From contig CAYTEZ010000003.1 in NCBI GenBank assembly GCA_964437025.1, forward strand, positions 1 to 43,842: a DNA stretch of 43,842 nucleotides, given 5' to 3'. Below the pieces are notes generated by a model. That model worked only from the letters and a program-made list of their open reading frames with translations. It did not search any database and was not told the origin of the DNA. Shown one piece after another: positions 1-43,842 of this stretch; the first letter of the stretch is position 1; the number at the start of each line of letters is the position of its first letter. The position numbers were made by a program, and so were the translations under genes. The DNA comes from an uncultured Gammaproteobacteria bacterium (GTDB taxonomy: Bacteria > Patescibacteriota > Patescibacteriia > Patescibacteriales > UBA12465).

Positions 1-46
1 TGACAGTTTTGCAAACTGTAGTGTTGAACCGCTTCACCATCGGACC
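1..46 (-). tRNA. tRNA-Cys(GCA), 5' part only, truncated by the window edge
   Basis: Reverse complement reads GGTCCGA-TG-GTGA(D arm), then anticodon stem ACAGT/ACTGT with loop TTGCAAA (anticodon GCA). The 3' half lies outside the window. Confidence 0.7.
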
Positions 47-134
47 ATGATTACAGAGATATAATAATATATATTATAAAAAAAAGCTATATTGACAGAC
101 ATCTTTTTGTGTGGCAGATATTTTTAAAATATTT

Positions 135-163
135 TTTTAATTTTCTCAAAAATATGTTATAAT
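135..163 (+). promoter_or_regulatory. Extended -10 promoter candidate for the cytidylyltransferase gene
   Basis: TGtTATAAT at 155-163. The -35 (TTTTAA, 135-140) at 17-nt spacing is weak. Confidence 0.35.
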
Positions 164-192
164 AAAAAATAATAAAATTAAGTTTAAATAAT

Positions 193-648
193 ATGAAAAA
201 AGTTGAAACTAACAAGAAAAAAAAGAAAGTGGTGGTGGCTGTTAGCGGTTATTTTAACCCTCTCCATGTTGGTCACTTAGAAATGATTGAAAAATCTAAG
301 AAATTGGGAGATTATTTGGTAGCTATAGTTAATAATGATAAACAGGTAAAACTGAAAGGAAGTTTTCCCTTTATGACTCAAGCCGATAGAATAAAGATAG
401 TTAAGGCTTTGCGAGATGTTGATGAAGTATTTTTGTCAATTGATAATGACAAAACTGTTTGTAAATCTTTAGCTAAAGTTAAACCAGATATTTTTGCTAA
501 TGGTGGTGATAGAAAAAGTTTAAACGATGTCCCAGAATTTGATATTTGCCAAAAGTTAAATATAAAGATGGTTGATGGTTTAGGAAAAAAGATTCGAGCT
601 AGTTCAACCTTAATAGCCAATGCTAACAAACATAAAGAAAAAAAATAA
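193..648 (+). CDS. Cytidylyltransferase/adenylyltransferase family protein (RfaE domain II / TagD-like nucleotidyltransferase)
   Basis: N-terminal VAVSGYFNPLHVGHLEMI carries the HxGH nucleotidyltransferase signature. 151 aa. Confidence 0.8.
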   Translation: MKKVETNKKKKKVVVAVSGYFNPLHVGHLEMIEKSKKLGDYLVAIVNNDKQVKLKGSFPFMTQADRIKIVKALRDVDEVFLSIDNDKTVCKSLAKVKPDIFANGGDRKSLNDVPEFDICQKLNIKMVDGLGKKIRASSTLIANANKHKEKK

Positions 649-652
649 TCAG

Positions 653-1657
653 ATGAAAATATTTAAAACTCTCATTTTTATATTGATAGCCGTATTTTTA
701 GTGTTGATTTTTTCGTATAATCGCTCTATTAATCGAACTGATAATAATGGGGTAGAAAAACAATTTGTTATCGAAAATGGCCAAGGACTTAGCACTATTG
801 CTCGAGGTTTAAAAGGTGCTGGATTAATTCACTCTAAAACATATTTTAAAGTGTATTCAGTTTTGTCTGGTCGCCAAGGATCTTTTCGCAGTGGAGAATA
901 TACTTTAAGCTCTAAAATGGATATTAAAGAAATTGTGGCTGAGCTAACTAAACCAATATTTTTAAAAGAAGAAGTAAAGATAACTTTTATTGAGGGCTGG
1001 AATTTAAAAAATTATAATGAAGCTTTAGCTAGTAGTAGCTTAGAAGATGTTTCTGATTTTATGAAAGCTACTACCAAGAATTATTCGGATAAGTTTTCTT
1101 TTTTGAAAGACAAGCCTAAAGGTTTAGATTTAGAAGGTTATTTATTCCCTGATACCTATCGTTTCTATACTGATATTACTGGAGAAGAGGTAGTTTTAAA
1201 GATGTTATCTAATTTTGATAATAAATTAAGTGATCAAATGAGAAGCGATATAGAAAAACAAGGAAAAACAATCTCTGAAATTATTACCATGGCCTCCATT
1301 ATTGAAAAAGAAGTACGTAGTACTAAGGATATGAAAATAGTTTCTGGTATTTTCTGGGATAGAATTGATAATGGGCAAGCACTGGAGTCATGCGCCACTT
1401 TAGCTTATATTTTAGGAGTCAATAAAGCCCAGTATAGTTATGAAGATACCAGAATTGATTCCCCATATAATACTTATATCAACCGTGGTCTGCCAATCGG
1501 TCCAATTGCTAACCCTGGTATAAAAGCTATTGAAGCAGCTATTTATCCAGAGCATACTGATTACAATTATTTTTTAACTGCTTCCGAGACTGGTGAAACT
1601 ATTTTTAGCAAAACCTATCAAGAACATTTAGCTAATAAAAGTAAATATATAAAATAA
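653..1657 (+). CDS. mltG: Endolytic murein transglycosylase MltG (YceG-like)
   Basis: N-terminal TM helix, LysM-like IARGLKGAGLI segment, and conserved YceG core (EGYLFPDTY, ASIIEKE, SPYNTYINRGLPIGPIANPG). The ATG at 653 is preferred over the track start at 620, which overlaps the upstream gene. Confidence 0.9.
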   Translation: MKIFKTLIFILIAVFLVLIFSYNRSINRTDNNGVEKQFVIENGQGLSTIARGLKGAGLIHSKTYFKVYSVLSGRQGSFRSGEYTLSSKMDIKEIVAELTKPIFLKEEVKITFIEGWNLKNYNEALASSSLEDVSDFMKATTKNYSDKFSFLKDKPKGLDLEGYLFPDTYRFYTDITGEEVVLKMLSNFDNKLSDQMRSDIEKQGKTISEIITMASIIEKEVRSTKDMKIVSGIFWDRIDNGQALESCATLAYILGVNKAQYSYEDTRIDSPYNTYINRGLPIGPIANPGIKAIEAAIYPEHTDYNYFLTASETGETIFSKTYQEHLANKSKYIK

Positions 1658-1658
1658 G

Positions 1659-3977
1659 ATGGACAAAACTACAAAAAGAATTTTAATTGGCTTACTTATT
1701 TTCTTAGTACTATTTTTTGTAGTTATTTTTGTTGTCTTTAGTCGAAAAAGTGAAACTAATAATCAGGCGCAAGAAGAAAATAAAATTGGTCAATTGGAAG
1801 AGAATAAAAACGCTGATATTGAAGGTCTGATAGACTCCTCTCGTTTGATCGGAGGATTACCAACTAGTGATACTAAAATTGGTGTAAGTTTTGCTGGTGA
1901 AAGTAGCAATGAATTAATTGAATATATTTCCTTTTTAGATTTTTATGAAAAAATAAATGATAACTTATCTTTAAATAATTCTGATTATCAATTACCAATT
2001 AATGTTAAAACAGATGTGGTTAATTATTATGATGTTTCTCGTAAAATTAATTTAGATAATTCTCTAAATTCTTTAAACAAGAACGGTTTTGCTGTAATTG
2101 ATAATCCCTTTTCTTCTAACAATTTTTATAACATCTACGACGAATTAAATAATAAAGAAATTCCCTTATTAATTAGTTCTGATTTTTTAATCTACTATTA
2201 TCAACAAACTTTAAAGAGCGTTTTTAAAGATGTTGAAGAAAATGTTTTTTATTCTAACCTGTGGGAGATCAATAGATTCTTATATGAGACAGCTAAAACT
2301 AGATATGAAAGTAGTTTAAGAGAGAAAGGGCAGGTTAACGATAGAGTTTTAGAAGCCCAAAGGTTGGCCGCAGCTTATTTTGCTACCTCGTTGGAGCTTT
2401 TAGAGCCAGAGACTGCTCAAATTGATAAGAGTAATAATATTTCCAATAAAGCGATGTTTACACCCTATGAGGCTGAAAATTATGCTTTTTCTTTACCTGA
2501 TTATTTAAAAGTTGATGTAGAGAAAGAAGTACAGTTAATAAAAACCATGAACCAATCAGCTAAGTCTCCGGTGCTTTTATACCAAAGAGATTATCGATCT
2601 TTTTTAGTGCCAGAGGAATACAAAGGTAATGCTAAATTAAATAATTTTTATTTAAGTACTAAATGGTTATCGTCAGAATTTCCTCTATACTATCAAGATA
2701 AAAATGACTGCCCTGATTGTGAACTAGATTTTGATGATTGGCGAGTTAGCATGATCACTTCTTCTTTTATTGCTAAAGATATTTTTGATAGTTATGAATT
2801 AAAAAATAAATGGGCTCGTATTTATAAAACGCTAGCTTTCTTTAAAGGTCTTCGCGGAGAGTTAACTTATGTTCATTATCGTGATGCTTTAAAAAATACT
2901 TTTGGTGAAGATTATAAAATTGAAGAAATATTTTCTGATAGTAATTCAGAATCAGTTAATAATTTAAAAAAGTTTAGAGAAAAAATTTTAGAATATAATT
3001 TTTTAGGTATCGAAGGCTCTTTTTCACGCAGTGATATCAAAGAAAGAAAAAATATTGGTGTTCGAATGTTAACTGATTGGTATTGGCCTAATGATTATAT
3101 TTTGCAAGAACTTTCTTCCCCTAATGTTTCTCTATATAATGGTGATAAAATATCAAAAAATAATGTAACAGCTTGTGCTGATAAAAATAGCGGAAAAACA
3201 GTGCGTTGTAACGGTTTTTCTTTAGATATTGTAGCTTTAGTTAATGAAAGAAGTTTGTTAGGAAATGCTTACTATTCAGAAAATTCTAATTATCAAGGAT
3301 ATAATGAAGCTTTGTATTTTCTTACCGCTCAGGTTAATAAGTTTGAAAAAATCTGGCACTATAATAATTATTGGAAGACTTTAAATTTAATTAAAGAGTA
3401 TTTACAATCTGATAAAAATAAACAACCAGCTTTTTCTAGAAGCTCTGATTGGAAAACCAAAGAATTAAATACAGCTGTCGGAGCTTGGGTAAATTTGCAA
3501 TTGCCATTAGAGAAGTTAAGTATTTATAAAAAGAATCAAAGTTATTCTTTGGCTACTGGAGATAAAGAAGTATTTGATTATAACTATATTGAACCTAATT
3601 TAAATTTAATTAACGAACAAATTTCTAATATTAACATGATAACTAAAATGTTTGATTTGTTAAAAATTAGTGAGGAGTTGCGTAGCACTAAAATCGGGTT
3701 AGAGGAAATGAAAAGTAACCTGAGTCGAATTAAGGGAATTATGGTTAAAGAGCTTAATTCAGAAAAACTCAACGAAGAAGACCTCCAATTCATTTCTCTT
3801 CTAGCTTTGGAATTTAAATCCGAGGCAGACTCAAGCAAGATATTAAGAGTCAATTCTGACTCTGGTAAGGCTTTAAATTATGATTTGTCTAAGTCTAAAT
3901 TACTGATAACAGTAAATCAAATTAATGGAATAAAGACTTTTGCCGTTTCCCCAGTCTTTAGCTATAGGGAATATTAA
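1659..3977 (+). CDS. Large N-terminally anchored hypothetical protein (772 aa), possibly DUF3160-like
   Basis: Single N-terminal TM helix then a long N/Y/S-rich soluble region. Size and architecture recall DUF3160; not verified by search. Confidence 0.6.
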   Translation: MDKTTKRILIGLLIFLVLFFVVIFVVFSRKSETNNQAQEENKIGQLEENKNADIEGLIDSSRLIGGLPTSDTKIGVSFAGESSNELIEYISFLDFYEKINDNLSLNNSDYQLPINVKTDVVNYYDVSRKINLDNSLNSLNKNGFAVIDNPFSSNNFYNIYDELNNKEIPLLISSDFLIYYYQQTLKSVFKDVEENVFYSNLWEINRFLYETAKTRYESSLREKGQVNDRVLEAQRLAAAYFATSLELLEPETAQIDKSNNISNKAMFTPYEAENYAFSLPDYLKVDVEKEVQLIKTMNQSAKSPVLLYQRDYRSFLVPEEYKGNAKLNNFYLSTKWLSSEFPLYYQDKNDCPDCELDFDDWRVSMITSSFIAKDIFDSYELKNKWARIYKTLAFFKGLRGELTYVHYRDALKNTFGEDYKIEEIFSDSNSESVNNLKKFREKILEYNFLGIEGSFSRSDIKERKNIGVRMLTDWYWPNDYILQELSSPNVSLYNGDKISKNNVTACADKNSGKTVRCNGFSLDIVALVNERSLLGNAYYSENSNYQGYNEALYFLTAQVNKFEKIWHYNNYWKTLNLIKEYLQSDKNKQPAFSRSSDWKTKELNTAVGAWVNLQLPLEKLSIYKKNQSYSLATGDKEVFDYNYIEPNLNLINEQISNINMITKMFDLLKISEELRSTKIGLEEMKSNLSRIKGIMVKELNSEKLNEEDLQFISLLALEFKSEADSSKILRVNSDSGKALNYDLSKSKLLITVNQINGIKTFAVSPVFSYREY

Positions 3978-3989
3978 AATTTATAACAA

Positions 3990-4009
3990 ATTAGCTAATA
4001 TTAGCTAAT
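3990..4009. repeat. Two tandem copies of the 10-bp palindrome ATTAGCTAAT
   Basis: ATTAGCTAATATTAGCTAAT is read directly; the whole 20-mer is its own reverse complement. It lies 45 bp upstream of the rpoB -35 box. Confidence 0.8.
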
Positions 4010-4053
4010 AAGTATAAAAAATAGCTGTGGAAAAGGTCGGGATAAGTTGTGGA

Positions 4054-4082
4054 TTGACAATTTTAATTTAATATTATAATAT
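4054..4082 (+). promoter_or_regulatory. rpoBC promoter candidate
   Basis: TTGACA (4054-4059), 17 nt, TAATAT (4077-4082). A TATAAT at 4075-4080 would give a 15-nt spacer. Confidence 0.6.
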
Positions 4083-4146
4083 AAGAGCATAAAACTTTAG
4101 TCTTAATATAAATAAAAGTGTATATTTATATTAGATAAACTCTAAA

Positions 4147-4204
4147 CAGCTAAACAACCAAACCTGAAAGGTATTGGAGTCTTTTTGTTGCTGGATTTTT
4201 GTTT
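4147..4204 (+). promoter_or_regulatory. Terminator-like nested hairpin plus U-tract in the rpoB leader (possible attenuator)
   Basis: Nested pairings CAGC/GCTG (4147-4150 with 4190-4193), AACAA/TTGTT, CCAA/TTGG and ACC/GGT with loop TGAAA, followed by GATTTTTGTTT. Confidence 0.4.
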
Positions 4205-4257
4205 ATTCATTAATAAATTAATTCATATAAAACAAGTTGTCTTGTTTTCACAACTTT

Positions 4258-7200
4258 ATGCCTAACGATTTTAAAACTAATATCAAAAATACTGAGCGTC
4301 GTTACTTCACCAACTTCCGTGAAGCAATGCCGATACCAGATTTAATAGAATTGCAAAAAGATTCTTATAAATGGTTTTTAGAAGAAGGTCTAGCGGAATT
4401 ATTTGATGAAATTTCCCCAATAGTTGATTTTAATAACAGAGAGCTTGAGCTTAGCTTGGGTGATTATTATTTGGATAAACCTAAATTTAATGAAATTGAA
4501 AGCCGTGAGAAAAATATTACTTACGAAGCTCCTCTTAGAATTAAAGCTATTTTAAAAAACAAAAGAACTGCTCAAGAAATAGCGCAAGAAGTTTATTTAG
4601 GAGATTTTCCTTTAATGACTGATAATGGAACCTTTATCATTAATGGTATTGAAAGAGTTGTTGTTTCTCAGTTAATTAGAAGTGCTGGTGTAATGTTTAC
4701 TGCTGAATATATCAGAGGAAAAAAATATTATGGAGCTAAAATTATCCCAAATCGTGGTGCTTGGTTAGAAATTGAAACTGATGTTAATAAAGTTATTTGG
4801 GTTAGAATTGATAGAAAAAGAAAGGTAGCAGTTACTTCACTGCTTAGAGCTTTTGGTTACGAAACTGATGAAGAATTAAAGAAATTATTTAAAGATGTTG
4901 ATTTAGTTAAGAGTGAAGACGAACCTACTTATATTGAAGCTACTATCAAAAAAGATTTAGCTAAAAACCAAATTGATGGATTACAAGAAGTATATCGTCG
5001 TATTCGTCCAGGAGATTTAGCTGACGACAAAAACGTAAAACAAATGATTGAAAACATGTTCTTCCGTTTTGATCGTTATGATTTTGGTAGAGTTGGAAGA
5101 TATAAATTAAATCGTCGTTTTGATGAAGAATTACCTATTAACAAAGAAACTAGAATTTTACGTAAGGAAGATCTACTTAACATTGTTAAAGAAGTTATTA
5201 GATTAAATATTACCAAAGAACCAGAAGATGATATTGATCATCTAGGTAATCGTCGTATCAGGGCTATTGGTGGTTTAGTACAGAATCGTTTACGTGTTGG
5301 TTTAGCTCGTATGGAAAGAATTATTAAGGATAAAATGAGTATTGCTGATATTAATACTATTTCCCCAAACAAATTAATCAATGCTCGTCCGGTTATAGCA
5401 ATTATTAGAGAATTCTTTATGTCTTCTCAACTTTCTCAATTCATGGATCAAACTAATCCTCTAGCTGAATTAGAACACAAACGAAGATTATCAGCTATGG
5501 GTCCCGGAGGTTTGACTAGAGAAAGAGCTGGGTTTGATGTTCGTGATGTACACACTACTCACTATGGACGCATTTGTCCGATTGCTACTCCTGAAGGTCC
5601 AAACATTGGTTTGGTTGGTCACTTAGCTTCTTACGCTCATTTGAACCATTACGGATTTTTAGAAGCTCCTTATAGAAAAGTAATTAAAGATAAAAAAGGA
5701 TCAAAGGTTACTAGCGAGATTGTTTATCTTGATGCCTTTGAAGAAGAAAAATATGTTATTGCCGATGCTACTATTCCAGTAGATAACAACGGTTCTTTTA
5801 TGGTAGATAAATATCCAGCTCGTCGTGGTGGAAAACCGGAAACCATTGAAGTTTCAGAGATTGATTTTGTTGGTGTAGCTCCTAACCAAATTATTTCTAT
5901 TGCCACCTCACTTATTCCATTTATGGAACACAATGATGGACAGAGATCACTTATGGGAACAAACATGCAACGTCAGGCTGTGCCTTTAGTTAAGACGGAA
6001 GCACCGATTGTTGGAACTGGTATTGAAGCTATCGCCGCTCGTGATTCAGGTCATATTATTATTGCCCCAGAAGATGGAGAAATTACTAAAGTTGACGCTT
6101 TAAATTTAGAGTTTACTAACACTAAAGGAAAAGTAAAAAAATATACTTTAACTAAATTTTTACGTTCTAACTTCTTAACTTGTATTAACCAAAAACCGAT
6201 TGTTAATGTAGGTGATAAAGTTAAAAAAGGACAAGCTTTAACTGACGGTCCAGCTATTTCTAATGGTGAATTAGCTTTAGGAAAAAATGTTTTAGTAGCC
6301 TTTATGACTTGGGAAGGATATAACTATGAAGATGCGGTTATTATTTCTGAAAGATTAGTCAAAGAGGATGTTTATTCTTCTATCCAAATTGAAAATTATA
6401 CTATTGATGTTCGTGATACAAAACTAGGTCCTGAAGTAATTACTAATGATATTCCAAATATCTCAGAAGAGAAATTAAAGAACTTAGATGAAGATGGAAT
6501 TATTCGTATTGGAGCTGAGGTTTCTAGTGGTGATATTCTAGTTGGAAAAATTACTCCAAAAGGTGAAACTAAATTAAGTGCTGAAGAAAGATTACTTCGA
6601 GCTATCTTTGGTGACAAAGCTAAGGATGTTCGTGATTCTTCTTTATACTTAGAACACGGAGAACAAGGTAAGGTTATTGATATTAAAATTTTCTCACGTG
6701 AAGATGGTGATAAATTAGAAGCTGGTGTTTTGAAATCAGTTCAGATTTCTATTGCTAACTTAAGAAAGATTCAAGTTGGTGATAAGATGTCAGGTCGTCA
6801 TGGTAATAAAGGTGTTATTTCTAAAGTTGTTCCAATTGAAGATATGCCATATATGGAAGATGGAACTCCAATTGATATTATTTTATCTCCTTTGGGTATT
6901 ATTTCTCGTATGAACTTTGGTCAGTTACTTGAAACTCATATGGGTCTAGCTGCTCAAAAATTAGGTTATAAGGTAGCTACCCCTCCTTTAAATGGTATTA
7001 CTGAAGATCAAATTAGAGAAGAATTGAAAAAGGCTGGTTATCCAGAAGATGGAAAAGTTTCTTTATACAATGGAAAGACTGGAGAAAAATATGAAAATAG
7101 AATTACTGTTGGTTATAAATATGTCTTGAAATTAAACCATATGGTTGAAGACAAGATTCACCAAAGATCCATTGGTCCATACTCACTTATTACTCAACAA

Positions 7201-7572
7201 CCATTGGGAGGAAAAGCTCAATTTGGTGGTCAGAGATTTGGAGAAATGGAAGTTTGGGCTTTGGAAGGTTACGGAGCTGCTCATACTTTGCAGGAAATTT
7301 TAACTATTAAATCTGATGATGTTCCTGGAAGAAGTAAAGCTTACGAATCTATCATTAAAGGTGAGGAGATTCAGAAATTAAACGTTCCAGAATCTTTTAA
7401 CGTTTTAATTAGAGAGTTGAAAGGATTAGGCTTAAATGTTGATTTACTTGGAGGAACAGTTGAAGAGACTGAAGATGAAGAAGATATTATAGATAAAGGT
7501 GTAGAAAAGATAAATCACGCTGACAAAGAAATTTATGATGGTTCTTTGCCAGAAGAAAAAATAGCCGAATAA
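4258..7572 (+). CDS. rpoB: DNA-directed RNA polymerase beta subunit
   Basis: Full-length match to conserved RpoB blocks (GTFIINGIERVVVSQL, RRLSAMGPGGL, NMQRQAVPL, GRHGNKGV, GGQRFGEMEVWALE). ATG at 4258 is preferred over the TTG at 4237. Confidence 0.98.
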   Translation: MPNDFKTNIKNTERRYFTNFREAMPIPDLIELQKDSYKWFLEEGLAELFDEISPIVDFNNRELELSLGDYYLDKPKFNEIESREKNITYEAPLRIKAILKNKRTAQEIAQEVYLGDFPLMTDNGTFIINGIERVVVSQLIRSAGVMFTAEYIRGKKYYGAKIIPNRGAWLEIETDVNKVIWVRIDRKRKVAVTSLLRAFGYETDEELKKLFKDVDLVKSEDEPTYIEATIKKDLAKNQIDGLQEVYRRIRPGDLADDKNVKQMIENMFFRFDRYDFGRVGRYKLNRRFDEELPINKETRILRKEDLLNIVKEVIRLNITKEPEDDIDHLGNRRIRAIGGLVQNRLRVGLARMERIIKDKMSIADINTISPNKLINARPVIAIIREFFMSSQLSQFMDQTNPLAELEHKRRLSAMGPGGLTRERAGFDVRDVHTTHYGRICPIATPEGPNIGLVGHLASYAHLNHYGFLEAPYRKVIKDKKGSKVTSEIVYLDAFEEEKYVIADATIPVDNNGSFMVDKYPARRGGKPETIEVSEIDFVGVAPNQIISIATSLIPFMEHNDGQRSLMGTNMQRQAVPLVKTEAPIVGTGIEAIAARDSGHIIIAPEDGEITKVDALNLEFTNTKGKVKKYTLTKFLRSNFLTCINQKPIVNVGDKVKKGQALTDGPAISNGELALGKNVLVAFMTWEGYNYEDAVIISERLVKEDVYSSIQIENYTIDVRDTKLGPEVITNDIPNISEEKLKNLDEDGIIRIGAEVSSGDILVGKITPKGETKLSAEERLLRAIFGDKAKDVRDSSLYLEHGEQGKVIDIKIFSREDGDKLEAGVLKSVQISIANLRKIQVGDKMSGRHGNKGVISKVVPIEDMPYMEDGTPIDIILSPLGIISRMNFGQLLETHMGLAAQKLGYKVATPPLNGITEDQIREELKKAGYPEDGKVSLYNGKTGEKYENRITVGYKYVLKLNHMVEDKIHQRSIGPYSLITQQPLGGKAQFGGQRFGEMEVWALEGYGAAHTLQEILTIKSDDVPGRSKAYESIIKGEEIQKLNVPESFNVLIRELKGLGLNVDLLGGTVEETEDEEDIIDKGVEKINHADKEIYDGSLPEEKIAE

Positions 7573-7601
7573 ATATTTATAAATAATTAAAATAAATTTA
7601 T

Positions 7602-10600
7602 ATGTTAAATCCTATTAAAACCAGCGATTTTGATGCTATCAAGCTGAGTCTAGCTTCACCTGATGATATTTTATCATGGTCTAAAGGAGAAGTGGTAAAG
7701 CCTGAAACCATCAACTATCGTACACAGAAGCCGGAAAAAGACGGTTTATTCTGTGAAAAGATTTTTGGTCCAGTAAAGGATTGGGAATGTTCTTGTGGTA
7801 AATACAAAAAAATCAGATATAAAGGAGTTGTTTGTGATAAGTGTGGCGTAGAAGTTACCAGAAGTGTTGTTCGTCGTGAAAGAATGGGCCATATTAAATT
7901 GCAAGTTCCTTGTTCTCATATTTGGTTCTTAAAAGGACTATCTTCTAAAGTTGGTTTAGTTTTGAATTTGAGTATCCAATCTTTGGAAAAAGTTGTTTAT
8001 TTTGCAAATTTCATTGTAACCGATGTTGATGAAAAATTAAAAAATGAAACTTTAGAAATAATTAAAAAGGAATACAAAAACAAAAGAAAGAACATCGAAG
8101 ATGAAGCACAAAAGAAAATTGATCAAATAAAGAAAGAGTTTAAAGAAGAGGGTTCTAAGGTTGTTAATGAAAAAGTTGATGAGGCTCATAAAGAAAAGGA
8201 AGAGAAGACTACTAAATTAGATACTGATTATGAGAGTGTAAAAAAAGAATTAAAAGAACTTCGTCCTTTATTAATTCTTTCTGAACAAGAATATCAAAAT
8301 TTAAGTTTAAAATTTGGTCATTTATTTGAAGCTGGAATTGGTGCTTTAGCTATCCAAACTTTACTTCGAAGAATAAATTTAGAAAAGACAATTAGTAAGT
8401 TGGAAGAAAAATTAGATACCGTGGTTGAGACTAAAAAAGATAAGATTATTAAGAGATTAAAATTACTTAAGAACTTGCATAAAAATCATATCCGTCCCGA
8501 ATGGATGATTTTAGATGTTATTCCAGTTATTCCACCAGATCTTCGCCCGATGGTAGCTTTGGATGGAGGACGTTTTGCTTCTTCTGATTTAAATGACCTG
8601 TACCGTCGCGTAATTAATCGTAATAATCGTTTAAGACAATTATTAGAATTAAATGCGCCTGAAGTTATCTGTCGTAACGAAAAAAGAATGTTGCAAGAAG
8701 CGGTTGATTCATTAATTGATAACTCAGCTCGTAATAGTAAGATGGTGACTGCTTCAACTGGTCAGAAGAGACAATTAAAATCTCTAGCTGATGCTTTGAA
8801 AGGAAAACAAGGTCGTTTCCGTCAAAACTTACTTGGTAAAAGAGTTGATTATTCTGGTCGTAGTGTTATCGTGGTTAACCCTAAATTGAATTTAGATCAA
8901 TGTGGTTTACCAAAAATCATGGCTTTGGAATTATTTAAACCGTTTATCATTGCCGAATTAATTAAGAAAGAAATTGTTCATAATGTTAGAAGTGCTTCTC
9001 GTTATATTGAAGCTGGAAATGATGATGTTTGGGATATTTTACAAAAAATTATTGATGAAGCTTACGTGTTATTAAACCGTGCTCCAACCTTACATCGTTT
9101 AGGTATTCAGGCTTTTAAACCAATTTTGATTGAAGGAAAAGCTATTCAAATTCATCCTTTAGTTTGTACTGCTTTTAACGCGGACTTTGATGGAGATCAA
9201 ATGGCGGTTCATGTTCCTTTAACTAAAGAAGCTGTGGCTGAGGCTCGTGATATTATGCTTTCATCACACAACTTACTTAAACCAGCTACTGGTGATCCTA
9301 TCGTTACTCCTAACCAAGATATCGTTTGGGGAGCTTATTACATTACTTTAGAAAATCCAATTGACAAAGACCAAGAAGCAAGTAAGTTTAGATATTTCTC
9401 TGAAGAGCAAGAAGCATTACTAGCCTATGACTATAAGTTAATTTCTTTACATGATGTAATTAAGGTAAGAATTAATAAGGAGATGGTGACTACTACTGTT
9501 GGTCGTATTATTTTTAATAAAATTGTTCCAGAAAAATTGAAATTTGTTAATGAAGTATTAGGTAAAGGAAAAGTAAAAAACTTGATTAAAGATTGTTTAA
9601 ATATTTATGGTGAAGAAAGAACCGTAAAATTTATTGATGAATTAAAAAATTTAAGTTTTGACTTTATTACTCGCAGTGGTTTGTCTTGGGGATTTGGTGA
9701 TTTACCTGAATTACCAGAAAAGGATAGATTAATTGAAGAAGCTAATAAACAAGTAGATCAAATTAAAGATCAATTTGAAGAAGGTTTGTTAACTGATAGT
9801 GAAAGATATAGTAAGGTTATTGAAACTTGGACTAATACTAAAGAAAAAATTGCTGATATTTGTAAGGCGGGCTTAAAAGATTCTTTACCAGTTTATTCTA
9901 TGATTGATTCTGGTGCTCGTGGTTCTTGGGCTCAGCCAGTTCAGATTATTGGTATGAAAGGTTTGGTAACATCTCCTTCTGGTGCAATTATTGAATTGCC
10001 AGTTAAAGGTAACTTGAAGAAAGGATATTCAGTATTAGAATACTTTATTTCTACTCATGCTACCAGAAAAGGTTTGTCCGATACCGCTCTTAGAACTGCT
10101 AACGCCGGTTACTTAACTAGGAGATTAGTTGATGTAGCTCAAGATGTTATTATTTCTGAAGATGATTGTGGCGACAAAGAAGGATTATTAATTAACCGAG
10201 TTGATGTGGAAAAAGAAAATGATGATTTCTTCCGTAAAATTTCTGGTCGTTATCTAGCTAAAGATTTAGTTGATAAAAAAGGAAAAGTTTTACTTGGTGC
10301 TGGAGAATTAATGACTGAAGAATTTATTAAAAAGAATAGAGATAAGGATATTGAGTCAGCTACTATTCGTTCAGTTTTGAGCTGTAAAATGCATAAAGGA
10401 ATTTGTGCTAAATGTTACGGTGTCGACTTGGCTTACAACAAAGAAGTTAAGTTAGGAACTACTGTTGGTATTATTGCTGCTCAATCTATTGGTGAACCTG
10501 GAACTCAGCTTACTATGAGAACTTTCCATACTGGAGGTGTAGCTAGTGCTGAAGATATCACTCAAGGTTTACCTAGAGTAGAAGAAATCTTTGAAAACAG

Positions 10601-11531
10601 AACTCCTAAGAAGAAGGCTTTAATGTCTGAAGTTGAAGGAAAAATTAAAGTTGAATTTGGTCAGAAGACTATTAAGGATAAAGATGGAAAAGATATTTTG
10701 ATAAATAATCCTCAAGAAAAAATCTTAAAGATTATTTATAAGGGTAGAGATACTAAAAAATATTATTTCCGTGAATTATTAAATGAAATTAAGTTATCTG
10801 GTGAAAAACATGGAAAGAAAGATTTAGAACCAAAAATTAAAGTTAAAGAAGGAGAAGAAATTATTACGGGAACTGAACTTTATTCTATTGCTGGTAGATC
10901 AGTTAAGGCTGAGGTTGGTGGTAGCATCAAAATTTCAGATAAGTTTATTGCAGTTGCTTCTGAAGTTGATAAAGTACAAGAGTTCACTATCCCTAAAGGT
11001 TTAATGATTTGGGTTAAAGATGGAGATACTGTTAAACCAGGTGATCGTTTGACTGAAGGAAGTTTTGATCTTAAAGAATTATATCGTTTACGTGGTCAAC
11101 TTGAGACTCAAAAGTATATTATTAAAGAAATTCAATATGTATATTCTTCTCAGGGACAACCTTTAAATGATAAACATATCGAAATCATTGCTCGTCAAAT
11201 GTTCTCTCGTTATTTAGTTAAAGAAACTGGAGAAAGTGATTTATTGCCAGGAGAAACAGTTGAAGATGAGGTTTTGTATCAAGCTAATAAAGATTCTAAA
11301 AACAAAGCTAAGGCTGAAAAATTATTATTAGGTATTACCAAGACTTCACTTACCACTGATAGTTTCTTGTCAGCTGCCTCTTTCCAAGAGACACCTAGAG
11401 TTTTAATCGATGCAGCGCTTAGCGGAAAGATTGATTACTTAGAAGGTCTAAAAGAAAATGTTATCATTGGTTGTTTGATCCCAGCCGGTACTGGATATAA
11501 AGGAAAGAAAAAGAGAGAGATCTATAAATAA
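7602..11531 (+). CDS. rpoC: DNA-directed RNA polymerase beta' subunit
   Basis: Zn-finger [23 protein letters not shown], catalytic [12 protein letters not shown], and the trigger-loop/bridge-helix regions. 1309 aa. Confidence 0.98.
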
Positions 11532-11546
11532 TATTTATTCGTTTTA

Positions 11547-11575
11547 ATGAACCCCTGTTTCAGACAGGGGTTCAT
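11547..11575 (+). terminator. Hairpin after rpoC (12-bp stem, 5-nt loop)
   Basis: ATGAACCCCTGT-TTCAG-ACAGGGGTTCAT. No U-tract follows on the plus strand, so terminator function is uncertain. Confidence 0.5.
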
Positions 11576-11592
11576 GATAAAAAAATAAATCT

Positions 11593-12132
11593 ATGAAAAT
11601 AATTGTTGGGCTAGGTAATCCTGGTGAAAAATATCAAAAAACCAGACACAATGCTGGCTTTATGCTCCTTGATTTTTTAGCTGGAGCTGAGGCTTCTTGG
11701 AAACTAGAAAAAAAGTTTAATGCTTTAGTGTTTGAAAAAGGTGATTTAACTTTGATTAAGCCTTTAACTTTTATGAATAATTCAGGACTATCGGTTAGAG
11801 CCTTTATGGATTATTATAAGTTACTCCCTAAAACCATGGGCTTGTTTGCCAAGAAAGATTTAGACCTAAGTGAAATGCTAACAGTTGTCCATGATGATTT
11901 AGATATTGAATTTGGTAGAATAAAAACTTCAATTAATTCTTCTAGCGCTGGGCACAATGGAGTTCAATCAGTTATTAACCATTTAAAGACTAAGAATTTT
12001 AAAAGACTTAGAATCGGAATTAACAATGAGTTTAAAAATAATATTCCAGGAGACAAGTTTGTTTTGCAAAACTTCTCAACCACAGAGTTAGAAAGACTAG
12101 AAAATATTTTTCAGGAACTTAAAGAGATATAA
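11593..12132 (+). CDS. pth: Peptidyl-tRNA hydrolase
   Basis: MKIIVGLGNPGEKYQKTRHNAGF and HDDLD motifs. 179 aa. Confidence 0.95.
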   Translation: MKIIVGLGNPGEKYQKTRHNAGFMLLDFLAGAEASWKLEKKFNALVFEKGDLTLIKPLTFMNNSGLSVRAFMDYYKLLPKTMGLFAKKDLDLSEMLTVVHDDLDIEFGRIKTSINSSSAGHNGVQSVINHLKTKNFKRLRIGINNEFKNNIPGDKFVLQNFSTTELERLENIFQELKEI

Positions 12133-12147
12133 TATATATAGATAGAT

Positions 12148-12186
12148 AAAAAAAGACCTAGTATTAATACTAGGTCTTTTTCTTTT
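12148..12186. terminator. Bidirectional intrinsic terminator (pth on plus; candidate ncRNA-A on minus)
   Basis: AAAAAAAGACCTAGTA-TTAA-TACTAGGTCTTTTTCTTTT: perfect stem with an A-run before it and a T-run after it. Confidence 0.85.
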
Positions 12187-12339
12187 AAATAATAGTTGTG
12201 GAAAAAACTCGGAAGAGTTTTAAAATTTAAAAATCAGAGAGACCTAACCAGGGCAAAAAAGGGAGTCCCCTATTATGTTTCGATTTTTATCTTAAAACCC
12301 TTATTTCCGAGCTACATCCTCAACCACTATTTTTAAAGT
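12148..12339 (-). ncRNA. Candidate structured ncRNA-A (~190 nt, rod-like), family unknown
   Basis: Its own promoter lies at 12346-12374 (minus). Four nested long-range helices: 12192-12201/12324-12330, 12206-12214/12305-12313, 12217-12223/12292-12298 and 12228-12235/12282-12289. It ends at the bidirectional terminator. No ORF. Confidence 0.5.
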
Positions 12340-12345
12340 GAAATT

Positions 12346-12374
12346 ATTATAGCATATATAATAAAAAGCGTCAA
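12346..12374 (-). promoter_or_regulatory. Near-consensus sigma70 promoter on the minus strand (drives ncRNA-A)
   Basis: Minus strand reads TTGACG (12374-12369), exactly 17 nt, TATAAT (12351-12346). Confidence 0.65.
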
Positions 12375-12445
12375 GAGGTGCAAATTAATCTAGTTTTTAT
12401 AAATACTTTAGGATAGCTTTAAATAATCTATGCTAGTATTTCTTT

Positions 12446-13375
12446 ATGTTTAACGAAAAGAAATACGCCCTAGCTTTTAATTGTTTAATCAGTTTTGATT
12501 ATCAATTGTATAAAAGATTAATGGATAAATTTGGTAGCTTACAAAAAGCTTTTTATAGCCCTTATTTAGAATTGCTTTCAGTTTTTAAGAGCGAAAAAAA
12601 ATTATCATTATTTATACGGGGGAGAAAATCTTTTTCTTTCACTGATATTTTTTTTAAGTTAGAAAAGGAGGGAATTAACCTTTGTTTTATTCAAGATGAT
12701 AATTATCCAAAGTATTTAAAGAGTATATATAATCCACCACCTTTGTTTTATTACAAAGGTAATTTGAATATTAATTGGAGTAATTCTTTGGCGGTTGTTG
12801 GGGCGAGAAGGTTTAGCGATTATGGTCAAAAGATTGTTGAAAAAATAATCCCTGGTGTTAGTTGCGAGGGTGTAGCAATTGTTTCAGGACTAGCTTTAGG
12901 GATTGATTCCCTGTCTCATCGAGCCACTCTTAAATCTAGAGGTAAAACGGTTGGGGTTTTGGGTTCTGGCTTAGATCAATCTTCAATTTATCCTTATAGT
13001 AATAAATATCTAGCTTTAGAAATTATAGCTAGTGGTGGTCTGCTTATTTCGGAGTTTCCTTTAGGCACTAAACCTTTGGCCCATCACTTCCCGCAAAGAA
13101 ATAGAATTATAGCTGGGCTTACTCCGGTTACTTTGGTGGTTGAGGCTGGTATAAAATCAGGTTCTTTGATTACAGCCAAAAGTGCTCTAGAAGAAGGAAG
13201 AGAGGTTTGCTCTATTCCAGGGGATATCTTTTGTGATAATTTAGCGGGTAATAATTTTTTATTACAAAATGGGGCGGGGCTAATTTTAGAAATAGCTGAT
13301 ATTTTAGCTTATTTTGCCATTACACCAAGAAATACTAGAGATAGAGAAGAAAACCTCAAAAATAGCCATTTTTAG
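12446..13375 (+). CDS. dprA: DNA processing protein DprA (Smf)
   Basis: Rossmann-like DprA core AVVGARRFSDYGQ, SGLALGIDSLSHRA, FPQRNRIIAGL. The adjacent topA matches the common dprA-topA pairing. Confidence 0.9.
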   Translation: MFNEKKYALAFNCLISFDYQLYKRLMDKFGSLQKAFYSPYLELLSVFKSEKKLSLFIRGRKSFSFTDIFFKLEKEGINLCFIQDDNYPKYLKSIYNPPPLFYYKGNLNINWSNSLAVVGARRFSDYGQKIVEKIIPGVSCEGVAIVSGLALGIDSLSHRATLKSRGKTVGVLGSGLDQSSIYPYSNKYLALEIIASGGLLISEFPLGTKPLAHHFPQRNRIIAGLTPVTLVVEAGIKSGSLITAKSALEEGREVCSIPGDIFCDNLAGNNFLLQNGAGLILEIADILAYFAITPRNTRDREENLKNSHF

Positions 13376-13414
13376 CCTTTTAAAGGGTGTCTAGGGCTGG
13401 TTTTAAGAGCCTAT

Positions 13415-13443
13415 TTGTGTTTTTTTCATTTTAATATTATAAT
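13415..13443 (+). promoter_or_regulatory. topA promoter candidate
   Basis: TTGTGT (13415-13420), 17 nt, TATAAT (13438-13443). Confidence 0.5.
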
Positions 13444-13478
13444 TGTTTTATAAAAATTAAAGGTTCTCCTCATAATAT

Positions 13479-15689
13479 ATGAATTTAATAATCGTTGAGT
13501 CACCAACTAAGGCTAAGACCATAGCCAAATTTTTAGGCGGGGAATATAAAGTTGAGTCATCTTTTGGTCATATTAGAGATTTGCCCAAAAGTGAATTAGG
13601 GGTTGATTTAGAAAATAACTTTAAACCAAAATATGTTATTCCTCTAAAGTCTAAAAAAAGAGTTACCGAATTAAAGAAGCTGGCTCAAATGTCTCAGTCA
13701 GTTATTTTGGCGTCTGATGAAGACCGCGAAGGAGAAGCCATTGCTTGGCATTTATTAGAGTCCTTAGGGCTTAGCGAAGAAAAGTATAAAAGAATAGCCT
13801 TTCATGAAATTACTAAAGAGGCTATTTTGAATGCTATAGAACATCCTAGAAGAATAGATAATAAAATGGTTGATGCTCAGCAAACTCGTAGAATTTTAGA
13901 TCGTTTAGTGGGCTATAAACTATCTCCATTTCTTTGGAAAAAAGTAGCTAAGGGATTATCAGCTGGTCGTGTACAAAGTGTAGCGGTTAGACTTATTGTA
14001 GAAAAAGAAAGAGAAATTAAAGCTTTTGTTCCACAAGAGTATTGGGATATTGAAGCTACATTACTAAAAGATAAAGATGAATTTAAAGCTCACTTACTTA
14101 AAGTAAATAACAAGACATTAAATAAGCTTCATTTTAAAACTGAAGAGCAAACTCAGGAAGCTTTGACTGCTATTGAAAAAGGTTCTTGGATTGTTTCTAA
14201 AGTTGAGGGTAAAGAAACTGTTAAAAATCCATTACCTCCTTTTACTACTTCTACTTTGCAACAGGCAGCTAACCGTCGTTTAGGTTACAGTGCTAAACAA
14301 ACTATGTCAGTTGCTCAAAAATTATATGAGATGGGATTTATTACCTACATGAGAACTGACTCTCTAAATTTGTCGGAAAAGTTTAAAAACGAAACAGTAC
14401 AATATATTACTGAACAATTGGGAGAAAAATATATTGCTAAATCCGGCAGAGCTTTTAAGAATAAAAGTAAAAACGCTCAAGAAGCTCACGAAGCTATTCG
14501 TCCAACCCTAGCTTTTAATACACCAGAAAAAATAGAAAATAAATTAGATAAAATTCAAGCTAAACTTTATCAACTTATTTGGCAAAGAACTGTTGCCTCT
14601 CAAATGGCCGGAGCTATTTTAGATACTGTAGCCGTTGATATTTTGGCTGGAGAAAAACAAGAATATTTATTCAAAGCTAATGGACAAACAGTCAAATTTA
14701 AAGGCTATCTTGAAGTATATCCAGAAAAGGTTTCTGAGAATGAATTACCATTGCTTGAAATTAAGGAAGAATTAGAATTAAAGAAATTGGAAAAAAGCCA
14801 GCACTTTACCCAAGCCCCAGCTCGTTACTCTGATGCTAGTTTAGTTAAGGAGTTAGAAAAATATGGTATTGGCCGTCCTTCAACCTATGCTCCAACTATT
14901 TCCACTATTATTGAAAGAAATTATGTTAATAGAGATGACAAGAAAAAACTTTTTCCAACCGATATTGCCTATGTGGTTATTGATCTCTTAGTAGAACACT
15001 TTCCGCAAATTGTTGATTACAAATTTACAGCTGAGATGGAAAATGATTTAGATAGTATTGCTCTAGGAAAAAAACAATGGCAACCAGTCATTGAAGATTT
15101 TTGGGTTCCTTTTGAAAAAAATTTAAAAGATAAATATATGGAATTAGACAAAAAAAGTTTTGCTCCCGAAGAAGAGAGCAACGAAGTGTGTGATAAATGT
15201 GGAGCAAAGATGATTGTAAAAACTGGTCGCTTTGGCAAGTTTTTAGCTTGTAGTGCTTTCCCTGAATGTCGAAATATTAAATCAATAGGAGGACAAGCAA
15301 ATAGCGCTCCTAGAGAAGAGAGCCAAGAGATGAAAGATATTAAAGAAAAATATCAAGGAGAAAAATGTGACAAGTGTGGTGCTGAAATGATTGTTCGTAT
15401 GGGAAAATTTGGTCCTTTCTTGGGCTGTAGTGCTTATCCAAAATGTAAGAACTTAAAAAATATTGATAAGAATGGAGAATCCGAGAAAGAAGTGCCTTGC
15501 CCAGCTTGTGGAGTAGGAAAAATAGTTAAAAAGTTTTCTCGTCGTGGTGTTTTCTATGCTTGTAGTGCTTATCCAAATTGTAAGAATGCTTACTTTGCTA
15601 AACCAACCGGAGAGAAATGTTCAAAGTGTGGAGCTTTGATGGTCGAGGATAAAAATGGACCAAAGTGTTCTAATAAGGATTGCGAATAA
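13479..15689 (+). CDS. topA: DNA topoisomerase I with four C-terminal zinc ribbons
   Basis: TOPRIM start MNLIIVESPTKAKTI, active-site region GFITYMRTDS, and four CxxC...CxxxxC repeats at the C-terminus. Confidence 0.97.
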   Translation: MNLIIVESPTKAKTIAKFLGGEYKVESSFGHIRDLPKSELGVDLENNFKPKYVIPLKSKKRVTELKKLAQMSQSVILASDEDREGEAIAWHLLESLGLSEEKYKRIAFHEITKEAILNAIEHPRRIDNKMVDAQQTRRILDRLVGYKLSPFLWKKVAKGLSAGRVQSVAVRLIVEKEREIKAFVPQEYWDIEATLLKDKDEFKAHLLKVNNKTLNKLHFKTEEQTQEALTAIEKGSWIVSKVEGKETVKNPLPPFTTSTLQQAANRRLGYSAKQTMSVAQKLYEMGFITYMRTDSLNLSEKFKNETVQYITEQLGEKYIAKSGRAFKNKSKNAQEAHEAIRPTLAFNTPEKIENKLDKIQAKLYQLIWQRTVASQMAGAILDTVAVDILAGEKQEYLFKANGQTVKFKGYLEVYPEKVSENELPLLEIKEELELKKLEKSQHFTQAPARYSDASLVKELEKYGIGRPSTYAPTISTIIERNYVNRDDKKKLFPTDIAYVVIDLLVEHFPQIVDYKFTAEMENDLDSIALGKKQWQPVIEDFWVPFEKNLKDKYMELDKKSFAPEEESNEVCDKCGAKMIVKTGRFGKFLACSAFPECRNIKSIGGQANSAPREESQEMKDIKEKYQGEKCDKCGAEMIVRMGKFGPFLGCSAYPKCKNLKNIDKNGESEKEVPCPACGVGKIVKKFSRRGVFYACSAYPNCKNAYFAKPTGEKCSKCGALMVEDKNGPKCSNKDCE

Positions 15690-15700
15690 TTCAAAAAAAT

Positions 15701-16006
15701 ATGGAATACAATAAACTAGTTAGAGATAACATTCCAGAGATTATAATAAAGAACAATCAAAAGCCATTCACTCATATTGCTGGTGAAGAAGAATTTAGAC
15801 AAGCTTTAAAGAATAAGTTATATGAGGAGGTTAATGAATTTATTGAAACCCCTAATCTGGGAGAGATGGCTGATGTTTTAGAAGTAATGTATACCATTTG
15901 TGGTTTTAAAGAAGATGATATTAAAGAACTAGAGATATTTCGGCAAGAGAAGTTAAAAAAGAACGGATCTTTTAGTAAAAGGATAATACTAGAAAAAGTT
16001 GATTAA
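15701..16006 (+). CDS. MazG-like all-alpha NTP pyrophosphohydrolase (phosphoribosyl-ATP pyrophosphohydrolase-like)
   Basis: MEYNKLVRDNIPEII and the EEVNEF...EMADVLEV acidic helix pattern. ATG at 15701 is preferred over 15680, which overlaps topA. Confidence 0.7.
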   Translation: MEYNKLVRDNIPEIIIKNNQKPFTHIAGEEEFRQALKNKLYEEVNEFIETPNLGEMADVLEVMYTICGFKEDDIKELEIFRQEKLKKNGSFSKRIILEKVD

Positions 16007-16013
16007 TATAAAT

Positions 16014-16051
16014 AAAAAACACCACCAGTTTAGTGTCTGATGGTGTTTTTT
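16014..16051. terminator. Bidirectional terminator between convergent genes
   Basis: AAAAAACACCACCAG-loop-CTGATGGTGTTTTTT with an A-run and a T-run on the flanks. Confidence 0.8.
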
Positions 16052-16064
16052 AAGATGTTTATAT

Positions 16065-17276
16065 TTATTCTAATTCTTTTGCTAATTCTTCAAAGTGTTT
16101 ATTTTCGTCAGTTGCACTCTTTATTAGTTCTTCGTATTGAGAATATAGATTTTCCATGTTTATAGTAACTCCGAAACTATTATTATCACTAAGTTCGTTA
16201 TATGTAAGCAATTTGTGGTTTTTTATATTTTTGAGAAAGTTTTTAATTTCATTAATTATTTTATTATTTTCTATTCCCTTGAATTCTAATAATTTTTGCA
16301 ATTCTTTTATATTTCTATTTTCTGTTATATCTCCTAAAGATTTTATAGCTTCCCAAAATTTAACTTCATATTTTGCAGCATCAGCTTGGAATTTAAAATA
16401 CTCTCTTTTTATGTTATTTGGTATTTCTTTACCGTATTTTTCTTGTTGTTCCTTTGCTTCGTTGTAGTCAACTAAAGCCGGAATTAAAAGCTTGCCGAAC
16501 TCATTTTTTTTGCCTCCATATTTATTTTCAATGCTATCATGAAATTCTTTTAGATCTCTTTTTATTTTTTCTTCTTCTGGATATTTTTTTTTATTATTTT
16601 CTAATAGAGATTTTATTTTTCTGATATTGTCCTCTATTTCATCCTCGGTCATGCCAGCTTTTTTTCTAGTTTTATTCATTTCTTCAAATATTTTTTTATA
16701 TTCTTCTCCTGACATTTTTTCTTGATTGTCTCTATTTATTTCTAAATATGCTTTCCAATATCCTTCAGCTTTAATAGCATCATCCCTTTCTTTATTAAGA
16801 CCATCAATCTTTTTTTCTAGGTTTGCTGATATTTTAATAATTTCTTCAGCTGCCTCCTTATCTGGAAATTCTTCAATACCACTTTTTTCTCCAGCAACAT
16901 TATCGGCTTCAAATTTTTCAATATCCGAATTAATTTTTTCCATTTCAACTAAGACCTGATTACGTTCATTGCGCAATTCATTTAAACTAACAGCGACTTC
17001 TGAAATGGTGGCATTATATTCGTCCTTAAATTCTTCATCGGTATTTAAACCAGCTTCTTTCATAGTGTCCCTGGTTTCATGAGCCTCAGAACGAAAAGAC
17101 TCAATTTTAGAATCAATATCGTCTAATTTTATTTCCAAGGATCTTTTTTGAGAAATTAAATTTTCTAGCTTTTCTGCTTGACTTTCAGATTTTTCTTTAT
17201 CTTTGGATTCCTTTTCTGCTTTTAGTCTTTTAGCCTTTTCTAAAGGTGATTCCTTGGTTGGAGCTTCTAAATTCAT
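16065..17276 (-). CDS. Highly charged coiled-coil hypothetical protein (403 aa)
   Basis: Long uninterrupted ORF, E/K-rich with heptad-like composition, flanked by its own consensus promoter and terminator. No recognisable domain. Confidence 0.75.
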   Translation of the reverse strand: MNLEAPTKESPLEKAKRLKAEKESKDKEKSESQAEKLENLISQKRSLEIKLDDIDSKIESFRSEAHETRDTMKEAGLNTDEEFKDEYNATISEVAVSLNELRNERNQVLVEMEKINSDIEKFEADNVAGEKSGIEEFPDKEAAEEIIKISANLEKKIDGLNKERDDAIKAEGYWKAYLEINRDNQEKMSGEEYKKIFEEMNKTRKKAGMTEDEIEDNIRKIKSLLENNKKKYPEEEKIKRDLKEFHDSIENKYGGKKNEFGKLLIPALVDYNEAKEQQEKYGKEIPNNIKREYFKFQADAAKYEVKFWEAIKSLGDITENRNIKELQKLLEFKGIENNKIINEIKNFLKNIKNHKLLTYNELSDNNSFGVTINMENLYSQYEELIKSATDENKHFEELAKELE

Positions 17277-17357
17277 ATTTTTGAAGTTAATTTATAAAAA
17301 TCACTTAATATTTTGCTTTTTTTTTATTTATTTTTTAATTGTATAAAATATTATGTA

Positions 17358-17386
17358 ATTATACTATTAATCTCATATTTTGTCAA
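17358..17386 (-). promoter_or_regulatory. Perfect consensus sigma70 promoter for the coiled-coil protein gene
   Basis: Minus strand reads TTGACA (17386-17381), 17 nt, TATAAT (17363-17358), starting 4 nt after the trpS stop. Confidence 0.75.
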
Positions 17387-17389
17387 TAG

Positions 17390-18388
17390 CTAGTTGAAGT
17401 AATCTAATTTCATCGCTTTCTTTACTTTCTTTAGGGTTTGACTAGCTTTGGCTTTAGCTTTTTTAGTTCCGTCTTTTAATATCTTGTCTACTAGCTTTGG
17501 TCTTTCTTCATAATACTTTCTTCTCTTTTGTATGGGCTCTAGGAATTCAATAACTTTTTCCGTTAGCTCTTTTTTACATTGAGCGCAACCTCTAGCTCCA
17601 GCTTGGCATTCTTTCTTTATAGTGTTAGTGTTTTCTTTGTTAAATAATTGGTGGTAAGAATAGACAGTGCAGATTTCAGGTCTTCCTTTATCATCTATCT
17701 TTATTTTTTGGCTATCAGTTAAGGCCTTCTTTATTTTTTGTTCAATAGTTTCTTTAGAGTCAGCGATATAAATAGAATTATTTAAACTCTTACTCATCTT
17801 GGAATTACCATCCAATCCCTTTACCCTAGGAGCGTCTCCCACTAAAGCTTCTGGCATGGTAAGTGTTGGACCATAGATGTTATTAAACTTTTTTACTATA
17901 TCAACTGTTTGTTCAATCATGGGTAGTTGATCTTCTCCTACTGGAACTAAGTTAGCTTCAAAGGCAGTAATATCAGCCGCTTGGCTAACAGGGTAGCCTA
18001 AGAAGCCATAGGTAACACTATCTTTGAATAGTTCGTCTTTTTGTTTAATCTCAGTCTTTACAGTTGGATTACGTTGCAGACGAGAAATGGTAACTAGATT
18101 GGAATAGAAGACAGTTAATTCTGCTATTTCAGGGATAAGTGATTGAATAAAGATGGTTGATTTTTTGGGATCAATACCAACAGCTAGGTTATCCATAGCT
18201 ACTTCTCTGACATTTTTTCTAACCTTTTCCGGATCAGAAAAATTATCAGTTAAGGCCTGAACATCAGCTACCATGATATATGTTTCGTAATCTTTTTGTA
18301 GTTTAACCCGATTTAAAAGGGAACCAAATAGATGGCCAATATGTAATTGTCCGGTTGGACGATCACCGGTAAGGATTATTTTTTTCAT
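17390..18388 (-). CDS. trpS: Tryptophan--tRNA ligase
   Basis: Class I signatures TGQLHIGHL (HIGH) and KMSKS. 332 aa, TrpRS-like throughout. Confidence 0.95.
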   Translation of the reverse strand: MKKIILTGDRPTGQLHIGHLFGSLLNRVKLQKDYETYIMVADVQALTDNFSDPEKVRKNVREVAMDNLAVGIDPKKSTIFIQSLIPEIAELTVFYSNLVTISRLQRNPTVKTEIKQKDELFKDSVTYGFLGYPVSQAADITAFEANLVPVGEDQLPMIEQTVDIVKKFNNIYGPTLTMPEALVGDAPRVKGLDGNSKMSKSLNNSIYIADSKETIEQKIKKALTDSQKIKIDDKGRPEICTVYSYHQLFNKENTNTIKKECQAGARGCAQCKKELTEKVIEFLEPIQKRRKYYEERPKLVDKILKDGTKKAKAKASQTLKKVKKAMKLDYFN

Positions 18389-18390
18389 GA

Positions 18391-18702
18391 TTATTTTTTC
18401 TTAGAACTTTTTTTAGTACTTTTTTCTTCACTATTTCCTCTTCTGGACATAAAATAGTCCATAGCTCTTTCAGCTAATTTCCCAAAAAGGAAAAGATAGG
18501 AACTGCTTTGTTTAACTTTGTCTTGGATTAATTCCATTAATCCTTCAACTTTGTTAACTCCCTTTTCAATTTGTGAGCTAACCTTGTTAATTCTTCTAAG
18601 GTTGGCAATTAGATAGAAAAGAGCAACACAAAGAAAAATAGCTACCACCAAAATGGAGGCTGAGGCAGAGATATTTAGCATATCTCGACTGTTTTCAAAC
18701 AT
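18391..18702 (-). CDS. Small membrane-anchored hypothetical protein (possibly DUF948-like)
   Basis: One N-terminal TM helix, a coiled segment and a lysine-rich tail. Tightly packed between pheT and trpS. Confidence 0.6.
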   Translation of the reverse strand: MFENSRDMLNISASASILVVAIFLCVALFYLIANLRRINKVSSQIEKGVNKVEGLMELIQDKVKQSSSYLFLFGKLAERAMDYFMSRRGNSEEKSTKKSSKKK

Positions 18703-18733
18703 ATTTTTTTAGTTAATTTTTATGTTCAATGTA

Positions 18734-21160
18734 TTAAAAGTTTCTAATTTGAGCAGAGAACTTATCTTCTAAATGTTTAATTAACTTAGAGACAATTTCT
18801 TCAACTTCTTCACCACTAAGAGTTTTGTCTTCTGATTGAAAGCTTAAATGAAAAGCTAAGCTCTTTTTTCCGTTCTCTAAATTTTGTCCGGAGTAGACAT
18901 CAAATAGTTCAATTTTATTAATTAGTGGATGAAAGTTCTTTAGCTCCTTACTGATATCATTATATGATATTTTTTCATTAATTACAAAAGCTAAGTCACG
19001 ATTAACCGCTGGGAATTTAGAAATTCCTTGGTAGCGGTCAACTTTTAATTTGTCGATTATAATTAAAAGATTTTTTAAATTTAATTCACAAGCAGTAGTT
19101 TCGGTTTTTATTCCATTTTTTACAGCAATATTTTTATCAATGGTAGCTAAAAAGCCAATTTCTTTTCCACCTAAAAGTATTAAACATTTTTCATTCTTGT
19201 CAGCCCAATTGATAATAGTTTCGCTACCTAGGAATTCAGCTTCTTGGCCTTGGCTTAATTGATATAGTAAATTAAAAACAATATTTTTTAATTCTTCAAA
19301 AGTGGAACCTTTCTTGTCAGCTAAAATTAAAGCTAGTTTCTTTTCTTGATAGGGAAGGCTTTCTGTCATTTTATCATCTTTGTTTGGTCCACCAGCGGTG
19401 TTAAGAAAAACATTTCCAATTTCAAATAACTTTATACTATCATATTTAGCTTGGTTAGTTTTGATATTAGAAATTAAATTGGTGGTTAGAGTTTGTCGAA
19501 GAAGAGAACTTTGTTTAGATAAAGGATTTAGTAATTTGATGTATGATTTATCATCTAAATCCAGTTTTTCTAATTGTTCTTCACTTACAAAAGAATAGTT
19601 ATATACCTCATTCATTCTAAAAGAATGAACTAGAATATTTCTTATTCTATTAATTAATTCAGCTTCTGGGTTTTTCTCTGGTGGCAAAATACTGCTTTCT
19701 GGTAATGAATTTTTAATATTGTTATAACCATAGATTCTAACAATTTCTTCAATTAAATCTTGTTTGATTTTTAAATCCTTTTGTCTCCAAGAAGGAATAG
19801 CTATTTGCCAGACATTATCATTTTTATCTTTTATTTCTAAACCTAAGCTGCTTAGAATATTTTCTATTTTTTTGTCTTCGATTTTTTGTCCAATAATTTT
19901 TTCAGCCCAAAGCAAATCTAAATTGATTAATTGTTCTTGATTTTTAAAATCTCCGGCTTCTACTAATTCATAGTTAAATTTAGCTTGAGGACAAACCTTT
20001 TTTACAAGTTCAGCCGCTTTTTTAATAGCCATTTCGCACCAGTTAGGATCAAGAGATTTTTCAAAACGCATTACAGCATCGCTTCTAATACCAAGTCTCT
20101 GGGCTGTTTTACGAACTGAAATAGCATCGAAATTAGCTGACTCTATTATGATACTGGTAGAGGCATTATTAATTTGACTATTTTTTCCGCCTAAGACTCC
20201 AGCAATAGCTAAGCTTTCTTTATCGCTACAGATTAACAAATCTTCTTCATCTAAAATTCTTTCTTTATCATCTAGGGTGATTATTTTTTCTCCCTTATTA
20301 GCCTTACGAACAATAATTTTTTTTATATTTTCTCCATCAAAGGCGTGTAAAGGTTGACCCAATTCAATCATGATATAGTTGGTAATATCAACAATATTAT
20401 TAACTGAGTTTAAACCAACGGCGCTTAATTCATTTTTAAGCCATTCAGGTGACTCTTCGATTTTAATATTATCAATTTTTAATCCTAAATAACGACGGCA
20501 AAGATTTTTAGCTTTAATATCAACAGAAATATTTTCTCCCTTTTTGTTTTTTTCTTCTTTGATTTTTAATTCTTTGTATTCGTAATCTTTCAATTTTTTA
20601 TTTAACAAAACGCTTAATTCTCTAGCTAGTCCGTAATGTCCCCATAGATCAGGTCGATTAGATAATGATTTATTATCTACTTCCAAAACAATATTGTCGA
20701 GATTTAAATATTTAGCAAAGTCTTGGCCAACCTTAGCTTTCTCATCTAAAATCATAATACCGCTGTGGTCGTTTCCTAAACCTAGTTCATCAGGAGCGCA
20801 AAGCATACCAAAAGATTCTTCACCTCTAATTTCAGCTTTTTTTATTTCAAAACCCTCACCTAGAACAGCACCAATTTTAGCCAGTGGCACTAATTGAGAA
20901 ACAGCAATATTTGGTGCTCCACAAACAATTTTTAATGGTTCCTTTTCTCCAGCATCTACTAAAGCGATTTGTAGTTTATCAGCTTGGGGATGTTTTTTTA
21001 CTTCCAAAATTTTAGCTACAACAACATTATTAAATCTTTCTTGGGGATTTATAATCTTTTCTACTTCAACGGTATGAGCAGTTAATTTATCTTTAATTTC
21101 CTCAGGGGAAATATTAGAGAGGTTAACAAATTGTTTTAATATATTTAATGATACATTCAT
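18734..21160 (-). CDS. pheT: Phenylalanine--tRNA ligase beta subunit
   Basis: 808 aa with an N-terminal tRNA-binding OB domain (VVAKILEVKKHPQADKL), B3/4 and B5 regions, and a C-terminal FDX-ACB-like domain. Confidence 0.95.
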   Translation of the reverse strand: MNVSLNILKQFVNLSNISPEEIKDKLTAHTVEVEKIINPQERFNNVVVAKILEVKKHPQADKLQIALVDAGEKEPLKIVCGAPNIAVSQLVPLAKIGAVLGEGFEIKKAEIRGEESFGMLCAPDELGLGNDHSGIMILDEKAKVGQDFAKYLNLDNIVLEVDNKSLSNRPDLWGHYGLARELSVLLNKKLKDYEYKELKIKEEKNKKGENISVDIKAKNLCRRYLGLKIDNIKIEESPEWLKNELSAVGLNSVNNIVDITNYIMIELGQPLHAFDGENIKKIIVRKANKGEKIITLDDKERILDEEDLLICSDKESLAIAGVLGGKNSQINNASTSIIIESANFDAISVRKTAQRLGIRSDAVMRFEKSLDPNWCEMAIKKAAELVKKVCPQAKFNYELVEAGDFKNQEQLINLDLLWAEKIIGQKIEDKKIENILSSLGLEIKDKNDNVWQIAIPSWRQKDLKIKQDLIEEIVRIYGYNNIKNSLPESSILPPEKNPEAELINRIRNILVHSFRMNEVYNYSFVSEEQLEKLDLDDKSYIKLLNPLSKQSSLLRQTLTTNLISNIKTNQAKYDSIKLFEIGNVFLNTAGGPNKDDKMTESLPYQEKKLALILADKKGSTFEELKNIVFNLLYQLSQGQEAEFLGSETIINWADKNEKCLILLGGKEIGFLATIDKNIAVKNGIKTETTACELNLKNLLIIIDKLKVDRYQGISKFPAVNRDLAFVINEKISYNDISKELKNFHPLINKIELFDVYSGQNLENGKKSLAFHLSFQSEDKTLSGEEVEEIVSKLIKHLEDKFSAQIRNF

Positions 21161-21174
21161 ATTTTTAGTGTAAA

Positions 21175-22203
21175 TTAAAATTGATCTAAGAAGCGTTTAT
21201 CACCACTGTTAAAAAGTCTAACATCATCAATGTTGTATTTTAACATTACTAAACGGTCTAAACCAAAGCCAAAAGCAAAACCGGAATATTCTTCTGGATC
21301 AATTCCGCCACTTCGTAAAACCTCGGGATGAATCATGCCGCAACCTAGAATTTCTAACCAGCCACTATTTTTACAAACGCGGCAACCTTTTCCTCCGCAC
21401 AAGAAACAGGTAAATTCACCATTGCTACCTGGTTCAACAAAAGGGTAATGTTTAGGACGCATACGGAGCTCAGTGTTTGGTCCGTATAATTTCTTTCCTA
21501 TTAATTCTAGAACTCCTTTTAAATGAGAAAAATTAATATTTTTATCAATAATCATTCCTTCTACTTGGTAAAAAGTATGTTCGTGACGAGCATCAGTAGC
21601 TTCATTTCTAAAACATCTACCAGGAACTAAAACTTTTAATGGAGCACCATATTTTTTCATAGCTCTAATTTGCATTGGGGAAGTATGAGTGCGCATAATC
21701 ATATCGTATTCTCCGTCTTTGTTTTTTTTGTCGATAAAAAAAGTGTCTTGCATTTCTCTAGCAGGATGATGTTTAGGAAAATTTAAAGCTGAGAAATTAT
21801 AGTAATCACTTTCTAATTCTGGGCCATCTAAGATGATAAAGCCCATAGAAGAAAATAGTTCTTCAATTTCTTGCATAACTTGAGTAGTGGGATGAAGATG
21901 GCCTCTTTCAGATAGTTTACCCGGTAGACTAGGGTCAAAAACGCCTTTTTTTTCATTACTGGAATCAAATTTAGTATAAAGTTCGGAGATCTTTTCTGTC
22001 ATTTCTTTCTTGATAGAGTTTCCTAAAATACCAGCTTCTTTTTTCAAGTCTTCGCTTAAATCTTTTATATCTTTCATTAAGGAATTAAAATTACTCTTAC
22101 GACTAAGGTAGTTTTCTTCTAAGTTTTTTAAAGATTCTAAATCTTTAATTTCGTTGAGTTTTTGCAAAAACTCTTCTTTTATTTGATTTAATTTATTTTT
22201 CAT
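21175..22203 (-). CDS. pheS: Phenylalanine--tRNA ligase alpha subunit
   Basis: Class II motifs (HPAREMQDTF, MRTHTS, GFAFGFGLDRL) and a CxxC-x4-CxxC knuckle as seen in Gram-positive-type PheS. Confidence 0.97.
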   Translation of the reverse strand: MKNKLNQIKEEFLQKLNEIKDLESLKNLEENYLSRKSNFNSLMKDIKDLSEDLKKEAGILGNSIKKEMTEKISELYTKFDSSNEKKGVFDPSLPGKLSERGHLHPTTQVMQEIEELFSSMGFIILDGPELESDYYNFSALNFPKHHPAREMQDTFFIDKKNKDGEYDMIMRTHTSPMQIRAMKKYGAPLKVLVPGRCFRNEATDARHEHTFYQVEGMIIDKNINFSHLKGVLELIGKKLYGPNTELRMRPKHYPFVEPGSNGEFTCFLCGGKGCRVCKNSGWLEILGCGMIHPEVLRSGGIDPEEYSGFAFGFGLDRLVMLKYNIDDVRLFNSGDKRFLDQF

Positions 22204-22580
22204 AGAGATTTTTTTTCATTGATTAATATATATTCAATAATAGCCAATATTATTATTAAAAGGGAAATGTTAAGCCAAGAAAAGATATTTTGAGCTAGCA
22301 TAAACAAAATGGCAATTAACAAAAAGGAAAAAAGGAATGATTGACGGAAGGAAGCTTTAACGGAATAGAAGGCTAGGCTTTTGTGGAACATTTTTTGTCG
22401 GATGATAAAGCCAAGTAGGGTAAATATTCCGCTTAAGGAAAGAAATAAAGAGAAGTAGAAAAGAGCAAAGATTATCCAGCTAGTTGTTTCAGGGCTGGTA
22501 AAGTTTAGAACAAAGATAAAAATAGCCCAAGACAACAAACTGGCTCCGGTCATGGTGAGCAGATAATTTTTTAAACTCAT
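22200..22580 (-). CDS. Hypothetical integral membrane protein (4 predicted TM helices)
   Basis: Hydrophobic 126-aa ORF. It has a 4-nt ATGA overlap with pheS and sits 14 nt downstream of valS. Confidence 0.6.
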   Translation of the reverse strand: MSLKNYLLTMTGASLLSWAIFIFVLNFTSPETTSWIIFALFYFSLFLSLSGIFTLLGFIIRQKMFHKSLAFYSVKASFRQSFLFSFLLIAILFMLAQNIFSWLNISLLIIILAIIEYILINEKKSL

Positions 22581-22593
22581 ATTTTATATTTAA

Positions 22594-25215
22594 TTAATTT
22601 TGTTTTAATTTGTTCAATTCAAGTTTGTAATTTTCTAATCTTTCTTGTTCTTTTTCAACTAGAGCTGAAGGAGCTTTTTCAACAAATTCTTTATTACTCA
22701 ATTTAGTTTGAATATTTAAAATCATTTTTTCTAAATTTTCTATTTCTTTTTGAACTCTTATTTTTTCCTTAGCTTCATCAACAGCACCTAGCAGGTAAAT
22801 CTCTGTTTGGCCGATAGTCAATAATATATTTTTTTCGGCTGGTAATTTAGTAGTATCTTCAATTATAGTTATTTCCTCTAGGCCGGTCTTTAAATTTTTA
22901 ATTAGATGTTCATTTTTTGTTATTATGTCTGAGTTAGGACTAATAATCATAGCCTTTATTTTTTTATTTGGCTCTATTTTATTAGCTGAACGAGCGTTTC
23001 TAATAGTTGAAATAATATCTCTAATTAATTCAAACTCTTTTTCTTCCTTTTCAAAATTTCCTAGATTTATTTCTGGCCACTTGGATATCATTATTAGTTT
23101 TTCTTCTCCTAAGTGTTGCCAAATAACTTCAGTAATAAAAGGAATAAAAGGATGCCATAAACGAAGGATTGTTTTTAAGATAAAAATTAAAATCTTACTG
23201 TTGTTATCATCTTTTTCAAACTTCTTGGCTTCTAAGTACCAGTCAGCTAAATCATTCCAAGTAAAATCTTTTAAATTCTCTCCAGCTAGAGAAAATTTAT
23301 ACTCTGACATATTTTTATCAAAGTCTATTACTAGATTTTGCAATTTGTTAAGTATCCATTTGTCGCTAGTATTTAGTTTGTTGGCGTCAAAATCATCTTT
23401 TAAATCTTCGCTGGAACTGATAATGAAACGACTGATGTTCCAAAGCTTGTTTAAAAAGTTACGACTACTTTCAATTTTTTCTTCACTCATTTTCATATCA
23501 TTTCCAGGAGTGTTGCCGATTAACAAAGAAAATCTTAAAGCATCAGTACTAAATTGTTCAATAACATCAAGCGGATCAATACCATTACCTTTAGATTTAC
23601 TCATTTTTTTGCCGTGTTTATCAAGTACCATGCCGTTTAAATATACTTTTTCAAATGGTATTTCGTTTAAAGCAAAAATGGACATAATAATCATGCGGGA
23701 GATCCAGAGAGTAATTAGTTCGTAACCAGTTTCTAACATTTGAGTAGGATGAAACTTTTTTAAGTCACCTAATTTTTCTCCATTTTTAAAATTATCAGGC
23801 CAGCCTAAAGTAGAGAAGGTCCACATACCAGAAGAAAACCAAGTATCTAAGGTGTCAGGATCTTGTTTCCAATTATCACCAGTTGGTTTTTCTTCCCCGA
23901 CATATATTTCCTCAGAATTATCCTTGTACCAAACTGGAATTTGATGACCAAACCAAATTTGACGACTAATACACCAATCATGAAGATTTGAAATCCAATC
24001 ACAATATCTCTTGGTAAATCTTTCGGGGATAAAAGTAGTTTCTTTATTCTGAGCAATTTCTAGAGCTCTTTCCTTAAGTGATTTATTTCCCAAACGAGCT
24101 AGTTTTTTATCAACTGAGATAAACCATTGCTTTGATGGCAGTGGTTCAATAGCGCTATCACAACGATAACAGGTAGAAAGATTATTGTTAATTTCTTCTT
24201 CGCTAATAATTAAATTATTTTGACGTAATTCTTCTACTACCATAGTTCTAGCTTCTAGAGCGCTTAGGCCAGAGAATTTACCAAAACCAGCATGAATATT
24301 TCCGTCTTCGTTTATAACTTTTATACTTGGTAAATTATTTTTTATTGCCATTTGAGAATCAATCATAGAATGAGCTGGAGTAACCCCTAAAGCCCCAGTT
24401 CCAAAATCCATTTCAACATTATTATCAGCTATTATTTTTATTTCTAATTCTTGTCCGCAAAAATTAGCTTTTAAATTTTGTCCAACATATTGTTTGTATC
24501 TCTCATCTTTAGGATTAACAGCGATAGCGGTATCGCCTAGTTTAGTTTCGGGGCGAGTAGTAGAAATAGTTATTGGGAAATTAGTGTCGTATTTAAAAGT
24601 GTATAGAATAGCTTTTTGATCTTTATATTCTAATTCATCATCGGCTAAGGTTGATTTACAGCGAGGGCACCAGTTAACAACTCTTTCACCTCGATAAATA
24701 ATACCTTCGTTGTACATATCGGTAAACATTTTAACTACTGCCTTTTGTCTTTTTTCATCTAAAGTAAAAGCTTGGCGACTCCAATCAATAGAAGCCCCCA
24801 TCTTTCTGGTTTGTTTTAAAATAGTACTTTGAGTTTCGTTTAAAAATTCCCAGACTCTTTTTAAAAATTCTTCTTTTCCTAAATCATGTCTAGTTTTACC
24901 TTCAGCTTTAAACAATCTTTTCTCAACTACGTTTTGTGTGGCAATAGCGGCGTGATCAGTTCCAGGAATCCATAAAGTGCGATAACCTTTCAAGCGATGG
25001 TATCTAATAAAAAGATCTTCAATAGTAATAACTGAAGCGTGACCAATGTGGAGTTTGTCGGTAATATTTGGTGGAGGAAGCACCATACTGTAAGTAGGAG
25101 CATCATCTGGCAATTCTAAATTATCGGGATTAAAATAGCCTGAGTTTTCCCATGCCTCATAAATTTTATCTTCAAAGCTTTTTGCTTCATAAATTTTGTC
25201 CATTTCCGGTCTCAT
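22594..25215 (-). CDS. valS: Valine--tRNA ligase
   Basis: PPPNITDKLHIGH (HIGH), KMSKSKGN, the CP1 editing domain and a C-terminal coiled coil. The start could be the Met at 25203. Confidence 0.97.
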   Translation of the reverse strand: MRPEMDKIYEAKSFEDKIYEAWENSGYFNPDNLELPDDAPTYSMVLPPPNITDKLHIGHASVITIEDLFIRYHRLKGYRTLWIPGTDHAAIATQNVVEKRLFKAEGKTRHDLGKEEFLKRVWEFLNETQSTILKQTRKMGASIDWSRQAFTLDEKRQKAVVKMFTDMYNEGIIYRGERVVNWCPRCKSTLADDELEYKDQKAILYTFKYDTNFPITISTTRPETKLGDTAIAVNPKDERYKQYVGQNLKANFCGQELEIKIIADNNVEMDFGTGALGVTPAHSMIDSQMAIKNNLPSIKVINEDGNIHAGFGKFSGLSALEARTMVVEELRQNNLIISEEEINNNLSTCYRCDSAIEPLPSKQWFISVDKKLARLGNKSLKERALEIAQNKETTFIPERFTKRYCDWISNLHDWCISRQIWFGHQIPVWYKDNSEEIYVGEEKPTGDNWKQDPDTLDTWFSSGMWTFSTLGWPDNFKNGEKLGDLKKFHPTQMLETGYELITLWISRMIIMSIFALNEIPFEKVYLNGMVLDKHGKKMSKSKGNGIDPLDVIEQFSTDALRFSLLIGNTPGNDMKMSEEKIESSRNFLNKLWNISRFIISSSEDLKDDFDANKLNTSDKWILNKLQNLVIDFDKNMSEYKFSLAGENLKDFTWNDLADWYLEAKKFEKDDNNSKILIFILKTILRLWHPFIPFITEVIWQHLGEEKLIMISKWPEINLGNFEKEEKEFELIRDIISTIRNARSANKIEPNKKIKAMIISPNSDIITKNEHLIKNLKTGLEEITIIEDTTKLPAEKNILLTIGQTEIYLLGAVDEAKEKIRVQKEIENLEKMILNIQTKLSNKEFVEKAPSALVEKEQERLENYKLELNKLKQN

Positions 25216-25258
25216 AAGTTTAGTTTTTCTTTATTTTTAGCTTATAAATTATAGTAGT

Positions 25259-25287
25259 ATATTACCAAAATTAACTTGGTCGGTCAA
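25259..25287 (-). promoter_or_regulatory. valS operon promoter candidate
   Basis: Minus strand reads TTGACC (25287-25282), 17 nt, TAATAT (25264-25259). Confidence 0.55.
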
Positions 25288-25295
25288 CTAGCTTA

Positions 25296-25324
25296 TTGAC
25301 TATTTTGCTAAATAAATATATAGT
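25296..25324 (+). promoter_or_regulatory. Promoter candidate for the DHH-family gene
   Basis: TTGACT (25296-25301), 17 nt, TATAGT (25319-25324). Back-to-back with the valS -35 box. Confidence 0.6.
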
Positions 25325-25352
25325 ATTTAGTTAACATTGTAATATCGAAAAC

Positions 25353-26594
25353 ATGACAGTAAATCAGCAGTTTTTTAATCTAATTAAAAAGGCAAACAAT
25401 ATTTTAATAAGTTTCCCAACCGACTGGAACGGCGATGCTATTTCTGGTTCTTTAGCTTTGGCGCTATATTTAAAAAAAATGGGAAAACAAGTTGAAGTAG
25501 GGGCAGAAAAAAACGAAGAAGTCAATAGTTTTAGTGTCCCAATTGATTCTTTTAAATTTTTGCCTAGTTTTTCTGATATTAAGACCTCTTTAGAAAATTT
25601 AATGAAGTTTGTGGTCTCGGTAGATTTAAAAAATGCCAAAGTCAGCCAAATCAAATATACCATTGATGATAATTTTCTTAATTTTATAATTTCGCCCAAG
25701 AGTGGCTTTTTTAAACCGGAAGATATTAAATCTAGTATGCAAGGATTTAAACATGATTTAATTATCACAGTAAATAGTAAAGATTTAGAATCTTTAGGCC
25801 GGGTTTATGATAGTAATATAGATTTCTTTTATAAGACTGATATTATTAATATTGATAATAGTCCTGAGAATGAAGATTATGGTCAGGTTAATATTGTAAA
25901 TTTAAATGCTGTTTCAGCTACAGAAATTATTTATGATTTACTTAGCTCTAATGATTCAGATTTAGCTTTGTTTGATGAAGATATTGCTACTTGTTTGCTT
26001 ACCGGAATTATTTTTAAAACCAAAAGTTTCAAAACTTCTAATTTGACTCCCAAAACTTTACAGATTAGTTCTCGCTTAATTGAGCTGGGAGCTAGAAGAG
26101 AAGAAATTGTAGCCAATCTATATCGTTCTCGTAGTTTAAGTACTCTTAAACTTTGGGGTAGGGTTTTAAATAACCTTAACTCTATTAATGACAATGCAGT
26201 TATTTGGTCTACTGTCTTTAAAAATGATTTTGATTCTTCATCGGCTACGGAAGAAAATTTGCAAGATATTATTGATGAATTAATTTTATCAATACCAACC
26301 GCTAAAATTATTGCTATTTTCTATTCTAATAATGAAATACTAATTCCAGCCGAAGATCAAAATGAAAACTCTTCTGAACAAACAGCGGTGGTTTGCCAAA
26401 ATGACTTAACTGATGTGTTTAAAACTAAGATTTTAATTTATTCTGTTAAAAATGTTAACTCCTTGGATTTGATAAAAAACTTAAATCCAAAAGGAAATAA
26501 TAAGATGGCTTATGCTACTTCTAATCGTCCGATTAAAGAGGTAGAAAAGGAAATTATTTCCAATATTAAAAATTGTCTTGAAAAAATATTCTAA
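25353..26594 (+). CDS. DHH/DHHA1 (NrnA-like) family protein with degenerate catalytic motifs
   Basis: NrnA-like layout (NGDAISGSLAL near the N-terminus, GIIFKTKSF in the motif IV position), but DHH reads IDNS and the other metal-ligand Asp residues are replaced. Confidence 0.7.
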   Translation: MTVNQQFFNLIKKANNILISFPTDWNGDAISGSLALALYLKKMGKQVEVGAEKNEEVNSFSVPIDSFKFLPSFSDIKTSLENLMKFVVSVDLKNAKVSQIKYTIDDNFLNFIISPKSGFFKPEDIKSSMQGFKHDLIITVNSKDLESLGRVYDSNIDFFYKTDIINIDNSPENEDYGQVNIVNLNAVSATEIIYDLLSSNDSDLALFDEDIATCLLTGIIFKTKSFKTSNLTPKTLQISSRLIELGARREEIVANLYRSRSLSTLKLWGRVLNNLNSINDNAVIWSTVFKNDFDSSSATEENLQDIIDELILSIPTAKIIAIFYSNNEILIPAEDQNENSSEQTAVVCQNDLTDVFKTKILIYSVKNVNSLDLIKNLNPKGNNKMAYATSNRPIKEVEKEIISNIKNCLEKIF

Positions 26595-26606
26595 CAATGT
26601 TAGAAT
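26578..26606 (+). promoter_or_regulatory. Extended -10 promoter for the tRNA-Val/tRNA-Ile (and probably hsp20) transcript
   Basis: TTGAAA (26578-26583), 17 nt ending in TGt, TAGAAT (26601-26606). Overlaps the 3' end of the DHH gene. Confidence 0.6.
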
Positions 26607-26617
26607 CTTGCTCAGAG

Positions 26618-26691
26618 GGGTATATAGCTCAGTTGGTTAGAGCGCTACGTCGACATCGTAGAGGTCTCCCGTTCGAGTCGGGATATACCCA
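26618..26691 (+). tRNA. tRNA-Val(GAC), no encoded CCA
   Basis: Cloverleaf by hand: acceptor GGGTATA/TATACCC, D arm GCTC..GAGC, anticodon stem CTACG/CGTAG with loop TCGACAT, T arm TCCCG-TTCGAGT-CGGGA, discriminator A. Confidence 0.9.
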
Positions 26692-26705
26692 CTCTTATTT
26701 TTAAT

Positions 26706-26778
26706 GGGCATATAGCTCAGCGGTTAGAGCACCGCCCTTATAAGGCGGGGGTCGACGGTTCAAATCCATCTATGCCCA
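26706..26778 (+). tRNA. tRNA-Ile(UAU), no encoded CCA
   Basis: Acceptor GGGCATA/TATGCCC, D arm GCTC..GAGC, anticodon stem CCGCC/GGCGG with loop CTTATAA (anticodon TAT), T arm GACGG-TTCAAAT-CCATC (one C-A mismatch), discriminator A. Confidence 0.85.
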
Positions 26779-26782
26779 CACT

Positions 26783-27211
26783 ATGTTAAACTTTTTCAAA
26801 AAAAATCAAGGCAATCTTTATAACATTTCTCCAAACAAAGAGAGTGAAAGTTTTTCTTATAATTGGCCCGAAGAAGAATTATTAGAAGGCCAACTTTTAG
26901 TTGATGTTTATGAAACATCTTCTAATATTATCGTGAAGTCAACCATTTCTGGGGTAAAGCCAGAAAATTTATCAATTTCTCTAAACCGTGATATTTTAAC
27001 TATCAAGGGAAAGAGAGAAGCTGATACTTTAACTGAAGAAGCTGATTGTTTATTACAAGAATGTTACTTCGGTTCTTTTTCTCGCAGTATTATACTGCCA
27101 GAAGAGGTTGATAATAAGAAAATGAAAGCTACTTTAGAAAATGGTGTTTTAACCATAATTTTGGAGAAAATTTATAAGAGCAGCCAGATTAAAATAAAAA
27201 TTAAATCTTAA
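26783..27211 (+). CDS. Hsp20/alpha-crystallin family small heat-shock protein
   Basis: Alpha-crystallin domain LLVDVYETSSNIIVKSTISGVKPENLSISLNRDILTIKGKRE ... ATLENGVLTIILEK. Confidence 0.9.
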   Translation: MLNFFKKNQGNLYNISPNKESESFSYNWPEEELLEGQLLVDVYETSSNIIVKSTISGVKPENLSISLNRDILTIKGKREADTLTEEADCLLQECYFGSFSRSIILPEEVDNKKMKATLENGVLTIILEKIYKSSQIKIKIKS

Positions 27212-27217
27212 ACACTT

Positions 27218-27436
27218 ATGGAAGTTGTTTTAGAACTTATCGGCTTTAAAGGCGATGGAGTTATTTTACGTGATTTAAGTGGCCGTGATATTTTATGGCC
27301 CAAAGATTCTTTCCCAGAAAGTATTCAAGTGGGAGAAAGGGTTAGTTTTTTGTTAGGCGCAAAAGAACTTAATGATTTAAAAAGACAACAAGTGGCCAAA
27401 GATGTTTTAAACGAACTTATAAATAGTGATAATTAA
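27218..27436 (+). CDS. Small hypothetical protein (DUF3006-like)
   Basis: 72 aa with the pattern GDGVILRDLSGRDILWPKDSFPESIQVGERVSF typical of DUF3006. Tightly spaced after hsp20. Confidence 0.55.
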   Translation: MEVVLELIGFKGDGVILRDLSGRDILWPKDSFPESIQVGERVSFLLGAKELNDLKRQQVAKDVLNELINSDN

Positions 27437-27439
27437 AAT

Positions 27440-29314
27440 ATGTCTAAAGAGACTTTAAAAAAAATATCATTTTTCTTCTTGTATGCAATTTTAGTGTTGC
27501 TTATTTTTTTATTATTAAGCTACTTTATTCTAGAAGAAAGATTTAATAATCAAATTTATCCTAATGTTTATTTTGCTGGTATTGATTTATCAGGACTTAG
27601 TCGAGATGAAGCTCAGAGTTTAATTGAAAAAAAAGTTACTCAATTTGAAGATCAGGGGGTTAAAATTAAACTAAAAAATCAGGAAATGACTTGGTATAAT
27701 TTAGCTTCGTCTTTTGACCCTGATTTAGCTTTAACTCCAATTTTATACAATATTTCAACCTCTTCTAATAAAGCTTATTTAATAGCTAGAGATGGTACTT
27801 GGTTGGAGATTTTTCATAAGATTAGAACCTTATTCTTTGACACTAAATTAACCTTAGATTTTTCTTCTGAACCAGAAGAATTAAAGAAAATGGTTCAAGA
27901 AAATTTTTCTAATTTAGAGAACCCGGCTCAAAATGCCGCTTTAATATTTAAGGAAGAATATGTTAACGGTGAAAAGAAAATAGTATTTTCTACTACTAGT
28001 GAAAATGATGGTTATGAAATAGATTATAATTTGTTTTTGTCAGATTTTTCTAATCGTCTTTCTAATTTAGATAACTCTGATATTAATTTAAAACTCATTG
28101 AAACTAAGGCTAAAATACATTTATCCGATATTTCGTCTTTTCCTAAACAAGCAGAAGAAATAGCTAATTTAGCACCCTTTGAATTAAAAAGCATAGAAAA
28201 GAAAAAAACTTTTAGTGTTAGTCGTTTAGAATTTGCTTCTTGGCTGAAAGTTTCTGATGATCTTAAATTAATTTTAGACCGAGAAAAGGTAGGAAAGTTT
28301 TTTGATGAACAGGTTGCTAATCAAATTAATCAAGAGGCCTTGCAACCTAAAATCGAATTAAATGGTGACAGGGTTTCAGTTTTTGAACCAGGCCGTGATG
28401 GTTTAATTTTAGATTACGAAGCTAGTATCTTAGCAATGGAAGAAGCTATAGCTAAAAAAGATTTAAGTAATATTTCTTTAGTAACCAAGGTGGAGGAAAT
28501 TGAAAAAATTAGTCAGACTAATGATTTAGGAATTTTTGAGCTTATAGGTACCGGTCATTCTAACTTTGCCGGTTCACCAGCTAATCGTCGGCACAATATT
28601 AAGACTGGGGCTAGTAAATTACATGGTTTAATTATAAAACCAGGGGAAGAGTTTTCGTTAGTTGGGGCTTTAGGAGAGGTAGATGGTAGTACTGGTTATT
28701 TACAAGAGTTAGTTATAAAAGATAATAAGACTATACCAGAATATGGCGGTGGCTTATGCCAAATTGCAACCACTATGTTTAGAGCAGCACTAGGTACAGG
28801 ACTTCCAATTACTGAGAGAAGAAATCATTCTTATCGAGTTTCTTATTACGAACCAGCTGGTACTGACGCCACCATTTATACTCCACGACCAGATTTAAAA
28901 TTTAGAAATGATACTGGTAATAATATTTTAATTCAAGCTCGTTTTGAAGGAGCTAATGATGTTTATTTTGATTTTTGGGGTAAGTCTGATGGCCGAACAG
29001 CCACCACCACTTATCCAGTTATATATAATATTGTGAAACCAGGACCAACTCAAATTATTGAAACCACTGATTTAAAACCGGGCGAAAAAAAATGCACCGA
29101 AAAGGCGCACGCTGGAGCTGATGCTTATTTTGACTATACCGTTATCTATAATCAAGGAAAAGAAAATGAAAATAAAGTTGAAACCAGATTTTCTTCTAAA
29201 TATGTTCCTTGGAGAGAAGTTTGTTTAGTTGGCGTTGAACCGAAAACAGAAACTGCTTCTTCAACCGCTACTTCAACTGAGAGTATTTCAACTAGTACTG
29301 ATGTGTTAAATTAA
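27440..29314 (+). CDS. VanW family protein, membrane anchored
   Basis: N-terminal TM helix and C-terminal VanW core GGGLCQIATTMFRAALGTGLPITERRNHSYRVSYYEPAGTDATIY. S/T-rich tail. Confidence 0.85.
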   Translation: MSKETLKKISFFFLYAILVLLIFLLLSYFILEERFNNQIYPNVYFAGIDLSGLSRDEAQSLIEKKVTQFEDQGVKIKLKNQEMTWYNLASSFDPDLALTPILYNISTSSNKAYLIARDGTWLEIFHKIRTLFFDTKLTLDFSSEPEELKKMVQENFSNLENPAQNAALIFKEEYVNGEKKIVFSTTSENDGYEIDYNLFLSDFSNRLSNLDNSDINLKLIETKAKIHLSDISSFPKQAEEIANLAPFELKSIEKKKTFSVSRLEFASWLKVSDDLKLILDREKVGKFFDEQVANQINQEALQPKIELNGDRVSVFEPGRDGLILDYEASILAMEEAIAKKDLSNISLVTKVEEIEKISQTNDLGIFELIGTGHSNFAGSPANRRHNIKTGASKLHGLIIKPGEEFSLVGALGEVDGSTGYLQELVIKDNKTIPEYGGGLCQIATTMFRAALGTGLPITERRNHSYRVSYYEPAGTDATIYTPRPDLKFRNDTGNNILIQARFEGANDVYFDFWGKSDGRTATTTYPVIYNIVKPGPTQIIETTDLKPGEKKCTEKAHAGADAYFDYTVIYNQGKENENKVETRFSSKYVPWREVCLVGVEPKTETASSTATSTESISTSTDVLN

Positions 29315-29327
29315 AAAAAGAGTAAAT

Positions 29328-29468
29328 AAAAAAACCGACTTAAACGGGATAGGCAAGAAAATCTCTTTTAGGAGCTTTAAAGCCTTAGCCTTAGAAACCC
29401 TGAAAGAAAATCCCATGCTTGTCGTGCCTGGCCCGTTTAAATCGGTTTTTATTTTTTCAAAAGACAAC
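29328..29468 (-). ncRNA. Candidate structured ncRNA-B (~140 nt long hairpin), family unknown
   Basis: Promoter at 29474-29502 (minus). A 17-bp closing helix (29332-29348 with 29432-29448) encloses about 83 nt, followed by a second helix AGGCA/TGCCT. A-run and T-run flank it. It could instead be an oversized bidirectional terminator. Confidence 0.4.
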
Positions 29469-29473
29469 TTAAT

Positions 29474-29502
29474 ATTCTATCACACAAACAAAAAAAAGTC
29501 AA
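29474..29502 (-). promoter_or_regulatory. Extended -10 promoter on the minus strand (drives ncRNA-B)
   Basis: Minus strand reads TTGACT (29502-29497), 17 nt ending in TGa, TAGAAT (29479-29474). Confidence 0.6.
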
Positions 29503-29530
29503 TACCTAAAGGTGACTTCTTTTTTTTGAC

Positions 29531-29557
29531 AAAAACCCCTATAAATAGGGGGTTTTC
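29531..29557. terminator. tsaD terminator hairpin (C-tract/G-tract palindrome)
   Basis: AAAAACCCCTATAAATAGGGGGTTTTC; on the minus strand the stem is followed by TTTTTG. Confidence 0.7.
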
Positions 29558-29563
29558 TTGACT

Positions 29564-30634
29564 TTATTTTAGTTCTAGGTTGGAGTCTATTTTTAGATTT
29601 TTATAATTTTTAATATTTTTTTTGTTTTTTAGCAAGTGAAAAATACCGTTTAAAGCTATCATAGTGGCGTTATCACCGGAGTATTTTAGAGGTGGAGAAA
29701 CAAATTTTATCTTCTTTAAGTTAATATCGTTTTTTATTTTTTCAATAAACGTTTTTTTAAGTTCTGAGTTAGCTGAAACGCCACCAACTAACATGATAGT
29801 TTTAACTGGATATTTTTTTATAGCTTTCAAAGTTTTTCCGACCAAAACATCAATAGTTGCCTTTTGAAAAGAATAACAATATTGTGGAATTTTATCTTTC
29901 CAATTTTTATCTTTTCTTAGTTGGTATAATAAGGCGGTTTTTAATCCAGAAAAAGAAAAATCAAAATTATTTAAATTGAGCATCGGACGAGGTAGGTCTA
30001 TTTCTTCTAGGTTATTATTCTTTTCAATATATTCCTTAGCTAATTTTCCAATTATTGGTCCACCAGGATAGCCTAAATCCATCATTTTAGCTGCTTTGTC
30101 AAAAGCTTCTCCAGCAGCATCATCCAGTGTTTTGCCAATAATTTTGTATTTCAAATGATTATCCATTATAGCTAAAATATTATGACCGCCAGAAACGGTT
30201 AAAATTAAAGCTGGAAAATTAATCTTTTTTTTGTTTTCTAAAAAAGCAGAATAGATATGACCTTCAATGTGGTTAGTGGCAATTAAAGGAATGTTGTGCG
30301 CAAAAGATAACGCTTTGGCGGTTTCGCTAGCACTTATCAAAGAGGTAATTAATCCAGGGCCAGAGGTAACAGCAATAGCTGAGAGTTGTTTTAACTCAAT
30401 ATTAGCTTGACGTAAAGCTTGATCAATTACTGGTAAAATAGTTATAACATGTTCTCTAGCAGCTATCTCTGGCACAACTCCACCATATTGTTTGTGAATA
30501 TCAACCTGAGAAGAAACAATGCTAGATAGAACTTTAAAATTAGCTTGTTTGTCAAATTGAAGAACGGCTGCGGCGCTTTCATCGCAACTGCTTTCTAAGC
30601 CTAAAATATATTGTTTTTTTTGCTTTTTGATCAT
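29564..30634 (-). CDS. tsaD: tRNA N6-adenosine threonylcarbamoyltransferase TsaD (Kae1/Gcp)
   Basis: ILGLESSCDESAAAV, HIEGHIYSAF and GGVSANSEL motifs. 356 aa. Confidence 0.93.
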   Translation of the reverse strand: MIKKQKKQYILGLESSCDESAAAVLQFDKQANFKVLSSIVSSQVDIHKQYGGVVPEIAAREHVITILPVIDQALRQANIELKQLSAIAVTSGPGLITSLISASETAKALSFAHNIPLIATNHIEGHIYSAFLENKKKINFPALILTVSGGHNILAIMDNHLKYKIIGKTLDDAAGEAFDKAAKMMDLGYPGGPIIGKLAKEYIEKNNNLEEIDLPRPMLNLNNFDFSFSGLKTALLYQLRKDKNWKDKIPQYCYSFQKATIDVLVGKTLKAIKKYPVKTIMLVGGVSANSELKKTFIEKIKNDINLKKIKFVSPPLKYSGDNATMIALNGIFHLLKNKKNIKNYKNLKIDSNLELK

Positions 30635-30677
30635 ATTTTCTATTATTATAATTTTAGTTTAGCGTATTGTTCCCTTA

Positions 30678-30706
30678 TTGACAAGTTTAGAAAATAAATA
30701 TAATAT
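30678..30706 (+). promoter_or_regulatory. tRNA-Glu promoter
   Basis: TTGACA (30678-30683), 17 nt, TAATAT (30701-30706), about 40 nt upstream of the tRNA. Confidence 0.7.
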
Positions 30707-30745
30707 ATTATTGCTTTCAAAAAAGCCTTTTTTATTTGGCTAGAA

Positions 30746-30817
30746 GGCCCCTTCGTCTAGTGGTTAGGACACCAGGTTTTCATCCTGACAACAGGGGTTC
30801 GATTCCCCTAGGGGTCA
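30746..30817 (+). tRNA. tRNA-Glu(UUC), no encoded CCA
   Basis: Acceptor GGCCCCT/AGGGGTC, D arm GTCT..GGAC, anticodon loop TTTTCAT (anticodon TTC), T arm AGGGG-TTCGATT-CCCCT. Confidence 0.9.
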
Positions 30818-30822
30818 CACTG

Positions 30823-30850
30823 CAGGTTTTCGAGCCTGTTTTTGTTTTTT
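30823..30850 (+). terminator. Intrinsic terminator after tRNA-Glu (UUCG tetraloop)
   Basis: CAGGTT-TTCG-AGCCTG followed by TTTTTGTTTTTT. Confidence 0.8.
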
Positions 30851-30901
30851 AAAATTTAATATATAATATAGTAGTATAATTAATCATTAAATAAAAACAA
30901 T

Positions 30902-31498
30902 ATGTTTGGTGAAAATTTTAAATCAATGTTGGGGATTAAAAATAATTCTCACGAAGAAGAACTACCTAAAGGGTCACAACAGAATCCTTACTCCCAAGCA
31001 GAATTCAATTCTCTAGCAAAAGAAAGAATGAGAAAAGAACAATTAGTGCATTTTGATGGTTATGTTAATGATACTACTAGTCCTAAAAATCCCAATGTTA
31101 GATATCTAAACTTTGTGGAAAAGGACAGCAATTTTTATACCGTCAATTTATCTCCTTCACAGAAAAGAACTTATACTCGTTTGAATACAATAAAAAATGA
31201 AGATAATTCTTTTTCGAATAATGTGTCCGTTCTGGTAAAGGATGGTGGCATAATGAAAAAAATGACAATTAGAATAGGGTATGAGTTACCATTGTCAATC
31301 AGAAAAGAAATAGTTGATACTGTTTATAGAAAAATAAATAGTGAAGATTTTGCTTCTAATCGAACCAAATGGAGTGAGGAAGCAAAGAAAATCAAAGAAG
31401 AAGAATGTCGCAAAGATCTTCTTTGGACAGTTGCTGGAATTGTGCGGAAAAATATTGAAGACAGTGAAGATGATTCGCTGGACATTCAAATACTATAA
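30902..31498 (+). CDS. Orphan hypothetical protein (198 aa)
   Basis: Clean ORF with coding-like composition and its own terminator. I recognise no motif. Confidence 0.6.
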   Translation: MFGENFKSMLGIKNNSHEEELPKGSQQNPYSQAEFNSLAKERMRKEQLVHFDGYVNDTTSPKNPNVRYLNFVEKDSNFYTVNLSPSQKRTYTRLNTIKNEDNSFSNNVSVLVKDGGIMKKMTIRIGYELPLSIRKEIVDTVYRKINSEDFASNRTKWSEEAKKIKEEECRKDLLWTVAGIVRKNIEDSEDDSLDIQIL

Positions 31499-31506
31499 TA
31501 AGTCTA

Positions 31507-31537
31507 AGAAGTCGTTAAATAACGGCTTCTTTTTTTA
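31507..31537 (+). terminator. Intrinsic terminator of the 198-aa gene
   Basis: AGAAGTCGTT-AAAT-AACGGCTTCT followed by TTTTTTT. Confidence 0.8.
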
Positions 31538-31540
31538 TAT

Positions 31541-31747
31541 AAAAAAATGGAGCTAGGTCGTGGTCTAGCTCCAGGTATTAATTGTGCCAATTTTTAAATC
31601 TAGAGCCGTTTTTAGATTTAAGGATATTGGCTAGATTATTGAATCCTCCTTTCGGTTAGTTTTTTCAAGGCGGCTGGAATACCACGGGCACCATTTTCTT
31701 CCTAGATAGCAGAAGTTTTATTCGGCGCGCGTACACGTAACTTATAC
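31541..31747 (-). ncRNA. Candidate ncRNA-C (~205 nt, GC-enriched) or small-peptide mRNA, family unknown
   Basis: Perfect promoter at 31752-31780 (minus). Terminator GGAGCTAG-loop-CTAGCTCC (31572-31549) plus a U-run only on the minus strand. No ORF of 60 aa or more. Internal long-range complementarity. Confidence 0.55.
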
Positions 31748-31751
31748 TTAT

Positions 31752-31780
31752 ATTATAACTCTGTTTTTTTTGATTGTCAA
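31752..31780 (-). promoter_or_regulatory. Perfect consensus sigma70 promoter with no protein gene downstream
   Basis: Minus strand reads TTGACA (31780-31775), 17 nt, TATAAT (31757-31752). Starts 3 nt after the ychF stop codon. Confidence 0.75.
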
Positions 31781-31782
31781 AA

Positions 31783-32844
31783 TTATTTTCCAATTAAAAA
31801 ATTACAGATATCACCATCACGTACAACATAATCTTTTCCTTCAGTTCTAAGTAATCCTAACTCTTTAGCTTTAACTTCTGATCCAACTTCAATAAACTTT
31901 TCCCAGTTAATAACCTCGGCTCTAATAAAGCCTTTTTCAAAATCAGTATGAATTTCTCCGGCGGCTTGTGGGGCTTTGCTGCCTTTTTTTATAGTCCAAG
32001 CTCGAGTTTCATCTTTTCCGGTAGTGAAGAAAGTTTCTAGACCTAGTAGTTTGTATGAGGAATAAATTAATTTGTCTAAACCGCTTTTATCAATGCCTAA
32101 TTCCTGTAGATATTCTTGTTGTTCTTCTTCAGGTAGTTTAGAAATTTCTTCTTCCATCTTTACATTGATTCTCACAATTTCACCATCCCAATTAAAATCA
32201 GTGCTAGCACTGGTGTCATCTGAATTTAAGGCATAAATGATTGGTTTAATTGTTAAAAGACTTAAGCTCTTAACAAAAGCTTGATCTTCGTCTTTTACAA
32301 CAAATTTTCTAGCACCTTGCCCACTTTCTAATAGTTTTAATATTTCTTCTAAAATTTCTTTTTGTTTGATAGCTTCTTTGGAATTACTCTTGGCTTCTTT
32401 GATAACTTTCTCTAATCTTTTTTCAACTGTTTTTAAATCAGCAAAAATTAATTCCATGTTAATTGTTTCTTGATCACTCTTGGGATCAACTTGACCCTCA
32501 ACGTGAATAACATTTTCATCTTTAAAATCTCGAATTACTTCGCAGATAGCATCACATTCTCTAATGTGTGATAAAAATTGGTTACCCAAACCTTCACCTT
32601 TGTGAGCGCCTTTAACTAATCCGGCAATATCGGTAAATTCAATAAAGGCCGGAATAATTTTAGCTGGTTGTGATATAGCTGCGATTTTATCTAAACGAGA
32701 ATCAGGAACTTTAACTACTCCAACATTGGGATCAATAGTACAAAAAGGGTAGTTAGCGGCCTCTACTTGTTTATTTGTTAGAACATTAAAAAGAGTTGAT
32801 TTTCCAACATTAGGTAAACCGACAATTCCAATTGATAATGACAT
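31783..32844 (-). CDS. ychF: Ribosome-binding ATPase YchF
   Basis: IGIVGLPNVGKSTLFN P-loop, NYPFCTIDPN, and C-terminal TGS-like VRDGDICNF. Confidence 0.95.
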   Translation of the reverse strand: MSLSIGIVGLPNVGKSTLFNVLTNKQVEAANYPFCTIDPNVGVVKVPDSRLDKIAAISQPAKIIPAFIEFTDIAGLVKGAHKGEGLGNQFLSHIRECDAICEVIRDFKDENVIHVEGQVDPKSDQETINMELIFADLKTVEKRLEKVIKEAKSNSKEAIKQKEILEEILKLLESGQGARKFVVKDEDQAFVKSLSLLTIKPIIYALNSDDTSASTDFNWDGEIVRINVKMEEEISKLPEEEQQEYLQELGIDKSGLDKLIYSSYKLLGLETFFTTGKDETRAWTIKKGSKAPQAAGEIHTDFEKGFIRAEVINWEKFIEVGSEVKAKELGLLRTEGKDYVVRDGDICNFLIGK

Positions 32845-32914
32845 ATATTATTATTAGTTATTTAGCTTTATTTTGTAATTCTATCCTATTTCTTTTGAAA
32901 TAGCAATATATCTC

Positions 32915-32944
32915 TTGACACCCTATGGGGGTATTTGATATAAT
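32915..32944 (+). promoter_or_regulatory. Promoter with an embedded CsoR-type operator
   Basis: TTGACA (32915-32920), 18-nt spacer, TGaTATAAT (32936-32944). The spacer holds the C-tract/G-tract inverted repeat ACACCCTATGGGGGTAT (32918-32934). Confidence 0.7.
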
Positions 32945-32983
32945 AAAAAAACAAAAGATATTATTATTAAAATACAAGCAAAT

Positions 32984-33226
32984 ATGCGCAGTACAGATCA
33001 GAGAATAAATATTATAATTGGGCAGTTAGAGGGTGTAAAAAAGATGCTTCGACAAAAAGATAGTAGTTGTTTTGATTCTGTAGTACAATTAAAAGCTATT
33101 AAGTCGAGCATTTCTTCTTTAATGGATAAAGTATTAGAAGAAGAATTTAACACTTGTTTTTTAAAGGAGTGTCCAAGTAATAGAGAGCATATTAAAAAAA
33201 TATTTTCAGAAGTTTTAAAAAAATAA
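32984..33226 (+). CDS. CsoR/RcnR/CstR-family (DUF156) transcriptional repressor
   Basis: 80 aa. RINIIIGQLEGVKKML aligns with the family motif RLKRIEGQVRGI. Cys29 and Cys58 sit at the conserved +29 spacing. Confidence 0.8.
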   Translation: MRSTDQRINIIIGQLEGVKKMLRQKDSSCFDSVVQLKAIKSSISSLMDKVLEEEFNTCFLKECPSNREHIKKIFSEVLKK

Positions 33227-33245
33227 TTTATATAATTAAAATTAA

Positions 33246-33276
33246 ATTCGTTTTAAAAATGAGTTTTTAAACGAAT
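33246..33276 (+). other. AT-rich hairpin between the regulator gene and trxA
   Basis: ATTCGTTTTAAAA-ATGAG-TTTTTAAACGAAT gives 12 bp with one mismatch. No U-tract follows. Confidence 0.4.
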
Positions 33277-33285
33277 AACAAAACT

Positions 33286-33618
33286 ATGAGTAAAGCTCTA
33301 GATTTAAACAAAGATAATTTTTCAAGCGAAGTGCTTGGTTCTGATATCCCAGTGTTAGTTGATTTTTGGGCTCCTTGGTGTATGCCTTGCAAAATGATGG
33401 CGCCTATCTTAGATGAGCTAGCTGTTGATTTAGCAGGTAAGGTAAAAATCACTAAATTAGATACAGCTGACGCTAACAATCAAGAGTTGGCTTTGCAATA
33501 TCAAATTCAAAGTATTCCTAATTTAAAATTATTTAAGGCCGGGCAAATTATAGCTGAATTTGTTGGTATGCGTTCTAAAGATTCTCTAAAGAACGATATT
33601 TTAGCTCACTTAAATTAA
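33286..33618 (+). CDS. trxA: Thioredoxin (active site WCMPC)
   Basis: VLVDFWAPWCMPCKMMAPILDE and a thioredoxin fold. 110 aa. Confidence 0.9.
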   Translation: MSKALDLNKDNFSSEVLGSDIPVLVDFWAPWCMPCKMMAPILDELAVDLAGKVKITKLDTADANNQELALQYQIQSIPNLKLFKAGQIIAEFVGMRSKDSLKNDILAHLN

Positions 33619-33628
33619 TTTTAAAATT

Positions 33629-34855
33629 ATGTCAGTTTTTGAAAACATTGTTAAACGTTTTACCGATTTAAAAGAATTGGTAAATTTGTCTGATGAAGAA
33701 TTAAAAAAAATCTTAGAGCCTAATCAGGTTTCTTATGATGAATTGGAGGTTGATGGAAAAAAGTTTCCAGCTTGGAGAATTGTTTCCAATAGAGCTTTGG
33801 GTCCAGGAAAGGGTGGTATTAGATTTCACCCCGAAGTTTCTGAAGATGAGGTTAAATCATTATCATTTTGGATGAGTTTAAAAAACTCTTTATTAGAGTT
33901 ACCTTATGGCGGGGCTAAGGGAGGAGTTAAGTTCAATCCTAAGGGACAAGATGAAAAGTTTTTAGAAAAGGTTAGTCGTGCCTATATCAATTCTTTCTAT
34001 AAAGTATTAGGAGAAAATAAAGATGTGCCGGCTCCAGATGTTTACACTAATCCTCAAGTTATGTCTTGGATGCTTGATCAGTATGAAAAAAATATTGGTG
34101 AACATCAACCAGCAATGATCACTGGCAAACCAGTTGAATTGGGAGGTATTGCTTTGCGCAGTGATTCAACAGCTAAAGGAGCTTATTTAATAATTGATGA
34201 GATTGTTAAAACTTTAGATTTGAATAAAAAGAATTTAACAGTTGCTATTCAGGGTTTTGGTAATGCTGGTCTAAATGTAGCCAAGATGCTTTATGCGGAG
34301 AACTTTAAAATTATTGCAGTTAATGATAGTCAGGGAGGAATACATAATCCTGACGGAATTGATATTAATGAATTAATTAAATTTAAAGAAGAATATGGTG
34401 TTGTTTCAGCTTATTCTAAAAATAAAGCTATTTCTAACAAAGAGTTGTTAGAAATGAAAGTTGATATTTTGATACTTAGCGCACTTGAGAATCAAATTAC
34501 TGAAGATAATGCTTTAAATATTAAAGCTAAACATATTGTTGAGATTGCCAACGGTCCAGTAAATTACAATGCTGATAAAGTTTTATTTAATAAAGGTATT
34601 ATGGTTTGGCCTGATATTTTGGTTAACTCTGGCGGAGTAGTGGTTTCTTATTTTGAATGGAGTCAAAACAAAACTGGTAATATTTTAGATGAAAACTATT
34701 TAGCAAATTTGCTTAATACTAAAATGATTAGAGCTTTTAATAATGTTTATAATCAATATTTAAGTTTGGATAAAAAAGTTGATTTGCGTAGTTCTGCTTA
34801 TATCCTAGCTTTAAATAGAATTGTTAAAGCGGAGAAACTTCGCGGTAATTTATAA
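33629..34855 (+). CDS. gdhA: Glutamate dehydrogenase (Glu/Leu/Phe/Val dehydrogenase family)
   Basis: GPGKGGIRFHP, catalytic lysine region LPYGGAKGG, and Rossmann motif IQGFGNAG. Confidence 0.9.
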   Translation: MSVFENIVKRFTDLKELVNLSDEELKKILEPNQVSYDELEVDGKKFPAWRIVSNRALGPGKGGIRFHPEVSEDEVKSLSFWMSLKNSLLELPYGGAKGGVKFNPKGQDEKFLEKVSRAYINSFYKVLGENKDVPAPDVYTNPQVMSWMLDQYEKNIGEHQPAMITGKPVELGGIALRSDSTAKGAYLIIDEIVKTLDLNKKNLTVAIQGFGNAGLNVAKMLYAENFKIIAVNDSQGGIHNPDGIDINELIKFKEEYGVVSAYSKNKAISNKELLEMKVDILILSALENQITEDNALNIKAKHIVEIANGPVNYNADKVLFNKGIMVWPDILVNSGGVVVSYFEWSQNKTGNILDENYLANLLNTKMIRAFNNVYNQYLSLDKKVDLRSSAYILALNRIVKAEKLRGNL

Positions 34856-34865
34856 TAATATTTTT

Positions 34866-35786
34866 ATGATTTATGATTTAATTATTATTGGAGCTGGTCC
34901 AGCTGGTATTACGGCTTCAATTTATGCCTCTCGTTTTAAAATTAAACATTTAGTTATTGGTGAAGTTCCTGGTGGACTTATTACTGAAGCTCATAGTGTT
35001 TGTAATTTTCCCGGGGAGAATAAAATTAATGGCTTTGATCTAATGCAAAAGATGCAAGGTCACGCTAAGGAATTGGGAATGGAAATTAAAGAAATGGAAA
35101 AAATTGTAGAAATTAAAAAAGAAGGCGAGGAATTTTCTTTAAAAACTGAATCCGGACAAAACTTTTTAGCCAAAAATATTTTATTAGCTACTGGAACTAA
35201 ACGTCGAAAGTTAGGCTTAGTGGAAGAAGATAAATATTTAGGTAAAGGTTTAGCTTATTGTGCTACCTGTGATGCTATGTTTTTTAAGGATAAAATAGTG
35301 GGTGTAGTGGGTGGCGGAAATAGTGCCATGACAGCAGCTTTGTATTTAGCTGAAGTCGCCCAAAAAGTATATCTTCTAGTTAAAGGTGGTGAGGTCAATG
35401 GAGAAATGGTTTGGGCTGAACAAATAGAAAAGAATCCAAAAATTGAAGTTAAATACCAAACCGAAGTTATTAAATTAAAAGGGGATAATAAATTAGAGGG
35501 TATTGATTTAAAGAATAGTAATGCTGAAATTGAAGAGTTAACCCTCGATGGTTTATTTGTTGAAATTGGTACTCAACCTGAATTATCATTGTCAGCCCAA
35601 TTAGGTCTGGAAACTGAAAGAGGATACATTAAGGTTGATATAGCTCAAAAAACTAATGTTTTGGGCGTGTGGGCAGCGGGTGATATTACTACTAATTCTA
35701 ATTCTGTTCGTCAGGTTATTACAGCCTGTAGTGAAGGAGCAGTAGCTGCTCAAGATATTTTTACTGGTTTACAAAAGAATAAATAA
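34866..35786 (+). CDS. trxB: Thioredoxin reductase-like flavoprotein (CATC active site, lacks the HRRxxxR motif)
   Basis: DLIIIGAGPAGITAS FAD motif, AYCATCDA redox centre, GGGNSA second Rossmann motif, C-terminal GVWAAGD. ATG at 34866 is preferred over 34821, which overlaps gdh. Confidence 0.85.
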   Translation: MIYDLIIIGAGPAGITASIYASRFKIKHLVIGEVPGGLITEAHSVCNFPGENKINGFDLMQKMQGHAKELGMEIKEMEKIVEIKKEGEEFSLKTESGQNFLAKNILLATGTKRRKLGLVEEDKYLGKGLAYCATCDAMFFKDKIVGVVGGGNSAMTAALYLAEVAQKVYLLVKGGEVNGEMVWAEQIEKNPKIEVKYQTEVIKLKGDNKLEGIDLKNSNAEIEELTLDGLFVEIGTQPELSLSAQLGLETERGYIKVDIAQKTNVLGVWAAGDITTNSNSVRQVITACSEGAVAAQDIFTGLQKNK

Positions 35787-35811
35787 AATATTTGATAGAT
35801 TCATTTATAAC

Positions 35812-35843
35812 AAAAAAACATCGGATTGTCCGATGTTTTTTTG
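35812..35843. terminator. Bidirectional terminator between trxB and the SIMPL gene
   Basis: AAAAAAACATCGGA-TTG-TCCGATGTTTTTTTG. Confidence 0.85.
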
Positions 35844-35859
35844 TTTAGAGAATAATCTT

Positions 35860-36600
35860 TTATTTTACTTCGTAGGTTAGAGTTACATCAACTTTAATTT
35901 CGTTTTGTCCAGCTTGAATATCAGGTGCGCTTAAACCAGCTGCTTGATCGGCTGACTCTAACATAACTTTAGCATTAGAGTAGGCTAGGGGACTGATGAT
36001 AGGAGAAACGTCTTCATATACGCTTTTTACTTCTCCTAATTTCATACCAGATTGTTTAGCAATCATTTCTGCCTTTTCTTTAGCTTTAGTAATAGCTAAT
36101 TCTCTAGCTTGGTTTTTTAAAGCATATTCATCATCAATAGTGAAACTGATGTTTCCTATTTGGTTAGCTCCTTGTTCGGTTGTTTTGGAGATTACGTCTC
36201 CAATTTTATTTAGATCTCTTACCTTGATATCTAAAGTTTGAGTAACTTCATAACCAATCAATTCTTGCCCTTTGCTATTAGTCCAGTTATATACAGGACT
36301 TAAATTATAGTTAGAAGTCTTAATATCTTTTTCTTCGATTTCTAACTTGTTTAATTCGGCATTTATTTTATTCATTTTTTCTGTGCTTTCTTTAGTAGCT
36401 TCGGCTGCGGTTTTAAAAGTTTTAGTTCTAAGACCAACTTGAATGTTAGCAATATCAGCTTTAGCATAAACTGTTCCGGAACCAGTTACTGAGAAACGAT
36501 CTTGGTTGTTTGATCTTAGGGCCATAAAGACAGAAGTGATGGAAACGGCAGTTGTGGCTAGAATAATTAGAATGAAAATGATAATTTTTTCGTTCTTCAT
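35860..36600 (-). CDS. SIMPL-domain (DUF541, YggE-like) exported protein
   Basis: N-terminal TM/signal helix, GSGTVYAKADIANIQVGL start, and the SIMPL-family two-lobed pattern with C-terminal IKVDVTLTYEV. Confidence 0.75.
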   Translation of the reverse strand: MKNEKIIIFILIILATTAVSITSVFMALRSNNQDRFSVTGSGTVYAKADIANIQVGLRTKTFKTAAEATKESTEKMNKINAELNKLEIEEKDIKTSNYNLSPVYNWTNSKGQELIGYEVTQTLDIKVRDLNKIGDVISKTTEQGANQIGNISFTIDDEYALKNQARELAITKAKEKAEMIAKQSGMKLGEVKSVYEDVSPIISPLAYSNAKVMLESADQAAGLSAPDIQAGQNEIKVDVTLTYEVK

Positions 36601-36624
36601 ATAATTTTATTTATTATTTATTTT

Positions 36625-37629
36625 TTATTCTCCAAAACCATATCCTGGAGCAGTAGTTGAAAGTTCTTCTTGGCATTCTTCTGGAGCTGAATTAAAAGCT
36701 GAGCAGATAAGTTGTAATAAGCTATTAGCTGTTCTGTCAGCTGAAACGTTTTCACCATTGATGATTAAAGTTGGTGATCCTTCAACGCCATATTTTTCGT
36801 TATCAGCATCATAGATTGGGAATATTGGGTAAGTTTCACTTAACCAAGTCTTTTTGTCATTATAGCTTTCAGTGATTTTGTATTCCTTATCAGTAGCTTT
36901 AACACAGTCAGTTATTTTTTTGCTATCAATTCCATTTTCACTTAAACATTTAGCAGAATCTTCGCTAGCATCAAAACATTTTAGATAAGATAATAGTTTT
37001 CCAGATTCTTCTTTTTGAATACAATATTGATTTAATTGTTCATCTAGCTCTACTTTGTCATGCATGGAGTAGTTATTGAATTTTAAAGTAAAGTTTACTT
37101 TATCCTTTAATAATTCTAAAGCTGGAATTAAAGCTTTTTCCATTTGAGTTCCATAGGGACAATGACTCATAACAAATAATTCAATTTCTGGTTTATCACT
37201 TTTGCTAGTAACAGTACTAGCTTCGGTGGTGTCTCCGTTTAAATTATTTTCGTATTCAGCAATATCAATAGCTTGAGGGAAAAATAGTTCTCCGTCAGCG
37301 CTAATGTATGATTCAATTGGTTCTCCTTGGCCAATATTAACTGCTAATTTGTATAGACCATATTCTTTCTCGATAGAATCAATAGTAGCCTTAGTTCCGG
37401 GTGTCATCAGATTGTCATTGATAAAGCTTTCAGCTTTAGCTTTGGCTTCATCAATATTTAGAGTGTTAGGACGAGGGGCAAATTTGAAAATTAATATTCC
37501 TAGTAGAGCCAAAACTACAACGGAAATTAAAACAAAAATGATTTTCTTTTTGCCAATTTTTTTCATCATTTTTTTAAGTTTTTTTAGTTTTTTAACCTTA
37601 CTGGTTTCTAATTTTTTTTCTTCTTCCAT
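36625..37629 (-). CDS. Membrane-anchored thioredoxin-fold protein (DsbA-like, single-Cys CPYG motif)
   Basis: Lys-rich N-terminus plus TM helix. ELFVMSHCPYGTQMEKAL sits where a CxxC motif would be, and GSPTLIINGE resembles the cis-Pro loop region. Confidence 0.6.
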   Translation of the reverse strand: MEEEKKLETSKVKKLKKLKKMMKKIGKKKIIFVLISVVVLALLGILIFKFAPRPNTLNIDEAKAKAESFINDNLMTPGTKATIDSIEKEYGLYKLAVNIGQGEPIESYISADGELFFPQAIDIAEYENNLNGDTTEASTVTSKSDKPEIELFVMSHCPYGTQMEKALIPALELLKDKVNFTLKFNNYSMHDKVELDEQLNQYCIQKEESGKLLSYLKCFDASEDSAKCLSENGIDSKKITDCVKATDKEYKITESYNDKKTWLSETYPIFPIYDADNEKYGVEGSPTLIINGENVSADRTANSLLQLICSAFNSAPEECQEELSTTAPGYGFGE

Positions 37630-37680
37630 AGTTTTTAAACAATTAATATTAAAAGACTAGCCTTAATGACTAATGCTTAT

Positions 37681-37709
37681 ATTTTAACAATTTTTTAATA
37701 AATTAACAA
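37681..37709 (-). promoter_or_regulatory. Extended -10 promoter candidate for the thioredoxin-fold/SIMPL genes
   Basis: Minus strand reads TTGTTA (37709-37704), 17 nt ending in TGt, TAAAAT (37686-37681). Confidence 0.45.
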
Positions 37710-37716
37710 GTCAAGA

Positions 37717-38946
37717 CTAATGTTTCTTTTTTAAATAGAGAAGATAAGCTCCGGCGCTAATTAGAACAATAACGGCATAGCCTAGAAGTTTTTGGTATTT
37801 TTTCCTTTTTTGTATTTGCCAGAAGCTATCTGTGAGTAATACGCCCAGAGTTTCATTTTTCTTCTCCTCTAATGGAATTATATAATCGGGGTTAATTAGG
37901 GTTAATTTTAATTGGGAGTCGGTGTAATTTAATATTCCTGTAAGAGTAAAGCTAAAATTTTCACTTAAAGATTTACTAGAGATTTGAGTTCCGGGTTTTA
38001 TTTCAATTAATATTTCGTTTTCTCCATCGTCTAAATAAATTTCTTTTGTTTTGTTTTGGGTTATTTTTCCGCTCACTGTTTTTAATTGTCCAATTTGATT
38101 CCACTTAAGACTGGAAATCTTTTCAATCTCAGGTAAAGGAAGAGAATTGTTTTGCGAGATAATTTGGATATCAGATATCTCTTTGGTTTTAAGACGGTAG
38201 AAGTAAGAGTTTTGGGGACAAGAAATGTTTTCTGGACAAATTTCTTTAGTACTTAAGACGCCTGAAACTTTAACATAATCGCCTAATTTTAAATCGGGAA
38301 ACTTCTTTTGATAATTGTATATTTGCATGCCAGAAATTTCCTTTTTATCTTCGCTTGGAGTGTGGATATAGAAATACTGAGTGCCTAAAGTTTTTGGCAG
38401 AACACTAACTATACCAGTTACAGTTAGTGTATCATTTGTTTTTTTGGGCGTTGTTGAATCTGAGTTGGCAGAGTTTTTAATATTTATCTTTTGGTTTTTA
38501 GAGTTGTGTAAAATAACATTTCCATTAATAATAGAGGAATTATGTTGTAAGACTTGATTATTTTTTATATCTAATTTTATCTCAGCTATTTTGTCGTCTT
38601 TTATTAAAGCTAAATAATTTCCGCTAGAAAGAGAGGCTGAACTCGAATATGATAAGTCGCAAGAAATTAGTGGGCAAAATTCCGGTGTTGATAATAGGAA
38701 ATAACCTTGAGCTGGGATTAGACCTTTAAATTTTTTTTGTGAAACTAAGTTACTGGCGTTTCCAGTTTTGGTTTTTTTAATTAATTTATATTTACTTAAA
38801 TCAATTATTTCTTTGCTGGGATTATATAATTCCACAAATTCATTTCTCGCCTTTTCTTCTTGCCCTATCATTACCTGATTAATTATTATTTCCGGGGTAA
38901 TTAAAGTTGGAGTAATAGTTAAAAAAAATAAAGCCACTGGTAGCAT
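37717..38946 (-). CDS. Lamin-tail-domain (LTD) protein with OB-fold-like segments and a C-terminal TM anchor
   Basis: IIINQVM...NEFVELYNPSKEIIDLSKYKL is an LTD signature. TVTGIVSV...YFYIHT...LGDYVKVSGVLS looks like an OB-fold. Hydrophobic helix near the C-terminus. Confidence 0.65.
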   Translation of the reverse strand: MLPVALFFLTITPTLITPEIIINQVMIGQEEKARNEFVELYNPSKEIIDLSKYKLIKKTKTGNASNLVSQKKFKGLIPAQGYFLLSTPEFCPLISCDLSYSSSASLSSGNYLALIKDDKIAEIKLDIKNNQVLQHNSSIINGNVILHNSKNQKINIKNSANSDSTTPKKTNDTLTVTGIVSVLPKTLGTQYFYIHTPSEDKKEISGMQIYNYQKKFPDLKLGDYVKVSGVLSTKEICPENISCPQNSYFYRLKTKEISDIQIISQNNSLPLPEIEKISSLKWNQIGQLKTVSGKITQNKTKEIYLDDGENEILIEIKPGTQISSKSLSENFSFTLTGILNYTDSQLKLTLINPDYIIPLEEKKNETLGVLLTDSFWQIQKRKKYQKLLGYAVIVLISAGAYLLYLKKKH

Positions 38947-38997
38947 ATTTAATAGCTTAAATATTAGGGCTTTATTATAACAAAGAGATATTAAATT

Positions 38998-39771
38998 TTA
39001 TTTAACCTTTTTCAAAATTTCTTCTAAATCGGAATCTAGTTCTAAAGTAAATTCTTGAGCTTGTCCTTTAGGGTCGATAAAAGCTAATCTTCTAGCTTCT
39101 AAAAATATTCTTCCCGGATTAATTTTAGCATTTTTTACTTTGCTTTTTTTGTTACCATAAAGAGTGTCGCCTAAAAGAGGGTGTCCAAAGGCAGAAAAAT
39201 GAACTCTGATTTGGTGGGTGCGACCAGTTTTAATTTTTACCTTAACTAGAGTAAAGTTAATTAATTTTTTTATAACAGTGAATTCAGTAATTGCTTGACG
39301 AGATTTTTCTAAAGCTTTCACATTGCCTAAACCACGATTGGATAATTTTTCATTTTTTGTTTCACCAGTTTCATCTAGAGAAGAATAATCTTTAGGTCTA
39401 GGAATGGCTGCCATTTTGTGACCTTGGCTTGATCTTTTAATGGGGAAATCAATTAAACCTTCATCTTTTTCAATTTTTCCATAAGCCAAAGCAATATACT
39501 CTTTCTCAATTTTTCGGTTTTTAAATAAATCTTTAAAATATTCAAATGATTTATTATTTTTAGGAATAACCATTAAGCCGCTAGCTTCTTTATCTAAGCG
39601 ATGAACAATAGCCGGTCGGTCTGGATCTTCGCCAACATTTTTTAATTCGGGATATTTTTCTAATAGAAAATCGACCAAAGTTTTTTCTTTGATATGAGCT
39701 CCACCATGAACGGTTAGTCCAGCTGGTTTGTTTATTATCAGATAATCTTCGTTTTCGTAAATTATTTTCAT
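38998..39771 (-). CDS. RluA-family pseudouridine synthase (no S4 domain)
   Basis: HRLDKEASGLMV catalytic Asp motif and GRTHQIRVH motif. Confidence 0.9.
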   Translation of the reverse strand: MKIIYENEDYLIINKPAGLTVHGGAHIKEKTLVDFLLEKYPELKNVGEDPDRPAIVHRLDKEASGLMVIPKNNKSFEYFKDLFKNRKIEKEYIALAYGKIEKDEGLIDFPIKRSSQGHKMAAIPRPKDYSSLDETGETKNEKLSNRGLGNVKALEKSRQAITEFTVIKKLINFTLVKVKIKTGRTHQIRVHFSAFGHPLLGDTLYGNKKSKVKNAKINPGRIFLEARRLAFIDPKGQAQEFTLELDSDLEEILKKVK

Positions 39772-41207
39772 ATAGTTTTTCGACTAAACATTTTTAAGTC
39801 ATCTTTGCTAATTCCTTTAAATAAATATAGAAGGCAAAAGTATATTAGTATAGAAAAAATAATGACACTTAGCAAGAGGGGACCATTTTGATAGATAAAC
39901 CTAGGTAAAATGAACATAAAAGTGGCCATACCCAAGGAAGCTAAGAAAACAGGTTTTAATATTTTATAGTCTAATTTTATAGCTGTTAATTTTTTAGTAT
40001 AGAACAAAGAACCGATTAAAATAACTAAATTACTATAAACCGTGACCAAAGAAGCTCCCAGGTAGGAGAATTTAGGAATAAGGAGTAGGTATAAAATTAC
40101 CGAGGTAATAGCGGTAAATAAATAGAGACCGATAACCTTTTTTTGTTTATCAATGGCAATAATGACATGAGAAAAAATACAACTGATAAAAAGTAGGGCA
40201 ATAGATATCATTAAAATTTGCAAAGGTAATCCACCACCAGAGAAATCAGGTCCAGCAATTAATTTAATTACTTCAGTTGCAGTAAATTGAGCGCCAACGA
40301 TTAAGGGGATGGAGAGTATTATCATGAAGTCAAAAGATTTTTGAATTAATTTTTCAAAAAAGGCTAAGTTTTTGTTTAACCAATTTAAAGTAAAAAGAGG
40401 AAGCATTACTCCGGCAAACATATAGGGTATAGTTCCAATAACCTCAATAGTTCGGTAAGCGGCGCCATAAATACCAACATCAGTTATATCTTTAAATAAA
40501 GAGAGGGTAATAATATCTCCTTTTTGGTAAATTAAGTTTAAAATAATAGTTGTAGCTAGGGGCCAAGTTTTTCTTAATATTTTTTTCCAAACAGAAAAAT
40601 CAAATTGTAATTTTATCTGGGCTTCTTTTTTTCCAAAGAACCAATTTAAAAGAAAGCCAACGGCAGCACTAAAAACTGATGTCCAAAGTACTCCGTTTAA
40701 ACCACTATTAATTTTGATAGCAATAATCATGGCTATTAATAGAAATACTTTTCCTCCAACTTCAGCTATCATAGCTCTCTCCATTTTTAAAGTCTTTTGG
40801 AATAGGGCAATTAGTATTTGGTTTAAAGCGGGGAAGATATACGAGATGGTAGCAATAGCTACACCAACTTTAATTATGGGGCTGTAAGGGAAGAACAAAA
40901 CTATAACCGGAGCTAAGCCTAACAGAATTAAAGCTGATACTAGACGTAGAGAAAATAAATTACTTAAAACTTTATTCTGATTAACACTAGGATCGCTAAT
41001 CATTTGAGCGCTGATAAGAGTTAAACCTAAATCAGCCGACATGGCAAAAAATGAAACAAAATTAATAATAGTAGAGTATTCGCCAAAGCCAGTAGTTTTT
41101 AAATATCTAGTCATGATACCTAAACAAATAACACCCAGAAGAGTGGATAAGGCTTTGCCAATTATTTGAACAACAGTGTTATAGGCGATTTTTTGCTTTA
41201 ATTCCAT
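39768..41207 (-). CDS. MOP-superfamily flippase (Wzx/polysaccharide biosynthesis protein type)
   Basis: 479 aa, about 12-14 TM helices, with a Polysacc_synt-like N-terminus. Has a 4-nt overlap with the pseudouridine synthase gene. Confidence 0.7.
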   Translation of the reverse strand: MELKQKIAYNTVVQIIGKALSTLLGVICLGIMTRYLKTTGFGEYSTIINFVSFFAMSADLGLTLISAQMISDPSVNQNKVLSNLFSLRLVSALILLGLAPVIVLFFPYSPIIKVGVAIATISYIFPALNQILIALFQKTLKMERAMIAEVGGKVFLLIAMIIAIKINSGLNGVLWTSVFSAAVGFLLNWFFGKKEAQIKLQFDFSVWKKILRKTWPLATTIILNLIYQKGDIITLSLFKDITDVGIYGAAYRTIEVIGTIPYMFAGVMLPLFTLNWLNKNLAFFEKLIQKSFDFMIILSIPLIVGAQFTATEVIKLIAGPDFSGGGLPLQILMISIALLFISCIFSHVIIAIDKQKKVIGLYLFTAITSVILYLLLIPKFSYLGASLVTVYSNLVILIGSLFYTKKLTAIKLDYKILKPVFLASLGMATFMFILPRFIYQNGPLLLSVIIFSILIYFCLLYLFKGISKDDLKMFSRKTI

Positions 41208-41286
41208 TTGTTTGATATAATTAAGTTGAGAGTTTTAATCTTAAACTACTTAAAACTTTCAGTCAATAAAATATTATCATAAATTT

Positions 41287-41763
41287 ATGAAAAAAGCGAA
41301 AAATATTTTTTTCTTTCTCTTGTTAGCCTTAACTCTTAATTTTTTTGTAGCTGATAAAATTGTATTAGCGGAGCTAAGCGCTGGTGGAACTGATAGACCG
41401 CTCCAGGATTACGGAAGAGCCGGTTCTTGGGTTTCACAAATTGGAATGCCAGAAATTGGTGCCGAATTTGGCGAGGGCGACAATCCAGAAGATATTAGAT
41501 ATAAAGTAGTCAGAGTAATAAATCTAGCTTTAACCTTTTTGGGAATTATCTGTGTTGGACTAATAGTTTTTGCTGGTTTCAAATGGATGTTGGCTGCCGG
41601 CAATGAAGACCAAATAAAGTCAGCCCAAAAGATTTTAAAAAACACTGTTATCGGCTTGTTAATAATTTTAGTTTCCTGGTCTGTAACTATATTTATTATG
41701 TTACGTTTAAATTCTGTTTCTAAAGGTTATGATGATTATTTAGATCCCGTATATAGAGACTAG
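41287..41763 (+). CDS. TrbC/VirB2-like (type IV secretion pilin-like) small membrane protein
   Basis: Signal peptide followed by two TM helices flanking a polar loop: LGIICVGLIVFAGFKWMLAAGNEDQIKSAQKILKNTVIGLLIILVSW. Confidence 0.55.
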   Translation: MKKAKNIFFFLLLALTLNFFVADKIVLAELSAGGTDRPLQDYGRAGSWVSQIGMPEIGAEFGEGDNPEDIRYKVVRVINLALTFLGIICVGLIVFAGFKWMLAAGNEDQIKSAQKILKNTVIGLLIILVSWSVTIFIMLRLNSVSKGYDDYLDPVYRD

Positions 41764-41802
41764 TTGCTTTTTTTCTAATAATTTGCTAAGATATAGATAC
41801 TT

Positions 41803-41835
41803 AAAGCTAATTGATAATACAATTAGCTTTTAATT
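41803..41835 (+). terminator. Hairpin after the pilin-like gene
   Basis: AAAGCTAATTG-ATAATA-CAATTAGCTTT followed by TAATTT. 11-bp perfect stem. Confidence 0.6.
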
Positions 41836-41893
41836 TAGGATTTTGAAATAATTAAGATTATTTCGAAATTGTTAATAAAATAAAAATAAAATT

Positions 41894-43192
41894 ATGTCAG
41901 AATTAATAAGCGCCATCAAGCAGGTGTGCGAAGAAAAGAAGATCGAATACGATTTGGTGATTTCAGCTATTGAGGCTTCTTTAGCTGCTGCTTATCGTAA
42001 GGATTATGGTAACAAAATGCAAAACATCAAAGTAAATTTTAATCCAGAAACCGGTAAATCTAAAATTTGTGATGTTAAAACTGTGGTTGAAGATTTAACC
42101 GAAGAGGAACAAAAAGAATTAGAAGAGGCAGAAAAGAGACGAGAGTTAGGTTTAGAAAAAAGAGAAAGGGAGGATAATAAAAACAAAAGAGAAGAAGAAG
42201 TTAAGGAAGAGGAAGAAGGTGAAGCTGAAAGAAAATTTAATCCTAAAACTGATATTCAGTTGAAGGATGCTGTTTTAATTAAAAAGGATGCAAAAATTGG
42301 TGATGAAATTGTTTTTGACTTAGAAGAACCAGTTGGTTATGGTCGCATGGCTGCTCAAACTGCTAAACAAGTTATTATTCAAAAAATAAGAGAGATTGAA
42401 AAAGAAACAGTGTTTAATGAATTTAAAGATCAAGAAGGTATGGTTGTTAATGGTGTAGTGCAAAGAGTTGAAGGTCGTTTAGTTTTTGTTGATTTAGAAA
42501 AGGCTATTGGTATTTTACCAATGGAAGAACAAATCTATGGCGAGAGATATAATATTGGAAACAGAATTAAAGTTTATGTAAAAGAAGTTCGTTCAGGAAT
42601 TCGTGGAGCTGAAATTGTTTTATCTCGTCGTTCTGAAGAAATTGTTCGCCAAATCTTTACCATGGAAATTCCTGAAATAGCTAATGGTTTAGTCGAGATA
42701 AAAAACATTGCTCGTGAAGCTGGTTCTCGTTCTAAGGTAGCTATTTATTCTGAGGCAGAAAATATTGATCCAGTTGGTTCTTGTGTTGGTCAAAGAGGTG
42801 TTCGTATTCAGACTATTATTAATGAATTAGGTGGAGAAAAGGTTGATATTATTGAATACAGCGAAGATCCAGCTAAATATATTAGCAATGCTTTAGCTCC
42901 TGCTAAAATTATCAGTATTAATGTGGAGAAAGAGAATAAAAAAGCAGTAGTTAAAGTTTCAGAAGACAAATTATCTTTAGCTATTGGTAAGGCTGGACAA
43001 AATGTTAGATTAGCTGCTCGTTTAACTGGTTGGAAAATTGATATCATTGCTCAAGGAGTTGATGGTGAAATTATTAAGAGCGAAGATGTTTTAGAGGAGA
43101 CCGAAGAAGTTGTGGAAGAAGCTCCAGTTGTAGAGAAAAAGAAAACTGTCAAAAAAGAAAAAAAAGTAGTTGATAAAAAAAATAAAAAATAA
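41894..43192 (+). CDS. nusA: Transcription termination/antitermination factor NusA
   Basis: NTD, S1 domain (GMVVNGVVQRVEG), KH1/KH2 (PVGSCVGQRGVRIQ, AIGKAGQNVRLA). Charged insertion in the NTD and a Lys-rich tail. Confidence 0.95.
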   Translation: MSELISAIKQVCEEKKIEYDLVISAIEASLAAAYRKDYGNKMQNIKVNFNPETGKSKICDVKTVVEDLTEEEQKELEEAEKRRELGLEKREREDNKNKREEEVKEEEEGEAERKFNPKTDIQLKDAVLIKKDAKIGDEIVFDLEEPVGYGRMAAQTAKQVIIQKIREIEKETVFNEFKDQEGMVVNGVVQRVEGRLVFVDLEKAIGILPMEEQIYGERYNIGNRIKVYVKEVRSGIRGAEIVLSRRSEEIVRQIFTMEIPEIANGLVEIKNIAREAGSRSKVAIYSEAENIDPVGSCVGQRGVRIQTIINELGGEKVDIIEYSEDPAKYISNALAPAKIISINVEKENKKAVVKVSEDKLSLAIGKAGQNVRLAARLTGWKIDIIAQGVDGEIIKSEDVLEETEEVVEEAPVVEKKKTVKKEKKVVDKKNKK

Positions 43193-43216
43193 TTTTAAAA
43201 TTAATTTTAAAAAGGT

Positions 43217-43842
43217 ATGATGGAAATCTTCATTGTAGCCAGTTCACTTGTGGCTATAATCTTTGGAGCAATCCTTATTGCTTCAATCATGCGTTTACCA
43301 AAAGGTGACGCCAAAATGCAAGAAATTGCTCAAGCTATTCAAGCTGGAGCTAAGGCTTTCTTAAATCGCCAGTACAAAACTGTAGCGATTGTAGCCGTTG
43401 TTCTTTTTGCAATTATTGCTTTTATTCCTTCTTTAGGAATAAAAACAGCTTTAGCTTTCTTAACTGGAGCTGTGCTTTCAGCCTTGGCTGGTTATATTGG
43501 TATGCATGTTAGTGTTAGAGCCAATGTTAGAACTACTGAAGCCGCTAAAGGTGGTTTAAAAAAAGCTTTAAACGTTGCTGTTAAAGGTGGAAGTATTACT
43601 GGTTTCTTAGTAGTAGGTTTAGCCCTACTTGGAACTTCTGTTTTTTATTTCTTAACTAAAGACTTACAAGCCTTAATCGGTTTTGGTTTTGGTGGTTCTT
43701 TAATTTCAATCTTTGCTCGTTTAGGTGGAGGTATATATACTAAAGCAGCAGACGTTGGAGCTGACTTAGTTGGAAAAGTTGAAGCTAATATTCCAGAAGA
43801 TGATCCACGTAACCCAGCAGTTATTGCTGATAACGTTGGTGA
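43217..43842 (+). CDS. hppA: Membrane-bound proton/sodium-translocating pyrophosphatase, N-terminal part (runs off the window)
   Basis: My own translation from the ATG at 43217 gives [10 protein letters not shown]...[39 protein letters not shown], the canonical H+-PPase signature. This ORF is absent from the supplied track because it has no stop in the window. Confidence 0.9.

Follow-up and report, generated by a model that had tools for sequence, protein, structure and literature searches.

What does the 313-nt spacer between pth and dprA encode in this genome, and what might its product do? The window, by which we mean the whole 43,842-nt stretch of DNA that was analysed, belongs to a member of the Patescibacteria, and relatives of its DprA come from organisms with names including "Patescibacteria group bacterium" and "Candidatus Falkowbacteria." The spacer is flanked by pth (11593-12132; Pfam Pept_tRNA_hydro) and dprA (12446-13375; Pfam DNA_processg_A). 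The gene order rpoC-pth-spacer-dprA-topA is common to the window and the contigs L161-L165, which encode DprA proteins 87-88% identical to that of the window. We conclude that the spacer is most likely an independent minus-strand gene for a stable small RNA of this Patescibacteria (CPR) bacterium. The original prediction, that the minus strand encodes a rod-shaped, uncatalogued ncRNA transcribed from its own promoter, is supported by that promoter, by conservation, by covariation in helices P1 and P2 and by a metatranscriptome contig. It had also called the RNA antisense to both neighbours. The small RNA overlaps neither gene, being convergent with pth and divergent from dprA, and thus is not antisense in the regulatory sense.

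Occupancy of the spacer varies among relatives. The best DprA relative among GTDB representative genomes is 57% identical, and a pilin-like gene occupies its spacer; loci with a pilin-like gene in the pth-dprA spacer are L001 and L173. No rod was found in the pth-dprA spacer of L081-L083, L156, L170 and L172, which like L001 and L173 are among the close relatives, and the presence of the RNA is therefore patchy. The features of the gene in the window are as follows.

12374-12369, minus strand: -35 hexamer TTGACG, invariant in L161-L165
12354-12346, minus strand: extended -10 element TGC-TATAAT (TATAAT at 12351-12346), after a 17-nt spacer from the -35
12340-12333, minus strand: leader CACUUUAA, with a predicted transcription start at ~12339-12340, placed by its distance from the -10
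12340-12148, minus strand: whole RNA with predicted ends, ~190 nt including the terminator hairpin and ~155 nt for the rod alone
12332-12317/12187-12202, minus strand: helix P1 of the minimum free energy (MFE) structure, 16 pairs, of which 5 are changed on both sides among homologues (95% of cells paired)
12313-12306 (AGCUCGGA)/12206-12213, minus strand: helix P2 of the MFE structure, with 4 of 9 aligned pairs changed on both sides
12301-12280/12214-12238, minus strand: P3, a long A/U-rich helix of the MFE structure
12278-12267/12242-12253, minus strand: stem of the apical hairpin of the MFE structure, closing a 13-nt loop at 12266-12254 (ACUCCCUUUUUUG)
~12148-12183, minus strand: bidirectional intrinsic terminator with the core GACCUAGUA/UACUAGGUC, an A-run on one side and a U-run on the other

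The minus-strand promoter is present as first described, with TTGACG and TATAAT separated by 17 nt, and has an extended -10 TG in addition. It scores 11 of 12 and is the sole site of such quality between 11500 and 13000. In L161, where the -10 element reads TGA-TACAAT, five promoter positions have changed (in the spacer and at one -10 base), and these changes spare TTGACG, the TG and the TAnnAT of the -10. More distant loci (L166, L168, L169 and L171) have TTGACT or TTGATT at the -35 position. Promoter and rod are equally far apart in all homologues, including L166/L167/L174, L168 and L169, where the promoter is TTGAnn-17-TATAAT. Within the leader, CACUUU is invariant in 5 of 5 aligned homologues.

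At the other end of the gene, the perfect bidirectional terminator with a run of 7 U on the minus strand was found where it had been predicted, and the whole element is invariant in L161-L165. L168 and L169 are without a separate terminator; UUAUUUUUUAUUU, a U-run, directly follows the rod, which serves as its own terminator. With 12156 A>G, a strain variant within the window's terminator, the pair survives on the plus strand alone.

Folding of the minus-strand RNA (12340-12148) gave an MFE of -70.7 kcal/mol (z = -8.64), and none of 200 dinucleotide shuffles did as well. The plus strand folds less well (-53.5 kcal/mol, z = -6.14). The MFE structure is an imperfect rod of ~150 nt, in which P1, P2 and P3 are followed by the apical hairpin. 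It contains all four nested helices that had been read from the sequence by eye, the third and fourth of them merged into P3, and a helix at a position comparable to P3 is predicted in every homologue. What had been described as a GC-richer apex of roughly 45 nt folds instead as the apical hairpin, with its 13-nt pyrimidine-rich loop. The internal loops measure 3-5 nt each, and the apical loop is the only large unpaired element in both the MFE and the centroid structure. The U-rich internal loop UUUUUU that follows the 3' strand of P2, at 12203-12205 and beyond, is conserved. The G-U pair that had been noted in the second helix as favouring the minus strand was confirmed as G12312-U12207; it is among 7 minus-strand G-U pairs that become C-A mismatches on the plus strand.

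Comparison with the close homologues shows that the RNA region is under purifying selection. Its DNA is 96.9% identical to that of L161, and the flanking genes are 89.6% (pth), 84.0% (dprA), 91.6% (rpoC) and 90.6% (topA) identical. Given a flanking divergence of 10.2%, only six changes in the 193 nt of the RNA correspond to a binomial P of 1.8e-4. The 117-nt 3' half (12148-12264), within which the 3' strand of P3 lies, has no substitutions relative to L161 (P = 3e-6). Substitutions in the stems are of one kind. In L161, G12312-U in P2 and G12270-U in the apical stem are both replaced by A-U, and A12301-U in P3 is replaced by G-U, a pair on the minus strand only; in strains from runs X1/X3, G12325-U in P1 is replaced by A-U. 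All of these (12312, 12301, 12270 and 12325) are exchanges between G-U and A-U that preserve the minus-strand pair; C-A mismatches remain on the plus strand. We hold it to be highly probable that the locus encodes a real structured small RNA.

Searches with the single window sequence (blastn and nhmmer) against 160 loci found nothing, and homologues surfaced once closer relatives were fetched via DprA. A homologous RNA lies in the same place, with the order of helices unchanged, in L166/L167/L174, L168 and L169, whose DprA proteins are 61-66% identical. An nhmmer profile made from alignment A3 gave E-values of 1.4e-40 for L161-L165, 1e-33 for L168, 2e-33 for L169, 1e-22 for L166 and 1e-10 for L167. 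The homology extends over the full length, and A3 shows that CACUUUAA..AUAG at the 5' end and GAGUUUUUUCC..CUAUUAUUU at the 3' end are kept. Judged from these alignments, the window-type rods are a sequence family, represented so far by about four related lineages.

The original prediction had proposed covariation in homologous spacers as a check, and compensatory changes were found in both P1 and P2. Counted for these two helices over about four independent lineages, on which the covariation rests, 94.4% of cells are paired, compared with 38-58% when the partners are slid, and double-sided changes occur in 9 of 25 pairs, compared with 0-2 in the slid controls. The covariation score of P1 and P2 was matched by 0 of 500 shuffles (the alignment was also run in RNAalifold). 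Eleven of the paired P1/P2 cells are G-U, which favours the minus strand. P3 and the apical stem are outside this count because MAFFT places these helices out of register between lineages.

The informative feature of the RNA is its apical, pyrimidine-rich, anti-Shine-Dalgarno (anti-SD)-like loop. The loop is 11-14 nt long and pyrimidine-rich in every homologue, and the apical stems below it are unlike between lineages (AGGG/CCCU, ACAGG/CCUGA, CUUGAAG/CUUCAAG and ACGGU/ACCGG). The loop sequences are as follows.

Window: ACUCCCUUUUUUG
L161: AUUCCCUUUUUUG
L166: UUUUCCUUUUU
L174: UUAUUCCUUUUU
L168: UUUUUCCUCUUU
L169: UUCCUCCUUUUUU
L171: UUAACCUCCUUUUU

The loops of L169 and L171 contain the anti-SD core of 16S rRNA. 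The motif in the window loop is CUCCC, not the canonical CCUCC; no CCTCC occurs in the spacer, and CCUCCU is absent from the window RNA. As read from the aligned loops, the motif CCUCCUU of relatives appears to have drifted to CUCCCUUUUUU in the window lineage and to UUCCCUUUUUU in L161. The drift in the window lineage can also be described as CCUCC to CUCCC or to UCCUUUU.

Rods of a second kind were found in wider loci, which were fetched from metagenomes via Pth (52-63% identical). In many Patescibacteria the pth-dprA spacer contains one or two rods of ~90-110 nt, on the same strand as in the window and with a TTGAC-type promoter, and the apical loop of these distant-relative rods always contains CCUCCUU(G). 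An alignment of 14 rods (A1) has compensatory changes at 19 of 22 basal pairs, and a covariance model built from the CCUCCUU rods (R1) identified members in 19 loci, several of which had not been used in building it. These rods are without an Rfam match. In L104, L105 and L123 they are located 9-23 nt upstream of tRNA genes and on the same strand, an arrangement suggesting that tRNA operon transcripts release them as stable RNAs.

How are the two kinds of rod related? The window-type RNA had no R1 match at E<=10 with default filters and reached 8.2 bits at 12214-12301 with filters off; L169 scored 13 bits and L171 8.9 bits, compared with 58-87 bits for members. Searches with nhmmer profiles in both directions gave no link between window-type RNAs and CCUCCUU rods. 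As neither R1 nor the profiles join the two groups, the case for a connection consists of a common locus, strand, architecture, promoter type and loop motif. In detail, the window RNA matches the CCUCCUUG rods in its locus, its strand (convergent with pth), its TTGAC-type promoter and its rod with an apical hairpin. The invariant CCUCCUU of the CCUCCUUG rods is absent from the window loop and is found in L169 and L171. L171 is intermediate, with a promoter and leader like those of L100 and a loop like that of L169. We lean towards regarding the window RNA and the CCUCCUUG rods as positional orthologues within the same superfamily.

The small RNA is probably expressed. In the wastewater metatranscriptome X24, a whole 169-nt contig with L161-type variants corresponds to 12151-12319 at a depth of 11.2, with the qualifications that X24 contigs are unstranded, that depth taken from contigs is crude and that DNA carry-over is possible. 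X24 has no contig over the 3' end of pth (12003-12136) or over 12338-13208 on the dprA side. The contig fits a discrete transcript that ends at the terminator, the strand of which we infer. The original prediction had proposed a discrete minus-strand transcript of ~190 nt as a check; the 169-nt contig, which carries no strand, coincides with the predicted RNA. Metatranscriptome X5 from the same study has no contig over most of the RNA and is uninformative.

We propose that a strong sigma-70-type promoter drives a minus-strand RNA ending at the bidirectional terminator, and that the rod (P1, P2 and P3) would be a scaffold holding up the apical hairpin. The loop, which resembles the 3' tail of 16S rRNA, would be exposed for contact in trans and may pair with purine-rich (GGAG/AAAGG-type) sequences in a few RNAs. 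We favour a trans-acting loop because the loop is the conserved exposed part and because similar loops work in cuckoo/CcsR and RsaE/RNAIII; the anti-SD-like C/U-rich hairpin loops of sRNAs of these types pair with purine-rich ribosome-binding sites (PMC4615179). Taken as a whole, a stable small RNA gene with a rod-held, anti-SD-like loop acting in trans and with orthology to the CCUCCUUG rods is a reading that we consider evenly balanced between right and wrong. Pairing of the loop with purine-rich RNA, which is suggested by analogy, is a tentative part of it.

The genome context bears on what such a loop could pair with. None of the 32 window ORFs has GGAG, GAGG or AGGA at -20 to -4, and the situation is similar in the loci of relatives. 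On that count we rejected a general role in blocking SD sequences or as an SD sponge. With SD sequences almost never used by the host or its relatives, any targets must form a small and special set. Allowing at most one mismatch, the loop complement AAAAGGGAG had 21 matches in the 43.8-kb window, compared with 21.2 expected, and none of them was at a start codon. Pairing with a GGAGG-containing intergenic transcript candidate at 31.6 kb was no better than that of shuffled loops.

The main alternative dispenses with mRNA pairing: the loop would act as a decoy that imitates the single-stranded 16S rRNA 3' tail, and a factor that recognises this tail would bind to it and be titrated or delivered. 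Such a factor could be bS21, the bS21/bS18/bS6 pocket, Era, KsgA or YbeY. In the wider family the loop is the anti-SD core CCUCCUU, invariant while the stems vary, and the absence of change in the 3' half of the rod suggests that the RNA makes sequence-specific contacts in addition to base pairing. SD sequences are scarce in the clade, and at one locus, L136, from an SD-poor relative, rpsU (Pfam Ribosomal_S21) has a strong SD, AAAGGAGGU. In Bacteroidia, SD-poor genes together with a strong SD on rpsU mark a system in which bS21/bS18/bS6 sequester the anti-SD and bS21 regulates its own synthesis, rpsU being the only gene there with a strong SD (PMC7797042, PMC9976891). The CCUCCU anti-SD mimic of OLE RNA likewise binds bS21 (PMC12054373), but that mimic is a duplex, whereas the motif here is in a loop. 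Moreover, the loop has drifted, to CUCCCUUUUUU in the window, UUCCCUUUUUU in L161 and UUUUCCUUUUU in L166, and such change is hard to square with mimicry of a universally conserved rRNA tail. We consider a decoy unlikely.

A broader version, in which the rods are free-standing mimics of the 16S 3' tail within an anti-SD/bS21 circuit of a radiation whose ribosomes ignore SD sequences as those of Bacteroidia do, is in our view decidedly doubtful. If it were true, the rods would compete for the strong SD of the rpsU mRNA or bind bS21, and would set the fraction of "SD-seeing" ribosomes; the loop drift from CCUCC to CUCCC/UCCUUUUU would in that case reflect an altered circuit.

Instead of a trans-acting RNA, the long hairpin and terminator could be a cis element: a transcription insulator or terminator separating convergent and divergent genes, an antisense regulator of pth by read-through, or the relic of a palindromic MITE. 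In line with this, the bidirectional terminator also serves pth, its 12156 A>G variant keeps the plus-strand pair only, and the rod, an imperfect inverted repeat, can fold on either strand. However, a near-consensus dedicated promoter is found at a fixed distance in every homologue, G-U pairs and substitutions are both specific to one strand, a terminator would have no use for the conserved unpaired loop, and the X24 contig stops at the terminator without extending into pth. A MITE relic is further contradicted by copy number. The rod RNA is single-copy in the window, and among 174 loci there are no dispersed copies, those found being solely in the orthologous spacer, one locus throughout. A cis element is thus very unlikely.

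The original prediction had kept open a 6S-like RNA, which would mimic open promoter DNA and sequester the RNA polymerase holoenzyme. An RNA of ~155-190 nt, rod-shaped and driven by a strong housekeeping-type promoter, agrees with this idea. However, neither RF00013 nor its relatives were found at E<=10 in a 361-nt search, the structure has no large central bubble, its internal loops being 3-5 nt, and the related rods of other lineages are just ~90-110 nt and occur in tandem. We regard a 6S-like RNA as improbable in the extreme.

Other known families gave the same picture. At the gathering score, Rfam 15 identified three tRNAs only in the whole window, and a permissive scan of the spacer returned weak, terminator-driven matches and no 6S, SRP, tmRNA, RNase P or riboswitch model. 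Scans of 12 related loci (gathering) and of L094 and positions 29300-31800 of the window (permissive) gave only tRNAs and terminator-driven noise. The covariance-model scan that had been suggested therefore assigned no family at gathering thresholds or permissively, and the earlier failure to match SRP RNA, RNase P, tmRNA or a riboswitch by eye agrees with it. SRP (4.5S) RNA was also rejected on structural grounds; besides lacking a covariance-model match, the RNA has no GNRA tetraloop and no domain IV loops, and its apical loop is pyrimidine-rich and 13 nt long.

We give practically no credence to a transcript that codes for a very small protein, whether solely or besides acting as an RNA. 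The sole ORF listed for the spacer, which was first described as having none and has none of significance, is a 46-codon TTG ORF on the plus strand (12196-12336). ATG ORFs reach at most 6 codons in the window spacer and 21 in any homologous spacer, the longest ORFs differ among homologues in strand, frame and sequence, and homologues measuring 145, 158 and 159 nt differ in length by amounts that are not multiples of three.

The gene thus has a defined promoter, helices, loop and terminator, covarying homologues and a hint of expression, and its conserved single-stranded loop motif points at translation. With the anti-SD core as its motif, in hosts that make no use of SD sequences, the family may provide a direct handle on the organisation and regulation of translation initiation in these reduced genomes. 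The rods would offer an independent test of the "blind ribosome/bS21" model outside Bacteroidia. If the RNA is an ordinary base-pairing sRNA, it would still represent a new Rfam family and an annotation marker for the pth-dprA locus.

The small RNA matches no Rfam family, and in the literature searched we found neither a description of it nor any other regulatory RNA described from Patescibacteria (CPR). Among stable RNAs, 4.5S/SRP RNA is likewise a rod hairpin of ~100 nt, and the related rods lie near tRNA genes as other stable RNAs do. Unlike SRP RNA, the rods are without a GNRA tetraloop, the conserved symmetric and asymmetric loops and a covariance-model match, and they can occur as tandem copies in one spacer. 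The 6S RNA has a similar size range, a rod-like shape and a strong constitutive-type promoter, whereas the window RNA is without the central bubble and the covariance-model match.

Closer in the motif is P6 of OLE RNA, in which the 16S anti-SD sequence CCUCCU is recognised by the ribosomal protein bS21 (PMC12054373). OLE is a multi-domain RNA of ~600 nt from Bacillota that presents an SD-ASD-like duplex, whereas the RNA here is a simple rod with its motif in a hairpin loop, and its binding of bS21 is hypothetical. The exact CCUCCU of OLE is absent from the window RNA and present in the rods of relatives. RsaE/RoxS and RNAIII of Firmicutes use exposed C/U-rich (UCCC) loops to seed pairing with G-rich ribosome-binding sites (PMC4615179). 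The window RNA differs from them in having another architecture, no Rfam match and no detectable targets of the ribosome-binding-site type in the window.

In its design, the RNA is closest to the small RNAs with anti-SD loops. Cuckoo RNAs consist of two to four adjacent hairpins of 24-50 nt with the loop CCUCCUCCC, variable stems and conserved genomic neighbourhoods (PMC4615179). The differences are that no sequence or covariance-model relationship connects the two groups, that the present RNAs come from Patescibacteria whose genes are essentially never SD-led, and that they are rods of 90-150 nt, not stem-loops of 24-50 nt. In addition, the window RNA is a single module of ~150 nt with a drifted motif, CUCCCUUUUUU, and has the loop ACUCCCUUUUUUG, not CCUCCUCCC. 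The cuckoo RNAs of Alphaproteobacteria (RSs0680/CcsR and SmelC397/C14) carry an anti-SD-like loop on variable stems; among the window-type RNAs a pyrimidine loop is kept on unlike stems, with CUCCC in place of CCUCC in the window itself and no target found there. The CCUCCUUG rods, often two in tandem, come close to the adjacent modules of the cuckoo RNAs.

In sequencing run X3, the bidirectional terminator of the pth-dprA spacer (12148-12183) carries a strain variant, A>G at window position 12156, within its stem. The substitution gives a G-U pair in the plus-strand RNA and C-A in the minus-strand RNA, a pattern that fits a terminator used by pth as well.

The dprA gene (12446-13375) encodes, throughout the window lineage, a short form of DprA (297-309 aa) that matches only PF02481. 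In contrast, the DprA of most Patescibacteria relatives has 360-380 aa and matches the C-terminal winged-helix domain PF17782 as well. In two loci from relatives, a gene occupies the place of the window's rod-shaped RNA between pth and dprA, on the strand of both:

L001:2489-2923, type IV pilin-like gene (PF07963 N_methyl)
L173:82-522, type IV pilin-like gene (PF07963 N_methyl)

The rod is absent from the spacer of L081 and L082, whose Pth is closer to that of the window (74%) than in any other relative. At 3538-3739 (minus strand) of these loci, a short stretch, ACUUCCCUUGAAAAC, lies immediately 5' of a terminator hairpin. The loop motif may have a minimal relative in this stretch, or the resemblance may have arisen by chance.

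Three loci have tRNA genes 9-23 nt after, and on the same strand as, the CCUCCUUG-loop rods, the shorter rod RNAs of other Patescibacteria (L104:3614-4447, L105:1422-2348 and L123:629-1226). ARAGORN reported the L105 sequence at 1888-1959 as "tRNA-???" with a 2-nt anticodon, and made no call in L097 for a sequence that resembles a tRNA but contains a long insert.

Elsewhere in the window, we identified a second candidate ncRNA at 31535-31779 on the minus strand, delimited as follows:

about 31779-31751, minus strand, promoter TTGACA-17-TATAAT
about 200 nt past the promoter, minus strand, terminator hairpin GGAGCUAGACC..GGUCUAGCUCC with a U-run

The sole intergenic GGAGG/CCUCC of the window lies inside this candidate, as AAAGGAGGAUU on the minus strand and AAUCCUCCUUUCGG on the plus strand. 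The candidate had no Rfam match, and a search for special pairing with the pth-dprA rod RNA found none. A rod-like fold, AAAAACCGACUUAAACGGG...CCCGUUUAAAUCGGUUUUU, was also noted at 29325-29455, within the 249-nt spacer 29315-29563; its fold z was about -6.4 for one strand and -6.9 for the other, and it too lacked an Rfam match.

Among the 32 window ORFs of at least 100 codons, none has GGAG, GAGG or AGGA at -20 to -4, and A/T-rich sequence is found upstream instead of a Shine-Dalgarno (SD) sequence. Related loci are likewise SD-poor. Strong SDs were noted for these genes in relatives:

L084:3571-3900, minus strand, 109-codon ORF with SD CACAGGAGGAUUGGUAUG
L136:93-359, minus strand, bS21 gene (Pfam Ribosomal_S21, 32.1 bits) with SD AAAGGAGGU upstream

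The ORF in L084, which has no Pfam match, shares its strand with the two CCUCCUUG rods of that locus and lies directly 3' of them. L136, with its SD-led bS21 gene, is itself an SD-poor relative. An SD-led bS21 gene is the arrangement described in Bacteroidia (PMC7797042, PMC9976891).

Follow-up and report, generated by a model that had tools for sequence, protein, structure and literature searches.

What does a perfect bacterial promoter transcribe when it stands directly behind the last codon of ychF and faces no evident gene? The question is raised by a spacer of some 240 nt (31541-31780) in the window, by which we mean the whole 43,842-nt stretch of DNA from a bacterium of the Patescibacteria (CPR) that was analysed here and that belongs to an uncultivated organism. 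A first-pass annotation, made from the letters of the DNA, had read the spacer as a discrete minus-strand transcript with a possible micro-ORF. On the basis of homologous loci, covariance models and explicit tests of coding potential, we put at about 0.6 the probability that it is a genuine, independently transcribed structured sRNA gene, restricted to one clade, the product of which acts in trans through invariant unpaired elements. The locus is laid out as follows.

30746-30818, plus strand: tRNA-Glu(UUC), the 3' side of which bounds the variable slot holding the RNA and ORF198.
30902-31498, plus strand: ORF198, a convergent orphan gene with its own terminator (31506-31531).
31541-31573, minus strand: intrinsic terminator, a 9-bp hairpin (31573-31548) followed by U7 (31547-31541).
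31541-31745, minus strand: predicted primary transcript of about 205 nt, with its start placed about 7 nt past the -10 box and its 3' end in U7.
31752-31757, minus strand: -10 box TATAAT, 17 nt from the -35 box.
31775-31780, minus strand: -35 box TTGACA, part of a 12/12 match to the sigma-70 consensus.
31783-32844, minus strand: ychF (redox-regulated ATPase), the upstream gene.

The promoter is as exact as first described, matching at all 12 positions across a 17-nt spacer, with the first base of TTGACA being the third base past the ychF stop codon (TAA, 31785-31783 on the minus strand). Across the homologous loci introduced below, the -35 box reads TTGACA in seven of nine and TTGACT in two, the -10 box is identical in all nine, and the spacer is constant in length at 17 nt but variable in its bases, a pattern that points to selection on the promoter. 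Transcription would start at about 31745, independently of read-through from ychF. The predicted transcript ends in a hairpin, UGGAGCUAG-ACCACGAC-CUAGCUCCA (stem strands UGGAGCUAG/CUAGCUCCA), followed by U7; the plus-strand reading has no T-run, in keeping with the earlier claim of a terminator for the minus strand only, and two pairs of the stem covary, in L092 and L084 (C-G to U-A and U-A to C-G). The terminator of ORF198 stands back to back with it. The predicted transcript measures about 205 nt in the window and about 265-300 nt in relatives. Its spacer contains no ORF of at least 60 aa, as had been stated (the longest, from a TTG start, has 42 aa), and the gene beyond it, ORF198, is indeed convergent. 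On the minus strand between 31783 and 31574, we sought a terminator-like site and found none; ychF thus has no terminator ahead of the RNA promoter, and the RNA sequence is also the ychF 3' UTR.

The composition of the spacer also proved to be as first described. The RNA has a GC content of 40%, compared with 12-34% in the 16 other spacers of at least 60 nt and 32% in the genes of the whole window. Direct reading confirmed the alternating purine-pyrimidine run, ACGTGTACGCGCGC, at 31738-31725. The strong Shine-Dalgarno (SD)-like sequence AAGGAGG (31651-31645) is the sole intergenic copy in a window in which an SD-like motif precedes only 1 of 33 genes. AUCUAG is found in two unpaired regions of the RNA; tandem and direct repeats were sought in the RNA and none was found.

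To place the element in a comparative frame, loci were retrieved by exact look-up, starting from ychF and ORF198 homologues of graded similarity. This yielded nine further loci (L081, L082, L083, L084, L089, L092, L093, L095 and L096), one of which, L089, is cut inside the RNA, leaving nine complete loci with eight distinct sequences from a shallow clade. The ychF genes of the homologous loci are about 91-98% identical, and the shared gene order is ychF, promoter, conserved core, terminator, convergent ORF198/203, tRNA-Glu and tsaD. Nine homologous loci retain the promoter, a core of about 165 nt and the terminator, as expected of the discrete, structured minus-strand unit that had been proposed. 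Mean pairwise identity is 0.886 in the core (0.913 without the P2 loop), compared with 0.706 at third codon positions of ychF and 0.749 in ORF198 DNA. A calibrated covariance model built for the RNA core, R1, scores the homologues at 131-201 bits.

The minus-strand transcript has a minimum free energy (MFE) of -50.9 kcal/mol (z = -3.05), which 1 of 200 shuffled sequences equalled; z is -4.82 for L093 and -2.04 for the antisense strand of the window RNA. Helices were derived using RNAalifold and explicit pair counts. In alignment A6, 98.1% of 318 cells are paired across 40 pairs, compared with 32-52% in slid controls, and changes on both sides occur in four pairs (one in P1, one in P4 and two in the terminator hairpin), compared with 0-1 in the controls; this covariation consists of a few events among eight distinct sequences of a shallow clade. 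Single-sequence MFE folds of all eight homologues repeat the same helices. The data support a fold of five predicted helices (P1, P1a, P2, P3 and P4) and the terminator hairpin, arranged on the minus strand as follows.

31582-31748, minus strand: conserved core of about 165 nt containing helices P1-P4, 40% GC, 199 bits with model R1.
31684-31732, minus strand: 5' domain, P1 enclosing an A-rich internal loop and hairpin P1a.
31732-31723 with 31693-31684, minus strand: P1, ACG.GCGCCG with UGGUGC.CGU, in which GGUGC pairs locally with GCGCC.
31715-31711 with 31702-31698, minus strand: P1a, CUUCU with GGAAG, loop GCUAUCUA, with U.G/U-A variation.
31645-31673, minus strand: P2, CCGCCUU (31673-31667) with AAGGAGG (31651-31645), loop of 13-17 nt.
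31586-31631, minus strand: 3' domain, P3 enclosing hairpin P4.
31631-31627 with 31590-31586, minus strand: P3, GCCAA with UUGGC, invariant.
31621-31613 with 31602-31594, minus strand: P4, UUAAAUCUA with UAGAUUUAA, and a loop with an invariant start, AAAACGGCUC.

In P1, pair 20-66 is C-G in four sequences and U-A in four, the end pair is A-U, G.U or G-C, and two invariant G.U pairs could form on the minus strand alone; in P4, pair 140-157 is U-A in six sequences, C-G in one and U.G in one. No variation occurs in P3 or in most of P1 and P2, which hence give no covariation signal, and the stretch running from GCGCGCC through GGUGCCC hardly varies across all homologues. Within the core, variation in both length and sequence is greatest in the P2 loop. 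In L093, P2 has gained one base on each strand (CCACGCCUU with AAGGUAGG) and is still predicted by single-sequence folding. Because the set is shallow and changes are correlated by lineage, many spurious covariations arise and only changes inside contiguous helices were counted; an all-against-all covariation scan was dominated by lineage-correlated changes and was discarded as unusable outside a helix context.

The long-range complementarities that had been listed all exist in the sequence, but the principal one fails as a helix: the pairing of AAUGGUGCC with GGCACAAUU shows no covariation, is disrupted in L084 and competes with P1 and P3, such that its GUGCC/GGCAC pairing gives way to those two local helices. 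AGCCG/CGGCU loses two pairs in L093. AGGAU/AUCCU is mutually exclusive with P2 and has one both-sided change in L093, beside an A.C mismatch; it is a possible alternative conformer to P2.

As far as the collections searched extend, the RNA is restricted to one narrow, genus-level clade of Patescibacteria near Candidatus Falkowbacteria, a placement given by ychF homologues. A scan of GTDB species representatives for its conserved motifs found the RNA in 1 of 185,579 (L089), the other matches being chance occurrences in coding regions; the same scan of metagenome contigs gave no match and then one chance match, and that of viral contigs gave nothing real. BLAST searches against phage and plasmid collections returned nothing, and BLAST of the spacers 3' of ychF in GTDB relatives L001-L009 (ychF 67-83% identical) found no similarity. 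Model R1, run over 32 loci and the window, detected no paralogue and no remote homologue; a GC-rich, RNA-like region after ychF in L004 gave no match, and a 19.8-bit match in L011 was rejected as full of non-canonical pairs.

Closer relatives indicate where the element comes and goes. In L085-L088 and L094 (ychF 84-89% identical) and in L001, ychF, tRNA-Glu and tsaD are kept and both the RNA and ORF198 are absent, the slot holding a terminator alone, an unrelated CxxC protein or another ORF; the two genes are thus cargo specific to their lineage, carried in a variable slot that adjoins tRNA-Glu at its 3' side. Conversely, all nine complete loci have the RNA and ORF198 together, always adjacent. 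We sought att sites and direct repeats around the insert and found no evidence of recent integration. In relatives, core and terminator are separated by an additional hairpin of about 60 nt, in which two copies of the palindrome AAGAUUAUAAUCUU flank a purine-rich loop, and in some the terminator itself is longer and compound; the window has neither feature, and both are thus dispensable. The L093 locus is a mosaic: its flanks match L095, its ORF203 DNA is 99.7% identical to that of L083, and the L083 and L095 cores are the same, but its own core differs by 16% from the L083/L095 allele, some of the differences being compensatory. The mosaic points to an allelic replacement of the L093 core from an unsampled lineage.

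The companion of the RNA is equally isolated. ORF198 has 7 close homologues in 5.8 billion proteins, to which an exhaustive profile search added 3 more distant ones, and identity among homologues is 49-82%, denoting fast evolution. A distant homologue, P0130, seems to share an 18,586-nt Logan contig with a ychF homologue (P0018) of 86% identity. Pfam returned no match (the best sub-threshold entry was a VapB antitoxin, E = 0.005), PADLOC none, PHROGs nothing meaningful and a profile search of the PDB none; the AlphaFold model has a pLDDT of 57 and Foldseek found nothing in the PDB with E<0.1. These searches revealed no recognisable RNA-binding domain, other domain or fold match. ORF198 is a real, fast-evolving orphan protein.

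Several other readings of the locus have to be weighed against an sRNA gene, of which the one with the least to recommend it is a gene for a small protein: MVPVVFQPP, its 23-aa GTG form or another short frame. The frame proposed by the first-pass annotation does exist in the window, as follows.

31665-31736, minus strand: candidate micro-ORF, from GTG at 31736 or ATG at 31694 to TGA at 31667-31665, without a conserved frame.

As the genome does not use SD sequences, the missing SD and start context of the micro-ORF are not decisive against it, and in L084 a gene caller predicted a 51-aa ORF across the core. However, that ORF arises from deletions specific to L084, L093 has no start codon for the long form, and the Pro-Pro-stop peptide that had been proposed is not conserved: after an invariant MVP, the homologues continue as VVFQPP*, AWYSSRLVQ...*, TGIPAALL*, ASIPATPCINK* or a 37-aa tail because of 1- and 2-nt indels at CCCG--UGG, with the frame shifting and both C-terminal sequence and length changing accordingly. 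The nucleotides GUAUUCCAGCC are invariant whatever the reading frame. Such indels are frequent; those of the core measure 1, 1, 1, 1, 1, 1, 2, 3, 3 and 6 nt, 7 of 10 not being multiples of three. Synonymous changes are absent from the 45 nt encoding ARRIKLLLSRKKMVP, at a divergence of about 30% in ychF third positions. For practical purposes the comparative data refute the micro-ORF, a coding role is extremely improbable, and the RNA is, on this evidence, untranslated. The SD-like AAGGAGG finds its best explanation in helix P2, of which it forms the 3' strand. That it might act as an SD mimic or ribosome decoy is an idea weakened by L093, which has AAGGUAGG in its place with the P2 pairing kept, an arrangement that argues against a decoy role.

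Hardly more credible is a highly diverged housekeeping RNA (6S, SRP, RNase P or tmRNA) that existing models do not recognise in CPR bacteria. Its strong consensus promoter, GC enrichment and size within the 6S range would suit such an RNA, but the RNA is missing from the locus in the sister lineages with 84-89% identical ychF, its motifs occur in just the one GTDB species representative, and no known family claims it, as the first-pass annotation had found by eye. The 4227 covariance models of Rfam 15, applied at gathering thresholds and then at E<=10 and E<=1, gave no family match for either the window RNA or the divergent L093 allele even at E<=10; there were only scattered matches of 11-27 bits, far below threshold, with ZEB2_AS1_2 (14-16 bits) the sole weak family recurring in both alleles. 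An Rfam scan of the whole window found three tRNAs and nothing else. For 6S RNA, there is no stem closing the 5' and 3' ends and no 6S model match; the covariation-supported P1 is a local 5' hairpin closing nucleotides 14-62, so the ends do not pair into a rod and the RNA is a series of domains. For bacterial SRP RNA, no model matches, and the SRP-like CC-GAAA-GG, the would-be GNRA loop of helix 8, sits in the variable P2 loop with unconserved closing pairs (CC, CA, UA and AA). By eye, GGUGCC...UGGUAUUCCAGCC presumably recalls SRP Alu-domain loops, and GAAAGGAGG and ACGGCU recall what we take to be RNase P P4 strands; both likenesses were rejected, with no model support and at unconserved positions. 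A tmRNA, an identity considered also for the stretch in L004, was likewise dismissed: ARAGORN found none in the window, and the RNA matches no tRNA model and has no T-arm and no conserved frame.

We also regard it as unlikely that the element is a cis-acting 3' UTR of ychF, comprising a stabilising or regulatory element and a terminator behind a promoter-like site that is weak or irrelevant. Transcripts of ychF must indeed run through the element, there being no terminator between the two, and relatives that lack the element have a terminator directly after ychF. Against this, the -35/-10 spacing is fixed at 17 nt while the bases between vary, a 165-nt multi-helix core with invariant loops far exceeds what a terminator needs, and the element is gained and lost with ORF198 and not with ychF. 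Somewhat more doubtful still is a sensor or leader RNA controlling its own terminator, such that conditional read-through would send antisense transcription or interference into ORF198. An aptamer-like, highly conserved core with a terminator behind it and nothing but a convergent gene beyond would suit this arrangement, as would the strict co-inheritance with ORF198, which the very strong promoter faces. However, a search for a conserved antiterminator found none: the GGUAUU/AAUACC pairing of the window MFE fold is lost in L081 and L083, and the changes in the terminator stem of L092 and L084 have no covarying counterpart in UCUAGC. Moreover, a dispensable 60-nt hairpin lies between core and terminator in relatives, ORF198 has a back-to-back terminator of its own, and no riboswitch family matches. 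With the next gene convergent, the arrangement is also not that of a riboswitch or cis-acting leader, nor is it that of a type III toxin-antitoxin (ToxI-like) system, the RNA having no repeats and ORF198 being convergent.

The features that remain are those of a generic sRNA: a promoter and a Rho-independent terminator, both conserved, and conservation above the neutral background with compensatory changes (eight distinct sequences). The RNA is a new family of an ordinary kind, the bacterial orphan sRNA, and it is probably a lineage-restricted, trans-acting one. As we picture its action, the consensus sigma-70 promoter that stands immediately behind the ychF stop codon would drive transcription of the RNA and the intrinsic terminator would halt it ahead of convergent ORF198. 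The transcript would fold, in this order, into a 5' domain of P1 and P1a, hairpin P2 (variable in its loop), a 3' domain in which P3 encloses P4, and the terminator hairpin, and it would act in trans through long invariant single-stranded elements recognised by a partner. Candidate elements comprise two loops of the 5' domain (its A-rich internal loop and GCUAUCUA), the P4 loop AAAACGGC, and the stretches GUAUUCCAGCC and AAUCUAGCC. The putative partner would be a protein, with the RNA serving in an RNP or as a sequestering RNA. A protein partner is favoured over the simple, seed-type action of an antisense sRNA because constraint extends over nearly all of the 165-nt core rather than a short seed, and ORF198 is the obvious candidate because it is strictly co-inherited with the RNA. 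Trans action and a protein partner are our guess from the pattern of conservation. A target scan with RNAduplex against the 33 start regions in the window gave only uninterpretable long-loop duplexes.

A bolder version of the orphan sRNA reading would make the RNA and ORF198 a new two-gene RNA-protein cassette (an RNP, an RNA-antidote pair or a conflict module) occupying the variable tRNA-Glu cargo slot, with the core exchanged by recombination. We hold this to be improbable. Were it true, the RNA core would be exchanged between lineages, as in the L093 allele, which is 16% diverged inside identical flanks and carries structure-preserving changes, and the invariant loops, together with a possible pseudoknot of the P4 loop, would constitute an architecture, peculiar to CPR bacteria, for the specific binding of a protein or ligand.

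Among characterised systems, sRNAs of the DapZ/MicL type in enterobacteria are encoded within or after the 3' end of a protein-coding gene, have a promoter of their own and share their terminator with the mRNA of that gene. The RNA described here is like them in its promoter at the end of the upstream gene, its shared U-tract terminator and its predicted occurrence as both primary transcript and 3' UTR forms. DapZ/MicL-type RNAs are Hfq-dependent and pair through a seed, with conservation concentrated in that short seed; here, by contrast, nearly the whole 165-nt multi-helix core is constrained, and the host is a CPR bacterium. With 6S RNA and CsrB/RsmZ it shares a promoter of the abundant type and, by prediction, a stable, structured, non-coding product in which unpaired elements are conserved; unlike 6S it has no rod or central bubble, unlike CsrB/RsmZ no array of GGA hairpins, and it has no Rfam match. 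In Listeria, the B12 riboswitch/AspocR pair is an example of a riboswitch-controlled antisense RNA, which our locus resembles in having a structured RNA and then a terminator facing a convergent gene; it differs in having no recognisable aptamer class or conserved antiterminator, and in the terminator that convergent ORF198 has of its own. To our knowledge, no regulatory RNA has been experimentally characterised in Patescibacteria (CPR), and a literature search for sRNA studies in this group found none. Comparative-genomics searches of the Breaker/Weinberg style, an approach described in PMC8632094 and PMC2864571, have uncovered orphan structured RNA motifs such as raiA and others of about 200 nt. 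Like those motifs, the present RNA lies in a GC-enriched spacer of an AT-rich genome and has a promoter, a terminator and covarying helices, precisely the features on which such screens rely, but it falls outside the curated motifs of Rfam 15 and has a far narrower distribution, one genus-level clade, which limits its scope.

The family stands out chiefly because the literature searched describes no sRNA from CPR bacteria; the cassette-like association with ORF198 and the mosaic L093 allele are further notable features. More generally, in AT-rich genomes that do not use SD sequences, GC-enriched spacers without ORFs are good predictors of ncRNA, and the SD-like strings and short ORFs inside such spacers are unreliable indicators. 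The locus provides a cleanly delimited candidate for a CPR sRNA, with a consensus promoter, a covarying core, a terminator, 10 homologous loci and the covariance model R1, and it is directly testable in metatranscriptomes of samples that contain it.

The stretch between ychF and the tRNA-Glu gene carries a different cargo from lineage to lineage at six loci that hold neither the RNA nor the convergent orphan gene ORF198 (L085–L088, L094 and L001). The slot encodes a protein of 90–100 aa with two CxxC pairs in L085 and L094, contains only a terminator in L087 and L088, and in L001 combines a promoter with a membrane-like ORF; in L086, an rve-family integrase lies past the tRNA. Four of these slots span the following coordinates.

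L085: 3563-3900
L094: 3563-4140
L086: 3563-4800
L001: 4060-4830

Relatives that do carry the RNA have an extra hairpin (L082, 3328-3384, with the equivalent stretch in L081, L083, L084, L092, L093 and L095), in which the TATAAT-containing palindrome AAGATTATAATCTT occurs twice, once on either side of a purine-rich loop with AAGGAG. The whole element is cleanly deleted in the window.

Exchange between alleles is suggested by the mosaic pattern of L093, for which the following RNA cores were compared.

L093: 3594-3764
L095: 1788-1952
L083: 3597-3761

The L093 core is about 16% divergent from those of L095 and L083, with several of its changes being compensatory, whereas L093 matches L095 in the extra hairpin, in the terminator and in the promoter sequence that precedes the -10 box, and its ORF203 (the ORF198 counterpart) is 99.7% identical to that of L083 at the DNA level. 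Because a divergent core is thus set within matching flanks, the sequences suggest recombination with an unsampled allele.

The position directly after the ychF stop is also occupied in L004 (JAQVNC010000001.1, Patescibacteria), the ychF of which is 69% identical.

L004: 4050-4345, + strand, candidate RNA region

Here, a promoter (TTGACA-17-TATATT) right behind the ychF stop is followed by about 260 nt of GC-rich, ORF-poor sequence, a terminator and then a convergent gene. The region includes a tmRNA-tag-like string, GCUAAUGAUGAAAUUUUUGCUUAA (ANDEIFA*); ARAGORN called no tmRNA within it, and beta_tmRNA gave only a partial match of 11 bits. The covariance model R1 of the window's RNA core did not match this stretch, which is a candidate for a second orphan RNA, unrelated to that of the window.

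Several other features of the window were recorded.

26706-26779, + strand: tRNA-Ile, anticodon UAU (ARAGORN)
27212-27439 and 29315-29563: the most GC-rich spacers (33–34% GC) after the RNA-bearing spacer
32915-32944, + strand: second perfect promoter, TTGACA-18-TATAAT with a TG extension, divergent from ychF

The tRNA-Ile(UAU), with an anticodon uncommon among bacterial tRNA-Ile, adjoins tRNA-Val(GAC). A bidirectional terminator (29532-29556) lies inside the second spacer, and the promoter stands upstream of genes for a CsoR-like repressor (32984-33226), thioredoxin, glutamate dehydrogenase and thioredoxin reductase. Translation initiation in the source organism appears to be SD-independent, given that an SD-like tetramer lies within 20 nt upstream of the start in only 1 of the 33 window ORFs of at least 80 aa, and that the regions upstream of their starts are A/T-rich.

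P0130, a protein of 214 aa that is distantly homologous to ORF198 (E = 3e-27), and P0018, a ychF protein (86% identical), probably share one Logan contig, as the longest contig for both is exactly 18,586 nt. If so, the RNA/ORF198 cassette would reach a more distant lineage.
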